Source of the DNA: Thermoplasmatales archaeon
GTDB taxonomy: Archaea > Thermoplasmatota > Thermoplasmata > Thermoplasmatales > Thermoplasmataceae
Length of the DNA: 64,000 nt
Direction: 5' to 3'
NCBI GenBank assembly: GCA_014874365.1
Contig: JACWAH010000001.1
Span: forward strand, 2,314-66,313
Position numbers and translations under genes: made by a program
The notes under the pieces: generated by a model
Seen by the model: only the letters and a program-made list of their open reading frames with translations
Databases searched by the model: none
Told to the model about the DNA's origin: nothing
In this document: piece after piece, positions 1 to 64,000 of the stretch
Layout: the number at the start of each line of letters is the position of its first letter
How positions within the stretch are numbered: position 1 is the first letter of the stretch

Positions 1-306
1 TTTTCGGTAATGACTTTGAAGAATGCGCCATAATACAGAGAAAACCAGAACGAGTTTTTGATTGACTGATTTTTAGCCTGATCAGATGAAAGGACAAAAC
101 CAATTTGAAAGGCCAAATTGCCTTTTTCCTTGATAGATTTAGAATATTGCCAGGACCAAATTTGACTGCACTAATCCGTAAGAAAGCATATAGACTAAAC
201 TTTGGATGAATACTAAATTCTCCGGGCTGTCAGCCTTCCCGTGGCAGCTATTGGTCAGTCATAATAGCCGTCTGGAGTGAAAAAATAGATAAAGGGTATT
301 GATCGT

Positions 307-1198
307 ATGAACAGTTTTGTGGTTGGAATAGATCTTGGAGAAAAGGAAAGCTTAGCATTGTGTATTACACCAGATGGAGACATAAGGCAACAGTTCAAGT
401 TTCCCATTGCCTCTGGTTATTCGGATATAGCTGTGGCACATCCCAGGGAACTTTCATGGATAACAAAGTCAAGGAAGAAGAATGACAGGGGGGATTCGCT
501 GGAACTTGCGAAGCTAAATCTCATCTGGATGATCCCTGAATCCCACTTCCTTGAAGAGTAGGAGAGGATATTCCGGGATCTTCTGATTCAGCGAGTGAAA
601 CTTGGAAAATCTGTTTCTTCAGTGAAGAACAGGATCATCGGTTACCGAAGAGGAAAGACGTATTCAGCAAGCTTCCAGAAACCCGTGACAACTTCTCCAC
701 AGCGAGGTTGAAGGCTATTAAGGGGATCAGATTCGGGAATCAGAAAGACCTGGTTCTGAAGGCGATGCTTGATCGCCTTGAATTCCTTGAGCATCATATT
801 AAACCTCTGGGATACACAGATAAAGAAGATGGCAAAGGAATCCGAGGAGATGAAATTCCTCATGTCCATTCCAGGCATCGATTACTATATCGCTTCCCTG
901 ATCTCATCGTACATCGGTGACATTAAGCAATTTAAGAGCAGTGACAAACTGGCATCATTACGGGCAAAAAGGATTCATCCTCAAAAAAGAGAAGAGACCA
1001 CATGTCAAAGGAGGGTGCACAGACTGCAAGATGGCATTATCAACTGCAGTCGGCACAATCATGATGTTCAATTAACCCATCAGGGAATACTATGTTTCAG
1101 TTTAGAATAAGAAGGAATCCGGAAAGCTTGCACATGTGTCGACCATGCGAAAACGGATCAGGATGATATTCACAGTGCTTACAGAAAGGAAGGAGTGA
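307..1198 (+). mobile_element. Degraded IS110-family insertion sequence; transposase frame broken into at least three pieces
   Basis: ORF 307-561 begins MNSFVVGIDLGEKE (IS110 DEDD-type N-terminus). ORF 769-1110 carries MSIPGIDYYIASLISSYIGDIKQFKSSDKLAS (IS110 C-terminal HhH region). The tail ...STMRKRIRMIFTVLTERKE is in a third frame and ends near 1198. Stops and frameshifts separate the pieces. Confidence 0.75.
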
Positions 1199-1356
1199 AA
1201 ATGTGAGAGACGGGCGCTGAAAGTGAACAACCTGTCAAAGCTGGGGGAGGGCTAGGCTGTCAGGATAAACGGGTCAACGGAGAATTGCCAGCGCCCTCAA
1301 AGATCTCATTCAATGAATAATGGAGGTTTTATTACCATGCCAGAATTACCGAACAT

Positions 1357-2697
1357 ATGTTCGGTACTGCCAGAATTAACGCCAGTCCTGAAGATGACAT
1401 TAAGCAACTGCCCGATTCGGAGAGGGTTAAAAAACCAATTTCCCAGTTCTACCTGTGGTTTGGTGCGAATCTTACTATTGCAGACTTTGCCCTTGGTTTT
1501 CTTCCAGTCATCTACTTCAATTTAAATTTCATATACAGCATCCTTTCTCTTTTAATAGGAACTCTGGCAGGTGGAATTTTACTTGCTTCAATGAGCGTCA
1601 TGGGGCCGAAAACAGGGCTGCCGCAAATGATGGTTGGCAAGCACGCTTTTGGCAGAAAGGGTGGCAACGTAATGTCGCTGCTGCAGTGGTTGAATACAAC
1701 CGGCTGGCTTACAGTTAATACCATTATTGCTGCGACAGCCCTTTCAATATTAATTTACACAACCTCAGGATATTTTTTCGTAATTCCCGTTATTGCTGTA
1801 GCAGTACTTGTTTTGCTGCTCGCATATTTCGGGGCTAACCTTATCCATACATTCGAGAAAATAATGTCCGTGGTACTCGGCGCTCTATTTGTTTACCTAG
1901 CAATCTTTACAGTGACAAATTATTCTGTCCCGTTTTACTCAGGCGGTTTTAACCTCGTGGGCTTCGCGTCGACGATAGCACTTTCATTCTCATACATCAT
2001 GAGTTGGGGTCCATACGCCTCTGATTATTCCAGATATGTTAGGCCAGAAAGCCGAGGTACGTTCTCCTTCACTCTCGCCGGGGCAGTCATATCCACCTTT
2101 GCAGTTGAGGTTGTTGGTGTACTAGTAGAGCTTGCAATTCCCACTTATGAGACTGCACCCGGTACTATTGTCTCACTAATGGGGAAGTATGCTGTTATAG
2201 GACTGATAACACTTATTCTTGGAGGACTCGCTGCGAATTCACTCAACCTTTATTCCAATTCCATGTCATTGAAGACATTCGGAATTAAGGCTTCAAGGAA
2301 GCTCATCCTGTTCGTTGTAACCATTATCTCTATTGGTCTGTCAATCCTGGGCTACGCCAACTTCTATCAATATTACCAGGACTTCCTGTACGTACTCGAT
2401 TACTGGATAACTCCTTGGCTGGGAATTATGATCGTTGACTACCTGCTTTCAAGAGGAAATCTGACAAAAGTATCAGACGGATATAATGTCCGGACATTCA
2501 TAGCGTACCTGGTTCCAATAGGCATCTCCATACCGTTCATTAATCCAATATCTCAGCTGGAAGGCCCGATTTCCGTACTGCTTGGCGGAGTGGACATCAG
2601 TTACTTTGTTTCCTTCTCCCTGTCCATGCTTTTTTTCTATATTCTTCGCAGGAAAGACTTCATCGCACCGGGGAAATCTGGATCAACAGATAGCTGA
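1357..2697 (+). CDS. NCS1-family nucleobase (purine/cytosine-type) permease
   Basis: 446-aa polytopic ORF. Segments FYLWFGANLTIADFALG and MMVGKHAFGRKGGNVMSLLQWLNTTGWLTVN look typical of cytosine/purine/allantoin permeases, with roughly 12 hydrophobic segments. Confidence 0.8.
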   Translation: MFGTARINASPEDDIKQLPDSERVKKPISQFYLWFGANLTIADFALGFLPVIYFNLNFIYSILSLLIGTLAGGILLASMSVMGPKTGLPQMMVGKHAFGRKGGNVMSLLQWLNTTGWLTVNTIIAATALSILIYTTSGYFFVIPVIAVAVLVLLLAYFGANLIHTFEKIMSVVLGALFVYLAIFTVTNYSVPFYSGGFNLVGFASTIALSFSYIMSWGPYASDYSRYVRPESRGTFSFTLAGAVISTFAVEVVGVLVELAIPTYETAPGTIVSLMGKYAVIGLITLILGGLAANSLNLYSNSMSLKTFGIKASRKLILFVVTIISIGLSILGYANFYQYYQDFLYVLDYWITPWLGIMIVDYLLSRGNLTKVSDGYNVRTFIAYLVPIGISIPFINPISQLEGPISVLLGGVDISYFVSFSLSMLFFYILRRKDFIAPGKSGSTDS

Positions 2698-2759
2698 ACA
2701 TGCATCGCGGCTAAAAATGGTGAGTAAAAGAATTAAACTGATGTGCATGATCCTGGAAG

Positions 2760-3245
2760 ATGATACTTTCTGACTCGACAATAAATGAACTGGTCAAGGG
2801 GGGAAAGCTCATTTCTCGAAACTTCAGCCCGCAATCGTTGACGCCAAACGGATATGATCTGCGCGTTGGTACCATAAAAGGCTCATCCGGCAATATAACT
2901 GACCATGCAGAGATTGAGCCAGCTGAACACTTTCTCGTTTCATCCCAGGAGGAAATTTATTGTCCCACCGACGTGTGTGCCCAGATGTTCACAAGGTCAT
3001 CCTATGCGCGTAAGGGGATTATTGGCAGCTATGGGTTTGTTGACGCTGGATTCAGAGGTGAACTAACGCTCGCATTTTACAATTCCTCGAATGAGGTCTT
3101 CTCGCTTAAAGCGGGAGAACGGATTGCACAGATTATTTTCCATCGCATTGACCGGGAAGTTGAACAGAGTTATGAAAAGAGGTCCGGAAACTACCAGAAC
3201 AGTTCAGGAATCACTCTTAGCAGGGACACTTCCAAAGGGAACTGA
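2760..3245 (+). CDS. dcd: dCTP deaminase / dUTPase-fold protein
   Basis: 161 aa. N-terminus MILSDSTINELVKGGKLI, then PNGYDLRVG and GFVDAGFRGELTLAFYN, characteristic of the trimeric dUTPase-fold dCTP deaminases. Deaminase and dUTPase activity cannot be told apart by eye. Confidence 0.75.
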   Translation: MILSDSTINELVKGGKLISRNFSPQSLTPNGYDLRVGTIKGSSGNITDHAEIEPAEHFLVSSQEEIYCPTDVCAQMFTRSSYARKGIIGSYGFVDAGFRGELTLAFYNSSNEVFSLKAGERIAQIIFHRIDREVEQSYEKRSGNYQNSSGITLSRDTSKGN

Positions 3246-4142
3246 ATATTCCAGCAGTTCCTTGGAGAGATAGGATTCCTGGAATATTGTTCTTGCCTCC
3301 TTCTCAAGGACGCGAAGATCTCCTATTCTGGGACTGTAGTGGAATAAATAAAATCTCTTCACGTTTGCAGCCTTTGCAATCGACGCAGCCTGTCCTGACG
3401 AACAGTGCCCAAATTCGTTCACCTTAGGCTCAAACGAGGAATCAGTCGTTGTCTCGTGAATCAGTACATCTGCATCCTTTGCAAAGCCTGACATTTCGTC
3501 CTGCATGGGCCTCGTATCACCCGAGTAAACAACGGATCTCCCCTTCCTGATTCCCGCAGAAATCTGGTCTAAGGTGTATTTTATCCCTTTGTGTTCGGTA
3601 AAACCATTTTTCCTGATCGTTTCAATCAGTTTGTCCGGAACTCCCAGAGCATCAACTTTGCTCCTGTCTATTTTGACCAAGTCCTTTTCATTGAATCTGT
3701 AAGAGTATGCGGGCACAGGGTGATCTGCCTTCATAGCGGTTACGGTAAATTCGCCCAGATCATATTCCGTTCCAGGGTCAAGTTCCCTTACAGTGATGTC
3801 AAAATTTAGCCTGTAATACCCAACTGAAAGTGCGTTTGACAGGATCCTTGATCCCATTTCAGGGCAGAAAACGGTCAGTGGTTTCTTCCTGTCGTTGAAG
3901 GACATGCTCTGGACCAGGCCTATCAGCCCGATGAAATGGTCTCCATGAAAGTGAGAGATGAATACATTGTCAATGTCCATAAAGGAAAGGGCACTTTTCA
4001 TCAGCTGTTTTTGCGTCCCCTCTCCACAATCCAAAAGGTTTACAACACTGTCAACCTGAAGCACGATAGCGGGCATTGCACGACCCGGGGTAGGCCAGGA
4101 ACCGCCAGTTCCAAGAAAAGTTAACTTGAAGAGGGAAGCCAT
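3204..4142 (-). CDS. rnz: Ribonuclease Z (tRNA 3' endonuclease), metallo-beta-lactamase fold
   Basis: 312 aa. FLGTGGSWPTPGRAMPAIVLQ, the HFHGDHFIGLIGL (HxHxDH) motif and a C-terminal FHYSPR-type motif. It overlaps the 3' end of dcd convergently by 42 nt. Confidence 0.88.
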   Translation of the reverse strand: MASLFKLTFLGTGGSWPTPGRAMPAIVLQVDSVVNLLDCGEGTQKQLMKSALSFMDIDNVFISHFHGDHFIGLIGLVQSMSFNDRKKPLTVFCPEMGSRILSNALSVGYYRLNFDITVRELDPGTEYDLGEFTVTAMKADHPVPAYSYRFNEKDLVKIDRSKVDALGVPDKLIETIRKNGFTEHKGIKYTLDQISAGIRKGRSVVYSGDTRPMQDEMSGFAKDADVLIHETTTDSSFEPKVNEFGHCSSGQAASIAKAANVKRFYLFHYSPRIGDLRVLEKEARTIFQESYLSKELLEYSVPFGSVPAKSDS

Positions 4143-4164
4143 CGTTCAATATGAGTATGTTCCA

Positions 4165-4581
4165 TTAATATCTTGCATGCCTCCTGATCTGGAGGGAAAC
4201 CGGCCTTGGGGATACCGCCCTTTCAACTACGGAAGGCAGGTCTTCAACTGAATTGATCCTGAGTTTTTCCCTGGCGTAATCCCACATACCTGTGTCAACG
4301 GAAGTTCCCAAACTCACAAGCAGGCTTTTTAGCGATTCCTTGAGTTTTATGCCTTTCCTATCCATGTCAGTAAGCAGAATGATTTCCCTGTGGTTCCTGG
4401 CTACGGACTCTGAGAAACCCATCAGGCTCAACCCGGAATTCAGCTTGATTATTTCACCAGAAAAACCAAGATACCGCAGGCTACGTATATCATTATCACC
4501 CTCAACGATAATCGGTGCGGTGCGGTTTTTCTCCTGATACTTTTCAAGGAATTCGGCTAACCTGCCTCTTTCCGGTGGCAT
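4165..4581 (-). CDS. Small Toprim-domain protein (archaeal UPF0292-like)
   Basis: 138 aa. PIIVEGDNDIRSLRYLG (Toprim Glu) and ILLTDMDRKG (DxD motif). Size and motifs fit the small primase-like Toprim family. Confidence 0.7.
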   Translation of the reverse strand: MPPERGRLAEFLEKYQEKNRTAPIIVEGDNDIRSLRYLGFSGEIIKLNSGLSLMGFSESVARNHREIILLTDMDRKGIKLKESLKSLLVSLGTSVDTGMWDYAREKLRINSVEDLPSVVERAVSPRPVSLQIRRHARY

Positions 4582-4611
4582 GGATCGCCTATTCTAACCA
4601 TTGAATAAAAA

Positions 4612-4676
4612 CTCTCTGTTTTCTCTTGAGGGGGTTTAACCAACGCATTATTTTTCTGTGCTCAATTATGAATGGA
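4612..4676. repeat. Left copy of an imperfect ~65-bp direct repeat (partner at 7833-7897)
   Basis: ctctgttttctcttgagggggtttaaccaacgcattatttttctgtgctcaattatgaatgga aligns with cagctgttttcgcatgagttgggtttaaccaacgcattatttctctgtgcccaattatgaatgat. The core of about 46 bp has only 3-4 mismatches. It lies just upstream of the Toprim gene start. Confidence 0.8.
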
Positions 4677-4829
4677 CAATTTCTAACAATCTTTTAAATT
4701 TTGCATATTCATTGCTATTTCTGCGACATCCAGATAAAGTCGCGGGCTAAGTCAACATGAAACTGTTTTTCCTATCGTTTCTTTTCCCATATTCTATCCT
4801 TTCCCACGGGATTTCCATAGCTCACGCTA

Positions 4830-5211
4830 TGATCCTCTTTTTTTCACCCATATGAAACAGATCAGGTTGTGTCCCGGGCACATGAACATGTTCTTGACCC
4901 TCACTCTCGGTATCGTAGTAACGAATACATGACCGTCATGGAATATTCCCTTCATGACGGAATCCCACTGGACTCCGCAGAAGATCAGGGTGCACATGTT
5001 CTTCTCACTTATGACATATCTCTTCCTTATTCTCATTCGTTACAGGATGCACAGCATTGATCAATCCATATCATTGCAATCCGTACAGAATATACTCTCT
5101 GATGTCAGACTGCAGTATATCATATCCGGTAAGAGTGTCAGGAAGAAGCTTGACTCCAGGAATCCGGATGCACTCTGCATGGCAGAGAGGCTGAACCTCA
5201 TATCAGTGTGA
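4830..5211 (+). pseudogene. C-terminal remnant of a DDE transposase (IS4/IS1634-like), frameshifted
   Basis: Fragments ...GIVVTN..., MEYSLHDGIPLDS... and TESHWTPQKIRVHMFFSLMTYLFLILI lie in different frames. They resemble the conserved C-terminal block of IS4-superfamily transposases. No N-terminal half is present. Confidence 0.5.
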
Positions 5212-5828
5212 TATGCACTACTGGAGATGTTGAGAGGGCAGCCTCTCTAATTGCCTATCTGGAATCTATCAGCGTTAAAAATCGTGTAAACTCAAGATAG
5301 TATAGAAATAAGATTAATATATGTGATAGTAATAAATTCACAGGTAGATCGCTTAACCTCATACGGGTCTGGCCTGAGTTAGAACCACCGAAGACGGTGA
5401 AAGCCAAAAAAAGCGATTATTGCCTAAGATGGTGGCGGTTCATAAATTGAAACATAAAGCGAAAAACTAGACTTAATTACGTCATATTAGTGGGAATAGA
5501 TACCTTTGTCAAATAACGGTTTTTGTAAAATGCGGAATATTATAAATTAAACGGTTGCATTTAACGAAAGATGGAGTCATTTAGATTGATTAGTTCAATT
5601 TGAAAGCGGTACTTCAAGACTGAGCATAACCATATAATCATTCGACAAGATGGTAAGTAAACTAGGATGCATAATTTGCTATATGTATAATGAGTTGCCA
5701 TCAGCATATTAGATTGAGTATTTTTGTGAATTTGTAATTTAGTATATAGTCTCATCTGTCTGGGACATTTGTATTTTTAGAAATTTCAGGTGGATACAAT
5801 TTTGTGAACTGTCGCCGGGAGGATAAAA

Positions 5829-6740
5829 ATGTCAAGAGAAAAAGAGGTAAAAACCTCGGAAAAAACTGGCGACTTTGTCGCAAACAGATCGAGAGATCTC
5901 AGCAGCAATACAAATAGGACGGTAAGAAAAATAGAATCTGTAAATTGGCACTTATGGGAAAGTTGTAATTACAAATGCAAATTCTGCTTTGCTACGTTTA
6001 AAGGCATTAAGGAGAGATTGCCCAAACAAGACGCGTTATTAATTCCGGGCTTGCTGGCAAACGCTGGAATCAGGAAGATTAACTTTGTTGGCGGTGAACC
6101 GCTTCTCTGTCCATACATTAGCGACCTGTTATCCATTTCTAAGAACTTAGGAATGGTAGTCTCTGTAGTCACGAATGCGACTTTGCTAACAAAGGATTTC
6201 CTGGAACATAATGCGCGTTATCTTAATTGGGTTGGCATAAGCATTGACTCTTCCAGTGAGATGACGGAAAAAGCGTTAGGAAGAGGAACTGGAAAACATA
6301 TAGAAATGGCAGTATCTCGCGCAAAAATGGTGAAGCAGTTCGGAATTAGGCTCAAGATCAACACAGTTGTCACGAGCTTGAATTACCTCGATGACATGGG
6401 GCCACTTATCTCTGCTCTTCAACCAGATAGATGGAAGGTTTTCCAGTTGCTTCTCATTGCAGGGGAGAATGACATCACAGCAGGAAACCTTCTGGCCACA
6501 AGTGAACAATTTAAAGAATTCGTAACGAGACACAAGCAGTTCAAACCAATCGTAGAGGACAACAATGCTATGACTGGATCATACCTTATGGTTGATCCAC
6601 TTGGTCGCTTTTTCCAGAACTGGGATAATAAGTACGTTAGAAGCGATCCTATCACTTCCGTGGGTGTTTCGCACGCAATCGAGCAGGTTGGATGGGACAA
6701 GCACAAATACATCAAAAGGGGAGGGAGTTACGAATGGTAG
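5829..6740 (+). CDS. Viperin-like radical-SAM enzyme (prokaryotic viperin, pVip)
   Basis: 303 aa. CNYKCKFCF (CxxxCxxC), KINFVGGEPLL, RWKVFQLLLIAGEN, SYLMVDPLGRF and C-terminal KRGGSYEW are collinear with the animal viperin motifs CNYKCGFCF, RWKVFQCLLIEGEN, SYLILDEYMRF and KRGGKYIW. GGAGG at 5818-5822 precedes the ATG. Confidence 0.88.
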   Translation: MSREKEVKTSEKTGDFVANRSRDLSSNTNRTVRKIESVNWHLWESCNYKCKFCFATFKGIKERLPKQDALLIPGLLANAGIRKINFVGGEPLLCPYISDLLSISKNLGMVVSVVTNATLLTKDFLEHNARYLNWVGISIDSSSEMTEKALGRGTGKHIEMAVSRAKMVKQFGIRLKINTVVTSLNYLDDMGPLISALQPDRWKVFQLLLIAGENDITAGNLLATSEQFKEFVTRHKQFKPIVEDNNAMTGSYLMVDPLGRFFQNWDNKYVRSDPITSVGVSHAIEQVGWDKHKYIKRGGSYEW

Positions 6741-7324
6741 ATCTCGTTTACCAATTCCTTCCACACAGCAAAGCGTCGATTTTTGTGGATGGTCCCAACT
6801 TTTATGTTGGATCAGTTCACTTCATTAGAAATAATAACTTGGACAATAGCCCAACGGATATTCTTTTTGGGATTGTTAATTACTATAGCGAGCACCATAA
6901 AATAGAAGGAATGGAATACTTTGAAAGCCTTGCACCTATGAAAGACCCAAGAAGGTATGCAGGGCAGAGCAGATATCTTGAACAGGTCAGGAAATACGGA
7001 TTCTTAGTTCATTCAACACTTCCTGCAGAGTTCATTAATCCTTATACCGGCTCAATAGAGTACAAAGAAAAAGGTGTAGATACCGGATTGAGTGCACGAA
7101 TGACACGATTAGCGGCGGAGGGTAAGTACGAAACTGCAATTGTGATCGGTGGCGATGGGGATCTCTACGAACCCATAATGGAAGTTATTGACATTGGTAA
7201 AAATGTGGAACACACTTACTACACCGAAGATCTGAGCCACAGATTCGAGAATATTCTACATGAGAAGTATTGTTTTACCACTATACGCAGCATACTTTCA
7301 GATTCTATCTTTGTAACATATTAG
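6734..7324 (+). CDS. NYN/LabA-like (PIN-related) nuclease-fold protein, translationally coupled to the viperin-like gene
   Basis: Start taken at ATG 6734 (MVDLVYQF...), which overlaps the upstream stop in ATGGTAG. Motifs IFVDGPNFY, KGVDTGLSARM and AIVIGGDGDLYEP match the NYN/LabA signature (VDG.N ... KGVD ... GDGDF.P). The track ORF from 6692 is a 5' extension inside the viperin gene. Confidence 0.75.
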   Translation: MVDLVYQFLPHSKASIFVDGPNFYVGSVHFIRNNNLDNSPTDILFGIVNYYSEHHKIEGMEYFESLAPMKDPRRYAGQSRYLEQVRKYGFLVHSTLPAEFINPYTGSIEYKEKGVDTGLSARMTRLAAEGKYETAIVIGGDGDLYEPIMEVIDIGKNVEHTYYTEDLSHRFENILHEKYCFTTIRSILSDSIFVTY

Positions 7325-7832
7325 TGTTATACTTAGCGTCCTTCTATGAAGAAGGTCTTTGGACATTCTCCCGAGACCTTTTTCCTTTTTTATTTTTATT
7401 GCCGCGTCCTGTTTCACTGTTCTCACCGGACTCTTTGATCTTTCAGACATGGCCTTCATCTTTCTTTCAGTGAGTATGTCAATACTATCAATGAATTCCA
7501 TGTTCCTGAAGGGCATCACGTATATTGTTCCTAGGCCGAAACAAATTGAATCGCTTAGCCTTGAATGTAGAGGATATAAACGAAACAAAATGTCCTTTGA
7601 TAAATGGTATCCCGAATCTTATGTATTTATAAAGGATACCTAGACTGGAACATTCTCCCATGGCCTGGTATCAGGTATAAGTATTACACAAAATTCGGAT
7701 ACTATCGGATACAAGAATGGGATTCTTACAGGAAGTTAAAACTCTTAACTTCGAAATTTAAGTATTCCTTGGGTTCAAGCCCGTAATTAGTCTTTCCATT
7801 GGCGCCAATATTAGCGTGGAGGGCGCTTTTCA

Positions 7833-7897
7833 TCAGCTGTTTTCGCATGAGTTGGGTTTAACCAACGCATTATTTCTCTGTGCCCAATTATGAATGA
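7833..7897. repeat. Right copy of the imperfect ~65-bp direct repeat (partner at 4612-4676)
   Basis: Same orientation and alignment as the left copy. Together the two copies bracket the transposase remnant, the AT-rich leader and the viperin-NYN pair. Confidence 0.8.
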
Positions 7898-7998
7898 TAA
7901 GTTTTTATGTTACGAACTTGAACAGATAACTGTAGAATTCCACATTGGAATTACCTTCATTTAGCTTCGACAGCGAGCTAAACGCATTTTATCCAGGG

Positions 7999-8523
7999 TC
8001 AAAGATCATAGAATTCCACTATTCTTCGGGCAGATTCCTCTGGTGCAGTTATGGAAGTGTCTATAGAGAGACTTTTGAGGAAGGGAATTCTGGTTATATT
8101 GTACCTTGACATTAATTTCAGCAATTCATCTCTATCTGTCAGTTTCAAATGATTATTCCGTGAAGATTCGCCTATCCTTTGCAAGAGCGTTTCTATCGGG
8201 CAGAAAAGGTACACGAACATCACCTTCCCTCCTGCATCAGTGATTACATCGATTATTTTCTTCACATATTCATCATCTTCGTTCAGGGCATAGACAAAAG
8301 TAAATATGATATCAACAGAATTGATCGCAGCCTCACGAAATATGTCCAATCGCAGGTTGTACACAATCCTCTTGAAAGGGGGAGACCCAAAAGGAAAAAC
8401 AGCTGCTGCTGCCAGGTTAGTGATATTATTCTGAAGCAGTTTGTATCCCGTTTTTTCGCTCAGGATTTCAGCCACCGTTAACTTTCCCGCTGCAGGTGGG
8501 CCATATATGAATACAAGATTCAT
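7999..8523 (-). CDS. P-loop kinase-fold protein (AAA_33 / shikimate-kinase-like), substrate unknown
   Basis: 174 aa. N-terminal Walker A is MNLVFIYGPPAAGKLTVAE. The small single-domain size is typical of nucleotide or small-molecule kinases. No specific subfamily was recognised. Confidence 0.65.
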   Translation of the reverse strand: MNLVFIYGPPAAGKLTVAEILSEKTGYKLLQNNITNLAAAAVFPFGSPPFKRIVYNLRLDIFREAAINSVDIIFTFVYALNEDDEYVKKIIDVITDAGGKVMFVYLFCPIETLLQRIGESSRNNHLKLTDRDELLKLMSRYNITRIPFLKSLSIDTSITAPEESARRIVEFYDL

Positions 8524-8648
8524 TTTGGTCCATAATGCATTGGAATATTAACGGTATCTAATACCCGTGAATGTCAAATTCCAGCAACAATATGCATGTT
8601 CGTCAGGAGTTAGAACGAATTTCTTATATATCGGTAAGAATTTGCTTA

Positions 8649-8726
8649 ATGGTCAACATGGTAAGCGCAAGAAGAAGAGATTTCGATGATGACAGCGACA
8701 CCGACGAAGAAGATGACGATTTCTAA
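8649..8726 (+). CDS. Possible micro-protein (25 aa) with a basic N-terminus and extremely acidic C-terminal tail
   Basis: MVNMVSARRRDFDDDSDTDEEDDDF. A TATA-like ttatatat (8623-8630) lies about 20 nt upstream of the ATG, compatible with a leaderless mRNA. A T7 run (about 8746-8752) follows the stop. No homology was recognised. Confidence 0.3.
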   Translation: MVNMVSARRRDFDDDSDTDEEDDDF

Positions 8727-8904
8727 AGTCGGCAGGCTATTCGGTATCTTTTTTTGTGTTTAGGCACTTGGTAAAATCGTGAACTTTTCATTTTGTTTTA
8801 CCTCTTATTGTTATTTTAATACTTTCATAAATCCATATTGATTTGCCTGTTTGCGCGGGGCAACACTATTATTACGAATTATGATTGTCGTGCAGAGGCC
8901 ACCA

Positions 8905-9336
8905 ATGATAGACATTACGGAGAAGGATATTGTTGAGCGGAGGGCTGTTGCCGAAGGGAAGATTAACCTGAAGCGATCAACGATTCAGCAAATAAGGGAT
9001 CTGAAAATCAAAAAGGGGGATGTACTCACAGTTGCAAGAGTCGCTGGAATTGATGCAGTGAAGAATACACCTTCATTGATACCATTCTGCCATCAGATCC
9101 CAATTGAATTCGCAGATGTTACTTTCGATGTGGGCGATACATGGATTAAGTGCAGGTGCGAAGTGAAGGCGATTTATAAAACCGGGGTGGAAATGGAATC
9201 GCTGTCAGGTGTTATGGGCTCCCTGCTCACTATCTGGGATATGGTAAAGTATCTCGAGAAAGACTCTACAGGAAATTATCCCGAGACAGGAATCTCGGAG
9301 ATAAGAGTTATTCAAAAAGTTAAGGGTCAAAAATGA
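8905..9336 (+). CDS. moaC: Cyclic pyranopterin monophosphate synthase MoaC
   Basis: MIDITEKDIVERRAVAEGKI..., VARVAGIDAVKNTPSLIPFCHQIP and GVEMESLSGV are MoaC hallmarks. Start chosen at ATG 8905; the track ORF starts at an upstream TTG (8851). Confidence 0.9.
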   Translation: MIDITEKDIVERRAVAEGKINLKRSTIQQIRDLKIKKGDVLTVARVAGIDAVKNTPSLIPFCHQIPIEFADVTFDVGDTWIKCRCEVKAIYKTGVEMESLSGVMGSLLTIWDMVKYLEKDSTGNYPETGISEIRVIQKVKGQK

Positions 9337-9812
9337 ATCATGGTCATTTTCATGCAGAGAAGAAACTCAGGTTCGCAATAATACTTGTATCCACTACGCG
9401 AACGCTGAAAGAGGATGTCTCTGGTGAAAAGCTTTCAGCCTTGATCGGTAGTTATGCAGAGAGCATTGTAAGGGACAGTTCCCATGATGATTCGGATGAA
9501 ATACTGGGAGCCCTGAAAAGGGCTCTCCCCATCTCCGATGTGGTTGTGTTCATTGGAGGGACCGGGCTCAGCAAGTATGACCTTACAACGACTACGCTAA
9601 GAAAAATCAGTGAAAGAGAAGTCTCTGGTTTTGGGGAGCTCTTTCGATCAAGTTCAGGAAATCAATACGCCTATCTGTCTGATGCGACTATGTTTCTGTA
9701 TTCAGGACGAATTATATGCTGTTTGCCAGGCAGCCCGGATGCCATGGAAGTGGGTGCTGAAGTGATAAAGAAACTGGTAAGTCATGCGTTTCATGAGCTT
9801 CATAAGGAATAA
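9333..9812 (+). CDS. moaB: Molybdenum cofactor biosynthesis protein MoaB/MogA family
   Basis: 159 aa. FAIILVSTTR..., VVVFIGGTGLSKYDLT and CLPGSPDA are MoCF_biosynth domain motifs. There is a 4-nt overlap with moaC. Confidence 0.85.
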   Translation: MNHGHFHAEKKLRFAIILVSTTRTLKEDVSGEKLSALIGSYAESIVRDSSHDDSDEILGALKRALPISDVVVFIGGTGLSKYDLTTTTLRKISEREVSGFGELFRSSSGNQYAYLSDATMFLYSGRIICCLPGSPDAMEVGAEVIKKLVSHAFHELHKE

Positions 9813-9891
9813 CAGCCTGCATTGAACCAGGACGAATTTAGGCGAGAACCCGTTGAATCAGAAAGTAGTGTTTAGAACAATACCTGTCAGG

Positions 9892-10620
9892 CTAGCGCAA
9901 TTTGTTCCCGCAAGTCCTGCAGTCAGGATTCCTCTGTGTTTCTATGGTTTCAACAGTGTTCTTCAGTGAATCGGCAATCTTTATGAATCCCGTGATTTCG
10001 CTTCCCATCAATATCGATACTGATGTGGATACGCCAATGGATGCCGTCATGGATACTGCGGGAGGAAATATTCCAATCTGAGAACATGACCCTTCTTCCA
10101 TTTTTGGGATGTTCAGGCAATCCAGGCAGGCGGTTTTTCCCGGCACCACTGGAATCACCTCTCCCCAATATTGCAAAGAAGAGGTCATTACAAATGGGAT
10201 TCCCAGTTTCACGCATGCACGATTCAGCGCGAATCTTGCCGCGAAATTATCAGTGCCATCATAAACAAGCGAAGATCCTTCGATAATCCCGGACACATTT
10301 TCAGCGTCGAGATGTTTGTTCACAACCTCCACCTGCATTTCCCTGTTGATGAGCTTCAACGCTCCTGCTGCTTCAACTACCTTCTGCTTTCCAACGGAAG
10401 ATTCACCGTAGAGGAACTGCCTGTGCAGGTTGTTTTCCCTGACAACATCATCATCCACGATCCTGAGTTTTCCAATGCCCATTCTTGCAAATAACTCTGC
10501 TGAAACCGATCCATTACCCCCAATGCCAACAATGGTTACCATAGATTGTGAAAGCTTTTTCTGGCCGCTGATTGAAATTTCCCTTAACGCAATCTGTCCC
10601 GAATACCTGTTGATATTCAC
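9892..10620 (-). CDS. moeB: ThiF/MoeB/UbaA-family E1-like adenylyltransferase
   Basis: RYSGQIAL...GQKKLSQSMVTIVGIGGNGS (nucleotide-binding GxGxxG), LRIVDDDVV..NLHRQ, and C-terminal CLDC...CRTC zinc motifs. It sits next to moaD. Confidence 0.8.
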   Translation of the reverse strand: MNINRYSGQIALREISISGQKKLSQSMVTIVGIGGNGSVSAELFARMGIGKLRIVDDDVVRENNLHRQFLYGESSVGKQKVVEAAGALKLINREMQVEVVNKHLDAENVSGIIEGSSLVYDGTDNFAARFALNRACVKLGIPFVMTSSLQYWGEVIPVVPGKTACLDCLNIPKMEEGSCSQIGIFPPAVSMTASIGVSTSVSILMGSEITGFIKIADSLKNTVETIETQRNPDCRTCGNKLR

Positions 10621-10720
10621 CGCAACTCACCACTCATCTGGCTGTTCTTGTTGGGAATCCATCGTAACCAATGCAAGTGTTCAACCTGGCAGCACGGGAG
10701 AAAAGCTATCCAGCCGACTT

Positions 10721-10957
10721 TCAGCCCCCGCTCACCGGCGGGAATATTGCCACAGTGTCGCCTTCGGCAAGGATGGTGCTGTCATCCGAATATCTCTCAT
10801 TCACCGCTACCATCATCCCCTTCCTGGACAACTCAGGATGCAGATCATTTATCACTTTCTTGAGTTGCATTATGTTCGTTCCTTCGAACTCCAGGATCTC
10901 ATTTGAAGTGCCGGTAACCTCGGTGAACATCGCAAAATATCGCACGCTAAGCTTCAT
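10721..10957 (-). CDS. moaD: Molybdopterin synthase sulfur-carrier subunit MoaD (ubiquitin-like, C-terminal GG)
   Basis: 78 aa ending ...GDTVAIFPPVSGG. It lies between moaA and the E1-like gene. Confidence 0.85.
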   Translation of the reverse strand: MKLSVRYFAMFTEVTGTSNEILEFEGTNIMQLKKVINDLHPELSRKGMMVAVNERYSDDSTILAEGDTVAIFPPVSGG

Positions 10958-11951
10958 CTTCCAATCTCCAGTAAGGCTCCCTCTTACTTACTGCAGTCCT
11001 ATACGCCCCGGACAGGTCCTGATCACTCTTTTCATTTCTCAGGATTCCCATAATGTCTGTCTGGTTATCATTTGTCATGAGACAGGTCTTGAGTTTTCCT
11101 CCAGAAGTAACCCGCAGCCTGGTGCAACTCATGCAGAATCCGGAATTGTGCATGGGCCTCACGAATTCTATCTTCAGTGGTCGCCCATTGTGATCGATCG
11201 TATACTTGTATCTTTCATGCAGGATGTTCTTCTCCCGGTTCAGTGACCTGGCTGCGATTTCTTTCTCCATCGGGTAGATGTCATAATGATATCTTCTGTA
11301 GAAGTCCTGTTTTTCGCCTTCCTTTGTTGCTTCCAGCTCGATAAGCTGCAGTGTAACGCCTTCTTTTGCGCAAAGGTCCATCATTTCCGGTACTTTGTCC
11401 ACATTAACTTCCTTCAGTACTACAAAATTGAGCTTAATCTGGCTCAAACCTGCCTCTTTTGCAGCGGCAAGCCCTTCCAGCACAATATCCATGGCATCCA
11501 CGCCGGTGATCTGTATGAATCCCGCAGGATCAGATGCGTGCAATGAGATATTCACCCTATCCAGGCCCGCTTCCTTAAGGTCCTTTGCAAGTTTTCCCAG
11601 CAATACTCCATTGGTGGTCAGTGAAAGATCTCCCTTAACATGTGGTCTTGTTCTTGAGATTATTTCAAGGATGTCTCTCCTCAGAAGGGGCTCTCCACCT
11701 GTGAACTTGACCCTTGTCATTCCATTCATTGCCGCTACCTGGACTATCCTCTCTATCTCCTCAGGGGTCATTTCCTGGCTGTTGATCCCTGTGCCCTCCA
11801 TGTGGCAGAATATGCAGGAAAAATTGCATACAGCGTTCAACTGAATTCTAAGGCTGTTCACCGTGCGCCCATAACTGTCCACTGGAGGTTGGACCAGAGT
11901 GTTACTATCCATGGACATATTTGGCAAAATTGATCTGTTAATCAATGCCAA
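10947..11951 (-). CDS. moaA: GTP 3',8-cyclase MoaA (radical SAM)
   Basis: LRIQLNAVCNFSCIFCHMEG (CxxxCxxC), VKFTGGEPLLRRD, and C-terminal GFCMSCTRLRVTSGGKLKTCL (second cluster). Confidence 0.92.
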   Translation of the reverse strand: MALINRSILPNMSMDSNTLVQPPVDSYGRTVNSLRIQLNAVCNFSCIFCHMEGTGINSQEMTPEEIERIVQVAAMNGMTRVKFTGGEPLLRRDILEIISRTRPHVKGDLSLTTNGVLLGKLAKDLKEAGLDRVNISLHASDPAGFIQITGVDAMDIVLEGLAAAKEAGLSQIKLNFVVLKEVNVDKVPEMMDLCAKEGVTLQLIELEATKEGEKQDFYRRYHYDIYPMEKEIAARSLNREKNILHERYKYTIDHNGRPLKIEFVRPMHNSGFCMSCTRLRVTSGGKLKTCLMTNDNQTDIMGILRNEKSDQDLSGAYRTAVSKREPYWRLEDEA

Positions 11952-12349
11952 GATTCTCCACCTTCCAGGAATATATCCTTCTTCCAGATAGGAGCCTTAG
12001 TTTTTACAAGGTCCACAAACTCAGAACATGCACCGAATGCTTCTTTTCTATGCTCTGAACTGACTGCAACAAAGAATGAGGTTTCTCCCGGTCCCAGGAA
12101 TCCGACCCTGTGAAAAGCCACCAGATCAACCAGGTTGAATTTCCTGATGACGGCCTCGCCTGTTTCAGAAAGCACCTTTTCCGCCATCTCCCTGTAACAA
12201 TCGTATTGCAATCCCCTGAGCCTCTTCCCTTTTTCGTTATCCCTGACAACACCTGAAAATGATACAACTGCACCCTGGCCCCTGTCTTCCAGACGAGCCA
12301 GGTAAGATTCTCTGGTTACAGGGGACTCCTCAATTTTCACCCACATCAC
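11942..12349 (-). CDS. moaE: Molybdopterin synthase catalytic subunit MoaE
   Basis: GAVVSFSGVVRDN..., FHRVGFLGPGETSFFVAVSSEHRKEAF and KTKAPIWKKD are typical MoaE motifs. Confidence 0.9.
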   Translation of the reverse strand: MMWVKIEESPVTRESYLARLEDRGQGAVVSFSGVVRDNEKGKRLRGLQYDCYREMAEKVLSETGEAVIRKFNLVDLVAFHRVGFLGPGETSFFVAVSSEHRKEAFGACSEFVDLVKTKAPIWKKDIFLEGGESWH

Positions 12350-14370
12350 TTTACCCTGGACCTTGCGTTGACGATCTCTTCAGGCGAAACCGGAGTTTTA
12401 CGTATCCTGATTCCGGCACTCCTTTCTATCGCCCTAACTAAAGCAGTCGGGACACCAATTGTGGGGGATTCCCCGACACCCTTTGCACCATGTGGAAAGC
12501 GGGATGGTACTTCCTCCAGATAAACGTCGATGTCTGGGGACTGCACAGAATTAAGTACCCCGGAATCTGAAAGTGAGGCTGCCATCAGCTGGCCATCCTG
12601 GTCAAACTCAATATTTTCACTCAGCACCTGCCCGACTCCCTGAACAGCGCCTCCCTTGATCTGTGAAACTACCACATCGGGAACAAGCGCTTTTCCAACG
12701 TCATAATACGCCTTGAGTTTGGACACCCTCACGTTTCCGGCTGCGTCTGCATCCGCCACAGCAAGGTTGGCACAGAATGAGATGAGCATCCCTTTTTCGT
12801 TTGCGTACTCATATTCATCGTAATCTCCTGAAAGAAGAGCCCTGGCAGTATAGGCACCTTTGTCCTTCTTGACGTGAGCAATTACCTTATCTGCGACCTT
12901 TAACAGCGCATTGGCTCCAACTATTGCAGATCTGCTTCCCCAGCTTCCCACCCCTTCCTTCAGCATATCGGTATCGCCAAGCTGTAATTCAATTATCGAA
13001 GGGTCAACGCCGAATTTCCCGGAAAGGAGCTTTGCTACCCAAAGGTCATGCCTCTGGCCATGAGCGTTACCTCCCAGCCAGACATTTATTCTTCCTCTTT
13101 CAACTTTTATCCTGCAGCTTTCACCGTCCGAGACAGCAGGAATCAGGGCAAAACAAGAGATTCCAGGCTTAGATTCCCTTGCCAATCGCCTGTATTCCAT
13201 TTTCTCAAACGCCCTGGCCATAAAGCCGGCAGATGCCTCTATCTCCATTCCTGTTGGAGACCTGAATTTATCTTTAGCCGCATTCAGGAGCCTGATATCT
13301 AAAGGGTCTGCCCCGATTTCATCCGCCAGAAGGTCAATCATCCTCTCCATCATAAACGATGCTTCCGGTCTTCCTGCTCCCCTGTAGGGTCCCTGCTCAA
13401 CCTTGTTTGTCATAACCGAGCGCGCGTGGAAATATGCATTTGGTATTGCATAGGGCCCGGTGATCTGGAAAGCTATCCAGCCTGAAGACCAGGAAGCGCC
13501 CCCATAAGCACCGGCGTCCACTATGACGTCACCTGAAATTCCCTTTATAACGCCAGATTTCATTGCGTGGATCCTCATGTTGCCAACAACTCCTCTCCCC
13601 GGCCTGGACGCCATAAGATGTTCCCTTCTCGTCTCAATCCACTTGACCGGGACCTTCAATTTCATTGCAAGTGAGGCAGCTACGATATATTCAGGATATA
13701 CTCCTCCCTTGAGCCCAAAGGCACCACCAGTATCTGTCTGAATTACCCTGACTGATTCTTTACCTAGATTCATGGACTCGCAAATTCCGTCTCTCACACT
13801 GTGGGCAGATTGAGTTGGAGTCCAAACTGTCAATTTAGTACCATCGTATGCAGCTACAATTCCCCGGGTTTCCAGGGGATTGGTGGCCACCCTCCTGTTT
13901 TCGAGCCTGTCTTCCAAAACTATCTCAGCTTCTCCTGCGGAAAATTCCTTCCCGACATATCTGTCTGAGATAATGTTAGTCTTTACGCCCGGAATGACGG
14001 GTTCCGAATTCAAAGCTTCAACGGGATCTAAAATTGGTTTCAGAGGGTCATAGTCAATTTCCACGCTGTCCAGATTATCCTCCGCTTCATACCGGTTCTT
14101 CCCCGTAACTGCCGCTATTGGTTCACCCAGGTATGCAGCAAATTTGCTTGCAAGAACAGGAGCCCTCAAGCTGAGGTCTTCTTCCGTGGCCCCTTCTCCG
14201 GCTGATGCCATGAAATAAGGGAAATCCCTGGCAGTGTAGCCCCCTTTGACGTACAACAACTTTGCGCGGGAATAGTTGCTTCTGGCAAAGGCTATGTGAA
14301 CCATTCCAGGGAAAGAAATATCATCAACGAATCTTCCCTTCCCGTTAACTATATCCGTAATGCTGCTCAT
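12346..14370 (-). CDS. Xanthine-oxidase-family molybdoenzyme, large (molybdopterin-binding) subunit; CoxL/CutL-like but not a form-I CO dehydrogenase
   Basis: 674 aa. It has Ald_Xan_dh_C-type segments. The active-site loop reads EQGPYRGAGRPEA (AYRGAGR type), not AYxCSFR. It is in an operon with 2Fe-2S and FAD subunits. Confidence 0.88.
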   Translation of the reverse strand: MSSITDIVNGKGRFVDDISFPGMVHIAFARSNYSRAKLLYVKGGYTARDFPYFMASAGEGATEEDLSLRAPVLASKFAAYLGEPIAAVTGKNRYEAEDNLDSVEIDYDPLKPILDPVEALNSEPVIPGVKTNIISDRYVGKEFSAGEAEIVLEDRLENRRVATNPLETRGIVAAYDGTKLTVWTPTQSAHSVRDGICESMNLGKESVRVIQTDTGGAFGLKGGVYPEYIVAASLAMKLKVPVKWIETRREHLMASRPGRGVVGNMRIHAMKSGVIKGISGDVIVDAGAYGGASWSSGWIAFQITGPYAIPNAYFHARSVMTNKVEQGPYRGAGRPEASFMMERMIDLLADEIGADPLDIRLLNAAKDKFRSPTGMEIEASAGFMARAFEKMEYRRLARESKPGISCFALIPAVSDGESCRIKVERGRINVWLGGNAHGQRHDLWVAKLLSGKFGVDPSIIELQLGDTDMLKEGVGSWGSRSAIVGANALLKVADKVIAHVKKDKGAYTARALLSGDYDEYEYANEKGMLISFCANLAVADADAAGNVRVSKLKAYYDVGKALVPDVVVSQIKGGAVQGVGQVLSENIEFDQDGQLMAASLSDSGVLNSVQSPDIDVYLEEVPSRFPHGAKGVGESPTIGVPTALVRAIERSAGIRIRKTPVSPEEIVNARSRVK

Positions 14371-14371
14371 T

Positions 14372-14881
14372 TTATCTCCTCACCAATTCCGGTGATTCCG
14401 GGAGCTTTTCGCGAGCAGTTTCCCCTTTTACGGATTTTACTGCTTCAACTATTCCATGGTAACCTGTGCATCTGCATATGTTTCCAGAGATAGCCTCCCT
14501 GATCTCCTTTTCGTTGGGGTCCGATTTTTTTCTCAGCAACGAATAGCTGGATATGAGCATCCCGGAAGTACAGAATCCGCATTGCAATCCATGCTTCTCT
14601 ATAAATTCCTCCTTGAGCCTTTTCATCAGCGGTTCTTCTCCCAGCCCTTCTAGGGTTCTTACTTCCCTGTCGTCAGCCTGGACGGCAAGTACCGTACAGG
14701 ATTTTACAGGTTTACCGTCAAGCAGGACAGTACAGGCTCCGCAATTGCTCGTATCGCATCCCATATGAGTTGCTGTAAGATCTGCAAATTCTCTAACAAA
14801 GTCCAGAAGCAGGGTTCTGGGCTCTACCTCTCTCTCGAATTTCCGTCCATTGAGCTTTATGTTTACCTTTACGTTCTTCAT
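14372..14881 (-). CDS. Xanthine-oxidase-family enzyme, small [2Fe-2S] subunit (CoxS/CutS-like)
   Basis: 169 aa. GCDTSNCGACTV and LQCGFCTSGM...NICRCTGY are the two 2Fe-2S binding motifs. Confidence 0.92.
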   Translation of the reverse strand: MKNVKVNIKLNGRKFEREVEPRTLLLDFVREFADLTATHMGCDTSNCGACTVLLDGKPVKSCTVLAVQADDREVRTLEGLGEEPLMKRLKEEFIEKHGLQCGFCTSGMLISSYSLLRKKSDPNEKEIREAISGNICRCTGYHGIVEAVKSVKGETAREKLPESPELVRR

Positions 14882-15759
14882 GTTAACCCAGCCTCCGCTC
14901 TCTTGTACGCCAGTGCAAGCGCTTCGGTCACAAGATAAGAAGCAATATATCTCTTATATTCTGCTGAGGCGAAGAAATCGGATTCCACTGATATGCCGTT
15001 TTTCACTATATTATTGATTTCTTTCAGCAATCCTGTATTGATCTTCTTTCCCTGCAGATGGGAATCAACGGATTTCATCAGATAAGGCCTGGGAAAGATG
15101 GAACCCAGTACAGTCCTGGAACTCAGGCAATTCATATCATCGTCCAGGTGGAGTACCGTCGCTACAGAAGCAAGTGAAAAATCTCCGGAACTTTTTGCCT
15201 GTTTCATGAATGCCGAAGTTGCGTTTCCGCCATTCCTCGGTATTCTTACTGCGGTAAGCACCTCATTATGCGACAGTCCTGTTGAAAAAGCCCCCTGGAA
15301 GAATTTATCTGATTTCTCGACCCTCTGGTTCCCATTCCCGGATATCACGAACTCTGCATCCAGTGCAGTCATGACCGGTGGAAGGTCATTTCCCGGATCA
15401 GCATGTGAAAGGTTCCCGCCAACAGTTCCCATGTTGCGGACCAGCGGATCGGCTATGCCCGCAGCAGCTTCATGTAGCGCAGGAATATATTTTGATACAG
15501 ATCTGTTCTCTTCCAGTGATCCAACCTTGTAGGATGCGCCAATTTCGATAAATCCATTATCTTCCCTGAAGGAATCTAATGCCGCAATTCCACCTATGTC
15601 AACAAGCAGGTCTATGGTCATGATTCTTGTTTTAAGCAGGGGAATCAAGCTTTGTCCACCCGCCAATACCTTGGAATTCTCAACTTCAGACAATGCTTTA
15701 ACTGCGTCCCGGATCGATGAGACCTTTAAATAATCAAACTTCCCAGGTGTTGATCCCAT
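14878..15759 (-). CDS. Xanthine-oxidase-family enzyme, medium FAD-binding subunit (CoxM/CutM-like)
   Basis: 293 aa. VLAGGQSLIPLLKTR and GTVGGNLSHADPGNDLPP are FAD_binding_5 motifs. Confidence 0.9.
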   Translation of the reverse strand: MGSTPGKFDYLKVSSIRDAVKALSEVENSKVLAGGQSLIPLLKTRIMTIDLLVDIGGIAALDSFREDNGFIEIGASYKVGSLEENRSVSKYIPALHEAAAGIADPLVRNMGTVGGNLSHADPGNDLPPVMTALDAEFVISGNGNQRVEKSDKFFQGAFSTGLSHNEVLTAVRIPRNGGNATSAFMKQAKSSGDFSLASVATVLHLDDDMNCLSSRTVLGSIFPRPYLMKSVDSHLQGKKINTGLLKEINNIVKNGISVESDFFASAEYKRYIASYLVTEALALAYKRAEAGLT

Positions 15760-15762
15760 AAA

Positions 15763-16665
15763 TTACTGATTATCTCTTCCTATTACCGTTTTTTGATCTT
15801 TCTTTTTGACATTTTTGTTCTTGTGAGCGATTATCTCTGAGATTATACTGATGGCTATTTCCTGTGGAGTTACTGAACCGATGTCCAGTCCCACGGGTGC
15901 GCGTATTCTCCCGATGAATTCTTCCGGAACGCCTTTCTCCTTCAGGTCGCCGAAATCCTTTTCAATCCTTTTCCTGCTTGCCATAAGGCCAATATATCCT
16001 GCTTTCGAGTTCTGGATACCAGTAAGCACGTCTAAGTCCCTTGTACCCTTAGTAAGTACTACGATGGAATCGCTCTCAAGGGTTTCAAATTTATTCAAAT
16101 CAAAGCCCAGATCTTCATGGAAAACATCAGGATTATCGTCCGTTTTTGTCGGGTTTATTAGCACAGTAGTGAAGCCAAGCCATTTGGCAAGATATAAGAG
16201 GCTCGATTGTACCTCGTCCCGGCCTCCCTGTCCAATGACAATTATCCTGCTTTGTCCTCCATATGGGTCCAGGAATATCTCGAGATTGCCGCCGCAGAAG
16301 GTTTCCACAAAAACTTCATTTTCAGCTGCTTTTTGCTGTAGTTTCAGTCCTGTCTCTGCTTCCTCAAGATGCACTTTCACAATTATGGGGGCGCCAGTTT
16401 CCATAACCTTTGAAATATACGGCGTCACTGCTGATTCGGGGCAACCCCCTCCAAATCCACCGGCAAGAACCTTCCCTTCAGGCGAGAAGAGTGTTTTGAA
16501 ACCCGGTTTTGCCAGTGTGGAACCTTCACTTTTTACTACCGTCGCCAGGAGAAACGCTTTTCCATCGTTTTTCAATTTGGAAACCAATTCGAGCGGATCG
16601 TTGTTCACAGCTTTAAAAGTCATCATGGTATTAATCCATAACTGTTGATTGGATTGAATTGCCAT
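15763..16665 (-). CDS. XdhC/CoxI-family molybdoenzyme maturation chaperone
   Basis: 300 aa. N-terminal LATVVKSEGSTLAKPG (XdhC_CoxI) and central IIVIGQGGRDEVQSS Rossmann-like XdhC_C segment. It lies directly downstream of the three enzyme subunits. Confidence 0.85.
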   Translation of the reverse strand: MAIQSNQQLWINTMMTFKAVNNDPLELVSKLKNDGKAFLLATVVKSEGSTLAKPGFKTLFSPEGKVLAGGFGGGCPESAVTPYISKVMETGAPIIVKVHLEEAETGLKLQQKAAENEVFVETFCGGNLEIFLDPYGGQSRIIVIGQGGRDEVQSSLLYLAKWLGFTTVLINPTKTDDNPDVFHEDLGFDLNKFETLESDSIVVLTKGTRDLDVLTGIQNSKAGYIGLMASRKRIEKDFGDLKEKGVPEEFIGRIRAPVGLDIGSVTPQEIAISIISEIIAHKNKNVKKKDQKTVIGRDNQ

Positions 16666-16748
16666 TTTTCTTCAAATATATATATCTTGATCAACGCGCA
16701 TTAGCTGTTCTTATCTATCCCTATTCTATTGTCTTCCGCTGATGCTGA

Positions 16749-17189
16749 ATGGAATTCGACGGAACGATGGAGATACTCAGGCCCGTGGATAAAGTGATGG
16801 AATTCGTTTCAAATTCGAGAAACGTCGTTGAAGCCCTCCCTGGACTGGAATCCAGCGAGGTAAAGGATGACACCCATCTTTCGGTGAGGGTCAAAATGGG
16901 GACTTCTTTCATAAAGGGGAAATTCAACATGGATTTGGAGATTGAAAGGAAAGAAGATAACGTTCTGGAAGTGAAGGGCAAAGGCAAGGGTTCTGGAAGC
17001 TCCCTGGAAATCAGGATAACCGCTCGAATAATGCCAATTGATTCTGGAAGGTGCAGGATCGACTGGGCTGCTACTGCTCAGGTCGGTGGCGCCATTGCGT
17101 CTATCGGATCCAGGTTCATCCAGGCTTCGGCAAAATCTTATCTTGCAGAATTCATAGAAAATGTGAAAGAGAAGCTGGAATCCTCTTAA
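16749..17189 (+). CDS. CoxG-like SRPBCC-fold protein
   Basis: 146 aa. MEFDGTMEILRPVDKVMEFVSN...VEALPGLES...KGKFNMDLEIE is the typical CoxG pattern. It is divergent from the xdhC-like gene. Confidence 0.75.
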   Translation: MEFDGTMEILRPVDKVMEFVSNSRNVVEALPGLESSEVKDDTHLSVRVKMGTSFIKGKFNMDLEIERKEDNVLEVKGKGKGSGSSLEIRITARIMPIDSGRCRIDWAATAQVGGAIASIGSRFIQASAKSYLAEFIENVKEKLESS

Positions 17190-17806
17190 TGTCTTTGAAC
17201 GAACTTCCGAACGACTTATACGCGATCCTTCTTGCATCAGGTTTGTCCAGCAGATTTCATGGAGATAAACTATTGGAGGAGATTGGCGGCAGGGCAATTG
17301 CCAGGATTTCTGCTGAAAATATCCGCTCTGCAGGCATTGGAAACATGGTTATAGTGGCAAATCCTGAGGTAAAAAAATTACTCGGCAACGAAGGTTACCG
17401 CCACATTGTGCTTAATGAAAATCCAGAAGAAGGAATTGGCTACGCGATACGCCTGGGAGTTTCGCATGTTACGGAATCTGCCCACATAGTGATTTTTCCT
17501 TCCGACATGCCCTTATTCGGGGCTGCAATGATTCAGAAATTGATCGGCTTTTTTTATGAAGACACCTCGGCAATAGCATGTTGCAATCTCAACGGAATCA
17601 GGATGAGCCCAACTGTTTTCCCAAAAAGTTGCAGGAAAGATCTCCTGACGCTGAAGTCGGATAAAGGCGGTATATCGATCATCAACTCCGGGAAATATCA
17701 AGTAAGGGATCTGATTATCGGAGACAGTAATATTATGCAGGATGTTGATACAACGGATGATCTGGAACTTGCACGCAGGATTTCGGCAATGTATTTGAGC
17801 AAATAA
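17189..17806 (+). CDS. MobA-like NTP transferase, probable molybdenum cofactor cytidylyltransferase (MocA-like)
   Basis: Start at ATG 17189 in a TAATG overlap with the coxG-like stop. LYAILLASGLSSRFHG, IVIFPSDMPLF and C-terminal DVDTTDDLE match the family. The track ORF from 17051 is a 5' extension within the coxG-like gene. Confidence 0.75.
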   Translation: MSLNELPNDLYAILLASGLSSRFHGDKLLEEIGGRAIARISAENIRSAGIGNMVIVANPEVKKLLGNEGYRHIVLNENPEEGIGYAIRLGVSHVTESAHIVIFPSDMPLFGAAMIQKLIGFFYEDTSAIACCNLNGIRMSPTVFPKSCRKDLLTLKSDKGGISIINSGKYQVRDLIIGDSNIMQDVDTTDDLELARRISAMYLSK

Positions 17807-19014
17807 TGAAACCTCTTCTTAGAAACATCATATTAATCAGCTCCCTAAGCACATTCATAGACGGCTACAACCTGCTTGTTATAACTCCGGTTTTACGAAC
17901 CCCTGGTTTTTTTGCAACAAATGCCATAACACTTTCAATTACCGCATCTTCCGCTATAATTGGGAATTTCCTGGGTGCTCTATTGCTTGGAAATCTTTCG
18001 GATAGACTTGGCAGGAAATACATGTTCTTATGGGACATAGTTTTCTTCATAATATTCGGAATAGTAGGGATATTTTCCACTTCCCTTTTAATGCTGGTCG
18101 TGTCGAGGTTCTTCCTTGGTATAGGGATAGGAGGGGATTACCCGATATCATCTACCATGGTTTCGGAATTTTCTCCGCAGTCAGGTAGGGGAAGAAATGT
18201 TGCTTTACTCGGATTTGGATGGACCATGGGATTTGCAGTCTCCATGATCTTTGGGGTATTATTATCATCATATGGTGCACAATCATGGAGATATATGCTG
18301 GTTCCCCCGGTGATATTCTCCGCTGTAGTTATCATTATGAGAAACTCGTTCTATGAATCAGAGATTTGGAAATCCGTCGTAAAGGGAAAGAAGTCTGCAG
18401 GCAAAATCAGGGCTCTGTTTTCACCTGCTCTGATAAGGGCCACTATGTTCATAGCGGGATTCTGGTTCCTCTTTGATGTTGTGCAATACGGTATTCTTGT
18501 CTACGCCCCAAGCGTGATGGCCGGGCTGGGATTCACAGGACATGAACAGCCTGTATATGCGTCACTCTTCATCGCTGTCGCAGAACTGATCGGTGTTTCA
18601 GCAGGAATATACCTCATCGGCACAATCGGCAGGAAGACGCTGCTGATCGCAGGTTTTGTTGGCATATCGATTGCCATGTTTATGGCAGTTTTTCACTATT
18701 CAGCTTTATTTTCAATTCTTGTAATCATGCTGTTCGGCATCTCTGCGGGCATAGGTCCGGGCATAATGGAATTCGTCCTCCCTCCAGAAAATTTCCCTGC
18801 AGAAGTGCGTGGAACCGGTGCTGGTTTCGGCAACACAATGAGTAGGCTCGGTGCGGCTGTTGGAGTACTTATTCAACCCATAATTATCGCTGCCTATGGC
18901 ACTTCGCCGGTTTTCATAGGATATTCATTTGTGGCTATAATCGCCATTGTCGTCGTAGCAAAGCTTGGAACCGAGACGGCACATTCAGAACTGCCTTCAA
19001 CGGTGATCAACTGA
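17806..19014 (+). CDS. MFS transporter
   Basis: 402 aa with about 12 TM segments. MFS motif A is GNLSDRLGRKYM. ATG overlaps the preceding stop (TAATG). Confidence 0.85.
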   Translation: MKPLLRNIILISSLSTFIDGYNLLVITPVLRTPGFFATNAITLSITASSAIIGNFLGALLLGNLSDRLGRKYMFLWDIVFFIIFGIVGIFSTSLLMLVVSRFFLGIGIGGDYPISSTMVSEFSPQSGRGRNVALLGFGWTMGFAVSMIFGVLLSSYGAQSWRYMLVPPVIFSAVVIIMRNSFYESEIWKSVVKGKKSAGKIRALFSPALIRATMFIAGFWFLFDVVQYGILVYAPSVMAGLGFTGHEQPVYASLFIAVAELIGVSAGIYLIGTIGRKTLLIAGFVGISIAMFMAVFHYSALFSILVIMLFGISAGIGPGIMEFVLPPENFPAEVRGTGAGFGNTMSRLGAAVGVLIQPIIIAAYGTSPVFIGYSFVAIIAIVVVAKLGTETAHSELPSTVIN

Positions 19015-19128
19015 TAGATTGGTTTTATCTGTCAAGGATCAGGATCGATAACCAGGGATGAATGAATATTAACAATCCCGTTCATGTTAGCTGTATTTCT
19101 TATTAATTGCTCCAGAATTAACCCGTCA

Positions 19129-19491
19129 ATGTTAATAGCGATTCCTGTTTCTGGAAACCAGATAAGCGGGCCAGGCGAAGCGAAGGAAATTCTGATAATG
19201 GACAGCGAAAACAATTACTCTATTATTGAGAGATACGAGAATCCTGCTCTTACGGCGACTTCTGCCCCTGGACTGCGAATGATCCAGTCACTAATTGAAA
19301 GAAAGGTTTTAGCATTGATAGTCGCCCACATTGGTGCGCATGCTTTTGAGTTAGCACACAAGAAACTCAGCATTTATAATTCTGACGGGCAAAGTATCGA
19401 CGCTGCTGTTTCTGCATATCGATCGGGAAGATTGCAGGAAGCCACAGCCGAACTTCCTGGTCACCACCATGATCACGGTCACGCTAATTGA
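19129..19491 (+). CDS. NifB/NifX/NifY-family (dinitrogenase FeMo-cofactor-binding-like) domain protein with His-rich tail
   Basis: MLIAIPVSGNQISGPGEAKEILIMD...LIVAHIGAHAFELAHKKLSIY... fits the NifX-type fold pattern. The C-terminus is PGHHHDHGHAN. Start chosen at ATG 19129; the track ORF starts at 19084. Confidence 0.65.
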   Translation: MLIAIPVSGNQISGPGEAKEILIMDSENNYSIIERYENPALTATSAPGLRMIQSLIERKVLALIVAHIGAHAFELAHKKLSIYNSDGQSIDAAVSAYRSGRLQEATAELPGHHHDHGHAN

Positions 19492-19539
19492 AAGGAAGTT
19501 ATTCCCTCGAGAATTGACTGCCTCTTTAATCAAAGGCAT

Positions 19540-19656
19540 ATGAAAAGTTCTCCATACCCGGTGTTACCTTCAATGGAGGTGCACTTGATAATTGGGGCAG
19601 TTATTGTAGCAGCAGTAATTGTAACGGCAGTCGCATTAATTCTGAGAATGAAATAA
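19540..19656 (+). CDS. Possible 38-aa single-pass membrane micro-protein
   Basis: MKSSPYPVLPSMEVHLIIGAVIVAAVIVTAVALILRMK has one clean hydrophobic helix flanked by charges. It starts 49 nt after the NifX-like gene. No homology was recognised. Confidence 0.3.
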   Translation: MKSSPYPVLPSMEVHLIIGAVIVAAVIVTAVALILRMK

Positions 19657-19885
19657 ATCAGCTGTTAAGAATTACCTAAACCTCCCTAAGTTAACGGGGA
19701 CGGTAATAATTAAGATATGATAACAGAATTATGTTCATAGCCAGGCGTTTTGTGACAAATTTCTCACGTGTTTTTCAGGGAGTATTGGATCGATGGCTGT
19801 TGTTAGAAATTCTCACACAGTTAAGATAAGTCAATCATCTTAAAGGTTAACGAGTTTTACTGCTGGCACTGAAGAATAAAACAAC

Positions 19886-21139
19886 GTGGCAAATATGAGA
19901 AAGGAATTTGGTAAACTACTTTCAGTCAATGAAGTACGGGAGCTGATTAAAAATAGGCTCGTGCTCCCAATTGAGCCTGAGATAATCAATGTTGAAAATT
20001 CCATGGGCAGGATGATCTTTATCGACATATGTGCCGGGAAGGACAATCCCATACTTCCCAGATCAGCAATGGATGGTTTTGCTGTCAGATCTAAAGATAC
20101 AATGGAAGCGGCCGGAGAAAACGAAGTTGAAATAACTATTTCCGGAGAAGTCAGGATAGGCGAGTTTCCAGAGCACCAGGATGGAGATAGGATTTGTATC
20201 AGGATTGCCACTGGAGGATATGTTCCAGAATCGTTTGATGCAGTCGTACCAGTGGAGCAAACTGAGGAATACGATGGAAAAATCATAATAAACAACAGAT
20301 ACAGGCCTGGCGAAAACATAGATCCCAAAGGTTCTGACTACAAGGAAGGGGAAGTACTGCTCAGGAGGGGTACTATCATAAAGTCGAAAGATATTCTTGC
20401 AATGACTTCACTGGGGAAAGGTTCAGTCGAAGTCCTTAAGAAGGTAAAAGTTGCAGTTTCACCCACAGGGAATGAGCTGGTTCCATTTGGGTCTAAGGCG
20501 CCAGACTTTTCAATTTACGACTCAAATAGCTGGGGGGTCAAGACTGCGCTTGAGGAGGTTGGGCAGTTTGAAGTCCGCCACCATGGAATCTTACGCGATG
20601 AAGAATCCCTGGTTTCTGAAGCAATGGCTGTAATGCTGAAGCAAAGTGACCTGGTGATAACCACTGGAGGTACCTCAACTGGAGAAAAAGATCTGGTTTA
20701 CAAGGTATTGGAGGAATACGAACCGGGGATAATCTTCCACGGAATAGGCACAAAGCCCGGAATGCCATCTCTTTTTGCAATAGCGGGAGGCAAGCCGGTA
20801 ATCGGCCTCCCTGGGCCACCAGTGTCTGCAATGATGGTTCTCTATGAATTGTTCATTCCAGGTATGCTTGAAAACCTTGGGATTTCCGGTTTACCTGTTA
20901 AAATCAGAGCCAGGTTGGGAGAAAGGGCCAGGATTACCAGAAGCAGGTATAATATGATACCCGTAGCACTAAACCAGGAATCTGGCAGAGAACCTGTGGT
21001 ATATCCACTTCCCGGTGGATCAGGCGCTGTCTCCAGGCTGGCTAAGGCGCAGGGATACATTGTGCATCCTGGTGGTTTGGATTTTCTCGAAGCCGGAACA
21101 GAAGTTATGGTGATGCCATTTTCCAGAATCCTGTTATGA
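19886..21139 (+). CDS. moeA: Molybdopterin molybdenumtransferase MoeA
   Basis: 417 aa. SAMDGFAV, RIATGGYVPE, SPTGNELV, ITTGGTSTGEKD and GLPGPPVSA are classic MoeA motifs. There is a GTG at 19886 and an alternative ATG at 19895. Confidence 0.9.
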   Translation: MANMRKEFGKLLSVNEVRELIKNRLVLPIEPEIINVENSMGRMIFIDICAGKDNPILPRSAMDGFAVRSKDTMEAAGENEVEITISGEVRIGEFPEHQDGDRICIRIATGGYVPESFDAVVPVEQTEEYDGKIIINNRYRPGENIDPKGSDYKEGEVLLRRGTIIKSKDILAMTSLGKGSVEVLKKVKVAVSPTGNELVPFGSKAPDFSIYDSNSWGVKTALEEVGQFEVRHHGILRDEESLVSEAMAVMLKQSDLVITTGGTSTGEKDLVYKVLEEYEPGIIFHGIGTKPGMPSLFAIAGGKPVIGLPGPPVSAMMVLYELFIPGMLENLGISGLPVKIRARLGERARITRSRYNMIPVALNQESGREPVVYPLPGGSGAVSRLAKAQGYIVHPGGLDFLEAGTEVMVMPFSRILL

Positions 21140-21144
21140 TGACC

Positions 21145-21699
21145 TCATTTGCAGTCATTTAAGTCAAGCGAATCCAGGTCTTCAGGATAATTCACGTTGA
21201 CAAAGCTTTTAAAATTTTTATCAGTGATCCTATACTCTTTATGCGGGATTGGTTGGATAAACTCATGTAGGCTGCTCTTTCCGTTTATCAGGTTTCTATG
21301 GAGAATACCCGCCATATCAGCGTTATAAATGCTATGAAGCGGCTCAATGGTGCCATTCTGATGTACAGGTACAACACTCATACCGTTCGACATTGCAATC
21401 ATTTCGTCAATCACTTCATGTGAAACACAGGGCATGTCCCCGGCTATGGCGAAGATTTCTCCAAACGTTTGAATGGCCAGCAAAAGTGAATCTCCAATTG
21501 ATCCCGTTGAAGTGTCCATCTTGTTTTCACACAGGCTTGAGCGAATATCGGGACTCTTGGCAAACAGGATCACCCCTCCAATCCTTCTCGATAATTGTAT
21601 TCTTTCAACTACCCGATCAACCATTGTTTTTCCGTTTATGACCACATTGTGTTTTCCGGGAAATCTCGTGCTATTTTTTACAAAGACAACAGCGATCAT
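21145..21699 (-). CDS. mobA: MobA-like nucleotidyltransferase, probable molybdenum cofactor guanylyltransferase
   Basis: 184 aa. The N-terminal nucleotide-binding strand is MIAVVFVKNSTRFPGK. IFAIAGDMPCV, EPLHSIY and C-terminal NVNYPEDL follow the MobA pattern. It is adjacent to moeA and divergent from the formate dehydrogenase genes. Confidence 0.65.
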   Translation of the reverse strand: MIAVVFVKNSTRFPGKHNVVINGKTMVDRVVERIQLSRRIGGVILFAKSPDIRSSLCENKMDTSTGSIGDSLLLAIQTFGEIFAIAGDMPCVSHEVIDEMIAMSNGMSVVPVHQNGTIEPLHSIYNADMAGILHRNLINGKSSLHEFIQPIPHKEYRITDKNFKSFVNVNYPEDLDSLDLNDCK

Positions 21700-22043
21700 G
21701 AACGGGCAATCCCTGGATGAAAATGCTTTGCTAGTTCAAAAATCGTTCCTTTGGAAGTAATATAACCATTATCCCGGACATAATTTCCCTTAATGGATAA
21801 CCTGATAATTCCGGCTAAAGTTGGGGTTTTCTCCAGTTTACCCTTACTTCGTTGGTCTTACTATTAAATTGTAATTGAAAATATGCTAACTGTCATGGCC
21901 GAATTTAGGATCAAGAAGAACAGTCCAGCCTGGATTTCCCTCAGCATTGTTAAAACCCCTGCAGCAACACGCTTGCGGGAGCATCCGTCTTTTGGATTTT
22001 CAGATATATTGGCATCGCGCAAGAACGAACAGTGGCGATTTAA

Positions 22044-23609
22044 TTGAATGCCGAAAAAAATATCCTTAGAGCAATTGAAGAGGGCATTGCGAAAGGTAAG
22101 TTTGGGAAAACGGAGAAACAGAAAATTGCGAAGGAATTCGGCGTCCCGATTTCTAACGTTGAATCAATATATTCATTTTACAGCTTCGATAATGGCGAAG
22201 ACAAGATATGCACTGGTCTTCCATGTGCCCTGAAACGAGAAAGTTCCAAAAGTAGTATACTCCCTGACAGAAAGTTAGAGGAAGAATCGTGCCTTGGGTA
22301 TTGCGACAAGGCACCGGTACTACGGTTAGATGGAAAATACGTCACCATGCATGGTGTTTCGTTTTCTGAAATCGAGGAAAGCACCTCCGATTATGTGAAA
22401 AAACACAGGGAGAGCATCGATAAATACGTCCAGAGAGGTGGGTACACAGCTTTGAACGCAATAATGGTCACGGGAGGCAAAACCGAAACGCTTGATATTT
22501 TAGTAAAATCGGGCCTGAAAGGCATGGGGGGTGCCGGATTTCCAGTATCCTTGAAATGGGAATCCTTTATGCAAAACCGTACAGACGACTCTATATTGCT
22601 TGTAAATGCTCACGAGGGGGAGCCTGGAACGTTCAAGGACAGGATTACGCTTGAACTCAGGCCACATGAATTACTTGAGGGGGCATTAATCGCTGCACGG
22701 GTTAACGGCGTCTGGAAAATAGTCATCGGATTAAAGAAGGAGTATTCCCAGGCCATGGCGAGTTTGGAGATCGCCATAGGAGAATTAAAAGAACTTTACA
22801 AGGGGAGAGAAACAGAAGCCCTGTTACCAGGGATTGAAGTCGCTAGACTTGGTGGATCTTACGTAACCGGTGAGGAAACTGCACTTATGGAGGGAATTGA
22901 AGGGAGGAGAAGCGAACCCAGGCTTCGACCCCCATTCCCGACCGAAAACGGGTTATTTGGAAAACCAACACTGGTTCACAATGTTGAGACTCTTGCGGCG
23001 ATTGCCGAAATCTCCAGGTCTGGCTTCAAGTCATTCAGGAAGAAATACTGTGTAACTGGAGACGTTAAAAAACCGGGTATTTACTCTGCGCCGCTGGGGA
23101 CTACTGCAAAAGAAATGATTGAAAAATACGCTGGCAATGGCAGTGAAGAGCTAAAAGCAATTATGCCTGGCGGTTTGTCAGGAGGCATTCTGCCCGCTTC
23201 GTTTGTCGACCTTAACCTTGACTTTGACAGCGTGCGCAAGGCTGGAGCGGGAATGGGAACCGGCGCTCTTATCGTGCTTTCGAAGAACCGGTGCACAGTT
23301 GAAACGTTAAGACAGATATCTGAGTTTTTTAAAAATGAATCGTGTGGAAAATGCATGCCATGCCGCTACGGCACCAAAGAAATAAATGAGGTCCTTACAA
23401 AAATCACGAGGGGAAAGGCAGCTGAGAAAGACATTGAGGCAGCAAAGGAGGCCTCTAATGCAATGATTAATGGATCCATATGCGCTCTTGGCCAGGTCGC
23501 AGGAAAACTATTCCTGGATTCCTTAAAACACTTCGGTGGCGAATTCGAGGAGCATTTGGAGGAGAAGTGTGAAGCGCAGGTCTGCAAATTCAGTGGTGAA
23601 CTGAATTGA
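22044..23609 (+). CDS. NAD-linked formate dehydrogenase beta subunit (fused NuoE-like / NuoF-like; FMN, NAD and Fe-S binding)
   Basis: 521 aa. N-terminal thioredoxin-like 2Fe-2S Cys pattern (CTGLPC...CLGYCDKAP), then GLKGMGGAGFP, NAHEGEPGTFKDR and ESCGKCMPCRYG (NuoF motifs). A TTG start is needed to retain the NuoE-like part. Confidence 0.85.
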   Translation: MNAEKNILRAIEEGIAKGKFGKTEKQKIAKEFGVPISNVESIYSFYSFDNGEDKICTGLPCALKRESSKSSILPDRKLEEESCLGYCDKAPVLRLDGKYVTMHGVSFSEIEESTSDYVKKHRESIDKYVQRGGYTALNAIMVTGGKTETLDILVKSGLKGMGGAGFPVSLKWESFMQNRTDDSILLVNAHEGEPGTFKDRITLELRPHELLEGALIAARVNGVWKIVIGLKKEYSQAMASLEIAIGELKELYKGRETEALLPGIEVARLGGSYVTGEETALMEGIEGRRSEPRLRPPFPTENGLFGKPTLVHNVETLAAIAEISRSGFKSFRKKYCVTGDVKKPGIYSAPLGTTAKEMIEKYAGNGSEELKAIMPGGLSGGILPASFVDLNLDFDSVRKAGAGMGTGALIVLSKNRCTVETLRQISEFFKNESCGKCMPCRYGTKEINEVLTKITRGKAAEKDIEAAKEASNAMINGSICALGQVAGKLFLDSLKHFGGEFEEHLEEKCEAQVCKFSGELN

Positions 23610-26287
23610 ACATAACCCTGGATGGTCAGGAGATAGCCTGTTCTGAGGGTGAATCCATTTTGCAGGTTTCCAGAAGATCAGGGATAGAAATCCCCACGCT
23701 CTGCAGTTTTGAAGGATATGAAAACGGGGTCTGCAGGCTGTGCATGGTCCAGGTTGAAGGATCCCCTAAAATGATCCCTTCATGTTCCACCACAGCAAGG
23801 GACAAAATGAAAATAGTGACAGATTCCCCGGAGATTCTGGAATACAGGAAAGCGCTTCTTACCTTAATAATGAAAAACCATGGGGATCATCAGGATGGAA
23901 AAGAGGATAAATGTTCCCTTCACGCACTGGCAAAGAAATACTCAGTCACCAGGGTTCCTGAAGTTGAACTGGTGTCAAAAATCGACAGGAGTCATCCAGC
24001 ATTGGATTTTGACCCGGGGCTGTGCATTAAATGCAGAAAATGCCTGGTAGCATGCGTTGATGAGCAGAGCAACGACGTAATCGGCCTGTCAGGAAAAGGC
24101 CAAAATCTGAAGGTAATTTTTGATTCCGGGGAGGATCTTGGTTCATCCAGCTGCGTTTCATGCGGCGCCTGCGCAGATGTGTGCCCATCCGGCGCCCTGA
24201 TTGAGAGGGATTGGAAGAAGGCTGACAGGACGGTGGAGTCTACCTGCCCGTATTGTGCAGTAGGTTGTACAATTGAGTATGGCATCAGGGGAAACAGTAT
24301 TGTCTGGGCTCGCGGAGTAAAGGAGAATTCCGTTAACGAAGGAAAACTCTGTGTCAAAGGGAAATTCGGGTTTGAATTCGAGTCAAGTAAAGACAGGCTG
24401 CTTTATCCGCTTGTCAGAAAGGATGGATTCAAGAGGGAACCTCTTAACGGGCGTAAAGTTGAGGAAGTATTCAGGAGGGCATCCTGGGATGAAGCTCTGG
24501 ATATAGTATCTAATAAAATTATATCGGTAAAAGCGGAATATGGTATAAATTCAATTGCAGGAATCGCATGCGACAGGGCCACAAACGAGGATGTTTACGC
24601 ATTTCAGAAATTTATGCGTGCCGTCATCGGGACGGATAACGTAGATCAGTCGGCCACACTCTGCCATTCCCCCTCTGCAAGAATGCTTGCCTGGGGACTC
24701 GGGGCGGGGTCATCAACCAATCCAATAAGCGACGTTATCAATTCTAAAACCATAATGGTTGTTGGGTCAAATACAGACCGGGCACATCCGGTAGCAAGTT
24801 CGTTTATCAAGAAGGCAGCGAAGAAGGGTGCACATCTCATTGTTGTGGACCCAAGGAAAGTCGAACTGGCCGAGAAAGCCAACACTTTTTTGCAGATAAA
24901 ACCAGGCTCCGATACTTATCTGTTTTCCGTAATGGCAAGATACATCGTTGAGAACAATCTCTACGATCCAGAATATGTAAAAAACCACACGGAAGGCTTC
25001 GACGAATTCATTGACAGCTTGAAAGTTTTTGACCCTGCTTCCGCAGAGAAAATAACAGGAATCAAGAGAGAGGAAATTGAGGGAGTGGCAAGGCTATACG
25101 CTGAAAACAAGCCGTCCAGCATTTACTGGACACTTGGAATTACAGAACACATCAATGGTTCTGATAACGTTTCTTCACTGGTAAACCTGGCAATTCTCAC
25201 AGGGAATATTGGCATACCCGGTGGCGGACTCAACCCATTGAGGGGGCAGAATAATGTCCAGGGTGCAGCGGACGTCGGCGGCTCACCCGGTTCTCTTCCG
25301 GGGTACCAGAGCCTGCTTGACCCCGCAATACGAAATAAGTTCGAATCAAATTGGAAAGTTTCCCTGCCTGGAGAAATTGGATGGAAAAGTACCGAAATGA
25401 TCGAAAAGGCTAATTCAGGTAAGCTGAAACTCATGTATATCACTGGAGAAAATTCCATTAGGAGCCATCCAAATTCCACTGAAGTAGAAAACGCATTTCA
25501 GGCTCTTGATTTCCTGATTGTCCAGGACATATTTCTAACAGAAACTGCCGAATTTGCAGATGTGATTCTTCCAGCTGCATCCTCCTTCGAGAAGACAGGA
25601 ACTTTCACCAATACAGAAAGGAGGATCCAAATGGTAAGGCAGCTGTTTAGCCCACCCGGAGAGGCAAAAGCCGATTGGGAAATATACACGGAGCTATCCA
25701 GGAAGATAGGATTGGATCTGTCTTATACAGACTCGTCAGAAATAATGGATGAAATAGCTGAATTGGTTCCCGCATGGAAAGGAGTGAGCCATTCCAGGCT
25801 GGAAAATGGAGGGCTCTCCTGGCCAGTGCCGTCATTCGATTCTAGCGGAACTTCTATACTGCACATTGGAAACGCAATGAGGGGAAAGGCAAAATTCAGG
25901 GCACTGGGATGGAACAGGGAAGAAGATGCAAAGTATCCATACGTTCTCATAACCGGACGAAAGAGGGAGCATTATCACACCGCAACTATGACATCCAGGT
26001 CAGGGGTAATCAACAGAATTACGGAAGGCCCATTTCTTGAAATGAGCCTGGGTGACATGAGGCGTGAAAATCTTGTCAACGGAGATACCGTTGAAGTGGA
26101 ATCCTCATCCGGAAAGATTACCTGCAGGGTAAAAGGGAGTGAAAACCTCACTTCTGGGGTAACGTTTACAACATTCCATTTCCCGGAGCTTCCCGTGAAC
26201 ATCCTGACCCCTTCTACCCTCGATCCTTTCACTAAAACTCCGGCTTTCAAGGATACAAGAATAAAGGTGAGGAAGATAATGAATTAG
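23606..26287 (+). CDS. fdhA: Formate dehydrogenase alpha subunit (molybdopterin oxidoreductase with N-terminal 2Fe-2S/4Fe-4S domains), Cys type
   Basis: 893 aa. N-terminal ferredoxin-like Cys clusters (CIKCRKCLVAC, CVSCGACADVCP, CPYCAVGC). QSATLCHSPSA has Cys where selenoenzymes have Sec. C-terminal molydop_binding segment. There is a 4-nt overlap with the beta subunit. Confidence 0.9.
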   Translation: MNITLDGQEIACSEGESILQVSRRSGIEIPTLCSFEGYENGVCRLCMVQVEGSPKMIPSCSTTARDKMKIVTDSPEILEYRKALLTLIMKNHGDHQDGKEDKCSLHALAKKYSVTRVPEVELVSKIDRSHPALDFDPGLCIKCRKCLVACVDEQSNDVIGLSGKGQNLKVIFDSGEDLGSSSCVSCGACADVCPSGALIERDWKKADRTVESTCPYCAVGCTIEYGIRGNSIVWARGVKENSVNEGKLCVKGKFGFEFESSKDRLLYPLVRKDGFKREPLNGRKVEEVFRRASWDEALDIVSNKIISVKAEYGINSIAGIACDRATNEDVYAFQKFMRAVIGTDNVDQSATLCHSPSARMLAWGLGAGSSTNPISDVINSKTIMVVGSNTDRAHPVASSFIKKAAKKGAHLIVVDPRKVELAEKANTFLQIKPGSDTYLFSVMARYIVENNLYDPEYVKNHTEGFDEFIDSLKVFDPASAEKITGIKREEIEGVARLYAENKPSSIYWTLGITEHINGSDNVSSLVNLAILTGNIGIPGGGLNPLRGQNNVQGAADVGGSPGSLPGYQSLLDPAIRNKFESNWKVSLPGEIGWKSTEMIEKANSGKLKLMYITGENSIRSHPNSTEVENAFQALDFLIVQDIFLTETAEFADVILPAASSFEKTGTFTNTERRIQMVRQLFSPPGEAKADWEIYTELSRKIGLDLSYTDSSEIMDEIAELVPAWKGVSHSRLENGGLSWPVPSFDSSGTSILHIGNAMRGKAKFRALGWNREEDAKYPYVLITGRKREHYHTATMTSRSGVINRITEGPFLEMSLGDMRRENLVNGDTVEVESSSGKITCRVKGSENLTSGVTFTTFHFPELPVNILTPSTLDPFTKTPAFKDTRIKVRKIMN

Positions 26288-26465
26288 GTATTTGCAATCT
26301 CGCTCAAATCCTGATTCTTTTCCTGTAAATAGGGCTTCGATTAAATCAGGCTGGCACTCGTTTAGCGGTGCCTGTATATAAATAGATGTCATTTTCTTCA
26401 CACCGGGTTTAACGGATTAAGGTTATATGTGACTCCAGAATGCCGCATTTTGCTGGTGTAAGGGG

Positions 26466-27701
26466 ATGTCTACATTCACGGGAAACTACGTTTCGCTCAT
26501 GAAGAACAGGCCCGTGATTTTGGTTTCTGCTGCCCAGCTAATACGCATATTCGGGCGGAGCCAGACCTGGATATTTTTACCAGTATATCTCTATGAATTC
26601 AGGGGTGTACAGTATTACGTGATAGGGTTGTTATTCACAGTTACCGCGTTGCTCTCAATTCCAGTCAGCATTTATGGCGGAAATCTGTGCGACAGGCTGG
26701 GCAGGCGGAAGGTTGCACTTATATCAATGCCTTTCGGAATTCTCGTGTTCTTTGTACTATTCCTTACAGCGTACCTGAACCTTCCAACAATCCTGCTCTT
26801 CATAGCTTTGATGTCTTCAGAGCCATTATTCTCAATTCAGTGGATCGTTGATAATGCAATAATCAGCGATACTGTACCGGAAGTGCAGAGAACCGATGCG
26901 TTTTCAATTACGAGGATAGCAGGAAATCTTGGTTTTTCTCTTGGTCCTGCTGTAGGTGGATTTCTTTCGGAACTCAACATGAGCTACGTATTTCTGTCTA
27001 CGTTGATTATGAGCGTTGTCGAGCTCTCTATTTATTTCATGCTTAAAGAAACAAACAAGCATATGGCTACTGGAAGATCTGCAGTCTCGTTTCCGAAGAG
27101 TGACAAGAAATTCATCGCCCTTGCTTTCCTGATGGCATCAATATGGTTTGTTGCGGGACAGTGGGGAACGACCCTTACTTTATTCTGGAGTTCATTTGAC
27201 CATGTTTCCAACTATACAATAGGTATTCTATATTCACTTAATGGAATATTCGTGGTTCTGTTGCAGCTTCCAGTCAACAGGCTGATGATCAATCTCAGGG
27301 ATCATGTCAGGATGTTTATTGGAGGAATGATATACGTGCTGAGTTTCTTCGCACTGACCTTTTTCTCCGGTTTCATTTTCCTGGTTATCGATGTGTTCTT
27401 TCTCACGATGGGTGAAAACACGATTTCGCCGGTTACAAATTCTGTCATATCAAAACTTGCTCCGGAAGACAGGAGGGGAGAATATTTTGGAGGATTTTAC
27501 CTGATTTCGGGTTTCGTAATGCCATTGGCTCCATTGATGGGAACTTCACTGATGCAGTATTTTTCCTATTCTCCATTAATTTTCTGGGGAATTATTGCAG
27601 TTATAGGAACCACCATCTCTGTATTCATGCTGAAGGTTGGAGGCAGGATAATTTCAACCAGGGAGGCTGGAACTGGAGGTGTAATCCCTGTTAAGGAGTG
27701 A
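26466..27701 (+). CDS. MFS transporter
   Basis: 411 aa with about 12 TM segments. Motif A-like segment is GGNLCDRLGRRKV. Confidence 0.8.
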   Translation: MSTFTGNYVSLMKNRPVILVSAAQLIRIFGRSQTWIFLPVYLYEFRGVQYYVIGLLFTVTALLSIPVSIYGGNLCDRLGRRKVALISMPFGILVFFVLFLTAYLNLPTILLFIALMSSEPLFSIQWIVDNAIISDTVPEVQRTDAFSITRIAGNLGFSLGPAVGGFLSELNMSYVFLSTLIMSVVELSIYFMLKETNKHMATGRSAVSFPKSDKKFIALAFLMASIWFVAGQWGTTLTLFWSSFDHVSNYTIGILYSLNGIFVVLLQLPVNRLMINLRDHVRMFIGGMIYVLSFFALTFFSGFIFLVIDVFFLTMGENTISPVTNSVISKLAPEDRRGEYFGGFYLISGFVMPLAPLMGTSLMQYFSYSPLIFWGIIAVIGTTISVFMLKVGGRIISTREAGTGGVIPVKE

Positions 27702-27726
27702 TTCTGTCAGGTTCAATGATACAATA

Positions 27727-30393
27727 GTGAAGATGCTGGAAGCCAGAGGTTTCAGCGACTTTACCCTCCCACAAAAGAAGTTCTTTCCAAGCGTGATAGA
27801 GGGCAAAAATTCCCTGCTGATCTCGCCAACCGGCAGCGGGAAAACGGAGGCTGCAATGCTCCCGATCTTCCAGAAGCTTATGGAAGCCAAATACGAACCC
27901 ATCAGCGTTCTTTACGTAACTCCTCTGCGGGCACTCAACAGGGATATGCAATCCAGGTTGCTTGAATATTCCCGCCATACAGGAATATCAATCCGTATCA
28001 AGCACAGCGATATGACGCAGGCAGAACGCAAACTGATAACTACCAGGCCGCCGTTAATCCTGATCACCACACCCGAGTCCCTGCAAATAATGCTGAAAGG
28101 TAAAAATTTGCGGAAACTGTTGACGAATGTCAGGTTTGTCATTGCAGATGAATTGCATGAACTTTCACAGGGGGAAAGGGGGACCCAGTTTGCAGTTGCA
28201 CTGCAGAGACTCCAGTCGATTGCAGGGCCTTTCCAAAGGATCGGGTTGTCCGCTACCGTGGGGAATGCCAGGGAACTGGCAAATTTTCTTTCGCCGCAAT
28301 CTGAAGCTGAATTAGTGGACGTTTCCGTTTTGAAGGAGAAAGACTTAACCGCCCTCATTCCTGAGAAATCCAAGGAAGAAGCTGCAGAGCTTATGGGATG
28401 CGACGAACAATATGCAGGATCGGTGTTGAGGATTCTTGATGAAATTGAAGCCAACCCAGGTACAATCGTATTCGTCAACACAAGAACTGCAGCAGAAGAT
28501 ATGGCATTCAGAATAAGAATGATAAAAGAGGACGCTCCTCTGGAAGTGCATCATGGATCGCTGTCAAGGGAAACCAGGGAAACTGCTGAAAAGAATTTCA
28601 AGGAAGGGCATATTAATGCCATAATAAGCACATCCTCACTTGAACTGGGAATCGACATCGGCGCTGCAAATATGGTCATTCAGTTCAACTCTCCCAGGCA
28701 GGTCACAAAGTTATTGCAGAGAACAGGAAGATCAGGGCACAGCCTGGAAAGGAGGTCAAAGGGACTGGTAATTTGCAACGACTTCATTGAACTTGAAGAG
28801 GCAGTTGCAATAATTCAGCTGGCATACGAGAATGGCGTGGAAAGAGTTTCTATAGCAGAGAATTCCCTGTCGACTCTTGCAAACCAGATAATATCAGAGG
28901 TCAACGCGGCAGGAAAGACCAACGTGCACACACTCTTCAAGACAGTAAACGAGTGTTACAGTTACAGGAATCTTACGATTGATGAATTCCTAAGGCTGGT
29001 GGATTTCCTCGGGCAGATTAGAAAAATTTGGTATGAAGGAGAATTCATCGGACCCAGAAGGGCAAGCCTGAACTATTTCATCAGCAATATCTCAATGATA
29101 CCCAGCGAAAAGGTCTATCGGGTAATAGATATTGTTGGAAGGAAATTCATAGGTACTCTGGATGAAAGATACGTTGTAAGCGAAATAGAGCCGGGCAGCA
29201 ATTTCATCATGAAGGGTTCCACATGGAGGTGTTCAAGAATTGAAGGCGAAAAAATACTGGTGGAACCCATGTTCACACCCGCAATCGCGCCAAAATGGAC
29301 AGGTGAGGACATACCCGTTCCGTATGAAGTATCAATGCGCGTCGGGAAAAACAGGAGACTGCACGATTTCAGGTATTCGTCCAGGGAATCACTCAAGCAA
29401 CTGGAGACATGGACCGATAACTCACTCTCAACCGACAAAACCGTGATCATAGAAGCTGAGGGAATCGAATGTGTGATACAGACCCTTCTTGGCACTAAGG
29501 GCAATTACGCTCTGGCCAGCATTCTGTCAGTATTAATTTCGACAATCACCGGGGAAAGCGTGGAGATGGATTATTCACCCTATCACGTTTATATCAGAAG
29601 CAGCAGAAGGTTCTCCTCGTCGGCTTATAGGGAAATGATCCTTAACCTGAAGGAAAGGGATCTTGATACACTGGCCAAGAGCGCAAGCAGAAGATCTAGT
29701 TTCTTCAACACAGTTTTCCTGTATGAAGCGAGAAAATTCGGCATAATTTCCCCGGATAGCGAAATTGGAAAAATGAGGATGGAGAAGATTATAGAATCTT
29801 ATTTCGAGACTCCAGTGTACGAGGATTCAATCAGGAAGCTCAAGAAAGATTACATGGATGTCGACAGGCTTAAGTCATTTCTTCTGGAAATTGATAAATT
29901 TGAGTTTGTTACTGCTGACAAGATAGGAGACGGATCCAGGCAGTTCATTCGGCATTATTCCGAAAGAATCATGCCGCTCAGGCCAACGAAAACCATACTG
30001 GAAAGTGTAAAAAAGAGAATCATGAATGAAACAGTATCGCTTTACTGTACATCCTGTTCCAACTACCGGACCATGAAGGTTTCTGAGATTACAGTAATCC
30101 GATGCCCCAACTGCGGAAGCAGTCTAGTCGCCAGCCTTTCAGCAAGGGAGAGAGAAAGGATCGGCCCGAAAGAGCTGCAGAACGACCCAATGCTGAAAAA
30201 ACGCCTTGCAAAGAACGCGCACCTTGTAAGGGAAAGGGGGATACAGGCGGTGATTGCCATGGCTGCTCATGGAGTGGGCCCAGAGACCGCTCAAAGAATT
30301 CTCACCACGTCATACCTGGAGGAGGATGATTTCATCAAGGCGATTCTCGGGGCAGAAATTGATTACGCTAAAAACCGGCGCTTCTGGGACTGA
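27727..30393 (+). CDS. lhr: Lhr-type superfamily-2 ATP-dependent helicase with C-terminal zinc ribbon
   Basis: 888 aa. SPTGSGKTEAAMLP (motif I), YVTPLRALNRDM, VIADELHEL (DExH), LSATVGN and TSSLELGIDIG...QRTGRSGH are present. The Lhr-associated middle domain is followed by C-terminal CTSC...CPNC. GTG at 27727, alternative ATG at 27733. Confidence 0.85.
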   Translation: MKMLEARGFSDFTLPQKKFFPSVIEGKNSLLISPTGSGKTEAAMLPIFQKLMEAKYEPISVLYVTPLRALNRDMQSRLLEYSRHTGISIRIKHSDMTQAERKLITTRPPLILITTPESLQIMLKGKNLRKLLTNVRFVIADELHELSQGERGTQFAVALQRLQSIAGPFQRIGLSATVGNARELANFLSPQSEAELVDVSVLKEKDLTALIPEKSKEEAAELMGCDEQYAGSVLRILDEIEANPGTIVFVNTRTAAEDMAFRIRMIKEDAPLEVHHGSLSRETRETAEKNFKEGHINAIISTSSLELGIDIGAANMVIQFNSPRQVTKLLQRTGRSGHSLERRSKGLVICNDFIELEEAVAIIQLAYENGVERVSIAENSLSTLANQIISEVNAAGKTNVHTLFKTVNECYSYRNLTIDEFLRLVDFLGQIRKIWYEGEFIGPRRASLNYFISNISMIPSEKVYRVIDIVGRKFIGTLDERYVVSEIEPGSNFIMKGSTWRCSRIEGEKILVEPMFTPAIAPKWTGEDIPVPYEVSMRVGKNRRLHDFRYSSRESLKQLETWTDNSLSTDKTVIIEAEGIECVIQTLLGTKGNYALASILSVLISTITGESVEMDYSPYHVYIRSSRRFSSSAYREMILNLKERDLDTLAKSASRRSSFFNTVFLYEARKFGIISPDSEIGKMRMEKIIESYFETPVYEDSIRKLKKDYMDVDRLKSFLLEIDKFEFVTADKIGDGSRQFIRHYSERIMPLRPTKTILESVKKRIMNETVSLYCTSCSNYRTMKVSEITVIRCPNCGSSLVASLSARERERIGPKELQNDPMLKKRLAKNAHLVRERGIQAVIAMAAHGVGPETAQRILTTSYLEEDDFIKAILGAEIDYAKNRRFWD

Positions 30394-30409
30394 ACTTCCT
30401 CATCGAAAT

Positions 30410-32704
30410 TTACACTAAGGCAGTTAGGGCACTGGAAAAACTTTCCCGCATTTCCTTAACACTCAGGTCAATGATTGGTACGCTATTATGAGAAATCTCC
30501 ATTTTGCTTCCCCCTGAGGTTCCTATACGAGTCAGGCGCAATTCTCCCATTTCTTTCCTCAACAGTTCTTCCTTGGACGGATCGGCTGCAATTAACAATC
30601 TGCTCCCGAGCTCCGAAAACAACTTCTGAGACGGAGTGCCAAAACCGGTTCCTCCTATGTCCACATTCATCCCTATACCGTATCCGAGGCACATTTCGGC
30701 AAGGGCTACGCCCAATCCTCCGTCCGAAATATCGTGCATTGCGGCTATCAGGCCCTTTTCAACGCAACCTGGAATTCTAGCCATAAAATCCTTTACTTCC
30801 TTCAGGTCGGGTTTGTCAATGTCGTGGGATTCCTTATCCAGCGAGTGTTCATACGCACTTCCGTTAAGAGAAGAGACAAGCCGGCCCGCTACATATATTC
30901 CCAGGCCTTCTTTAGGGATAAACTGAGAAACTATGTTTTCGCTTTTGTCCAGCAGGCCAATCATTAAAATAACCGGAGTTGGAATGATATTCTCTGATCT
31001 GTAGGAATTGTAAAGGCTTACGTTTCCTGATACTACTGGCAGGGATAGCTCCCTGGCAGCTTCTGATATACCCTTAATTGAATCTATCAATTCTCCCATT
31101 ACCTTTTTGTGCGTGGGTGAACCAAAATTAAGGCAATCAACTATGGAATGCGGCCTTCCACCGGTTGAAAGAATGTTCATTGCAGCTTCAATTACGCAAT
31201 ATTTAGATCCATTCAGCGGGTTGGCAGCAACAATCAGGGGCCTGCTGCCGGAAGTGATTACAAGGCTCTTTCCGGAACGTATCTGAGGCGAAATTACACT
31301 TGCATCGGTCGGACCTTCACAGTTTGTCCTGCCGGAGAGCGGCCCCTGCAGAGTGGATCCTCTTACTGTATGATCATACTGCCTGACGACCGGCTCCCTT
31401 GAACCAATGTTGGGGTCCGAGAGCATTTTTAACAGGGTGGAGTTGAAGTCTTTTGGCTCACTTGGAAGAAAGGTTCCCCTGATCGGGGGGTTTACTTCAA
31501 ATGGCCTCTCATACTCAAGCCCGGAAGTCATGAATCCGAGATCCAAATCAAGCACGGTTTCGCCATTATAAGTGATCGATAACCTGTGACCATTTTCAGT
31601 TCTACCAATTACCGAATATTCAATATCCCACAATTCGAATATTTTCTTGATTTTGTCATAATAGGAAGGATTTAACGCAAGGAGCATCCTCTCCTGGCTC
31701 TCACTGACCCATATCTCCCATGGTTCCATGCCTTCTTCCTTTAGGAGGACCTTCTCCAGCTCTATCCTTGCCCCAATTCCTCCAGAATGGACAAGTTCTC
31801 CAATAGCGCTTGACATTCCACCGCCGCCGAGGTCCTTCATTCCAGCGATCAATCCACCCTCTGAAGCCTCCAGAATTGCATGAATGAGGGGTTGTTCAAC
31901 GATGGGATTGCCTAATTGTACGGATTTGCTGTCCTCCTCGCTATGGGCTATTGATCGCGATGCAAAGTTGACGCCATGGATACCATCTCTTCCAGTTCTG
32001 CCCCCAGCGATTAATAGCAGGTAATCAGGTTCAGAGATCCTGCTCCTTATTACATCCCTTGTCTTGATCACGCCCACGCATCCGGCATTTACAAGAGGAT
32101 TGTGATTGTATGATGAATGGAAGAAAATCGAACCAGACACGGTAGGAATTCCAACCCGGTTGCCATAATCCCTTATTCCAGATACAACGCCGGAGAAGAG
32201 TGATCGGGTGGACATGGAATTTTTGCTTCCGTGAAACGCTGGATCGCCGAAGAAAAGTGAATCTAAAAGCGCAATCGGTTGGGCGCCCATGCATAATACA
32301 TCCCTTATAATTCCACCAACGCCAGTTGCCGCTCCTCCATAAGGCTCAACGGCGCTGGGATGGTTGTGGCTTTCCATCTTCACAACATATGAGTATTCAT
32401 CGTCAATTTTGACTACTGCGGCATCGTCCTCCATTGCAAGGTACACGTAATCTTGCTTAAGGTCCTGAAAATACTTTTTAAGATAGAACTTGGAAGACTT
32501 ATAACAGCTATGTTCGCTCCATGCCTGTGCCATTGCATTCAACTCAACGTCAGTAGGCTCTCTTCCTTCTTTCTCAAAATACCCCTGGAGAAGCTTCATC
32601 TCACTCAAATCAAGGGACAACCCCAGTTTTGTGCTCAGGTTAACTAGAATTTTATCATTCTTTCCAATAATGCTGACTATATTTCTATGAGAGTTTTTTG
32701 GCAA
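30410..32704 (-). CDS. purL: Phosphoribosylformylglycinamidine synthase subunit PurL
   Basis: 764 aa. WSEHSCYKSS, ESHNHPSAVEPYGGAATGVGGIIRD and GLIAAMHDISDGGL are typical FGAM synthase II motifs. Confidence 0.95.
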   Translation of the reverse strand: MPKNSHRNIVSIIGKNDKILVNLSTKLGLSLDLSEMKLLQGYFEKEGREPTDVELNAMAQAWSEHSCYKSSKFYLKKYFQDLKQDYVYLAMEDDAAVVKIDDEYSYVVKMESHNHPSAVEPYGGAATGVGGIIRDVLCMGAQPIALLDSLFFGDPAFHGSKNSMSTRSLFSGVVSGIRDYGNRVGIPTVSGSIFFHSSYNHNPLVNAGCVGVIKTRDVIRSRISEPDYLLLIAGGRTGRDGIHGVNFASRSIAHSEEDSKSVQLGNPIVEQPLIHAILEASEGGLIAGMKDLGGGGMSSAIGELVHSGGIGARIELEKVLLKEEGMEPWEIWVSESQERMLLALNPSYYDKIKKIFELWDIEYSVIGRTENGHRLSITYNGETVLDLDLGFMTSGLEYERPFEVNPPIRGTFLPSEPKDFNSTLLKMLSDPNIGSREPVVRQYDHTVRGSTLQGPLSGRTNCEGPTDASVISPQIRSGKSLVITSGSRPLIVAANPLNGSKYCVIEAAMNILSTGGRPHSIVDCLNFGSPTHKKVMGELIDSIKGISEAARELSLPVVSGNVSLYNSYRSENIIPTPVILMIGLLDKSENIVSQFIPKEGLGIYVAGRLVSSLNGSAYEHSLDKESHDIDKPDLKEVKDFMARIPGCVEKGLIAAMHDISDGGLGVALAEMCLGYGIGMNVDIGGTGFGTPSQKLFSELGSRLLIAADPSKEELLRKEMGELRLTRIGTSGGSKMEISHNSVPIIDLSVKEMRESFSSALTALV

Positions 32705-32711
32705 CTGCTAA

Positions 32712-32948
32712 TCATCTCAGGATTCTGTAGCTCTGTATCACAGGATTTGAGAGTATTTTCTCAGAAATTTCCATGACCAGGTCTTCGGCATCACGCTTAG
32801 TATCGCCCAGATTGATCTCGTAGATTTTACTGATGTTGACTTTCTTGATAGAATCGTATCCGAGGATTCTCAAGTTCTTCTCTACGGTAATTGCCTCAGG
32901 ATCTTCGACTCCCCGCTTGTAGGTGACCTCCACCCTGACGATAGCCAT
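32712..32948 (-). CDS. purS: Phosphoribosylformylglycinamidine synthase subunit PurS
   Basis: 78 aa. MAIVRVEVTYKRGVEDPEA...NPVIQSYRI. It lies directly upstream of purL. Confidence 0.88.
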   Translation of the reverse strand: MAIVRVEVTYKRGVEDPEAITVEKNLRILGYDSIKKVNISKIYEINLGDTKRDAEDLVMEISEKILSNPVIQSYRILR

Positions 32949-33269
32949 TAAGGGTGAATTCCGAAGCAGATTAAATCTTGTCTGTTACTCTGGCAATGGC
33001 AACGATCTCTACAATAAGCGCATAAGATCCTTGAATCCCAAGACTTAGCAATACATCTCCATCGCCTTGCCATCTCCATAAAAATATATAAGGACTGCAG
33101 GAAGAGTATCTTCACTGTTAGTACGGATCGTTGTATAATCTTCCACCAGTATATCCGTTATTACTTTCAAGATCGTCAGGAATTGGCCTGAAAGCTTCCA
33201 GGTCAACAGCTGTCTCCGAATCTTGCTAATCTTGATTTTTCTCCCTGAGACCGAAATTTACTATGTTCA

Positions 33270-33946
33270 TTGTATTTGGTCAGGATCCCACGAGTAAAGA
33301 TGCTGAAAAACCCATTAGATGCCTATCTTGATAACGAAGATGAATTCAGATGGGAACCCCCTGAATGTGGCGAGGAGTTTCCCATATCAGATCACGTGAA
33401 AGAAAGGATCAAGAGTGATCTCGACAGTGGAATCTATCATGTCTATCTGCATGCGAGGACACCCAAGATAAGGTGCCCTGAGCATTGGAAACCTCTCGCC
33501 TTATTACCATGGGGAGAGAGAGGCATTCCAGTTTCTCAAAGAGATTATGTTCTCATGTGAATCTTCCCGAGAAAAACAGGGATAGACATGAGAGCCTAAG
33601 CGATCTGATCTCAAGACCGCAAGTGCATAAGCGTTCAAGGAGAACCTTAGAAATCTCTGGCTTTGCTCGGACAAGGAGGAAGCTCAAGCATTATGGAAAC
33701 GCTGGTACTGGTGAGCACGCATTTTCGAATACGTTTGTTATAAAGGCTGTAAGAATGTTTGAGTATTATCTTTTCGGCGGGCTTTCATATTTCAGGCAGA
33801 GAATCACAAACGCTATAGCAGGAGGATTGAATTCCAAGATAGATGCGATAAGCAAGATGGTCTAAAGTTACAGAAACAGGGAAGAAATCAAGACGGCAAT
33901 TTATTTCCACTGCGGTAATAGACTTGTGCTTCTAAGATTCATTTGA
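33270..33946 (+). pseudogene. Heavily degraded ISL3-family transposase
   Basis: The N-terminal zinc-finger-region fragment (HVYLHARTPKIRCPEHW) and the C-terminal block (RITNAIAGGLNSKIDAISKM, then SYRNREEIKTAIYFHCGN in another frame) match ISL3 conserved ends. The central DDE region is missing. Similarity may extend left to about 33150. Confidence 0.65.
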
Positions 33947-34106
33947 GATTGTCATTTCCCACAAATATGTGATGAACCTAAATGATAACGAGCACAGATT
34001 CAATACTTAAGCGACTTCATGGTTCTTGATTTCGCATAAGTTCCAGCTTTTTTTACTATGTATCTGTGGTGGTGGCCGAGGAGCCGAACAACAAGATTTC
34101 GAATTT

Positions 34107-36212
34107 ATGAGCGAAAATTTATTAATATTGGCCCGTTATATTTTCATGAACGCTTACGGGAACCCCGTAATTGTTGATTCAGAGAATAAACGGAGCATTT
34201 TGATTACCGCTGGCGCAATTGCGATAGCATTTTTGATGGTATTACCTGTTGTGTCTTACCTAAACTCGAACATTAAAGTACCTAGTGTTGTATATCAATA
34301 TGGGGGCGAAACTGTTAAATTCAGCGGGATGAATGCATATGTTGGGTTTGGAAGTAATCTTTATCCCGTTACCTGGAAAGTGTTTCAGATCAGTCCTGAA
34401 ATTTCCACAAATGTTCGTGGGCTGATTTTAACTGGAGCATCTTCATCCCCAATCGCCCAAGAAACATTCTCCACTTACTCTTATAATAGAATATTAAGTG
34501 CAGATCAGAATTCAGCAGTGCTGTTGATGCGGAATTCCAATATGCGAATTGCTGAGATATTTTCGTTCTCTTCGCACGGGATAGACGCTAGTCTGTCCTT
34601 TACCAACCTAAACAATACCAATCAAAGCTTCTCAGTGGTGTTTTCCTTGCAACAGAAACATGATGATTCAAGCATGTTTGGAGGTGACAAGTTTATCAAT
34701 CTTGTGCATGGGACAGGAATTCCTGATTCTTTATTTGCCATACCCGACTCGTCCAGCTTTGCGCAACAGGGAAATCTCTCTTTGTCTTGGCAAAATGAAA
34801 TGGGAATATACCATGGTGGACTCGTGTACGCTGGAACGAACTCACTCCTTACAGATATATCCTTTGGGCCATTGACACTGATGCGGGATGAGACATACAG
34901 CATAGACCCTATTATCTCCCCCGATCAGTCTACACCCCCACCCAATGGTGGAGGTGGGAGTGGTACTCCACCACAGATAACCGATGTTACAGTATCTAAT
35001 TTTAAGGTGACCCACAATGATGGAACGCCTTACAGTGAAGTTCTTGGTGGGGATTACGTGCTTGACATCTCGTTCGATTACCAGGTCAGCGGGGCCGGTT
35101 CGGCCAATCTCTATTTTGATGCCGTATCGCCGATTGGGGTCTCCTATCATGCAGCACAGGGATTCTCTGTTTCTGGATCTGGTTCCTATTCCATGCAGTG
35201 GCCTATCCAACCTGGAACATACAGTGGGTTTGCGATTGACCCTGGAGCGAACACTTTGATTTACGGTTCAAGTATGATCAGCATGCCCCTGTATGTGTGG
35301 TCGGAGACGCCATATAAATACCCCACATCCCAATCCACGAGCGCCTATGCTTTTCTGCATGACGACGACAACTTTGGAACAGTTTGGAACGCTTCAAATG
35401 GGGAGAAAGTTTTTACCGTGAGTCAGTCGGTGGGACCCGGGCAAGGAGAGAGCGGTGGATTAAACCAAATGTTCAATAGTGGGGATAAGGTTCATCTTGG
35501 ATTTTCCGCAGGCGTTTCAAATAAAACAAGAACGTTGGGAGTTTGGAACATAGATCAGGGTTTCCTCTGGGATAGTAATACCATGGGACTGACCCACATC
35601 AACGATAAAGAATTTGTGACGGACCAGAAATTTACCGATTATGTACAGGGACAGGTTAGTTCCATTGAAGCAAACTCTACATTGATGGAGCAGGCTATCT
35701 GGAATGCTATTGATGTTGGCCTTGGTTTGGCCTCAACAGTTTCCGAACCACCTTTTGATATTATCCTCGCTGTTGGAAGCGCGGCCATGACCCTCATAGG
35801 AGATTTTCTATTCGAAACGGAGAACACATACTCAGATTCAATACATTATTCTGATATTTGGGACAACCTTACCGGAGTACAGAATCCATGGCCAGATATT
35901 GCGAGTTGGGCTGCAATCACTGGCCCTGGTCCTGTGATGGACCCTGTATCCGGGCAGTATACTATTCTCCAAAATCAGTGCTTATCATACATTTTCGATT
36001 TCAACGAGACAACCATTCTTGGGTCTACTTCTGGATATCCTGGAAATTACGTGACAAATAACTTTACTTATGTCATCGATGTTACAATGATGTCTCTTGA
36101 TGGAACTAATCAGACAATGTACATTCCTGGTCTTGGGGATAACCCAGACAACTCGACCCCTGCATTCTATTCTACAAGTATTTCTATGCCAGTGTACATA
36201 GTGGAACAGTGA
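34107..36212 (+). CDS. Large orphan membrane-anchored, probably extracellular protein (no recognisable family)
   Basis: About 700 aa from ATG 34107 (alternatives TTG 34026 and ATG 34146). N-terminal TM ILITAGAIAIAFLMVLPVVSYL, a Pro/Gly linker STPPPNGGGGSGTPP, a beta-rich Ig-like-looking middle, and many N-x-S/T sequons. Confidence 0.7.
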   Translation: MSENLLILARYIFMNAYGNPVIVDSENKRSILITAGAIAIAFLMVLPVVSYLNSNIKVPSVVYQYGGETVKFSGMNAYVGFGSNLYPVTWKVFQISPEISTNVRGLILTGASSSPIAQETFSTYSYNRILSADQNSAVLLMRNSNMRIAEIFSFSSHGIDASLSFTNLNNTNQSFSVVFSLQQKHDDSSMFGGDKFINLVHGTGIPDSLFAIPDSSSFAQQGNLSLSWQNEMGIYHGGLVYAGTNSLLTDISFGPLTLMRDETYSIDPIISPDQSTPPPNGGGGSGTPPQITDVTVSNFKVTHNDGTPYSEVLGGDYVLDISFDYQVSGAGSANLYFDAVSPIGVSYHAAQGFSVSGSGSYSMQWPIQPGTYSGFAIDPGANTLIYGSSMISMPLYVWSETPYKYPTSQSTSAYAFLHDDDNFGTVWNASNGEKVFTVSQSVGPGQGESGGLNQMFNSGDKVHLGFSAGVSNKTRTLGVWNIDQGFLWDSNTMGLTHINDKEFVTDQKFTDYVQGQVSSIEANSTLMEQAIWNAIDVGLGLASTVSEPPFDIILAVGSAAMTLIGDFLFETENTYSDSIHYSDIWDNLTGVQNPWPDIASWAAITGPGPVMDPVSGQYTILQNQCLSYIFDFNETTILGSTSGYPGNYVTNNFTYVIDVTMMSLDGTNQTMYIPGLGDNPDNSTPAFYSTSISMPVYIVEQ

Positions 36213-36250
36213 TAGAATTATGTTTATTTTGTTATTTTAGGTGGGCTTGA

Positions 36251-36913
36251 ATGCGTAGAAGAATGAAGATACTGATTTCAGTTCTATTTGTGGCCGCAAT
36301 AGTGATTTTAATTGGCACATTATACGAATTTGTCACCGAACCAAAAGCATGGGCAGAACATCCTGGTTGGTATGCGTACTACGGAGGAACTACCTATCCT
36401 GAACTCAGTCATGATGGCTTATACAACTTCACTGAATACGGGAACGCCTTGAGTGTTGGGTGGGCTGTCTGGCCTGCATTCAATGTTGCAGTCGTGGGTC
36501 TGAATGGAACTTTTGCAGGCGGCTTCGACTTTCTGGACCTTCAAATGTGGACAAACAGCCAGACGTTCTCGTTTCCATTTAATGGTGTGACCTTTTCAGT
36601 TCATTCCATCACAATGTCTGTGAATGGGACACTCTACAAGAATATCCCAAACATCAACAACAATAATGTTCTGCTGAGCAGCAATTGGATCGCTAGTTCG
36701 CAGCCTGGCTCATCTTATTTTGTAGTTGACTATGTCTATGGAATAAGCGGACATCCCTATTTATACGACTACCTAAACGCTGGAAACTACACGATTACGG
36801 TATCAGTAACTTTCACCCCAGTTTTTGAATCTGGACCATATTATTTCAGTGGTGGAGACCAGACTTTCACATGGAGTTACACTCAGGAATTTATTAATGA
36901 AACACAGCCTTAG
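36251..36913 (+). CDS. Orphan membrane-anchored protein (no recognisable family)
   Basis: 220 aa. N-terminal signal-anchor ILISVLFVAAIVILIGTLY, aromatic and Asn-rich ectodomain with several sequons. It starts 38 nt after the preceding orphan gene. Confidence 0.65.
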   Translation: MRRRMKILISVLFVAAIVILIGTLYEFVTEPKAWAEHPGWYAYYGGTTYPELSHDGLYNFTEYGNALSVGWAVWPAFNVAVVGLNGTFAGGFDFLDLQMWTNSQTFSFPFNGVTFSVHSITMSVNGTLYKNIPNINNNNVLLSSNWIASSQPGSSYFVVDYVYGISGHPYLYDYLNAGNYTITVSVTFTPVFESGPYYFSGGDQTFTWSYTQEFINETQP

Positions 36914-37213
36914 TACATATTGTCCCCTTGAGTTCGTGTATTTTGTGTTTGTCAGCCGATGATCGGTCAGTCGATCCTCGTCCTTTCTCTTCTCACTACC
37001 AGTTAATTAGTTCCTTCTCTTCCTGTTAAAGACCACCTTCCCGGGAAGGCATTCATGGCACATTAACTGCATGTTGTTGAGTTTGTATTTAGGCCTACAT
37101 TCAATATCTCCGTGATATGATCAAACCAATCTTCCTACTTGCTGCATTTGATATAACTGTTCTGAACTTAAAGGATCATCAAAATTTAGGCACTGTAAAA
37201 TTTACACTATGGA

Positions 37214-37675
37214 TTACTGAACGGCTATCTGACCCATGTAATTTTCAAGAGATCTCTCAAAAGCCAAGAGAACATTCCTGAATACTGAAAGGTCATCACC
37301 TTCAATCTTTGGTAAACTGGCCACTATTATCTTCCTTGATATCTCGTCACCCTGCAGAATAACAGACGCCCCCTTTTCCTTTATGGAGACTCTCATCATC
37401 CGCCTGTCGTTCCTGTCCCTGCTCTTTTTTGCGTATCCCTTCCCGACAAGGTTATTGACCACGCCTGTGATCCATGGACCCGTCAGATCGGTCTGATCCG
37501 CGATAACATTTATAGGCATCTCTTTCCCTGTGGACAGCACCTTAAGCACTTTCAGTTCGCTCCTGTTGATACCAACCGATCCAAGCTCAATCTCAAGTAA
37601 CCTCTTGTATGCCTTGGCTACCCTGGCAAAGAGGTCCCAGATCTCAAGAATCTCCTCTTCTTTATTTTCTGACAT
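37214..37675 (-). CDS. MarR-family transcriptional regulator
   Basis: Start taken at ATG 37675 ([16 protein letters not shown]...). The winged-helix segment is [57 protein letters not shown]. It overlaps the MFS stop by 14 nt. The track ORF to 37804 is a 5' extension inside the MFS gene. Confidence 0.82.
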
Positions 37676-39467
37676 CGCTTCCTCCAGAATTTGTTGAATC
37701 TTCGGTAGAAGTGTCTGATTTTGTAAAAGTGTTGGAAGGCCCGGAGACAGACTCGTTAACATTACCTTCTGCGTCGCTGGATAATATCGCTTCTGCGTGA
37801 ACAAATTTCTTTCCTCTCATTGCAGATAATGCGGCTGCCAGGAAAAATAGGGCAGCACCAACATAGAAAGAGATTCTCAAGGAGCCAATGAATGCCGGTG
37901 CAAGTGCAGTTGGAAACCACCGTGTTCCCAGAAGCAAGCTGTACGTATGTCCACTAATAAGAGAAGTGAAGGAGGATGGAAGTTCCGCGAATATCTGCCC
38001 CATCGGGTTATAACCAAGAAACGCAGAGAACAATGCTGCGGTGGGTGGTAGTTTTGTGAACAGCGGCGCCAAAATCTGGGCACCTGAGTTGCTCAGTGCC
38101 GGCGTGAAATAAACCGGTATCAGGTTTGTCAGCCCAACAATTACGACGGTGAAGAAAATTGCCAGGCTCATTGTGGAACCAGTGTTCTGCAAAGTTGCCC
38201 TCATTCCCGAAGCTGTGCCACGGACCCTGGCAGGAACGGAGTTCATTACTGCCGTAACATTAGGCGCGGCAAACATCCCAAGGGAGCAACCAAACAGAAA
38301 CAGAATAGCGGCAAATACCGGATACGAGAAATTATAGTTAAGCGTACTCATGAACAGCAGGGAAATTCCGGCAAGTACCATTCCAAATGTACTCAGGAAC
38401 CTGGCTCCTATCCTATCGGAAAGCGCACCACTAAGCGGGCCCATTACCACAAAACCAATCATCATTGGAATCATGTAAATGCCAGCCCAGAAGGGGACGG
38501 AAGAATACGAATAACCATGGAGGGGGAGCCAGATCCCCTGCAGCAAAATAATTAACATCAATTGAACGCCTCCCATACCCAACCCCTGAAGCATACCTGC
38601 AAAACTTCCGGAAGAGAATGCCCTATTTCTGAACATCTTCATGTCGAACATCGGTTGCTCCACGTAGAATTCAACTGCAATGAATAGAACCAGCAACAAT
38701 GAACCCGACAAAAGGGACGCAATTACCCATGGGTTTCCCCAGCCCATGGTGGAATTCCCGTATGGCATGAGACCATATGTCACTGCAAGCAAGATGAGCG
38801 CAAGTCCACTTCCGAAGGTCAGGTTCCCCGCAATATCTATTTTCTGGTCTGGATGCTTAACAGAATTGTCTTTCAGCTTGGCATAAGACCAGACTGTACC
38901 CAATATTCCAACGGGTACACTTACAAGAAAGATGTCTCTCCAATATATTGCAGATAATATCCCACCTAAAATCAGTCCAACCAGGGAACCGGCAAGGAAT
39001 GAGATCTGGTTTATTCCCATTGCCTTCCCGCGTTCATTAGGGGGGAAGCTGTCGGTGATTATAGCTGCAGAATTTGCAAACAAGAAAGATGCTCCGACTG
39101 CCTGAATCATTCTGAACAGGATCAGTTCCAGTGCACCTGCACTGCCCGTATTTGGAGTAAGATACAAGGTTATGGAACCTATTGTAAAAACCAGGAAACC
39201 GAAATTGAAGAGCCGAACTCTTCCAAAGATGTCAGATAATCTGCCAACGGTTACCAGTACCGCTGCGGTTATTATGTTATAACCCATCAAAATCCACAAA
39301 AGATACTCAAACGATCCAGGCAGGAATGGATCTATGTTGATCCCCCTGAAAATCGCAGGTAATGAAATCAGTATGATGGTACCGTTTATTGATGCCATCA
39401 GCACACCTATCGTAGTATTTGACAGGGCAACCCATTTGTACTGTACCAATATAACCAGACGGGTCAT
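37662..39467 (-). CDS. DHA2-type (EmrB/QacA-like) 14-TM MFS efflux transporter
   Basis: 601 aa with about 14 hydrophobic segments. [13 protein letters not shown] (motif A) and a hydrophilic C-terminal tail. It is co-oriented with the MarR gene and upstream of it. Confidence 0.85.
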
Positions 39468-39486
39468 TTTTGATCTCTATAAATAC

Positions 39487-39513
39487 ATAACTAATTACTA
39501 AGTTATTAGTTAT
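39487..39513. promoter_or_regulatory. Perfect 9-bp inverted repeat ATAACTAAT-N9-ATTAGTTAT; candidate MarR operator in the divergent promoter region
   Basis: Located 20-46 nt upstream of the MFS-MarR operon ATG (39467, minus strand), next to TATA-like tatttata. MarR dimers typically bind palindromes overlapping their own promoters. Confidence 0.4.
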
Positions 39514-39556
39514 CACAAATCGTTTTATATTGAAAAGCCATCAAGCCCAGTATATC

Positions 39557-40045
39557 ATGCTTGGGAGGAAATCAGCTTTTGCAATCGCGATTGTATCAAC
39601 TGTCTTACTTGCCGGGATTTCATACGGGTTAATCTTTGACACTCCAACCAACATTACCGGTACGCAGACTGGATACCTTGAAGTTGTGAACCACACAAAA
39701 TCAATGTACATTATTACCAATAGTACCCAAGACTTGGAGATAAATCTTACAGTATACACATCTTCGAGCCCGATTTTTGTTTTCGACGTATCCCCCTTAA
39801 ACAATTCATCGGCTATCTGGCAGAATATCAGCTATTTCAATTATTCTGGAAACTATATTCAGGAAAATGTGGGAAATGGTTCAAGCATATCTTTCCAACT
39901 GTTCTTCAACACCAGTGTTGTGAGCCAGATGAAAATCTCAAATTTCACTTTAGGAGAAATCCACCCGTATATTGTTAAGATAATTGTGCTTAACGAAAAT
40001 GGGGGTTTTGGGTACTTCTTCTTCGCGCTTGCGCGTTCGTCTTAG
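39557..40045 (+). CDS. Small orphan signal-anchored protein, extremely rich in N-glycosylation sequons
   Basis: MLGRKSAFAIAIVSTVLLAGISYGL (signal/TM) is followed by about 10 N-x-S/T sites in about 110 residues (NIT, NHT, NST, NLT, NNS, NIS, NYS, NGS, NTS, NFT). An alternative TTG start is at 39530. Confidence 0.55.
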   Translation: MLGRKSAFAIAIVSTVLLAGISYGLIFDTPTNITGTQTGYLEVVNHTKSMYIITNSTQDLEINLTVYTSSSPIFVFDVSPLNNSSAIWQNISYFNYSGNYIQENVGNGSSISFQLFFNTSVVSQMKISNFTLGEIHPYIVKIIVLNENGGFGYFFFALARSS

Positions 40046-40312
40046 GATCCATCCGGCCCTGATTAAGTCATCAAGAAGATAATAAGTGGCAAAAATACAT
40101 TTCAATTGGGAAATTAATCCCTCAATTTCAGAATTCAACACCTTTAGAATAATAGCACGGGAATGCTCCTGAAAATCCAGCATTAACTGTTTCAGGTACA
40201 AAGTTCCCATAGGCTTGAACATATGCGGCTATAATTTTGATCTCCAAACAAAGGTTTGAATAAAATGTTCTTTGGTCAAAATTGTTAAATGGGTCTGTTG
40301 TAGAACCGGGAC

Positions 40313-41053
40313 TTATTGGACGCTCTTGATCGATTTTATGATGGGTTCAAGACTTCCTCTCACATTTTCTGTCTTTTCAGCGACAGTGCCCGTAACGACT
40401 ATGTCCGCGCCAGAAAGAGCAACCTGTTTTGCAGATTCCGGCGTTCTAATCCCGCCTCCAACTATTAACGGGATACCTAATTTTGACTTCACAAAAGAGA
40501 TCATTTCCAGTGGAACGTGTTCCGGAGCTCCGCTCCCAGCTTCAAGGTAAACAAGTTTCATTCCAAATAGTTCAGCAGCCAAGGCATAAGATAATGCTCT
40601 CTTGTTGTCCCCTCTTCTGATAAGATCGGCATGTCCAGTCTTGCCCGCCGTCATTCCGGGCTCAACGATGATGTATCCCATGGAAATAGATTCAAGTCCA
40701 GTCGCCTTGATAAACTGCGACGCCCTGCTCTGGTGGCCAATGACAAATTCAAGACTGGTTGAATTCAGCAAGGACATGAAGTATATTGCGTCGGCTCTCT
40801 CAGACACCATGGAATCTGATCCTGGGAAAATTATGATTTTTTTATCAGTAACTTCCCTAATGAAAGAAATTGACTCATCAAGCGTCCTCCTGTCAATGTC
40901 CGTTGATCCGCCAACCATCAGGTAATCCGTGCCTGCTTCATCCGCACTCCGGGCAATTTCAGCGGTTTTCTTCGGGGATTGCGAGGCCGGATCAATCAGT
41001 GTCATGTGTACTTTATTTTTCTTTATCTGTTTAATTAAGTCACCGAAAATCAT
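40313..41053 (-). CDS. Geranylgeranylglyceryl phosphate synthase (PcrB/GGGPS family)
   Basis: 246 aa. HMTLIDPASQSP, AGTDYLMVGGST, LEAGSGAPEHVP and LIVGGGIRTPE are GGGPS motifs. Confidence 0.9.
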   Translation of the reverse strand: MIFGDLIKQIKKNKVHMTLIDPASQSPKKTAEIARSADEAGTDYLMVGGSTDIDRRTLDESISFIREVTDKKIIIFPGSDSMVSERADAIYFMSLLNSTSLEFVIGHQSRASQFIKATGLESISMGYIIVEPGMTAGKTGHADLIRRGDNKRALSYALAAELFGMKLVYLEAGSGAPEHVPLEMISFVKSKLGIPLIVGGGIRTPESAKQVALSGADIVVTGTVAEKTENVRGSLEPIIKSIKSVQ

Positions 41054-41877
41054 ATCGAAAACGCACCCGAGGCAAAGGCGACTAAGCCTACGATCATTGC
41101 AATCTTGGAATATTTCTGGCTTCTGGACGGATCATTTTTTGCAGTAAAAGCGGAGAACAGGAATATGGCATCTGACAGAGCCACAGGAATAAGATACAGG
41201 TAAGTGAAAATGGATAAGTAATAGGGAAGATATGAAATCAAAATTGCAGCAACAATTGAGGCAAGCGAGAGGTAATACGCTGATCCTACTCCATGAACTC
41301 TGGGGAATGTTTTTCTCCCCACATCTCCTTTTATATCTTCCATATCTTTTATCACTTCCCTGGAAAGTGTTGCCAGAGCGGCCATGAGGAACAGAAGGAG
41401 CATTTTCAACACTGAATTTACTGCAGTTCCTCCAAATATGAATATTAGACCGACGAGTATACTTATGGACACGTTGCCGGTAAGTCCCAACCGCTTGGTT
41501 TTCATCTCATACAGAACCAGCAGCGCTTCAGCAGCCAGTACGATTATGAACGAGATCAGGGGAAGAAATAATCCGGAAATTATTACCGGAACTGCAAACA
41601 GCAGGAAGAAGTAATACGACGCTTTAGTAGATGTAAGCTTTCCGGCGGGAATCGGCCTCTCGGGATGGTTTACCTTGTCGCTGTCAGCGTCCATAATATC
41701 GTTAAGTACGTTTCCTCCTGCTGTAACAAGGAACACAACAATTGCAGCAAGAAAAACCTGTAGCAGGTAGGATTTGTAAAAGAGGTCATTGCCTATGAAT
41801 GCGGAAAGAAACGTTGCCAGGAACCCCATGGCTCCATTGATAGGTCTCGTAATGGAGAAATACTCCTTCATACTCAT
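41050..41877 (-). CDS. UbiA-family prenyltransferase, probable digeranylgeranylglyceryl phosphate synthase
   Basis: 275 aa, polytopic. NVLNDIMDADSDKVNHPERPIPAG (NDxxDxxxD) and a second Asp-rich motif KDMEDIKGD. There is a 4-nt overlap with the GGGPS gene. Confidence 0.85.
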   Translation of the reverse strand: MSMKEYFSITRPINGAMGFLATFLSAFIGNDLFYKSYLLQVFLAAIVVFLVTAGGNVLNDIMDADSDKVNHPERPIPAGKLTSTKASYYFFLLFAVPVIISGLFLPLISFIIVLAAEALLVLYEMKTKRLGLTGNVSISILVGLIFIFGGTAVNSVLKMLLLFLMAALATLSREVIKDMEDIKGDVGRKTFPRVHGVGSAYYLSLASIVAAILISYLPYYLSIFTYLYLIPVALSDAIFLFSAFTAKNDPSRSQKYSKIAMIVGLVAFASGAFSI

Positions 41878-41993
41878 TTCGGGAATACTACTACATTATT
41901 TACCTTAGTTCTTACAATGATTGGCATCATCCCATTATGTCAGCAATCGGGGTTGCACATGCAACTTATTGATTCAGTGTAACATTCCGTTTC

Positions 41994-43274
41994 ATGACTT
42001 TCGAGGATCTGGACTTTCTATACGATTTGAAGCGAGAAGGAATCAAGCTGGGCCTCGATGTAATGAAGGAACTTTCTGCAGGGATGAATAACCGCCACAA
42101 AGAATTCAACTCTTTTCACATTGCAGGAACCAATGGGAAGGGATCAGTATCCTGTTTCATTTACAACATCCTTTCACAGAGGTATAGAAGCGGGCTTTAC
42201 ACCTCACCGCACCTGGTAAATTTTAACGAGAGAATAGTAGCTGGAAGAGAGTTCATTTCCGACAGGTATGTGGAGGAATTCATTCATAAATACAGGCATT
42301 TAATAGAGAGTCTGAAGGAAACAAGCAGGAATCCAACGTTTTTTGAAGCAACCACATTGATGGCGTTTTCTTTTTTTGCAGATGAAAAATGTGAATTTGC
42401 ATCCATAGAAGTTGGGCTTGGAGGAAGACTGGACTCAACTAACATTATTTTTCCAGTAGTGTCAACCATAACCAGCATAGGTTACGAGCACACCGATAAA
42501 CTTGGAACCAGCCTCACCGATATCGCTTTTGAAAAGGCGGGTATCATAAAGCAGGGCGTTCCAGTAGTGCTATCGGATAAGAAACCAGAAGTAGTATCTG
42601 CAATAAAGAAGGTAGCGGCGCGAACATCATCCAGGGTAATCCTTACTGGTAAAGACTATAAAACAAAGGATTTGACATGTGGCATTTCTGGTACAAAATG
42701 TACTGTCATTTCTCCAACAAGTGAATACAGGATAGAAACTGACCTGATAGGGGATTTTCAAGTCGACAACATTATTTCCGCGATTGCCACCATGGAAGCT
42801 GCGTCAGTCCAGGGAATAGGAGAAAGAGAAATAGAAACCGGGATCAGGAATTCCCGATGGCCTGCGAGACTTGAGATTATTCGCAAGGACCCAACAGTCG
42901 TGGTCGACTGCGCACACAATCCTCAGGCAGTAAACGCTCTAGCAAGAAACTGGAAAAGGATTTCCGGCGAAAAGCCTCTATTGGTCATGGGATTGATGAT
43001 GGATAAGGATCTGTTTACCATAATTCACAAATTTAGTGAAATATCGGATGAAGTTATTTTCACCACTCCGGATGAACCCGAGAGAGCGGCCGACCCGGAA
43101 TTCTTGAATAGAATCTCCGCTGGTATGTTTACAAAATCGCGTGTAATTCCTGATCCACAGGTTGCCTACGAAACAGCATTGGAATCTGGAAAAACGGTGC
43201 TTATTGCCGGGTCCATGTATCTTGTAGGAATTATAAAAAAACTCGAAAAATCGAACTTGAAGCCTTTTAAATAA
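41994..43274 (+). CDS. folC: Folylpolyglutamate synthase / dihydrofolate synthase (Mur ligase family)
   Basis: 426 aa. FHIAGTNGKGSVS (P-loop), SPHLVNFNERI, EVGLGGRLDSTN and DCAHNPQA are present. Confidence 0.88.
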   Translation: MTFEDLDFLYDLKREGIKLGLDVMKELSAGMNNRHKEFNSFHIAGTNGKGSVSCFIYNILSQRYRSGLYTSPHLVNFNERIVAGREFISDRYVEEFIHKYRHLIESLKETSRNPTFFEATTLMAFSFFADEKCEFASIEVGLGGRLDSTNIIFPVVSTITSIGYEHTDKLGTSLTDIAFEKAGIIKQGVPVVLSDKKPEVVSAIKKVAARTSSRVILTGKDYKTKDLTCGISGTKCTVISPTSEYRIETDLIGDFQVDNIISAIATMEAASVQGIGEREIETGIRNSRWPARLEIIRKDPTVVVDCAHNPQAVNALARNWKRISGEKPLLVMGLMMDKDLFTIIHKFSEISDEVIFTTPDEPERAADPEFLNRISAGMFTKSRVIPDPQVAYETALESGKTVLIAGSMYLVGIIKKLEKSNLKPFK

Positions 43275-43348
43275 TGGTTGATAAAGGCAAAGTTGATCAA
43301 GCTATTGATCTCAAATAAGTTATTAACCACCCCAATCTGTTACCTTTA

Positions 43349-44653
43349 ATGAACCCCTTTCTCGAAAAAACTTTTCAAAACACAATTCTTACTGGAGACC
43401 TGTCCTTACTGGGCGGATCTTATATTCCCGACAGTTTTCCACATAGAGAAAAACAGATCGAACATCTGGTTAATTTGCTTGAAAGCATCACCCGGAACAT
43501 AAATCCGTCCAACCTGTTTATTTATGGCAGAACCGGTTCAGGCAAGACTTCCACGGTAATGCACGTAACTACCCTTCTCTCCGAAGCACTTCCAGGAAAA
43601 ATAGTTATCAAACACATAAACTGTCAGGTCTTTGACTCGATTTATTCTATTATGGTAACCCTTGTGAATACTCTCTCCGCACAACCGGACCAGAACATTC
43701 CGCTGTCTGGCTGGACCCTTGACAGGATTTACGTTGAATTGATTAGCAGGATCGATGAAAAAGGGGTTTTCCTTTTAGTTGTGCTGGATGAAATTGACAA
43801 ACTTGTGCAGAAGAACGGAAGTGACTCTATTTACGTGCTCCTGAAGATAGCTGACGACCTTAAGAAAAGGAGTTCATCCCTCATCGGGATTACTAATTAC
43901 ATTGGTTTTTTGGAATCACTTGATTCAAGAGTCCAAAGCCGGCTGAGGCAGGAGACGATAATGTTCCCTCCCTACAACGCGACGGAGCTGAAGGACATAA
44001 TTAAGTACAGGGTCGACGGAATCGTAAAGAAAGAATCAGTTGATGATTCAGCAATTTCTCTTTGCGCAGCCATAGCGGCACAAGAGCATGGCGATGCACG
44101 GAAAGCTCTTGACCTGATGAAAATGGCAATAGAGCTTGCAATTCGAGAAGGCAAGGACAGGATTAGCGAACTGGAAATAACCAGGGCTAAGGATTTGCTT
44201 GAGATTAATGTTTTAAGGGAGACAATTAAAGGACTTCCCGCACACTCGAAGTGTGTATTGCTTTCAACTATCCTTTCCCAGGATATTTCCAAGAGACCGT
44301 CGTTTACTGGAGAAGTATACGAGAATTATAGCACAATATGCAGTGAGCTGGGATATTCCCCTCTGACTTCAAGGAGAGTCGGGGACATTATCTCAGATCT
44401 TGATGATTCAGGACTAATAACTACCAGGATTGCAAATCTTGGCCGGCATGGAAGGACAAGGTATGTCGAGGTTGGGGAAAAACGCGAAGAAATGAGTAAG
44501 TATATTCTTGAGGAAGAACAGTTCTCCGGATTTCAGGGAAAGAAGCTTGGCAGGCAGACCAGATTTGAGGGAGAATGGGCGGATAAGAGTCAGAATGAGA
44601 AAAGTATCGACGCAATCACTCAGGCGACCATCGATCCCGATATTATAAACTGA
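43349..44653 (+). CDS. cdc6: Orc1/Cdc6 replication initiator
   Basis: 434 aa. FPHREKQIEHLVNLL, IYGRTGSGKTS (Walker A), VVLDEIDKL (Walker B), GDARKALDLM (sensor 2) and a C-terminal winged helix. It carries an unusually long acidic/hydrophilic C-terminal tail. Confidence 0.92.
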   Translation: MNPFLEKTFQNTILTGDLSLLGGSYIPDSFPHREKQIEHLVNLLESITRNINPSNLFIYGRTGSGKTSTVMHVTTLLSEALPGKIVIKHINCQVFDSIYSIMVTLVNTLSAQPDQNIPLSGWTLDRIYVELISRIDEKGVFLLVVLDEIDKLVQKNGSDSIYVLLKIADDLKKRSSSLIGITNYIGFLESLDSRVQSRLRQETIMFPPYNATELKDIIKYRVDGIVKKESVDDSAISLCAAIAAQEHGDARKALDLMKMAIELAIREGKDRISELEITRAKDLLEINVLRETIKGLPAHSKCVLLSTILSQDISKRPSFTGEVYENYSTICSELGYSPLTSRRVGDIISDLDDSGLITTRIANLGRHGRTRYVEVGEKREEMSKYILEEEQFSGFQGKKLGRQTRFEGEWADKSQNEKSIDAITQATIDPDIIN

Positions 44654-45284
44654 TTATGCACATATCGTCGTGAGTCTTCGTCAGTTTTAATTTACGTTTA
44701 TTTGCAAAATCTGCTGGCGCTTCTGTCCAGTCATAATTGTCAACTACAATAAATGAACCGTTCTTCAAGTATGGATAAACTGTCTCCAGCTCGAAAGTTA
44801 CGTTTTCGTAGGTATGTTCGGAATCATGAAAGAAAATGTCTATAGGATTATGCTTCGCGACGATTCCGGGCAATAAATCTCTGCTTTTTCCGTAGTTGAG
44901 ATCCCACTGTCCGCGATCGGTCTCCGGCACAACAAATCCAACGGGCTTTTCTTCGTCTTCACCGTATTTCTGTCCAAGGTCTATGCTGTGGAGCATCCCG
45001 CCATTAGATTTCAGCGCAGACAGTATTGAATAACTGGAAGTCCCCGGGCCAACCCCGGTTTCAACTACGCACTTCGATCCAGAAGTACGAACAATGCTGT
45101 AAAGGTCGAACAGTTCATCTTCAGACACCTGCCAGTAATTTCCTGACCCTATGGTTTTCCTTACGTGTTCAAGAACAGGCCTGAAATCCGATGAGATCTG
45201 GATTTCATCATATTGTAGCTTCAGTTCTTTGGATAGATCAATCCAGTCTCTTTCCGCTCTCATCAAATCTGATCTCCTTTCCAA
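44643..45284 (-). CDS. Class I SAM-dependent methyltransferase (O-methyltransferase-like)
   Basis: 213 aa. Motif I is VVETGVGPGTSSYSIL, with IFFHDSEHTYE further downstream. The start is uncertain: ATG 45284 overlaps the upstream gene by 47 nt, and an alternative ATG is at 45263. Confidence 0.7.
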   Translation of the reverse strand: MERRSDLMRAERDWIDLSKELKLQYDEIQISSDFRPVLEHVRKTIGSGNYWQVSEDELFDLYSIVRTSGSKCVVETGVGPGTSSYSILSALKSNGGMLHSIDLGQKYGEDEEKPVGFVVPETDRGQWDLNYGKSRDLLPGIVAKHNPIDIFFHDSEHTYENVTFELETVYPYLKNGSFIVVDNYDWTEAPADFANKRKLKLTKTHDDMCIISL

Positions 45285-45957
45285 CTTCAGCTATTATCAC
45301 TGTGGAATTCCCTGTCTTTTCAACCTCGGATTTGAATAGGTTGGGGTCGCTCTTTATCGCATCAAATGTGTTGTAATGCATGGGAATAGTATATTTTGAC
45401 TTCAGCAACGATGCGGCAAGGGTGGCTTCTTTTACGTGCATTGTGTAATAACCGCCAATTGGCAGGAGTGATACTTCCGGGTGATAGAGGTCCCGGATAA
45501 GCTCCATGTCCCCGAACACGCCCGTATCACCGGCATGGTAAATCTTGAACTTATCTCCAAAAACCAGTCCCATCGGATTACCGGCATACTGTCCGTCCAG
45601 GCTTGACGTATGCAGTGCATTCACCGCTGTGATAGATATTTTCCCAATTCTGACTGTTCCACTGTAATTTATTGCATGGACTTTCAAATCGGAGTGTTTC
45701 TCCTGGAGAGTCCAGCCCAGTTCGACCATAGTCACTAAAGTAGCGTCGTTCTTCAATGCTATTTCAACGGCGTCTCCCAGGTGGTCAGAATGTGCATGAG
45801 TGACAAGTACGATGTCAGCTTTCACATCTTCCTTTTTAATGTCGGCCTTAGGATTTCCTGTCAGGAAGGGATCTATAATTATTTTGCTTCCAGCTGTGGT
45901 TACATCAAAACAGGCATGCCCGTGCCATTTTAAAACAGTTTCAGTCATAATTGTCAA
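45238..45957 (-). CDS. Metallo-beta-lactamase-fold hydrolase (UPF0173-like)
   Basis: 239 aa. LKWHGHACFDV, VLVTHAHSDHLGD (HxHxDH) and YHAGDTG are present. Confidence 0.85.
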   Translation of the reverse strand: MTIMTETVLKWHGHACFDVTTAGSKIIIDPFLTGNPKADIKKEDVKADIVLVTHAHSDHLGDAVEIALKNDATLVTMVELGWTLQEKHSDLKVHAINYSGTVRIGKISITAVNALHTSSLDGQYAGNPMGLVFGDKFKIYHAGDTGVFGDMELIRDLYHPEVSLLPIGGYYTMHVKEATLAASLLKSKYTIPMHYNTFDAIKSDPNLFKSEVEKTGNSTVIIAEVGKEIRFDESGKRLD

Positions 45958-46030
45958 GTATATCGATGTTAAATTACTTTACGAATGGTAAGGATTGAAC
46001 AAACAGTTAAATTAAAAAAGGGTTAATCTG

Positions 46031-46222
46031 ATTTTCGTGTGGGTTAAATCTCCTATAGCAAACATGGATTGGATAACAGAAAACGCCAGTTTTCTGAGGG
46101 TTGTGAAAGTTACGGGATACATGAAGAAGATATTCTCCAAGTGATAAATGAGATATCCTGGAAAAACCAACTTTCCCTGCGGTCTATCATTTTTGCTTAC
46201 CCATACGAAAGCGTGAAGAGCT
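46031..46222. repeat. Copy A of a ~180-bp intergenic repeat element (partner at 50624-50802)
   Basis: aacgccagttttctgagggttgtgaaagttacgggatacatgaagaagatattctcc...ggaaaaaccaactttccctgcggtctatcatttttgc...atacgaaagcgtgaagagc aligns in the same orientation with the copy downstream of fbp. Identity is roughly 75-85 percent by eye. Confidence 0.85.
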
Positions 46223-46255
46223 AAAAAAAAAGATTTGGAAATTAAAAATTTCCAG
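46223..46255 (-). terminator. Hairpin plus T9 run immediately downstream of korB (minus strand)
   Basis: The minus strand reads ctggaaatttttaatttccaaatcttttttttt. This is a 7-bp stem (tggaaat/atttcca) followed by nine T, starting 3 nt after the korB stop. Oligo-T tracts are archaeal termination signals. Confidence 0.5.
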
Positions 46256-46257
46256 TT

Positions 46258-47178
46258 TTATGCTATCTTGTCGGCAAAAGTCTTAGCCGGATCTACAATT
46301 GTGTATCCTTTACTGTCTGAGACTATCTGAACTGCCGGAGGATTTGTCAGGTAATTAGGGATATACTCATTCAGCCTTTTCGGGAAGCTAGGGATGGTTC
46401 TGTTCTCAATAAATATGCCCGTGGGTATTTTTTCGTCCCATTCTAGCGCCTTTATACCGGCAATTTTGTACTTTTCAAGAGGATCTTTCGTAGACTCGGT
46501 TATAACGGGATCCCATGACTTGTCGTCTTCCAACTTGTACACTTTTCCTCGGTAAAACTCCATGGTGTTTATGTTGTTATAGGTCGGACAGGGCTGAAGA
46601 ACATCGATGAGAGAAGAGCCATCATTCATTAGTCCTCTCTTTATAATTTCCTTAAGCTGTTTTGTATCGAATGAAAAGCCTCTGGCAACAAAAGAATAGC
46701 CTGCTGCAATAGCCAGGGAAACTGGATTTACCTTGTTGTATACATTTGGTCTTGCAAGACTCTTTGTCTGCATCCCCAATGGCATTGTAGGAGCGGCCTG
46801 CCCTTTGGTTAACCCATATACTTCATTGTCAAAAAGTACTATTGTCAGACCCGTATTTCTCCTGCCTTCTGCAACGAAGTGACCAGCACCAATGCTTAAA
46901 AGGTCACCATCTCCACCGATAGCCAATACCTTCAACCTGGGGTTTGCAAGTTTTACGCCGGTTGCAAATGGAATTCCTCTGCCATGCAGGGTATGTGCTC
47001 CAGCCAGGTTCACGTAATGAGGAGTCTTTCCTGAACAGCCTATTCCGGATATCACTACTGCATCCTTCGGTCCATAGTTCAATTCTCCCAGTGCCTGGGT
47101 TATCGAAGTCAAAATACCAAAGTCTCCGCATCCAGGGCACCAGTCTATTGTAAGATCAGTTCTATAATTATGCGCCAT
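46258..47178 (-). CDS. korB: 2-oxoacid:ferredoxin oxidoreductase beta subunit (TPP-binding)
   Basis: 306 aa. WCPGCGDFGIL and LAIGGDGDLLSIGAGHF (TPP motif) are present. There is an 11-nt overlap with the alpha subunit gene. Confidence 0.92.
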   Translation of the reverse strand: MAHNYRTDLTIDWCPGCGDFGILTSITQALGELNYGPKDAVVISGIGCSGKTPHYVNLAGAHTLHGRGIPFATGVKLANPRLKVLAIGGDGDLLSIGAGHFVAEGRRNTGLTIVLFDNEVYGLTKGQAAPTMPLGMQTKSLARPNVYNKVNPVSLAIAAGYSFVARGFSFDTKQLKEIIKRGLMNDGSSLIDVLQPCPTYNNINTMEFYRGKVYKLEDDKSWDPVITESTKDPLEKYKIAGIKALEWDEKIPTGIFIENRTIPSFPKRLNEYIPNYLTNPPAVQIVSDSKGYTIVDPAKTFADKIA

Positions 47179-49066
47179 TTTTCAACACCAATTTCTTTTC
47201 CTTATTTTTCAAAACTTCCTTGACCGCTTCAACCAACTCATCAACAGTGACATGTCTCCCATTGTATTTCAGGATCTTGTGGTCCATGTCAATTCCGGTG
47301 TTCATTCTTATAATCTGGGCTGCCTGAGCAAGCATGTTGCTCTCAATGATTATGTTGGTTGACGACGCCTTTAAGACCTCAGCAACAAACTCAGAAGGGA
47401 AAGGCATAAACATTCTCAGATATAGCAGGCGGCATTTGATGCCCTCCTTAGATAGTTCTTCAATCGCCTCAAGTGCCGGCCCTTTTTGGCTGCCCCAAGT
47501 CACAAGCGTGATCTTTGCATTTTTGTCCCCGTAGACGACTGCCCTCTCTTCGATAGGGATTTCAGCCGCGGCAACTTCAACTTTCCTGAATCTTTTATCC
47601 ATCTGGGCTTCTCTCATCACAGTATCTTCTGTCACATGGCCCAATTCGTCATGTTCATCTCCAGTGAGCCAGAAAGTCTGGTTACCAAAGGTTCCCATTT
47701 TCGATACTCCATTCTTGCTATCAAGTGCAAACCTCTTGTAGATGCCGTTGTCGCCAGGTTGTTCCCTTATGTATATTTTTTCTCTCTTAACATCGATTCC
47801 ATCGACGACTTCAGTCGTGTTGGCCAGGTTCTTATCTATAAGATGAATCACTGGAAGCTGATACTTTTGAGCATAATTCAGAGCTTTAACAGAGTCGTAA
47901 ATGCATTCGTTTACGTCTCCTGAAGAAATAACGATTCTCGGGAACTCTCCATGCCCGGTGTTAAGCGCGAATAGAAGGTCAGACTGCCCGTTTCTGGTAG
48001 GCAAGCCAGTGCTTGGTCCACCTCTCTGGTATAACGTTATAACCAGTGGAATTTCATCCATCCCCGCGAAGGAAATACCTTCTGCCATCAAGGAAAACCC
48101 CGGCCCGCTTGTTGCTGTTGCGCTTCTTGCACCAGTCATTGCGGCACCAGCAGCCATTACAACTGCAGAAATTTCGTCTTCAGTCTGTACGACTGCTACG
48201 CCACCGGAACCCAGAGTTTCAGCTTCCCCTTTAAGCCAGGTGATTGCCTCATGCTCTTCTAGAATGGAGCTTTCATCACTCGCAGGTGTTATAGGATAAT
48301 AAGTCTGGAATCTCAGACCTCCCATTAGTTTTCCAATTGCTGCTCCGTCATTTCCAGTTAGCAAGAATCTGGTCTTGCTTGCAGCCATTTCCAGTGTCTT
48401 TCCACAAAGTTTGTTCTCAGAAGCGTATTTGTAAGCTTCATCAATAACCTTGAGATTGGGGGAAATCACTTTTTCTTTGTTGCCGAATATATGCTTGATA
48501 GCTTCCTTGGTTGATTCAGCATCTATCCCTATTATGGATAACGTAATAGCAGCACCCAGAGTGTTGTAATATCTGTTGGGAACTCCATCATCTACAGCAT
48601 TTCTGACTATCTGCTCAAACGGAATCGGGAGGAGCAAACCGCCGTTGCTTTCCATATATGTAAGCATTCCCTTGACGTTATTGGTAAGCTTCTTTCCATC
48701 AAGCGTAGCTTTGATCCTGGCAGCGGTGTCTCTCATGATCATCCTCGCCTGGGAAAGATCTGAATTCTCAAACGAGGAATCATAAATGATCTTTGTTCCT
48801 TTGCCAATATCTTCAAAATGCTCGAATATGGTATCAGGGTCAAGCGCAACGAGAATATCAGGGGGATACTTGAGTCCCTGAACCTTCTCATTTCTAGCTC
48901 TGATATGCACATAGCTGTGCCTTCCCTTAATGTTAGAGTGAAATTCCCTCGTGGAAAAAATATCAAATCCAGAAAATGCGAAGGCTCTGCTCATCAAATT
49001 GGCGGAAGTATCAATCCCCCCTCCTTGGGGGCCACCAATGACTACGTTAATGTCCAGTTTGGTCAT
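47168..49066 (-). CDS. korA: 2-oxoacid:ferredoxin oxidoreductase alpha subunit (fused gamma-alpha, two-subunit archaeal type)
   Basis: 632 aa. The N-terminal gamma-like domain (VIGGPQGGGIDTSANL) is followed by an alpha domain (YPITPASD, TATSGPGFSLM). The architecture matches two-subunit OFORs of thermoacidophilic archaea. Confidence 0.9.
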   Translation of the reverse strand: MTKLDINVVIGGPQGGGIDTSANLMSRAFAFSGFDIFSTREFHSNIKGRHSYVHIRARNEKVQGLKYPPDILVALDPDTIFEHFEDIGKGTKIIYDSSFENSDLSQARMIMRDTAARIKATLDGKKLTNNVKGMLTYMESNGGLLLPIPFEQIVRNAVDDGVPNRYYNTLGAAITLSIIGIDAESTKEAIKHIFGNKEKVISPNLKVIDEAYKYASENKLCGKTLEMAASKTRFLLTGNDGAAIGKLMGGLRFQTYYPITPASDESSILEEHEAITWLKGEAETLGSGGVAVVQTEDEISAVVMAAGAAMTGARSATATSGPGFSLMAEGISFAGMDEIPLVITLYQRGGPSTGLPTRNGQSDLLFALNTGHGEFPRIVISSGDVNECIYDSVKALNYAQKYQLPVIHLIDKNLANTTEVVDGIDVKREKIYIREQPGDNGIYKRFALDSKNGVSKMGTFGNQTFWLTGDEHDELGHVTEDTVMREAQMDKRFRKVEVAAAEIPIEERAVVYGDKNAKITLVTWGSQKGPALEAIEELSKEGIKCRLLYLRMFMPFPSEFVAEVLKASSTNIIIESNMLAQAAQIIRMNTGIDMDHKILKYNGRHVTVDELVEAVKEVLKNKEKKLVLKNGA

Positions 49067-49381
49067 TGTAGGGAAGGGATTACTCGCGCTTTAAAATACT
49101 TTGAGTCTTAAAAAAATGCACAAAGAAAATCCAATATTTTATTCATTATTATTAGAGAATGTCTAACTCCGGTTTATTTTCATAGTTTGCTCTTTTCATA
49201 ATCGCCTGTTCACGCACATTGCAAGCAATTAAGTCCGTGAGGCAGCCAAAAGGTGTGGAGCAGGCAACTGCAGGTAAACTTTCAGCAAAAGTTATGGGGG
49301 TCTATTATTGATCTTGCAATTATGTCAATTAGTATGGAATGTCAGGTAAACTTAATTTATCATATTTGACTTAACTGATCG

Positions 49382-50542
49382 ATGAAGACTACAATCTCGC
49401 ACATTAAGGCGGACATAGGGAGCCTACCGGGTCATACTACAGTTTATGAACCTGTAGTGAAAGAAGTTGAAAAGTACGTTAAAGACCATTCAGAAGGGCT
49501 GCTGTCAGATTTCCACATATCAAGCGTCGGAGATGATCTTCAGATTACGATGATTCATGGACGTGGCATCGACTCTCCAGAAATACACGAGCTTGCATGG
49601 AATGCCTTTAAGGCTGGAACCGAAGTTGCAAAGAAATTTGGCCTTTACGGGGCAGGCCAGGATTTACTAAAGGATGCATTCTCCGGCAATATCAAGGGGA
49701 TGGGCCCTGGAATTGCGGAAATGGAAATCACCCCAAGGAAATCAGAGCCATTCATTATCTATATGATGGATAAAACAGAACCGGGGGCTTTCAATTTACC
49801 GATTTACAAGATGTTTGCAGACCCTTTTAACACACCAGGTCTGGTAATAGATCCCAATATGCATGAAGGGTTCAAGTTTGAGATATGGGATATAATGGAA
49901 GCCAAGAAGATAGAGCTTCCCGCCCCTGAGAATCTCTACGACATACTTGCAATGATAGGATCGAAAAGCAGGTATGTAATTAAGAGAGTTTACACCAAGG
50001 AAACACATGAAAAACTTCCGGATGAGAATGTTGCCGTAATAACGACAGACAAACTTTCGCTGATAGCGGGCGAATACGTGGGAAAGGACGATCCCGCTGC
50101 TGTTGTTCGGATACAATCTGGGCTACCTGCATCTGGAGAATCACTTGAGGCGTTTTCCCACCCTTTCCTTGTTTCTGGTTGGATGAGGGGTTCTTTCAAT
50201 GGCCCTCTTATGCCCGTTGGACTTAAGAACGCAAAGATGACCAGATTTGATGGACCACCAAGAGTGGTCGCCCTGGGCTTTGTCCTCAAAGATGGAAGGC
50301 TTTCAGGCCCGGTAGACATGTTTGATGATCCAGCTTTCGACGGGGCTAGAAGAACTGCAGTAGACGTTGTAGATTACCTTAGGAGAATGGGGCCATTTGA
50401 GCCGCACAGGCTTCCGGATTCCGAGATGGAATACACCACTCTTCCGAAGATCATGGAAGCGCTTGGCCATAAATTCCAGAAAATCGAAAACGCGACTGTA
50501 AAAGCGAAAAAGTTAACGGAATCTACAAAGGATTTCGATTAA
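49382..50542 (+). CDS. fbp: Fructose-1,6-bisphosphate aldolase/phosphatase (class V FBPase)
   Basis: 386 aa. MKTTISHIKADIGSLPGHT, MIHGRGIDSPEIHELAW, MMDKTEPGAFNLP and FDDPAFDG are hallmarks of the archaeal bifunctional enzyme. Confidence 0.95.
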   Translation: MKTTISHIKADIGSLPGHTTVYEPVVKEVEKYVKDHSEGLLSDFHISSVGDDLQITMIHGRGIDSPEIHELAWNAFKAGTEVAKKFGLYGAGQDLLKDAFSGNIKGMGPGIAEMEITPRKSEPFIIYMMDKTEPGAFNLPIYKMFADPFNTPGLVIDPNMHEGFKFEIWDIMEAKKIELPAPENLYDILAMIGSKSRYVIKRVYTKETHEKLPDENVAVITTDKLSLIAGEYVGKDDPAAVVRIQSGLPASGESLEAFSHPFLVSGWMRGSFNGPLMPVGLKNAKMTRFDGPPRVVALGFVLKDGRLSGPVDMFDDPAFDGARRTAVDVVDYLRRMGPFEPHRLPDSEMEYTTLPKIMEALGHKFQKIENATVKAKKLTESTKDFD

Positions 50543-50623
50543 GCATCGTATAAATAACCTGATATTCGCAATCTTTTAATTGAACCCAACAGGGGGGTTC
50601 AACTAATTATTAAGGTTCATCGG

Positions 50624-50802
50624 ACTTTCATGCGGGTTCCCATTAATTGGATAGCAGGGAACGCCAGTTTTCCGAGGGTTGCGGAAGTTACTACGGTATA
50701 TATGAAGAGGATATTCTCCGGGTGATCAATGGGTAATAATGGAAAAACCAATTTCCCTGCGGTCTATCATTTTTATTAACAAATACGAAAGTGTGAAGAG
50801 CC
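50624..50802. repeat. Copy B of the ~180-bp intergenic repeat element (partner at 46031-46222)
   Basis: aacgccagttttccgagggttgcggaagttactacggtatatatgaagaggatattctcc...ggaaaaaccaatttccctgcggtctatcatttttat...atacgaaagtgtgaagagcc. Same orientation as copy A. Confidence 0.85.
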
Positions 50803-50957
50803 ATTATTGATTTATTATTGCGTTGCAGTTGAGGCCTTCACAAGCGAGCGATGAAATTACAACAATGAAATAAGAGTCTTCAGTTTGATGTACAAAACAA
50901 AATTACAAAATATATATTATCCCGGTTTCCAGTATCAATACAGGGGCATGCTTCAGT

Positions 50958-51104
50958 ATGGTGATTGATGTTGTGTGCGGCATGAAAATGAAAGAGAGGC
51001 CATCTTTTTTTGATGAATTTGGAGGAGAAAAATATTATTTCTGCTCCGAGGAATGCAGGTCTGTTTTCCGAAAGAATCCCATTAAGTATTCCCGCGTCAC
51101 TTAA
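50958..51104 (+). CDS. YHS/TRASH-type small metal-binding domain protein
   Basis: 48 aa: MVIDVVCGMKMKERPSFFDEFGGEKYYFCSEECRSVFRKNPIKYSRVT. The pattern C-G-M ... Y-Y-F-C-S-x-x-C ... F is the YHS domain signature. It is below the ORF-track length cutoff. Confidence 0.6.
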   Translation: MVIDVVCGMKMKERPSFFDEFGGEKYYFCSEECRSVFRKNPIKYSRVT

Positions 51105-51215
51105 GCCAAGGCCCACCCACTCTTAAATTCGAAATATGTGTACTGTCTGTTCAATTGATTAAATACTACTTATAAATAATGGGGCAGGCATCCAAATTGG
51201 GAGGAATGAATTGAA

Positions 51216-51365
51216 TTGGCGTTTCCTGAAGCTGTTGAAAGAAGACTTAACAAAAAAATATGCATGAGATGCAACGCAAGAAATTCGGTTAAGGCAGAGC
51301 GTTGCAGGAAATGCGGATACACCGGACTTAGAATGAAGGCTAAAGAGAGGAGAGGCGGGCAGTAA
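51216..51365 (+). CDS. rpl40e: 50S ribosomal protein L40e
   Basis: A TTG start gives (M)[48 protein letters not shown], with a CxxC...CxxC zinc ribbon and the conserved FPEA start of archaeal L40e. GGAGG at 51200-51204 lies upstream. An in-frame TGA just upstream excludes a longer ORF. Confidence 0.85.
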
Positions 51366-51404
51366 ACGCATTCTGCTGACGGTATTTCAGTTGCCATCCT
51401 TAGA

Positions 51405-52142
51405 ATGGAGGGCACTAACTGTGACAGCGAGGCATACCGTGCATTTCGCCAGTCAAAGTTTATACCTGAGTTTGTACACATAAACGAACTGGACAGGGGG
51501 AAAAAAAGAATAGGCGATTATTCAGCAGTGTTTATTCCCGGCGGATTCTCTGGCGGAGATTACATCAGGGCTGGAGCTCTTTTTTCGGCGAGATTGAGAA
51601 AGCACATGCCTTCGATTATCAGGTTTGTTGATTCAGGCAGGCCAGTAATTGGAGTTTGCAACGGATTTCAAATCCTTGCGGATCTGGGTTTACTTCCAGA
51701 CATAAGTGGTAAACAGGAAAGGGAGGTTGCCCTGTCAGTGAATAAGTCGGGGAAGTTCGAATGCAGGGACACCTACCTTAGGGTAGAATCTGATCATAAA
51801 CTGATTGGTTCAAGGTACAAGAAAGGGGATGTTGCCCTGGCAACCGTTGCTCACAGTGAAGGCAGGCTCATTTTCAGGAATGAAGAAACCAATGCAGAAG
51901 CGGAAAAGCGCAATCTGGTGCTGTTCAGGTATTCAAACCAAACAGGGGAAACTGCCGGTTATCCCTGGAACCCTAATGGTTCCGCAGGTGATATTGCCGG
52001 ATTATCAAACGAATCTGGAAACGTAATTGGAATGATGCCTCATCCTGAAAGAAAATTGTTTGTAAGCCGGGATCATTCAGTAGGTAAAGTATTCGGCCAG
52101 GATTTCTTCAGCGCAATTCACGATTACGCAATAAAGCAGTAA
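51405..52142 (+). CDS. purQ: Phosphoribosylformylglycinamidine synthase glutaminase subunit PurQ
   Basis: GTNCDSE, FIPGGFSGGDY, GVCNGFQIL (catalytic Cys) and MMPHPER are present. The first ATG (51405) removes the conserved first beta-strand, and homology (ISVAILR) continues upstream to about 51384 with no canonical start (see findings). Confidence 0.88.
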   Translation: MEGTNCDSEAYRAFRQSKFIPEFVHINELDRGKKRIGDYSAVFIPGGFSGGDYIRAGALFSARLRKHMPSIIRFVDSGRPVIGVCNGFQILADLGLLPDISGKQEREVALSVNKSGKFECRDTYLRVESDHKLIGSRYKKGDVALATVAHSEGRLIFRNEETNAEAEKRNLVLFRYSNQTGETAGYPWNPNGSAGDIAGLSNESGNVIGMMPHPERKLFVSRDHSVGKVFGQDFFSAIHDYAIKQ

Positions 52143-52143
52143 G

Positions 52144-52704
52144 TTAGCAATTCTTGCCTAGAATTTCCCTAATTGCAGATCGAGACTCCAACCTGAATAA
52201 ATCAAGGGAAGAGTCATTTACCAGCATTTTGTCAGATAACACAATTGCCTTGCCAACTCCCCAGTCCAGCTCACGGTTATCCCTCCTAATGAGTTCTTCA
52301 AGGCTGTGGACGTCGTCATTCCTGTTCCTCTTTACTATTCTCTCCAGCCTGGTTTTTCTGTTTGCGAAGATGGCAAAAAGGTAAAATTGCTCCGTTTCCG
52401 CTTCTTTCATAAAATATTCCAGCTCTTCGTAGCTTCGCAGTCCATCAATCACGATTAACGGGGCATCTATGTCCATTAAAGTCCTTTTAGCCCATATGTC
52501 TTTGCCAAATTTTTCCCGTTCAGCTGTTGCAAATTTCCCTATATCTGCATCACTTATGGCAATATTTGACATCGCAGCATATTTTCTCACCGCATTACCC
52601 ATATGCAGATCCTTGAAGCCTTCTTCCACGCATACCTTGATAAACTCGTCCTTTCCAGACCCTGGCATGCCGGTGACTATAATCAGGCATGCTGGCTTAG
52701 CCAA
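52144..52704 (-). CDS. P-loop kinase-fold protein (archaeal UPF0200 / dephospho-CoA-kinase-like family)
   Basis: Start placed at TTG 52704, giving (M)AKPACLIIVTGMPGSGKDEF with Walker A. It overlaps the upstream stop by 8 nt. The 230-aa track ORF from 52836 would run antisense-free but would overlap the preceding gene by 140 nt. Confidence 0.72.
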   Translation of the reverse strand: MAKPACLIIVTGMPGSGKDEFIKVCVEEGFKDLHMGNAVRKYAAMSNIAISDADIGKFATAEREKFGKDIWAKRTLMDIDAPLIVIDGLRSYEELEYFMKEAETEQFYLFAIFANRKTRLERIVKRNRNDDVHSLEELIRRDNRELDWGVGKAIVLSDKMLVNDSSLDLFRLESRSAIREILGKNC

Positions 52705-52990
52705 AGAGAAACCCCATTCCCTGGTCTGCCTTGTCTTCCTCTTCCTTAATCTGCTGCATGATCTTGCTGGTTTTCTTGGCATCAAGAACTTTGGCTGATT
52801 TGCCAATAATCTTAGAGGCAGTCTGGACCGCTTCATCGCTGCCCTGGATTATGAACAGAAGTTCATCATCCTTCATTCCGTATTGAGAACCTTCCTTTGT
52901 AATAAGAGTCTGCCTTCCTACAATGTCGTCTGAAGTTGCAGTATCTATTATCCCTTTATCTGATTTTTTCAGAAGGAATATCTTTATCAT
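52697..52990 (-). CDS. Small conserved-looking protein of unknown function with ribosomal-stalk-like C-terminal tail
   Basis: 97 aa ending ...QQIKEEEDKADQGMGFLFG. It sits in an operon between the Cgi121-like and UPF0200-like genes. The N-terminal ~75 residues look like a small alpha/beta domain that I cannot assign. Confidence 0.6.
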   Translation of the reverse strand: MIKIFLLKKSDKGIIDTATSDDIVGRQTLITKEGSQYGMKDDELLFIIQGSDEAVQTASKIIGKSAKVLDAKKTSKIMQQIKEEEDKADQGMGFLFG

Positions 52991-53027
52991 GCAGATTCCG
53001 GAAATAACAATTCACTTAAATACAATT

Positions 53028-53453
53028 CTATTGAGATGCATAGAATTCACCCGAGCTGATCCTGAAGAATACCTCCTTGTCACGCTCATGGAGGTCTGAA
53101 GGAAGACAGAATTTATCCTTCTTTAATACTTTGCTCAGTTTAGAGGGTTTTCCATCTACGGAAACGCATAGTACATGCTTGGTTTTAGTAGTGATACCTA
53201 CTGCCTTGACCGCTTCGCTGATCTGGCGCTTACCGCTTAGTAACATCATAAGCAACGAGGCCTTTCTCTTGACTCGAATATCCTTTTCCATGAGTGTATT
53301 AGATTCCTCGACTGCAATTCTTACCTGCTTCTCGCTTATGAGTTTATCTGCATCCAGGAAAAAAATCTCATCTGGCCGCATTGAAACAAGTTCTATAATA
53401 GCATTTTCGGTAAGAAGACCATTAGGAGTAAAATACTCCAGATCACACTGCAT
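53028..53453 (-). CDS. cgi121: KEOPS complex subunit Cgi121-like
   Basis: 141 aa. The pattern [26 protein letters not shown] resembles the conserved Cgi121 helix (..E.L...SG..QI..AI...G.). The assignment is tentative. There is an 11-nt overlap with lonB. Confidence 0.5.
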
Positions 53454-55416
53454 TTGGGTCTTTCTTTCTTACAGCAGCAGGTTTTCCAGTGGTGAACAAC
53501 TCGGATATTCCACCAAGAAATTTTTGTCTTTCCGGCGACTTATCCAGGGCTATCTCCAGGACGTCCTTTATGTTATTGACCGGTATGATTTCGATCCTGT
53601 TCTTGTGACTCTCGTCAAGAATGATATCTCCAAAGTTAGCCGCAGGCACAACGACCTTAGTCATACCTGACTCAATTGCTGCTTCAACTTTCGCTGTGAC
53701 CCCACCAATAGGGAGAACGTTTCCTCTGACCGTGAGAGAGCCAGTCATTGCTAGGGTCTGATCAATCGGTATATTCTCCAGGGCTGAGATTACCGCGGTC
53801 GCAATTGATATGCTTGCGGAATCCCCTTCCACACCCTCATAAGTACCTATAAACTGAATGTGCAAGTCCAGATCAGAAATATCCTTGCCAGTTATTTTCT
53901 TTATTACTGCTGAGACGTTTTGCACAGCTTCTTTTGCGATTTCTCCAAGTTTTCCAGTAGCAATCACAGTTCCCTGACCCTTGTGCTGTGCCTGTGTCAC
54001 CTCGGCGACGATAGGCATGACGACTCCTGAAAAGTCTGCCATTCCGGAATCTGACGATCCCATAACGGCGAGTCCATTTACTACGCCTACGCTCTTTCCT
54101 TCTGACCTGAAAGTCTTGTACAGCTTTTTTATCTCTATGCTTCTATCCGCAACCTGTTGTTCAAGGGGCTTGCTGATGTTTTTGGCTGCAATCACATGCT
54201 TGGAATCCACAATTGTTGCATTTTCAGTAACCGCTATGTCTCCAGCAACCCTGATCAGTCCACCCAGTTCCCTTAATCTGAGAGTTAACTTTCCCCTCCT
54301 TCCGGATCTCTTCTGGGCTTCCTTCACTATTTCTATTATTGCAGATGGATCGAAATGTGGTATTTTCTTGTCTTTAGCAATCTCCTGGGCAATAAACTGA
54401 ACAAGTTTCTTCCTGTTTTCGTCACTGTCATCCATGTTGCTCCGCACGTATACCTCATACCCGTAACCTCTTATCCTCGACCTGAGAGCAGGATGCATCC
54501 CCTGAACGGCGTCCAGATTCCCGGCAGCAACAAGAATGAAATCGCATGGTACGGGTTCCGTCTGAACCATGGCCCCGGCACTTCTTTCACTCTGCCCGGA
54601 TATTGAGAATTTCTTCTCCTGCATCGCAGTGAGCAGAGCCTGTTGACTCTCCGGTCTCAGCAGATTGATCTCGTCAATGAATAGCACTCCCTTATGTGCC
54701 TTATGAATGTTTCCAGCTTCGACCCTGTCATGAGCTGGAGTTTCCAATCCGCCAGACTGGAAAGGATCATGCTTAACATCCCCAAGCAACGCTCCAGAGT
54801 GTGCACCCGTGGAGTCCATAAATGGTGGCTTGTCAGTTGGTGTATGTCCGACAAGCAGCTTAGGTATCATAGCCTTTTCAGCCCTGGCAGCAGGGTTAAG
54901 TGCCATTGCCCAGTACAAAATCACTGCGGCAATTATTGAAAGGAACAGGAGGTCAAAGGCCTCACCATCGTTGCCCTGCGAAATGAATATCCCCGCAAGT
55001 ATAATTCCAAGAAGGAAAATTGAGAATATTATAACAATTATTCCTCTGGAACGGTCTCTTCGATCTCTCTCGGCTTTTACCTGGTACTGTTTTACTATCT
55101 CCTTTCCTCTTCCAGCCTGATACGTCTTTACCCTGGGCCTGTTTGAGTCTTCAGGGTTAGGGAAAACAACAATATCTTCAAGCTCTTCCTTTGGAAGGAA
55201 TTCGCTCATCGACTGGGCGAGCATGGACTTGCCGGTTCCAGGGTCTCCAATCAGCATAACGTGCCTTTTTTGTAACGCAGCTTTCTTTACAACATAACCG
55301 GCTTCTTCTTGTCCGATTACCTGATCGAACAATACTTTCGGAACCGGTATATCAGCAGTGCTCTTTATGTTAAGAGAATGTACCCACTGCTCAATATTTT
55401 CTTGCTCCTCAGTCAC
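53443..55416 (-). CDS. lonB: Archaeal membrane-bound Lon protease (LonB)
   Basis: 657 aa. [17 protein letters not shown] (Walker A), TM insertion [20 protein letters not shown] inside the AAA module, VLFIDEIN (Walker B), and a C-terminal Lon Ser-Lys protease domain ([16 protein letters not shown]). Confidence 0.93.
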
Positions 55417-55561
55417 GATTACTCAAATTCAATCTGACGATTAATAGTTTTGTATTAAAATGGTTGAAAAATTTTGTAAAATCCAGCTTCCAACAAAATC
55501 TTTGATTCCTGCCAGCCAGTAATCCTGCAAAAGTTTGTCTATTCAGGAGGAATTAAGCTCC

Positions 55562-56671
55562 ATGTCTTTTTCATTTGGCCGAAACATTGTCATTTCACTA
55601 TCCGGAGAGTCACATTCAAATTTTGTGGAAGGAAGAATAGAAGGATTGCCGTCAGGTCTTCCTATCTCCGAGAAAGTAATAGAGAAATGGCTGCTCAGGA
55701 GAAGACCAGGCATCAGCGAGTTTACCTCACAGAGGAAAGAGGAAGACGCTTTCACAATAAAAGGCGGAGTAATGGACGGACATACCAATGGCGGTCCTGT
55801 TGTTATTTCTATAGAAAACAAGGACGTCATATCATCGACATACGAAAAAACTCAATTCACTCCGAGGCCGGGCCATTCCGATTATCCTTCATGGATCAGA
55901 TATGGAAAATACAGGGATTACCGTGGGGGGGGATTTTTTTCAGGCAGGATGACCACGCCTCTGGTGGCAGTAGGGTCAATAGCAACCGATTTGCTTCAAA
56001 AGCTTGGGATAGAACTGACCTCATACATCGCCAGGATGGGGGAAATCGAATTCCAGACTCAAGAATGGTTTGACGAAGCAGAAGTTTACAGGTTCAAAAC
56101 AAGAATACCTGATGATAAGAAGAATGCAGAGGCAGAGAACATTCTAAGGCATCTAATGAAGAATGGCGACTCAGTTGGAGCCGAAATTGCGACCAGAATA
56201 AAGGGAATGCCTGCAGGAGTCGGAGAACCATTCTTTGATTCCGTTGAATCCATGCTTTCGCATCTCATATTCTCCATACCGGCAGTAAAAGGGATCGAAT
56301 TCGGGTCCGGTTTCAAATTCCCAGGGATGCTCGGTTCTCAGTCTACCGATGAATATTCTTTTCAAAACCAGCGGGTGGAAGTTCAAAACAATCACAATGG
56401 CGGAATACTCGGCGGGTTGACCACCGGAATGGAAATTGCATTTAACGTCGCGATAAAACCAACTTCTTCGATCAGGATTGAACAGGATACGGTGAACCTG
56501 AAAACCCTCAAAGCCGAAAAAATTACGGTCATGGGGAGGCATGATCCATGCATCGGAATAAGAGCAGTTCCGGTGGTACAATCTTGCGCTTCAATAGTCA
56601 TGCTTGATCTATTGCTGGAATATCACTCTAGAGATATTTTAGGCAAACTTAGAGAGAATGAAGAAAACTAA
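55562..56671 (+). CDS. aroC: Chorismate synthase
   Basis: MSFSFGRNIVISLSGESHS, RPGHSDY, GGGFFSGRMT and GGILGG are present. Start chosen at ATG 55562, preceded by AGGAGG (55546-55551). The track ORF starts at TTG 55535. Confidence 0.9.
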   Translation: MSFSFGRNIVISLSGESHSNFVEGRIEGLPSGLPISEKVIEKWLLRRRPGISEFTSQRKEEDAFTIKGGVMDGHTNGGPVVISIENKDVISSTYEKTQFTPRPGHSDYPSWIRYGKYRDYRGGGFFSGRMTTPLVAVGSIATDLLQKLGIELTSYIARMGEIEFQTQEWFDEAEVYRFKTRIPDDKKNAEAENILRHLMKNGDSVGAEIATRIKGMPAGVGEPFFDSVESMLSHLIFSIPAVKGIEFGSGFKFPGMLGSQSTDEYSFQNQRVEVQNNHNGGILGGLTTGMEIAFNVAIKPTSSIRIEQDTVNLKTLKAEKITVMGRHDPCIGIRAVPVVQSCASIVMLDLLLEYHSRDILGKLRENEEN

Positions 56672-58396
56672 TCCTGAAAGCAATAGAGATGAAACGCTAG
56701 TCGCCAGAATCGCATATTTTGCTGTATGCAAAGCCTGGAAAACGGTGCTATTCAGCCGTTTGAAAATGCCTTCTTCGCCCATGTGAACTTTTGCCGTAGA
56801 CGCACCATAGAATATTTTCGCTTTTCCAATATCTTTCAAGGCCAATTCAATGGAATCAAGTGCTTTTTCCCGCACCAATGAAAGATCGTCTCTTTCCCCC
56901 AGAGGATTCATGTCAAGAGTGCTGCTATTAACAACATGGTTATCCGTCGTATAGAATTCTATACTTGTCACTTGCTGCGGCACTTTCTCTTTTATTGAAC
57001 CAATTAATTCAGGAGTTATGTTGTTTGAATCTGACAGCATGTAACAATGAAGGGACTTGCCATTCCCGATGACAAGGGCCTGAATTCCCATTGGTCCGAC
57101 TCCCGGGCTCGTTAATTCAGTTTTTCCATAACCAGCTATAATATCCTGATTTATCTCAAGCCTGTTGTATTCTCTCAATATGGCTTTCTGAAACCTGTGC
57201 AATTCTGAAAGTATTGGGGCTCCGTGGAAGAAATAGCTCTGAGAATCAACTAGAATTACATCTTTCGTGCCCGATCTGATCAGTGCATCTGAAAGTACAA
57301 GGCTTTCTTCAAACGATGCGTCGTCAAACTTTTCCCTATCTGGAATGAAGGAAACGAATGGAACATCACCAAACCGTTGAATTCCCAAAGAGACACCAGA
57401 TACGCTGAGTTTCCTGAATCTTGAGATTCCTGGAAGTTCAACGGATTTGTTAATAGACTCTTTAACCGCTTCTGCTATCGCAACTACATCCTGCTCATCC
57501 CTGCAGTTATTGCTGTTAGTGGTGGTAGTGTGGAATACCATCAGATCTTCCTTCCTGTTCGCTACGTAACTGGAAAGCTTTTCCGGCAGGTTGCTGCTGC
57601 CAAATTTGCCGAAAGGGCCGGGATGCACGTATGGAAATACCATTCTCAGGATACTTCCGTTTTCCTTCACAACTGAGACCACCTTTACCGGGACTTCTCT
57701 TTCATTGCTGTATATCATCTTGAAAAATTCAAGACCCTCGTGCTCTTCTTCCGTCCGCAAGTTCAGGAACATGTTTAGAACTGTAATCGGGCTAACACCG
57801 AACTCTTTCTGAAAATCTCTTATGGAAACCTGTACGAATGCTATTCCAAACAAGTAAAACAGGGTTCCGCTTATTAGGGAGGGGAGCAAGTAGACATACG
57901 AGGCTCCGATGAAGATGGACAATACTGCAGAAATGATTATCGGGAACATGCTGGGGAGATAAAGTTTTTTTGGTTCTCCAGAATAATATGGGTAATAAAG
58001 TATAACTCTGAGAAAGGACACTGCACTCCAGCTGAAAAGGATTGCACCATAGGCGCCCCCAATTGGAAGTTTTACAGTGAATGTAATCCAGGCTAGTATT
58101 GAGAATACCGTGAAAGTGGAAAAATTCAGGAAGTAAATTCTTCTTGAAGGAAAGTAGAAATTAGCATAATGAACGAAAATTTCATCTGAGCAGATCACGA
58201 GTAAAGCCGGGAGGGCGTAAAGCAACAGGCTCTGCCACACTGAATGAAACAGGAAGTATGAGAGTATGAGGTAAACGACGACGGGGGCCACATAGACCCT
58301 GGCGCTTGGTGAGCGCTTCATATATTTTGTCAAGTCCGCAAAAATCCTGTTCCGCGAGTGCTGAGATTTCAATCTTCCCAGTGAATAAGGGATCAA
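56639..58396 (-). CDS. Large polytopic membrane protein with cytoplasmic middle domain (archaeal DUF2070-like, tentative)
   Basis: 585 aa. About 6-7 N-terminal TM segments, a roughly 330-aa soluble region, and a C-terminal TM (AILATSVSSLLLSGLVFFIL). The family name is from memory of the architecture only. Confidence 0.6.
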   Translation of the reverse strand: MIPYSLGRLKSQHSRNRIFADLTKYMKRSPSARVYVAPVVVYLILSYFLFHSVWQSLLLYALPALLVICSDEIFVHYANFYFPSRRIYFLNFSTFTVFSILAWITFTVKLPIGGAYGAILFSWSAVSFLRVILYYPYYSGEPKKLYLPSMFPIIISAVLSIFIGASYVYLLPSLISGTLFYLFGIAFVQVSIRDFQKEFGVSPITVLNMFLNLRTEEEHEGLEFFKMIYSNEREVPVKVVSVVKENGSILRMVFPYVHPGPFGKFGSSNLPEKLSSYVANRKEDLMVFHTTTTNSNNCRDEQDVVAIAEAVKESINKSVELPGISRFRKLSVSGVSLGIQRFGDVPFVSFIPDREKFDDASFEESLVLSDALIRSGTKDVILVDSQSYFFHGAPILSELHRFQKAILREYNRLEINQDIIAGYGKTELTSPGVGPMGIQALVIGNGKSLHCYMLSDSNNITPELIGSIKEKVPQQVTSIEFYTTDNHVVNSSTLDMNPLGERDDLSLVREKALDSIELALKDIGKAKIFYGASTAKVHMGEEGIFKRLNSTVFQALHTAKYAILATSVSSLLLSGLVFFILSKFA

Positions 58397-58398
58397 TA

Positions 58399-59478
58399 TT
58401 AATTTCTTCGCGACGTTGCGATAATCTTGAGTTTCTTAATTACAAACTCATCAATGCCAACGCTTATTCTAACGTACTGGCCAAATCTATCTGAAATTGC
58501 AACTGGAGCAATCATGATTATCTCATTTATCGGGATCATTTTCTCCCTTGTAGCGACAATGATGAGATTCTCTGGCCTCAACTCGGTCAGGACCCGGTCA
58601 GATAGTTCATAATTGCCTCTGCCCACAAGAATCCCCATTCCACCGATTGGAGATATAATCAACCTGTAGTTCCCATCTTTCATTGCTGCAAGGATGTCCT
58701 CCTCTCCTGCCCTACTCTTAACTACCCTTCTATTTTTGACAATCTTAAAGTTAAGCAGATCTGTTCCAGGAACACCAAGTGCTTCCAGAATAGAATTACA
58801 GGTTGATCCGGGTCCAATTATGTACGATATTTCAGAACTCATATCAGCAGCAATCCCATACCCGAGCGAGGAAATATCCGTAGAGGCAAAGACCTGTTTC
58901 GGGTCCTGATTGTATGTTTTCGACTGAATTCCACTCATTTCGCCAAACAGTTTAAGGCGATCTTCCTTGAAATCGTAGTCAAGTATTTCTTTATCCTCAA
59001 ACTTTACGGAATTGGATAGGAAGAATTCCAGTTCCTTCACTGCATCCATCCAGGTGTAGGCGAATACGGAACTGTACATCTTAATTCCTGCCGGCACGCC
59101 TATTACGGGTACGGCATGTCCAACGGCATCCAGTAAATCCCGTGCTGTCCCATCTCCACCAACGAACACCAAAAGTTCAGCTCCTTCGCTGATTGCTTTT
59201 TTAGCGAAATTTTTTGTGTCGGCGCTTGAACTTGGATTATTCCATCCCTTCACTAGCGTATACGGGAACTGCATGAACCCGTCACTTTTGTAAATCTCAA
59301 AATCAGGCATTATTAGATGCACAGACTCAGGAAAAGTTATCGAGGAGACAAAGTTTCTGCCAATAATAGTTGATTCAGACTCTGAATAATCTGCCTGCGG
59401 GATATCGTCGGATGATTTCAAGCCTAATTTCTTACCCTCGCCCGCTCGTGGGTTGATAAAGAATGCTATCTTCCTCAT
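58399..59478 (-). CDS. ATP-NAD kinase-like protein (NAD kinase / diacylglycerol kinase fold)
   Basis: 359 aa. KIAFFINPRAG and LLVFVGGDGTARDLLDAV (GGDGT motif) are present. It sits in an operon between the M50-like and DUF2070-like genes. Confidence 0.75.
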   Translation of the reverse strand: MRKIAFFINPRAGEGKKLGLKSSDDIPQADYSESESTIIGRNFVSSITFPESVHLIMPDFEIYKSDGFMQFPYTLVKGWNNPSSSADTKNFAKKAISEGAELLVFVGGDGTARDLLDAVGHAVPVIGVPAGIKMYSSVFAYTWMDAVKELEFFLSNSVKFEDKEILDYDFKEDRLKLFGEMSGIQSKTYNQDPKQVFASTDISSLGYGIAADMSSEISYIIGPGSTCNSILEALGVPGTDLLNFKIVKNRRVVKSRAGEEDILAAMKDGNYRLIISPIGGMGILVGRGNYELSDRVLTELRPENLIIVATREKMIPINEIIMIAPVAISDRFGQYVRISVGIDEFVIKKLKIIATSRRN

Positions 59479-61190
59479 CCCGCATCAATGTAGCAGATTG
59501 CGGCACTGTAATTAGCAGTAACGGCAACTATCTCAGTCCACTGGGCGCTACCCTTCGCCGTGAACTGCATGGATGTATTGGCGAATGGCGTTATCTGGAA
59601 TGAATTGAACGAAAGTGGCGATCCTGGGCTGTTGGATGATTCCTTATAGAACTGGGAGGCATCGATCGACATCGTGAAAGCAATTGGGGTTGAAGTTATG
59701 ACATATAGAGTTATGTTTATTTCGCTGCTAGTATCGTCAACAAGCGTCAGGTTTAAAGGATTTCCAACTCTGTAATTGTGTACCGAATATGGATTATGTT
59801 GATTGTTAAACAGCAGATTTTTGGTTTCATCCACGGATATGAAAGTCAGAGAAGAAGTGGTATAATAAGTTCCTGAATAGACTGTAAAGGTAAAGTTGTG
59901 CCGTCCAGGAGTCATGCCGGATGTGTTTGCATAAAAAGTAATTGTTTCTGAGGAACCAGGTTGCAGGTTGCTGACAGAATAGTTAGCAACTTGCAGGGTC
60001 GGGAAAAACGAGAATGAGGGGTCCACCGGAGCATTTCCCGTATTTACGAGCTTTACTGAAAAATTGCCTGTACCATTTGACTCGTTATCCACCAGGATTG
60101 TTGGATCCATAACCTGCACAGAGAGCTTGATTTGGGATGGCAAATGGTGGATCGGAACCATGCTGACCAGAATTACAATGGATATGGCAACCAGTGACGC
60201 GCTTGCGTAATGAGGAAGCGGGGTGTTTCCATTCAGCGGTTCAGCGCCATTCAATCCAAGAAAAATAGAGAAAACAGGTATGATTATTAACTCCGGGTAA
60301 ATCAAACCAAGGCCAATCAGGGCAACAGCGGAAGCGTAAGAAACGAATTTGAATTTTTTCCCCAGCAAGCCCTTCCAAAATAACCCTCCATCAAGAAAGC
60401 CAATTGGAACAAAATTTAACGCGGAAACAAAAAGGCCCACCCAACCAACAAAAACCATGGGATTTATGAACCCGTTCATTGGTATTGCAAAACTGAAGAA
60501 ATAGTAGAATGCAACAGGATACCCGATGGAAGTATAAGGCATGCTTCCTACAGGGCCAGAAAGAGGGTAAGTCGGATTGATAAACCCGCCAACAACAATT
60601 ATGAAAATGGAATAGACGAATCCAAAAAGAATCGGTGCTCCACCGCATTCTATCATCGTCTTTCTATCCTTGTAAACATCATCAGATGTCGATATGCTTC
60701 CGCCCGTTCCAAAGAATAATGGATCCGGAATAAGGATTGGAAAGGAATAACTCATGCCGGAACTCTTCCTTGCGAAAAATCTTCCCAGTTCACGGAAGAA
60801 GAGGAATCCCGCCATCGGAAGGAAGAAAGTCAGTAAATCGGTTGTTATGACCTCTCCAGTAGATGTTGAATTGTAAAGGGCAGAATAAGCGTACCCTGCA
60901 TAGATTATGGAAATTATCGTAATTACAAATAGAACCATCCTTAACACAAGCCTGGAATTTTCCCTTTGTTCAAGCTTGATTACGAAGAGTTTATCCGGCT
61001 CGTCTTCAACCGTGAACGGTAGGTAGCCTATCCTTTTGCATTTGTACACAATCAGGTCGAAATCGATTCTTCGAAGTTCTCCGGGCGCAAGTGAGAAGAT
61101 AATTATTCCTTCTTTTTCCTCGTTAGATTCAACTTGTAAATCTCCATGTATGAGTTTGAATAACTCTGCATACTCCTTGAAGTCGCTCAA
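59475..61190 (-). CDS. Site-2-protease (peptidase M50)-like membrane protein with degenerate HExxH (RELGR) and sequon-rich extracellular C-terminal domain
   Basis: 571 aa. FFRELGRFFARKSSGMSYSFPILIPDPLFFGTGGSI aligns with the M50 pattern HE.GH...A...G....P.FIP....GT.GA.I. NFVPIGFLDGG keeps the NxxPxxxLDGG motif. The C-terminal ~220 aa is a beta-rich, Ig/CARDB-like region. Confidence 0.7.
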   Translation of the reverse strand: MSDFKEYAELFKLIHGDLQVESNEEKEGIIIFSLAPGELRRIDFDLIVYKCKRIGYLPFTVEDEPDKLFVIKLEQRENSRLVLRMVLFVITIISIIYAGYAYSALYNSTSTGEVITTDLLTFFLPMAGFLFFRELGRFFARKSSGMSYSFPILIPDPLFFGTGGSISTSDDVYKDRKTMIECGGAPILFGFVYSIFIIVVGGFINPTYPLSGPVGSMPYTSIGYPVAFYYFFSFAIPMNGFINPMVFVGWVGLFVSALNFVPIGFLDGGLFWKGLLGKKFKFVSYASAVALIGLGLIYPELIIIPVFSIFLGLNGAEPLNGNTPLPHYASASLVAISIVILVSMVPIHHLPSQIKLSVQVMDPTILVDNESNGTGNFSVKLVNTGNAPVDPSFSFFPTLQVANYSVSNLQPGSSETITFYANTSGMTPGRHNFTFTVYSGTYYTTSSLTFISVDETKNLLFNNQHNPYSVHNYRVGNPLNLTLVDDTSSEINITLYVITSTPIAFTMSIDASQFYKESSNSPGSPLSFNSFQITPFANTSMQFTAKGSAQWTEIVAVTANYSAAICYIDAG

Positions 61191-61221
61191 TCCACTTGTC
61201 CCTTCTTTACCTATGAATAAT

Positions 61222-63852
61222 TCACGATATTAACTTTTCATCTGCAGAACCTAAATTCAATGAGGCTATCCTGCTATTTCCGGATACCACCTTATTTTTT
61301 CCCATTATGTCGAAGAGTAATTTTCTGGCATCCTCTCTGTCGGAGATCAATGTTAATATGCGACTTCCGGACTTCTTGGAAATTACCATTAAAGGGCTGC
61401 CTATTTTCTTTACACGCGGAACCAGCAGTGGGATCAAATCTTCAGAAATTTCAGCTTTCCCTGTGAAATATTCTATTCCATTTTCCAGCTTTCTTTCAGC
61501 TGTGAGAATCAGCAGATCTGCAAGTTCGTCCAAAGTCTTCCCATATCGCTTTCTATTTTCCAGATAGGATTCGAAAACCTTCGCAAATTTCTGGGAAGCT
61601 GTATCAATGCCAGAAGCTAAGGCCGGGATGGTACTGCTGTAAAAATCGTGGAGTTTTTGCGTGTATTCAAGTGCACCAATTCCGGAAGCAAAGATAATCC
61701 TTTGAATTCCCTCCTGGATGGACTCGACTTTCACGATCTTGATCATTCCTATTTCCGAGGTACTTTTAAGGTGAGTGCCACCGCAGCCTTCAGCATCCGT
61801 GTCCTCTATTTCTACGACTCTCAATTTACTCGAAAGAGGCACGCCACCCTGAAAAAGTCCAAAGCCATATTTCTTCAGGGCAAGGTTCCATTCTATCATC
61901 CTGACTGATATTTTCTTGCCAGCTTTTATCAATTCCAGGCAGAGCTTTTCTATCTTACGAATATCCTCATCACTAATTTTCTCGTAATGCGTGACATCCA
62001 GCCTGGAATAATCCGTACCCTTTTGCACTCCGCTCTGCCAAATATGTGGACCCAGGACTTTCCTGGTTGCAGCCAGTAGCAGGTGTGTTGAAGAGTGACT
62101 GACCATGAGCCTGTCCCTTCTATCATTATCAATTTCTCCCCTTACCCTCACTTTTTCAGGTATTTTCCCGTCGACCCAGTGCACTATTGTACCGTTGATC
62201 TTTTGTACTGCCCTGACAGAAAACTTCCTGGAACCATAATAAAGAAAACCGGTATCGTATGGCTGTCCTCCACCTTCCGGGTAAAAGGCAGTCTGATTCA
62301 GTACAACAAAATCCTTTCCAGATTGAATCACAATGGCAGTAAATTCCCTGATGGAAGTATCATCATAGTACAATGCTCTGGTATCATACTTTTCAATTGA
62401 TGGGACATCCTTTACCTCTACCTGCTCTATCGTTTCCTTGACCGGAATAGGTCGATACTCCGGTGTTTCGCCGGTTTTCTCCTTAACGATTTGGGAAATA
62501 GTTTCATAAGGTATTCCATGGGATTCGTATAACTGCCTGAAATCATCCTGCGATAGTTTTCCTTTCTTGTCGACTATCCTGTGCACCAAAGCTGTGCCGC
62601 TTTTGAGAACTTCCTCATATTTGGATCTCTCCCGCTCCAGCAAAATGTTGGAAAAATCGAAATCAAAGCTTCCGATTATATCTTTATAGCTTGCATATTG
62701 CAGTTCAAGCAGCTCCCCAAGGTCTTCCTTAATTCCCAGGTTCTGGAAGTGCCTTAATGATCTCCTGATAAGCATCCTTGCAAGATAACCCACCTTCACG
62801 TTAGAGGGGATCACGTAGCTGGACAGCATGAAAAGCAGGGACCTGGAATGATCGGCGAGAGACCATACCGAACGCATTTTCGTAAGGGATTCCAGGAATT
62901 CCCTCTCTTTAAAATGCGGGAATTTTTTCGACAGGAGACCAGTGGTTTGAGAAATCACCTCTCTTTCGTTATAGGGATTGCTGTGTATAGCCAGGTCCAG
63001 ATACTGCATCAGGTATTCTTCAGGCAACTCCCTGACTTCAGCCTTGTCAATCAGGTGGGATACCAGCTCCGGGTATACCGCTTCATATATGGTACCCTTT
63101 GATTTGGAGAGCCAGGTCATTCTTTCCAGCCCATAGCCGGTATCTACAATTTTAAGTTCCATGGGGGAGTAATAATCGCCATCGATCTGCGTTGTACCAT
63201 TCCTGTCTTTTCTAAGATCCATAAAGACAAGAGTGGCAATTTCCACACCACCAACGAACACTTCCAGGGCATTCCCTGCGTTTCCACCCCCGGACCAGGG
63301 CTTCTCCGTATAGGTAATGTTTGCCTGGTCGATTCCAAGCGATTTTGTCAATAAGGAATTGCAGTAACTGATGGTTTCATTTTTCCAGTACACTTCCTTG
63401 TCAGGGTAGTTAAATGAATCGTGGCACATCATTTCGAAACCGGTAAGATGCCTGCCGGTTACGCCCACGTTGTCTACGTCCATCATGCGTATGCTGGGCT
63501 GAGACATTACGAGAGGGTTCTCAGGAGGTTTGGCATACCCCATAGTCACATGAGGCTGGAAATTGTAAATAGAAGCATTGACGAGAAGGACGTCTTCCCG
63601 CCACCTTGGCACAACAGGGTATGGTTTTACGAAACCATGCGTTTCCTTGAAGAAATCAATAAATTTTGATCGCATCCTGGAAACGCTGTATGGCTGGGGA
63701 ACCATGCCTGCTCCCAGGAAAGTGTACCTGTCACAATCCGAATCTCCGCAGTTTTTCCTCTTAGTGCTGGCCCAGAAGTGCTTACCGCAGTTTAAGCATT
63801 TTTGGCGCGTTAACCCAATCTCATTGAAGGAAGAGTAGTCTGTTTCTGACAT
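61222..63852 (-). CDS. alaS: Alanine--tRNA ligase (archaeal type)
   Basis: 876 aa. N-terminal Zn-ribbon-like CLNCGKHFW, class II core, editing-domain HSSTHLL...CGGTH motifs, and a C-terminal DHHA1-like region. Confidence 0.95.
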   Translation of the reverse strand: MSETDYSSFNEIGLTRQKCLNCGKHFWASTKRKNCGDSDCDRYTFLGAGMVPQPYSVSRMRSKFIDFFKETHGFVKPYPVVPRWREDVLLVNASIYNFQPHVTMGYAKPPENPLVMSQPSIRMMDVDNVGVTGRHLTGFEMMCHDSFNYPDKEVYWKNETISYCNSLLTKSLGIDQANITYTEKPWSGGGNAGNALEVFVGGVEIATLVFMDLRKDRNGTTQIDGDYYSPMELKIVDTGYGLERMTWLSKSKGTIYEAVYPELVSHLIDKAEVRELPEEYLMQYLDLAIHSNPYNEREVISQTTGLLSKKFPHFKEREFLESLTKMRSVWSLADHSRSLLFMLSSYVIPSNVKVGYLARMLIRRSLRHFQNLGIKEDLGELLELQYASYKDIIGSFDFDFSNILLERERSKYEEVLKSGTALVHRIVDKKGKLSQDDFRQLYESHGIPYETISQIVKEKTGETPEYRPIPVKETIEQVEVKDVPSIEKYDTRALYYDDTSIREFTAIVIQSGKDFVVLNQTAFYPEGGGQPYDTGFLYYGSRKFSVRAVQKINGTIVHWVDGKIPEKVRVRGEIDNDRRDRLMVSHSSTHLLLAATRKVLGPHIWQSGVQKGTDYSRLDVTHYEKISDEDIRKIEKLCLELIKAGKKISVRMIEWNLALKKYGFGLFQGGVPLSSKLRVVEIEDTDAEGCGGTHLKSTSEIGMIKIVKVESIQEGIQRIIFASGIGALEYTQKLHDFYSSTIPALASGIDTASQKFAKVFESYLENRKRYGKTLDELADLLILTAERKLENGIEYFTGKAEISEDLIPLLVPRVKKIGSPLMVISKKSGSRILTLISDREDARKLLFDIMGKNKVVSGNSRIASLNLGSADEKLIS

Positions 63853-64000
63853 AATCCTGAATTCTGGATGTCCTACCTTGCATTAAATTATTACTGATTT
63901 CGCCTTAAGCAGATCATGAAGGTATTCAGGTGAAATGGTCTCAAGTCAAGGAAATGAACCACATTCATTCCCCTTATTCCATCCAACGCGGTCTTCAGGA

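Follow-up and report, generated by a model that had tools for sequence, protein, structure and literature searches.

An archaeal genome, probably of the Thermoplasmatota, carries a gene for a prokaryotic viperin (pVip) whose last codons contain the start codon of a gene for a LabA-type NYN (PIN-like) nuclease, and we consider it somewhat probable that the pair forms a co-translated, two-gene, two-effector operon for antiviral defence, carried by a mobile islet of small size. By homology, the viperin would convert an NTP into a 3'-deoxy-3',4'-didehydro-NTP (ddhNTP), which in turn would terminate RNA chains made in viral infection. A ribosome finishing viperin could re-initiate on the NYN gene, and the NYN protein, a putative metal-dependent endoribonuclease with an intact four-aspartate site, would most likely act as a second, RNA-degrading effector beside the chain terminator, cutting transcripts of the virus or transcripts that ended prematurely and whose 3' ends, being modified, would resist extension. 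The two proteins may also interact, physically or in their regulation. The role proposed for NYN parallels that of RNases of the HicA and RelE families, whose genes adjoin other pVips. Throughout, the window denotes the whole 64-kb stretch of DNA that was analysed.

The first gene of the pair (ORF 5829-6740, + strand, 303 aa; ATG at 5829, TAG at 6738-6740) had been proposed to be a viperin-like radical-SAM gene, and on its profile and alignment matches it is a prokaryotic viperin of the radical-SAM family. It contains the motifs CNYKCKFCF, INFVGGEPLL, RWKVFQLLLIAGEN and SYLMVDPLGRF and the C-terminal KRGGSYEW, and it scores 299.3 bits (2.3e-89; cut-off 180) against the NCBIfam model NF038283 (viperin_w_prok), with further matches to the PADLOC pVip profile (4.5e-86) and to Pfam Radical_SAM (1.6e-17). 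The score against the animal-type model TIGR04278 (184.9) falls under the cut-off of that model (450), as expected, since the member is prokaryotic. Solved viperins, including 9dfu, 6b4c, 7n7i and 5vsl, match at 1e-51 to 1e-43 over residues 25-303; the four named structures match at 1e-51 to 1e-48, and residues 37-303 align collinearly with them. In an alignment of 38 sequences, the radical-SAM CxxxCxxC cysteines (C46/C50/C53) and the SAM-binding GGEP (G88-G89-E90-P91) are all invariant, as are R297, G299 and Y301 of the viperin C-terminal extension RGGxYxW, while W303 is nearly so. The protein has 1702 homologues at E<=1e-20, is 43-66% identical to hundreds of pVips and finds its best matches in Thermoplasmatota. 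The predicted Shine-Dalgarno sequence, GGAGG, is present on the + strand at 5818-5822, 6 nt 5' of the pVip ATG, and further upstream A/T-rich, TATA-like boxes at 5737-5783 (+; TTTAGTATATA at 5737-5748 and TATTTTTA at 5772-5779) may constitute an archaeal promoter for the operon.

The second gene (ORF 6734-7324, + strand, 196 aa; ATG at 6734, TAG at 7322-7324) carries the motifs IFVDGPNFY, KGVDTGL and VIGGDGDLYEP, from which it had been assigned to the NYN/LabA clan. Profile and fold searches place it inside that clan, as a LabA-type NYN/PIN-like nuclease with predicted ribonuclease activity. Pfam PF01936 matches residues 13-161 with 33.2 bits (gathering score 24.2), and a profile search against the PDB gave 2qip at 1.6e-19. 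With an AF2 model of the protein (pLDDT 91.1, pTM 0.87), Foldseek likewise returned 2qip as its top match (E 4e-8, TM 0.60/0.71), the T5 5'-exonuclease also being among the matches. For pVip and NYN alike, the family assignment exceeds chance expectation by a wide margin. The structure 2qip represents the NYN.COG1432 group, which as of a 2017 classification was uncharacterised as nucleases (PMC5499597). The putative catalytic residues D19, D116, D141 and D143 are conserved, invariant or nearly so, in an alignment of 70 sequences and in every pVip-linked NYN. In other respects the protein is a sequence orphan: the best non-self match among 1.84 billion cluster representatives searched with HMMER reached 8e-11 at about 30% identity, and a word-index search returned the protein itself and nothing else. 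In the Pfam search, neither an OST-HTH domain nor another RNA-binding accessory domain was found in it. Transcription in archaea terminates at oligo-T tracts, and such a tract (TTTTTCCTTTTTTATTTTTATT, 7379-7400, + strand), 55 nt past the NYN stop codon, is a candidate terminator of the bicistron.

The two ORFs overlap by 7 nt, ATGGTAG (6734-6740), so that NYN begins within the Trp and stop codons that end pVip, exactly as the original prediction had it. In the coupling junction (6720-6740, + strand), the NYN ATG is preceded by GGAGGGAG at 6720-6727, a sequence that encodes part of the KRGG motif conserved in viperins; an alternative in-frame ATG at 6692 has a weaker Shine-Dalgarno site. Since the NYN start falls within the last viperin codons, re-initiation is possible, and both proteins would thus be made together from one mRNA. 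A further 14 pVip loci, whose partners vary, have the same junction (NTGGTAG/TGA/TAA), and the 7-nt overlap is also seen with many other downstream ORFs, even spurious ones of 39-43 aa. It can be explained in part by the conserved viperin C-terminus, in which xW-stop gives NTG, and it is therefore not specific to NYN. The 39-43-aa overlapping ORFs of two close relatives (L003 and L007) were considered as NYN remnants and rejected, as they have no similarity to NYN and are a by-product of the xW-stop junction.

An islet of 3.2 kb contains the pair and has at either end a 54-nt direct repeat, the left copy of which (4632-4685, + strand), found by repeat search, is a candidate attL or duplicated target, and the right copy of which (7854-7907, + strand) is 87% identical to it. 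Within the 64 kb, the repeat, including its 22-nt core, is present at these two sites only, with none expected by chance. The island had been described beforehand as repeat-bracketed, transposase-scarred and AT-rich; the bracketing is borne out by the 54-nt repeat, while the other two attributes hold in a weaker form. The transposase scar comes down to ORF 4954-5211 (+ strand), a putative degraded IS1634-family fragment of the C-terminal 85 aa, recognised by a weak match to NCBIfam NF033559 (E 1.1e-4, profile positions 403-471 of 483) and without a Pfam match, and the islet is only modestly AT-richer, with a GC content of 40.1% vs 44.3% for the window. Neither in the islet nor anywhere else in the window did scans against Rfam and for tRNAs detect an RNA gene. 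No recognisable antitoxin or sensor that could restrain an RNase was found at the locus, the sole antitoxin candidate beside NYN being a small Lys-rich convergent ORF (7298-7516, - strand) with no significant family match.

Outside the islet and convergent to the pair, 675 nt from it, lies a gene for a P-loop nucleotide-kinase-like protein (ORF 7999-8523, - strand, 174 aa) with below-threshold matches to AAA_18, dNK and (d)CMP kinase. We considered this protein as a viperin kinase and rejected it, given that the family matches are below threshold, that PADLOC returns no match, that the gene is outside the direct repeats and that the family is widespread (363 homologues) and not specifically linked to pVip. 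Its closest named homologue, 56% identical, is in a Thermoplasmataceae MAG in an unrelated context with no pVip nearby. ORF 7999-8523 is probably not part of the viperin-NYN system.

The adjacency of pVip and NYN recurs elsewhere. Among the ten contigs with the closest pVips (the window included; pVips 59-66% identical), NYN is directly downstream of pVip in five, namely the window and the archaeal metagenome contigs L088, L089, L005/L006 and L222, whose pVips are 62-66% identical to that of the window; the close relatives L003, L004, L007, L090 and L091 have pVip without NYN. The NYNs of the four metagenome contigs belong to a different subfamily (group A), and three of the four have the same 7-nt overlap. 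Group-A NYNs are 80-88% identical to one another and their pVips 66-92%, which indicates co-inheritance. They share no BLASTP-detectable similarity with the window NYN (about 17% identity) and do not have its hairpin insert; this dissimilarity, despite 62-66% pVip identity, points to non-orthologous NYNs occupying the same slot. Bacteria provide independent instances: in species genomes from two different phyla (L033, Bacteroidia; L051, Competibacteraceae), NYN follows a fusion of pVip and cytidylate kinase, the two fusions being 62% identical to each other. The NYN there occurs with or without OST-HTH, overlaps the fusion by 4 nt (ATGA) and forms part of a regulated locus that also encodes a REC-LytTR response regulator. 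In L005 and L033, the protein partnered with pVip combines NYN with OST-HTH. Looser arrangements exist as well, in L131, where NYN is two genes downstream of pVip, and in L009. Start/stop overlaps between pVip and NYN are present in Archaea, Bacteroidia and Gammaproteobacteria, at six loci or more.

Beyond the close relatives, the pairing is rare. In samples drawn without bias from GTDB species genomes, JGI metagenomes and IMG/VR, NYN was adjacent in 2 of 167 pVips with readable downstream sequence (about 1%), and no NYN was present at IMG/VR viral loci with a real viperin. Taking as background the NYN genes at other positions of these flanks, the enrichment does not reach significance (Fisher p = 0.10); it does so solely against assumed genome-wide NYN frequencies of 0.03-0.1% (p = 0.001-0.012). 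When the genes directly 3' of pVip were surveyed with Pfam (112 genes), NYN proved to be a recurrent family (5 members) and kinases the commonest partner (13/112); as pVip partners, NYN genes are outnumbered by kinases, by a DUF2325-like family and by SF1 helicases. The downstream neighbours of close pVips vary, among them a 929-aa NERD/HEAT protein, two unknown proteins (305 aa; 387 aa) and a PD-(D/E)XK gene in convergent orientation. Judged from these genomic comparisons, the pVip-NYN pairing is not due to chance and is probably a genuine, though uncommon, two-enzyme form of a defence already known. Its rarity, the weak statistics against the internal background and the dispensability of NYN in close relatives were all counted against a joint operon.

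In databases, pVip (NF038283; PADLOC 'viperins not associated with kinases') is a single-gene system, of which the window gene is a full-length member, whereas at this locus translation couples it to the gene of another enzyme. Viperin-kinase modules, i.e., pVip-kinase operons and fusions and the vertebrate RSAD2-CMPK2, likewise have a tightly linked partner downstream of viperin, but that partner is a kinase, while in the window it is a nuclease-fold protein. The expectation that kinases are the usual pVip partners agrees with our survey and with published figures, according to which 12% of viperins in bacteria and 5% in archaea have a kinase nearby (bioRxiv 10.1101/2023.09.13.557418). Closer parallels are the HicA and RelE RNase genes that adjoin some pVips, for which cooperation in defence has been proposed and for which it has been asked how these RNases are restrained (Gerdes 2024, mBio, PMC10865869). 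Like the window NYN, they are small RNase genes adjoining pVip without an obvious antitoxin, and an RNase-fold gene is adjacent to and co-oriented with pVip in the window, L088, L089, L005, L222, L033 and L051. Pfam found no HicA or RelE match in the window partner; it is a NYN protein, and thus outside the HicA/RelE classes of that report. The NYN/PIN-like fold is unrelated to either and is that of a metal-dependent endonuclease, not of a ribosome-dependent or dsRBD-like toxin. The pair had been put forward as an undescribed variant, and we found no link between viperin and NYN, LabA or OST-HTH in the literature searched; the novelty is nevertheless smaller than supposed, since HicA/RelE adjacency is already published (PMC10865869).

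Two further families are related to the NYN partner. The PADLOC HEC-09 profile matches residues 14-154 of the window NYN (2.6e-8) and none of the other pVip-linked NYNs. HEC-09 is a NYN/MARF1-like predicted RNase with conserved aspartates that is embedded in Hma (helicase-methylase-ATPase) systems and did not protect against the phages used to challenge it (bioRxiv 10.1101/2024.01.29.577857), whereas the partner of the window NYN is viperin. There are no Hma genes near the pair, the neighbours being pVip, the IS fragment and housekeeping genes. MARF1-like proteins combining NYN with OST-HTH/LOTUS, among them eukaryotic MARF1, share their architecture with the L005 and L033 partners, in contrast to the window NYN, which is without OST-HTH. 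The failure of HEC-09 to protect against phages was, along with an overlap not specific to NYN, the scant functional knowledge of the NYN.COG1432/LabA group, in which LabA itself is a regulator (PMC5499597), and the lack of visible RNase control, also counted against the joint operon.

The recurrence data bear most directly on the alternative that two independent genes merely share a mobile defence islet, with NYN a self-contained, HEC-09-like RNase or toxin-like protein that does not cooperate with viperin. The match of the window NYN to a stand-alone PADLOC candidate fits this account, as do the prediction, made long ago, of prokaryotic NYN-OST-HTH as a stand-alone RNA-degradation system (PMC5499597), the rarity of the adjacency in the broad sample with its weak enrichment over the internal background, and the variety of genes downstream of close pVips. 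It is harder to reconcile with overlapping start and stop codons in several loci across archaea and bacteria, with co-inheritance of the pair across the pVip divergence of group A and with at least two unrelated NYN subfamilies filling the same slot, and we regard independence as unlikely, if a serious contender. Less credible still is a LabA-like post-transcriptional regulator that would cleave or bind mRNAs of its operon or of the host and so curb viperin expression or ddh-nucleotide toxicity, or that would detect viral RNA. The NYN.COG1432 group was founded on LabA, which does act as a regulator in negative feedback (PMC5499597), several pVip-linked NYNs (L005, L033) have an OST-HTH/LOTUS RNA-binding domain, and the bacterial versions belong to the regulated locus with REC-LytTR; however, the window NYN has no such accessory domain, and retention of the four catalytic aspartates in every partner argues for catalysis over mere binding.

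The shortage of antitoxin candidates, beside the window NYN as beside pVip-adjacent HicA/RelE, suggests another arrangement, in which viperin itself is the antitoxin holding a toxic NYN that is freed when a virus inhibits or degrades viperin and then aborts the infection, or in which ddhNTP, as a second messenger, activates NYN directly. Translational coupling would favour co-assembly at a fixed ratio in such a complex, but the scheme is purely inferential, LabA-type NYN proteins are not known toxins and many close pVips work without a partner of this kind, which makes it quite improbable in our estimate. Substrate supply, finally, would have NYN initiate the breakdown of RNA to NMPs, which a nucleotide kinase would pass on to viperin for greater ddhNTP output in infection. 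The position of NYN directly after the viperin-cytidylate-kinase fusions of L033 and L051, the kinase-like P-loop gene near the window pair and the 5'-nucleotidase that follows another fusion, in L066, by which nucleotide-pool enzymes are seen to join pVips, are in its favour. Yet NYN/PIN-like enzymes are endonucleases and release no mononucleotides, and the kinase-like gene is outside the islet and of a family not linked to pVip, so we give this scheme very little credence. The reading we prefer remains that of two effectors, a chain terminator and an RNase, produced from one operon.

A bolder version of the two-effector operon, which we think doubtful, is that in these lineages viperin is half of an obligate two-enzyme system and not a self-sufficient producer of chain terminators. 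NYN might specifically recognise ddh-terminated or stalled RNA or be switched on by the ddh-nucleotide, in which case the viperin product would serve as immune signal and poison at once; possibly, too, viperin restrains the RNase as a guard until a virus attacks viperin. Either version, if true, would explain why unrelated NYNs, and elsewhere HicA/RelE, have been recruited repeatedly behind viperin.

To conclude, pVips are catalogued as single-gene defences, with nucleotide kinases as their only well-studied partners, and with NYN the RNase families known beside pVip, so far HicA and RelE, become three, extending an already published theme. A recurrent, coupled NYN would lend weight to the view that termination of RNA chains and cleavage of RNA often go together. 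In archaea, most viruses depend on the RNA polymerase of their host, so that a further effector could help to account for the way in which viperin discriminates or suffices there. Eukaryotes also have NYN combined with LOTUS (MARF1) and NYN/PIN-like antiviral RNases, and they likewise inherited viperin, a parallel that is interesting, yet speculative in evolutionary terms. For the large LabA/NYN.COG1432 family, which has almost no assigned function, the pairing with viperin supplies a concrete hypothesis.

The first gene of the pair (ATG 5829 to TAG 6740, plus strand, 303 aa), which has a GGAGG Shine-Dalgarno sequence at 5818-5822 (plus strand), 6 nt 5' of its ATG, is by its sequence a prokaryotic viperin (pVip). 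The viperin-like identity first proposed for it is borne out by the NCBIfam equivalog NF038283 (299 bits; cut-off, 180), by the PADLOC pVip models (4.5e-86) and by solved viperins, mouse RSAD2 (5vsl) included, which residues 25 to 303 match at 1e-48 to 1e-51; the Cys triad, GGEP and the C-terminal RGGxYxW are invariant in an alignment of 38 relatives. The second gene (ATG 6734 to 7324, plus strand, 196 aa) starts inside ATGGTAG (6734-6740), and a check of the sequence found both ORFs, their motifs and the junction exactly as described in the original prediction. Its product carries a LabA-type NYN domain, as had been supposed: PF01936 scores 33.2 bits (gathering score, 24.2), a 70-sequence profile matches 2qip at 1.6e-19, and the AF2 model (pLDDT 91.1, pTM 0.87) has 2qip as its sole strong Foldseek match (E 4e-8); a classification of PIN-like domains (PMC5499597) gives this structure for NYN.COG1432. 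The putative catalytic residues D19, D116, D141 and D143 are conserved in the alignments. Beta-strand 1 starts at residue 12 of the model, and start codons 3' of ATG 6734 would break the domain; an alternative in-frame ATG at 6692 is weaker. The protein is an orphan by sequence, finding itself alone in a word-indexed search of 5.8 billion proteins and reaching, in full HMMER against 1.84 billion representatives, a best non-self match of 8e-11 (~30% identity) among generic NYN proteins of 170-200 aa. It also matches (2.6e-8) the PADLOC profile HEC-09; the candidate behind this profile is NYN/MARF1-like and did not protect in tests (bioRxiv 10.1101/2024.01.29.577857).

Adjacency of the two genes was sought in other contigs and genomes carrying pVip (numbered L001 onwards) and was found among the closest relatives of the window pVip and in bacteria. 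Among the ten contigs with the nearest pVips (59-66% identity), NYN lies immediately 3' of pVip in L088, L089, L005/L006 and L222, hereafter group A; in L088, L089 and L005 its start codon (TTG or GTG) falls at the same place in the terminal Trp codon, in L222 a gap of 42 nt separates the genes, and the L005 partner bears an extra OST-HTH domain. Within group A, pVips are 66-92% and NYNs 80-100% identical, and the pair is therefore co-inherited. Despite 62-66% identity between the window pVip and those of group A, BLASTP detected no similarity between the window NYN and the group-A NYNs, which align at ~17% identity and are missing a hairpin insert (residues 95-112 of the window protein); non-orthologous NYN genes thus appear to occupy the same slot behind pVip, and this, in our view, argues most strongly that the genes are functionally linked. 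Other neighbours, or none, are found at L003, L004, L007 (second sub-clade), L090 and L091. Three of these loci have the following neighbours: a 305-aa protein with no Pfam match 3' of pVip (L003:7140-8057), a protein of 929 aa, also 3', whose N terminus weakly matches NERD nuclease and HEAT (L007:1308-4097), and a convergent PD-(D/E)XK nuclease (L090). This pVip clade may be accompanied by nucleases of several different folds.

A broader sample comprised 80 GTDB species genomes, 80 JGI metagenome contigs and IMG/VR contigs with a real viperin, their neighbours annotated by HMM scans and Pfam. NYN directly follows pVip in two of these loci, L033 (Bacteroidia) and L051 (Competibacteraceae), where NYN overlaps the end of a viperin-cytidylate-kinase fusion by 4 nt (ATGA); the two fusions share 62% identity, and the L033 NYN also has OST-HTH. 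In both (L033:632-5883, L051:5124-7952) a 252-aa REC+LytTR response regulator, 43% identical between these bacteria of different phyla, stands 5' of fusion and NYN, and L033 adds an ORF with a His_kinase domain on the upstream side and a D12 adenine methyltransferase on the downstream side. The loci resemble a viperin system of several genes under transcriptional regulation. Elsewhere, a 435-aa NYN-containing protein lies two genes 3' of pVip (L131), and two NYN genes lie upstream on the opposite strand (L009, Methanobacteriota).

When Pfam and then clustering were applied to 112 immediate downstream co-directional ORFs, the recurrent partner families were nucleotide kinases (13 loci), DUF2325-like proteins of about 100 aa (9), SF1 helicases (8), unannotated proteins of about 95 aa (7) and NYN (5). 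The SF1 helicases (AAA_11/AAA_12; ~880-920 aa; ~8/112) lie directly 3' of pVip in Asgard, Methanobacteriota and others (L009:6876-9521, L011:6899-9655, L015:6841-9624, L087:6809-9451, L121:5906-8632). The DUF2325-like family (weak similarity; ~90-105 aa) overlaps the pVip stop in nine bacterial loci, from Myxococcota and others (L028:6810-7124, L029:6819-7082, L031, L038, L042, L053, L103, L109, L111). The ~95-aa family, located in Bacteroidota-like loci 3' of pVip, alone or fused to a kinase (L063:6930-7214, L067, L078, L135, L139, L144, L163), gave one sub-threshold DUF4258 match and no other hint; it may be the same as small toxin-like partners described in published work. At L066:2855-3301, a C-terminally extended viperin is followed directly by a gene for 5'(3')-deoxyribonucleotidase (NT5C), one more enzyme of the nucleotide pool that is joined to pVip.

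The conserved viperin C terminus, KRGGxYxW-stop, is itself encoded by a GGAGG-like (Shine-Dalgarno-like) sequence plus an NTG codon; in the window, the corresponding internal site, GGAGGGAG, was read at 6720-6727 (plus strand). Starts of the form NTGGTAG, NTGGTGA or NTGGTAA inside the terminal Trp codon were seen for 15/113 downstream ORFs (L005, L009, L028, L029, L031, L038, L044, L053, L075, L088, L089, L103, L111, L154 and window 6720-6740), and NTGA overlaps for a further 18/113. Because partners of several families use these starts, translational coupling is general to pVip operons and not NYN-specific; the same junction also yields spurious gene calls of 39-43 aa.

The original prediction placed the pair in an island that would fit a mobile defence locus. 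The genes lie in a 3.2-kb segment between two copies of a 54-nt direct repeat (4632-4685 and 7854-7907) with 87% identity and no further copy in the window, together with a weakly matching IS1634 transposase fragment and long A/T-rich non-coding stretches, at 40.1% GC versus 44.3% for the window. Housekeeping genes flank it (cytosine permease, dCTP deaminase-like, RNase Z, archaeal Toprim protein and molybdenum-cofactor genes), and the locus is a small mobile islet rather than a large defence island. The islet has no integrase, and scans of it and of the whole window gave no tRNA or Rfam match. The best matches of pVip (Thermoplasmatota) and of the kinase-like ORF described below (Thermoplasmataceae), together with the archaeal family of the Toprim protein, point to an archaeal host, probably of the Thermoplasmatota. 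Candidate TATA-like boxes (5737-5783) and an oligo-T candidate terminator (7379-7400), both on the plus strand, would suit an archaeal transcript that carries the two genes. A short Lys/Arg-rich ORF convergent with NYN (7298-7588, minus strand; 72 aa as annotated in the sister contig L001) overlaps the NYN 3' end; family searches gave no significant match, and nothing supports a possible antitoxin or regulator function. Two IS110-family transposase fragments (307-561 and 769-1110, plus strand; DEDD_Tnp_IS110, Transposase_20), separated by frameshifts or stop codons, lie at the left end of the window. The cytosine/purine permease and dCTP deaminase/dUTPase-like gene (1357-3245) lie ~3 kb 5' of viperin; PADLOC gave no defence-family match for the latter, which therefore probably serves housekeeping pyrimidine metabolism outside the system. 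The molybdenum-cofactor cluster (8851-16665; MoaC, MoaB-like, ThiF-like E1, ThiS/MoaD-like, MoaA, MoaE; Pfam assignments from L001) is adjoined by ORFs of 674, 169, 293 and 300 aa that, from translations alone, look like the large, small and medium subunits of an aerobic-type molybdo-hydroxylase plus an XdhC-like protein.

How far the association goes beyond chance depends on the comparison. In the unbiased sets, NYN is adjacent in 2/167 of the pVips followed by 450 bp or more of sequence, giving p = 0.10 (Fisher) versus NYN at other positions of these flanks (3 among ~1,280 genes) and p = 0.001-0.012 versus assumed genome-wide NYN frequencies of 0.03-0.1%. The pairing is a minor architecture among pVips. 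That the two are independent co-resident genes would suit the low rate and the Fisher value; we consider it unlikely, and the association real, mainly because NYN recurs behind pVip, overlapping and non-orthologous. Viperin-kinase linkage is well described (bioRxiv 10.1101/2023.09.13.557418). Nucleotide salvage feeding kinase and viperin we hold to be highly improbable here. The P-loop kinase-like ORF at 7999-8523 (minus strand), convergent to the pair, was rejected as part of the system. It lies outside the repeats and only weakly resembles the viperin-fused kinase of L051 (25% identity, E 4e-5). Its family, 'AAA / chloramphenicol-phosphotransferase-like', is widespread, with 363 homologues, and the nearest named one, from a Thermoplasmataceae MAG, has no viperin nearby and lies among IS fragments in a variable stretch.

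The pair consists of two intact, co-oriented, overlapping enzyme genes whose pairing recurs. pVips make ddh-nucleotides, which terminate RNA chains. NYN/PIN-like domains, where studied, are metal-dependent endoribonucleases, e.g., MARF1 (bioRxiv 10.1101/2024.01.29.577857). We lean towards an operon that would deliver chain terminator and endoribonuclease in fixed ratio, the latter probably breaking down viral or aborted transcripts. A regulator or sensor role for NYN, in a protein with conserved putative catalytic residues, seems doubtful, and a guard or toxin, or an RNase activated by ddhNTP, very unlikely. HicA and RelE RNases have been reported adjacent to pVip, and their cooperation suggested (PMC10865869). 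The present locus likewise has a predicted RNase at the partner position, but of the NYN family. Our literature search, with the original pVip description outside its scope, found no prokaryotic link of viperin with NYN, LabA, OST-HTH or PIN-like proteins; NYN therefore joins HicA and RelE as the third RNase family in this place beside pVip, which the comparisons support well, rather than making a new category.
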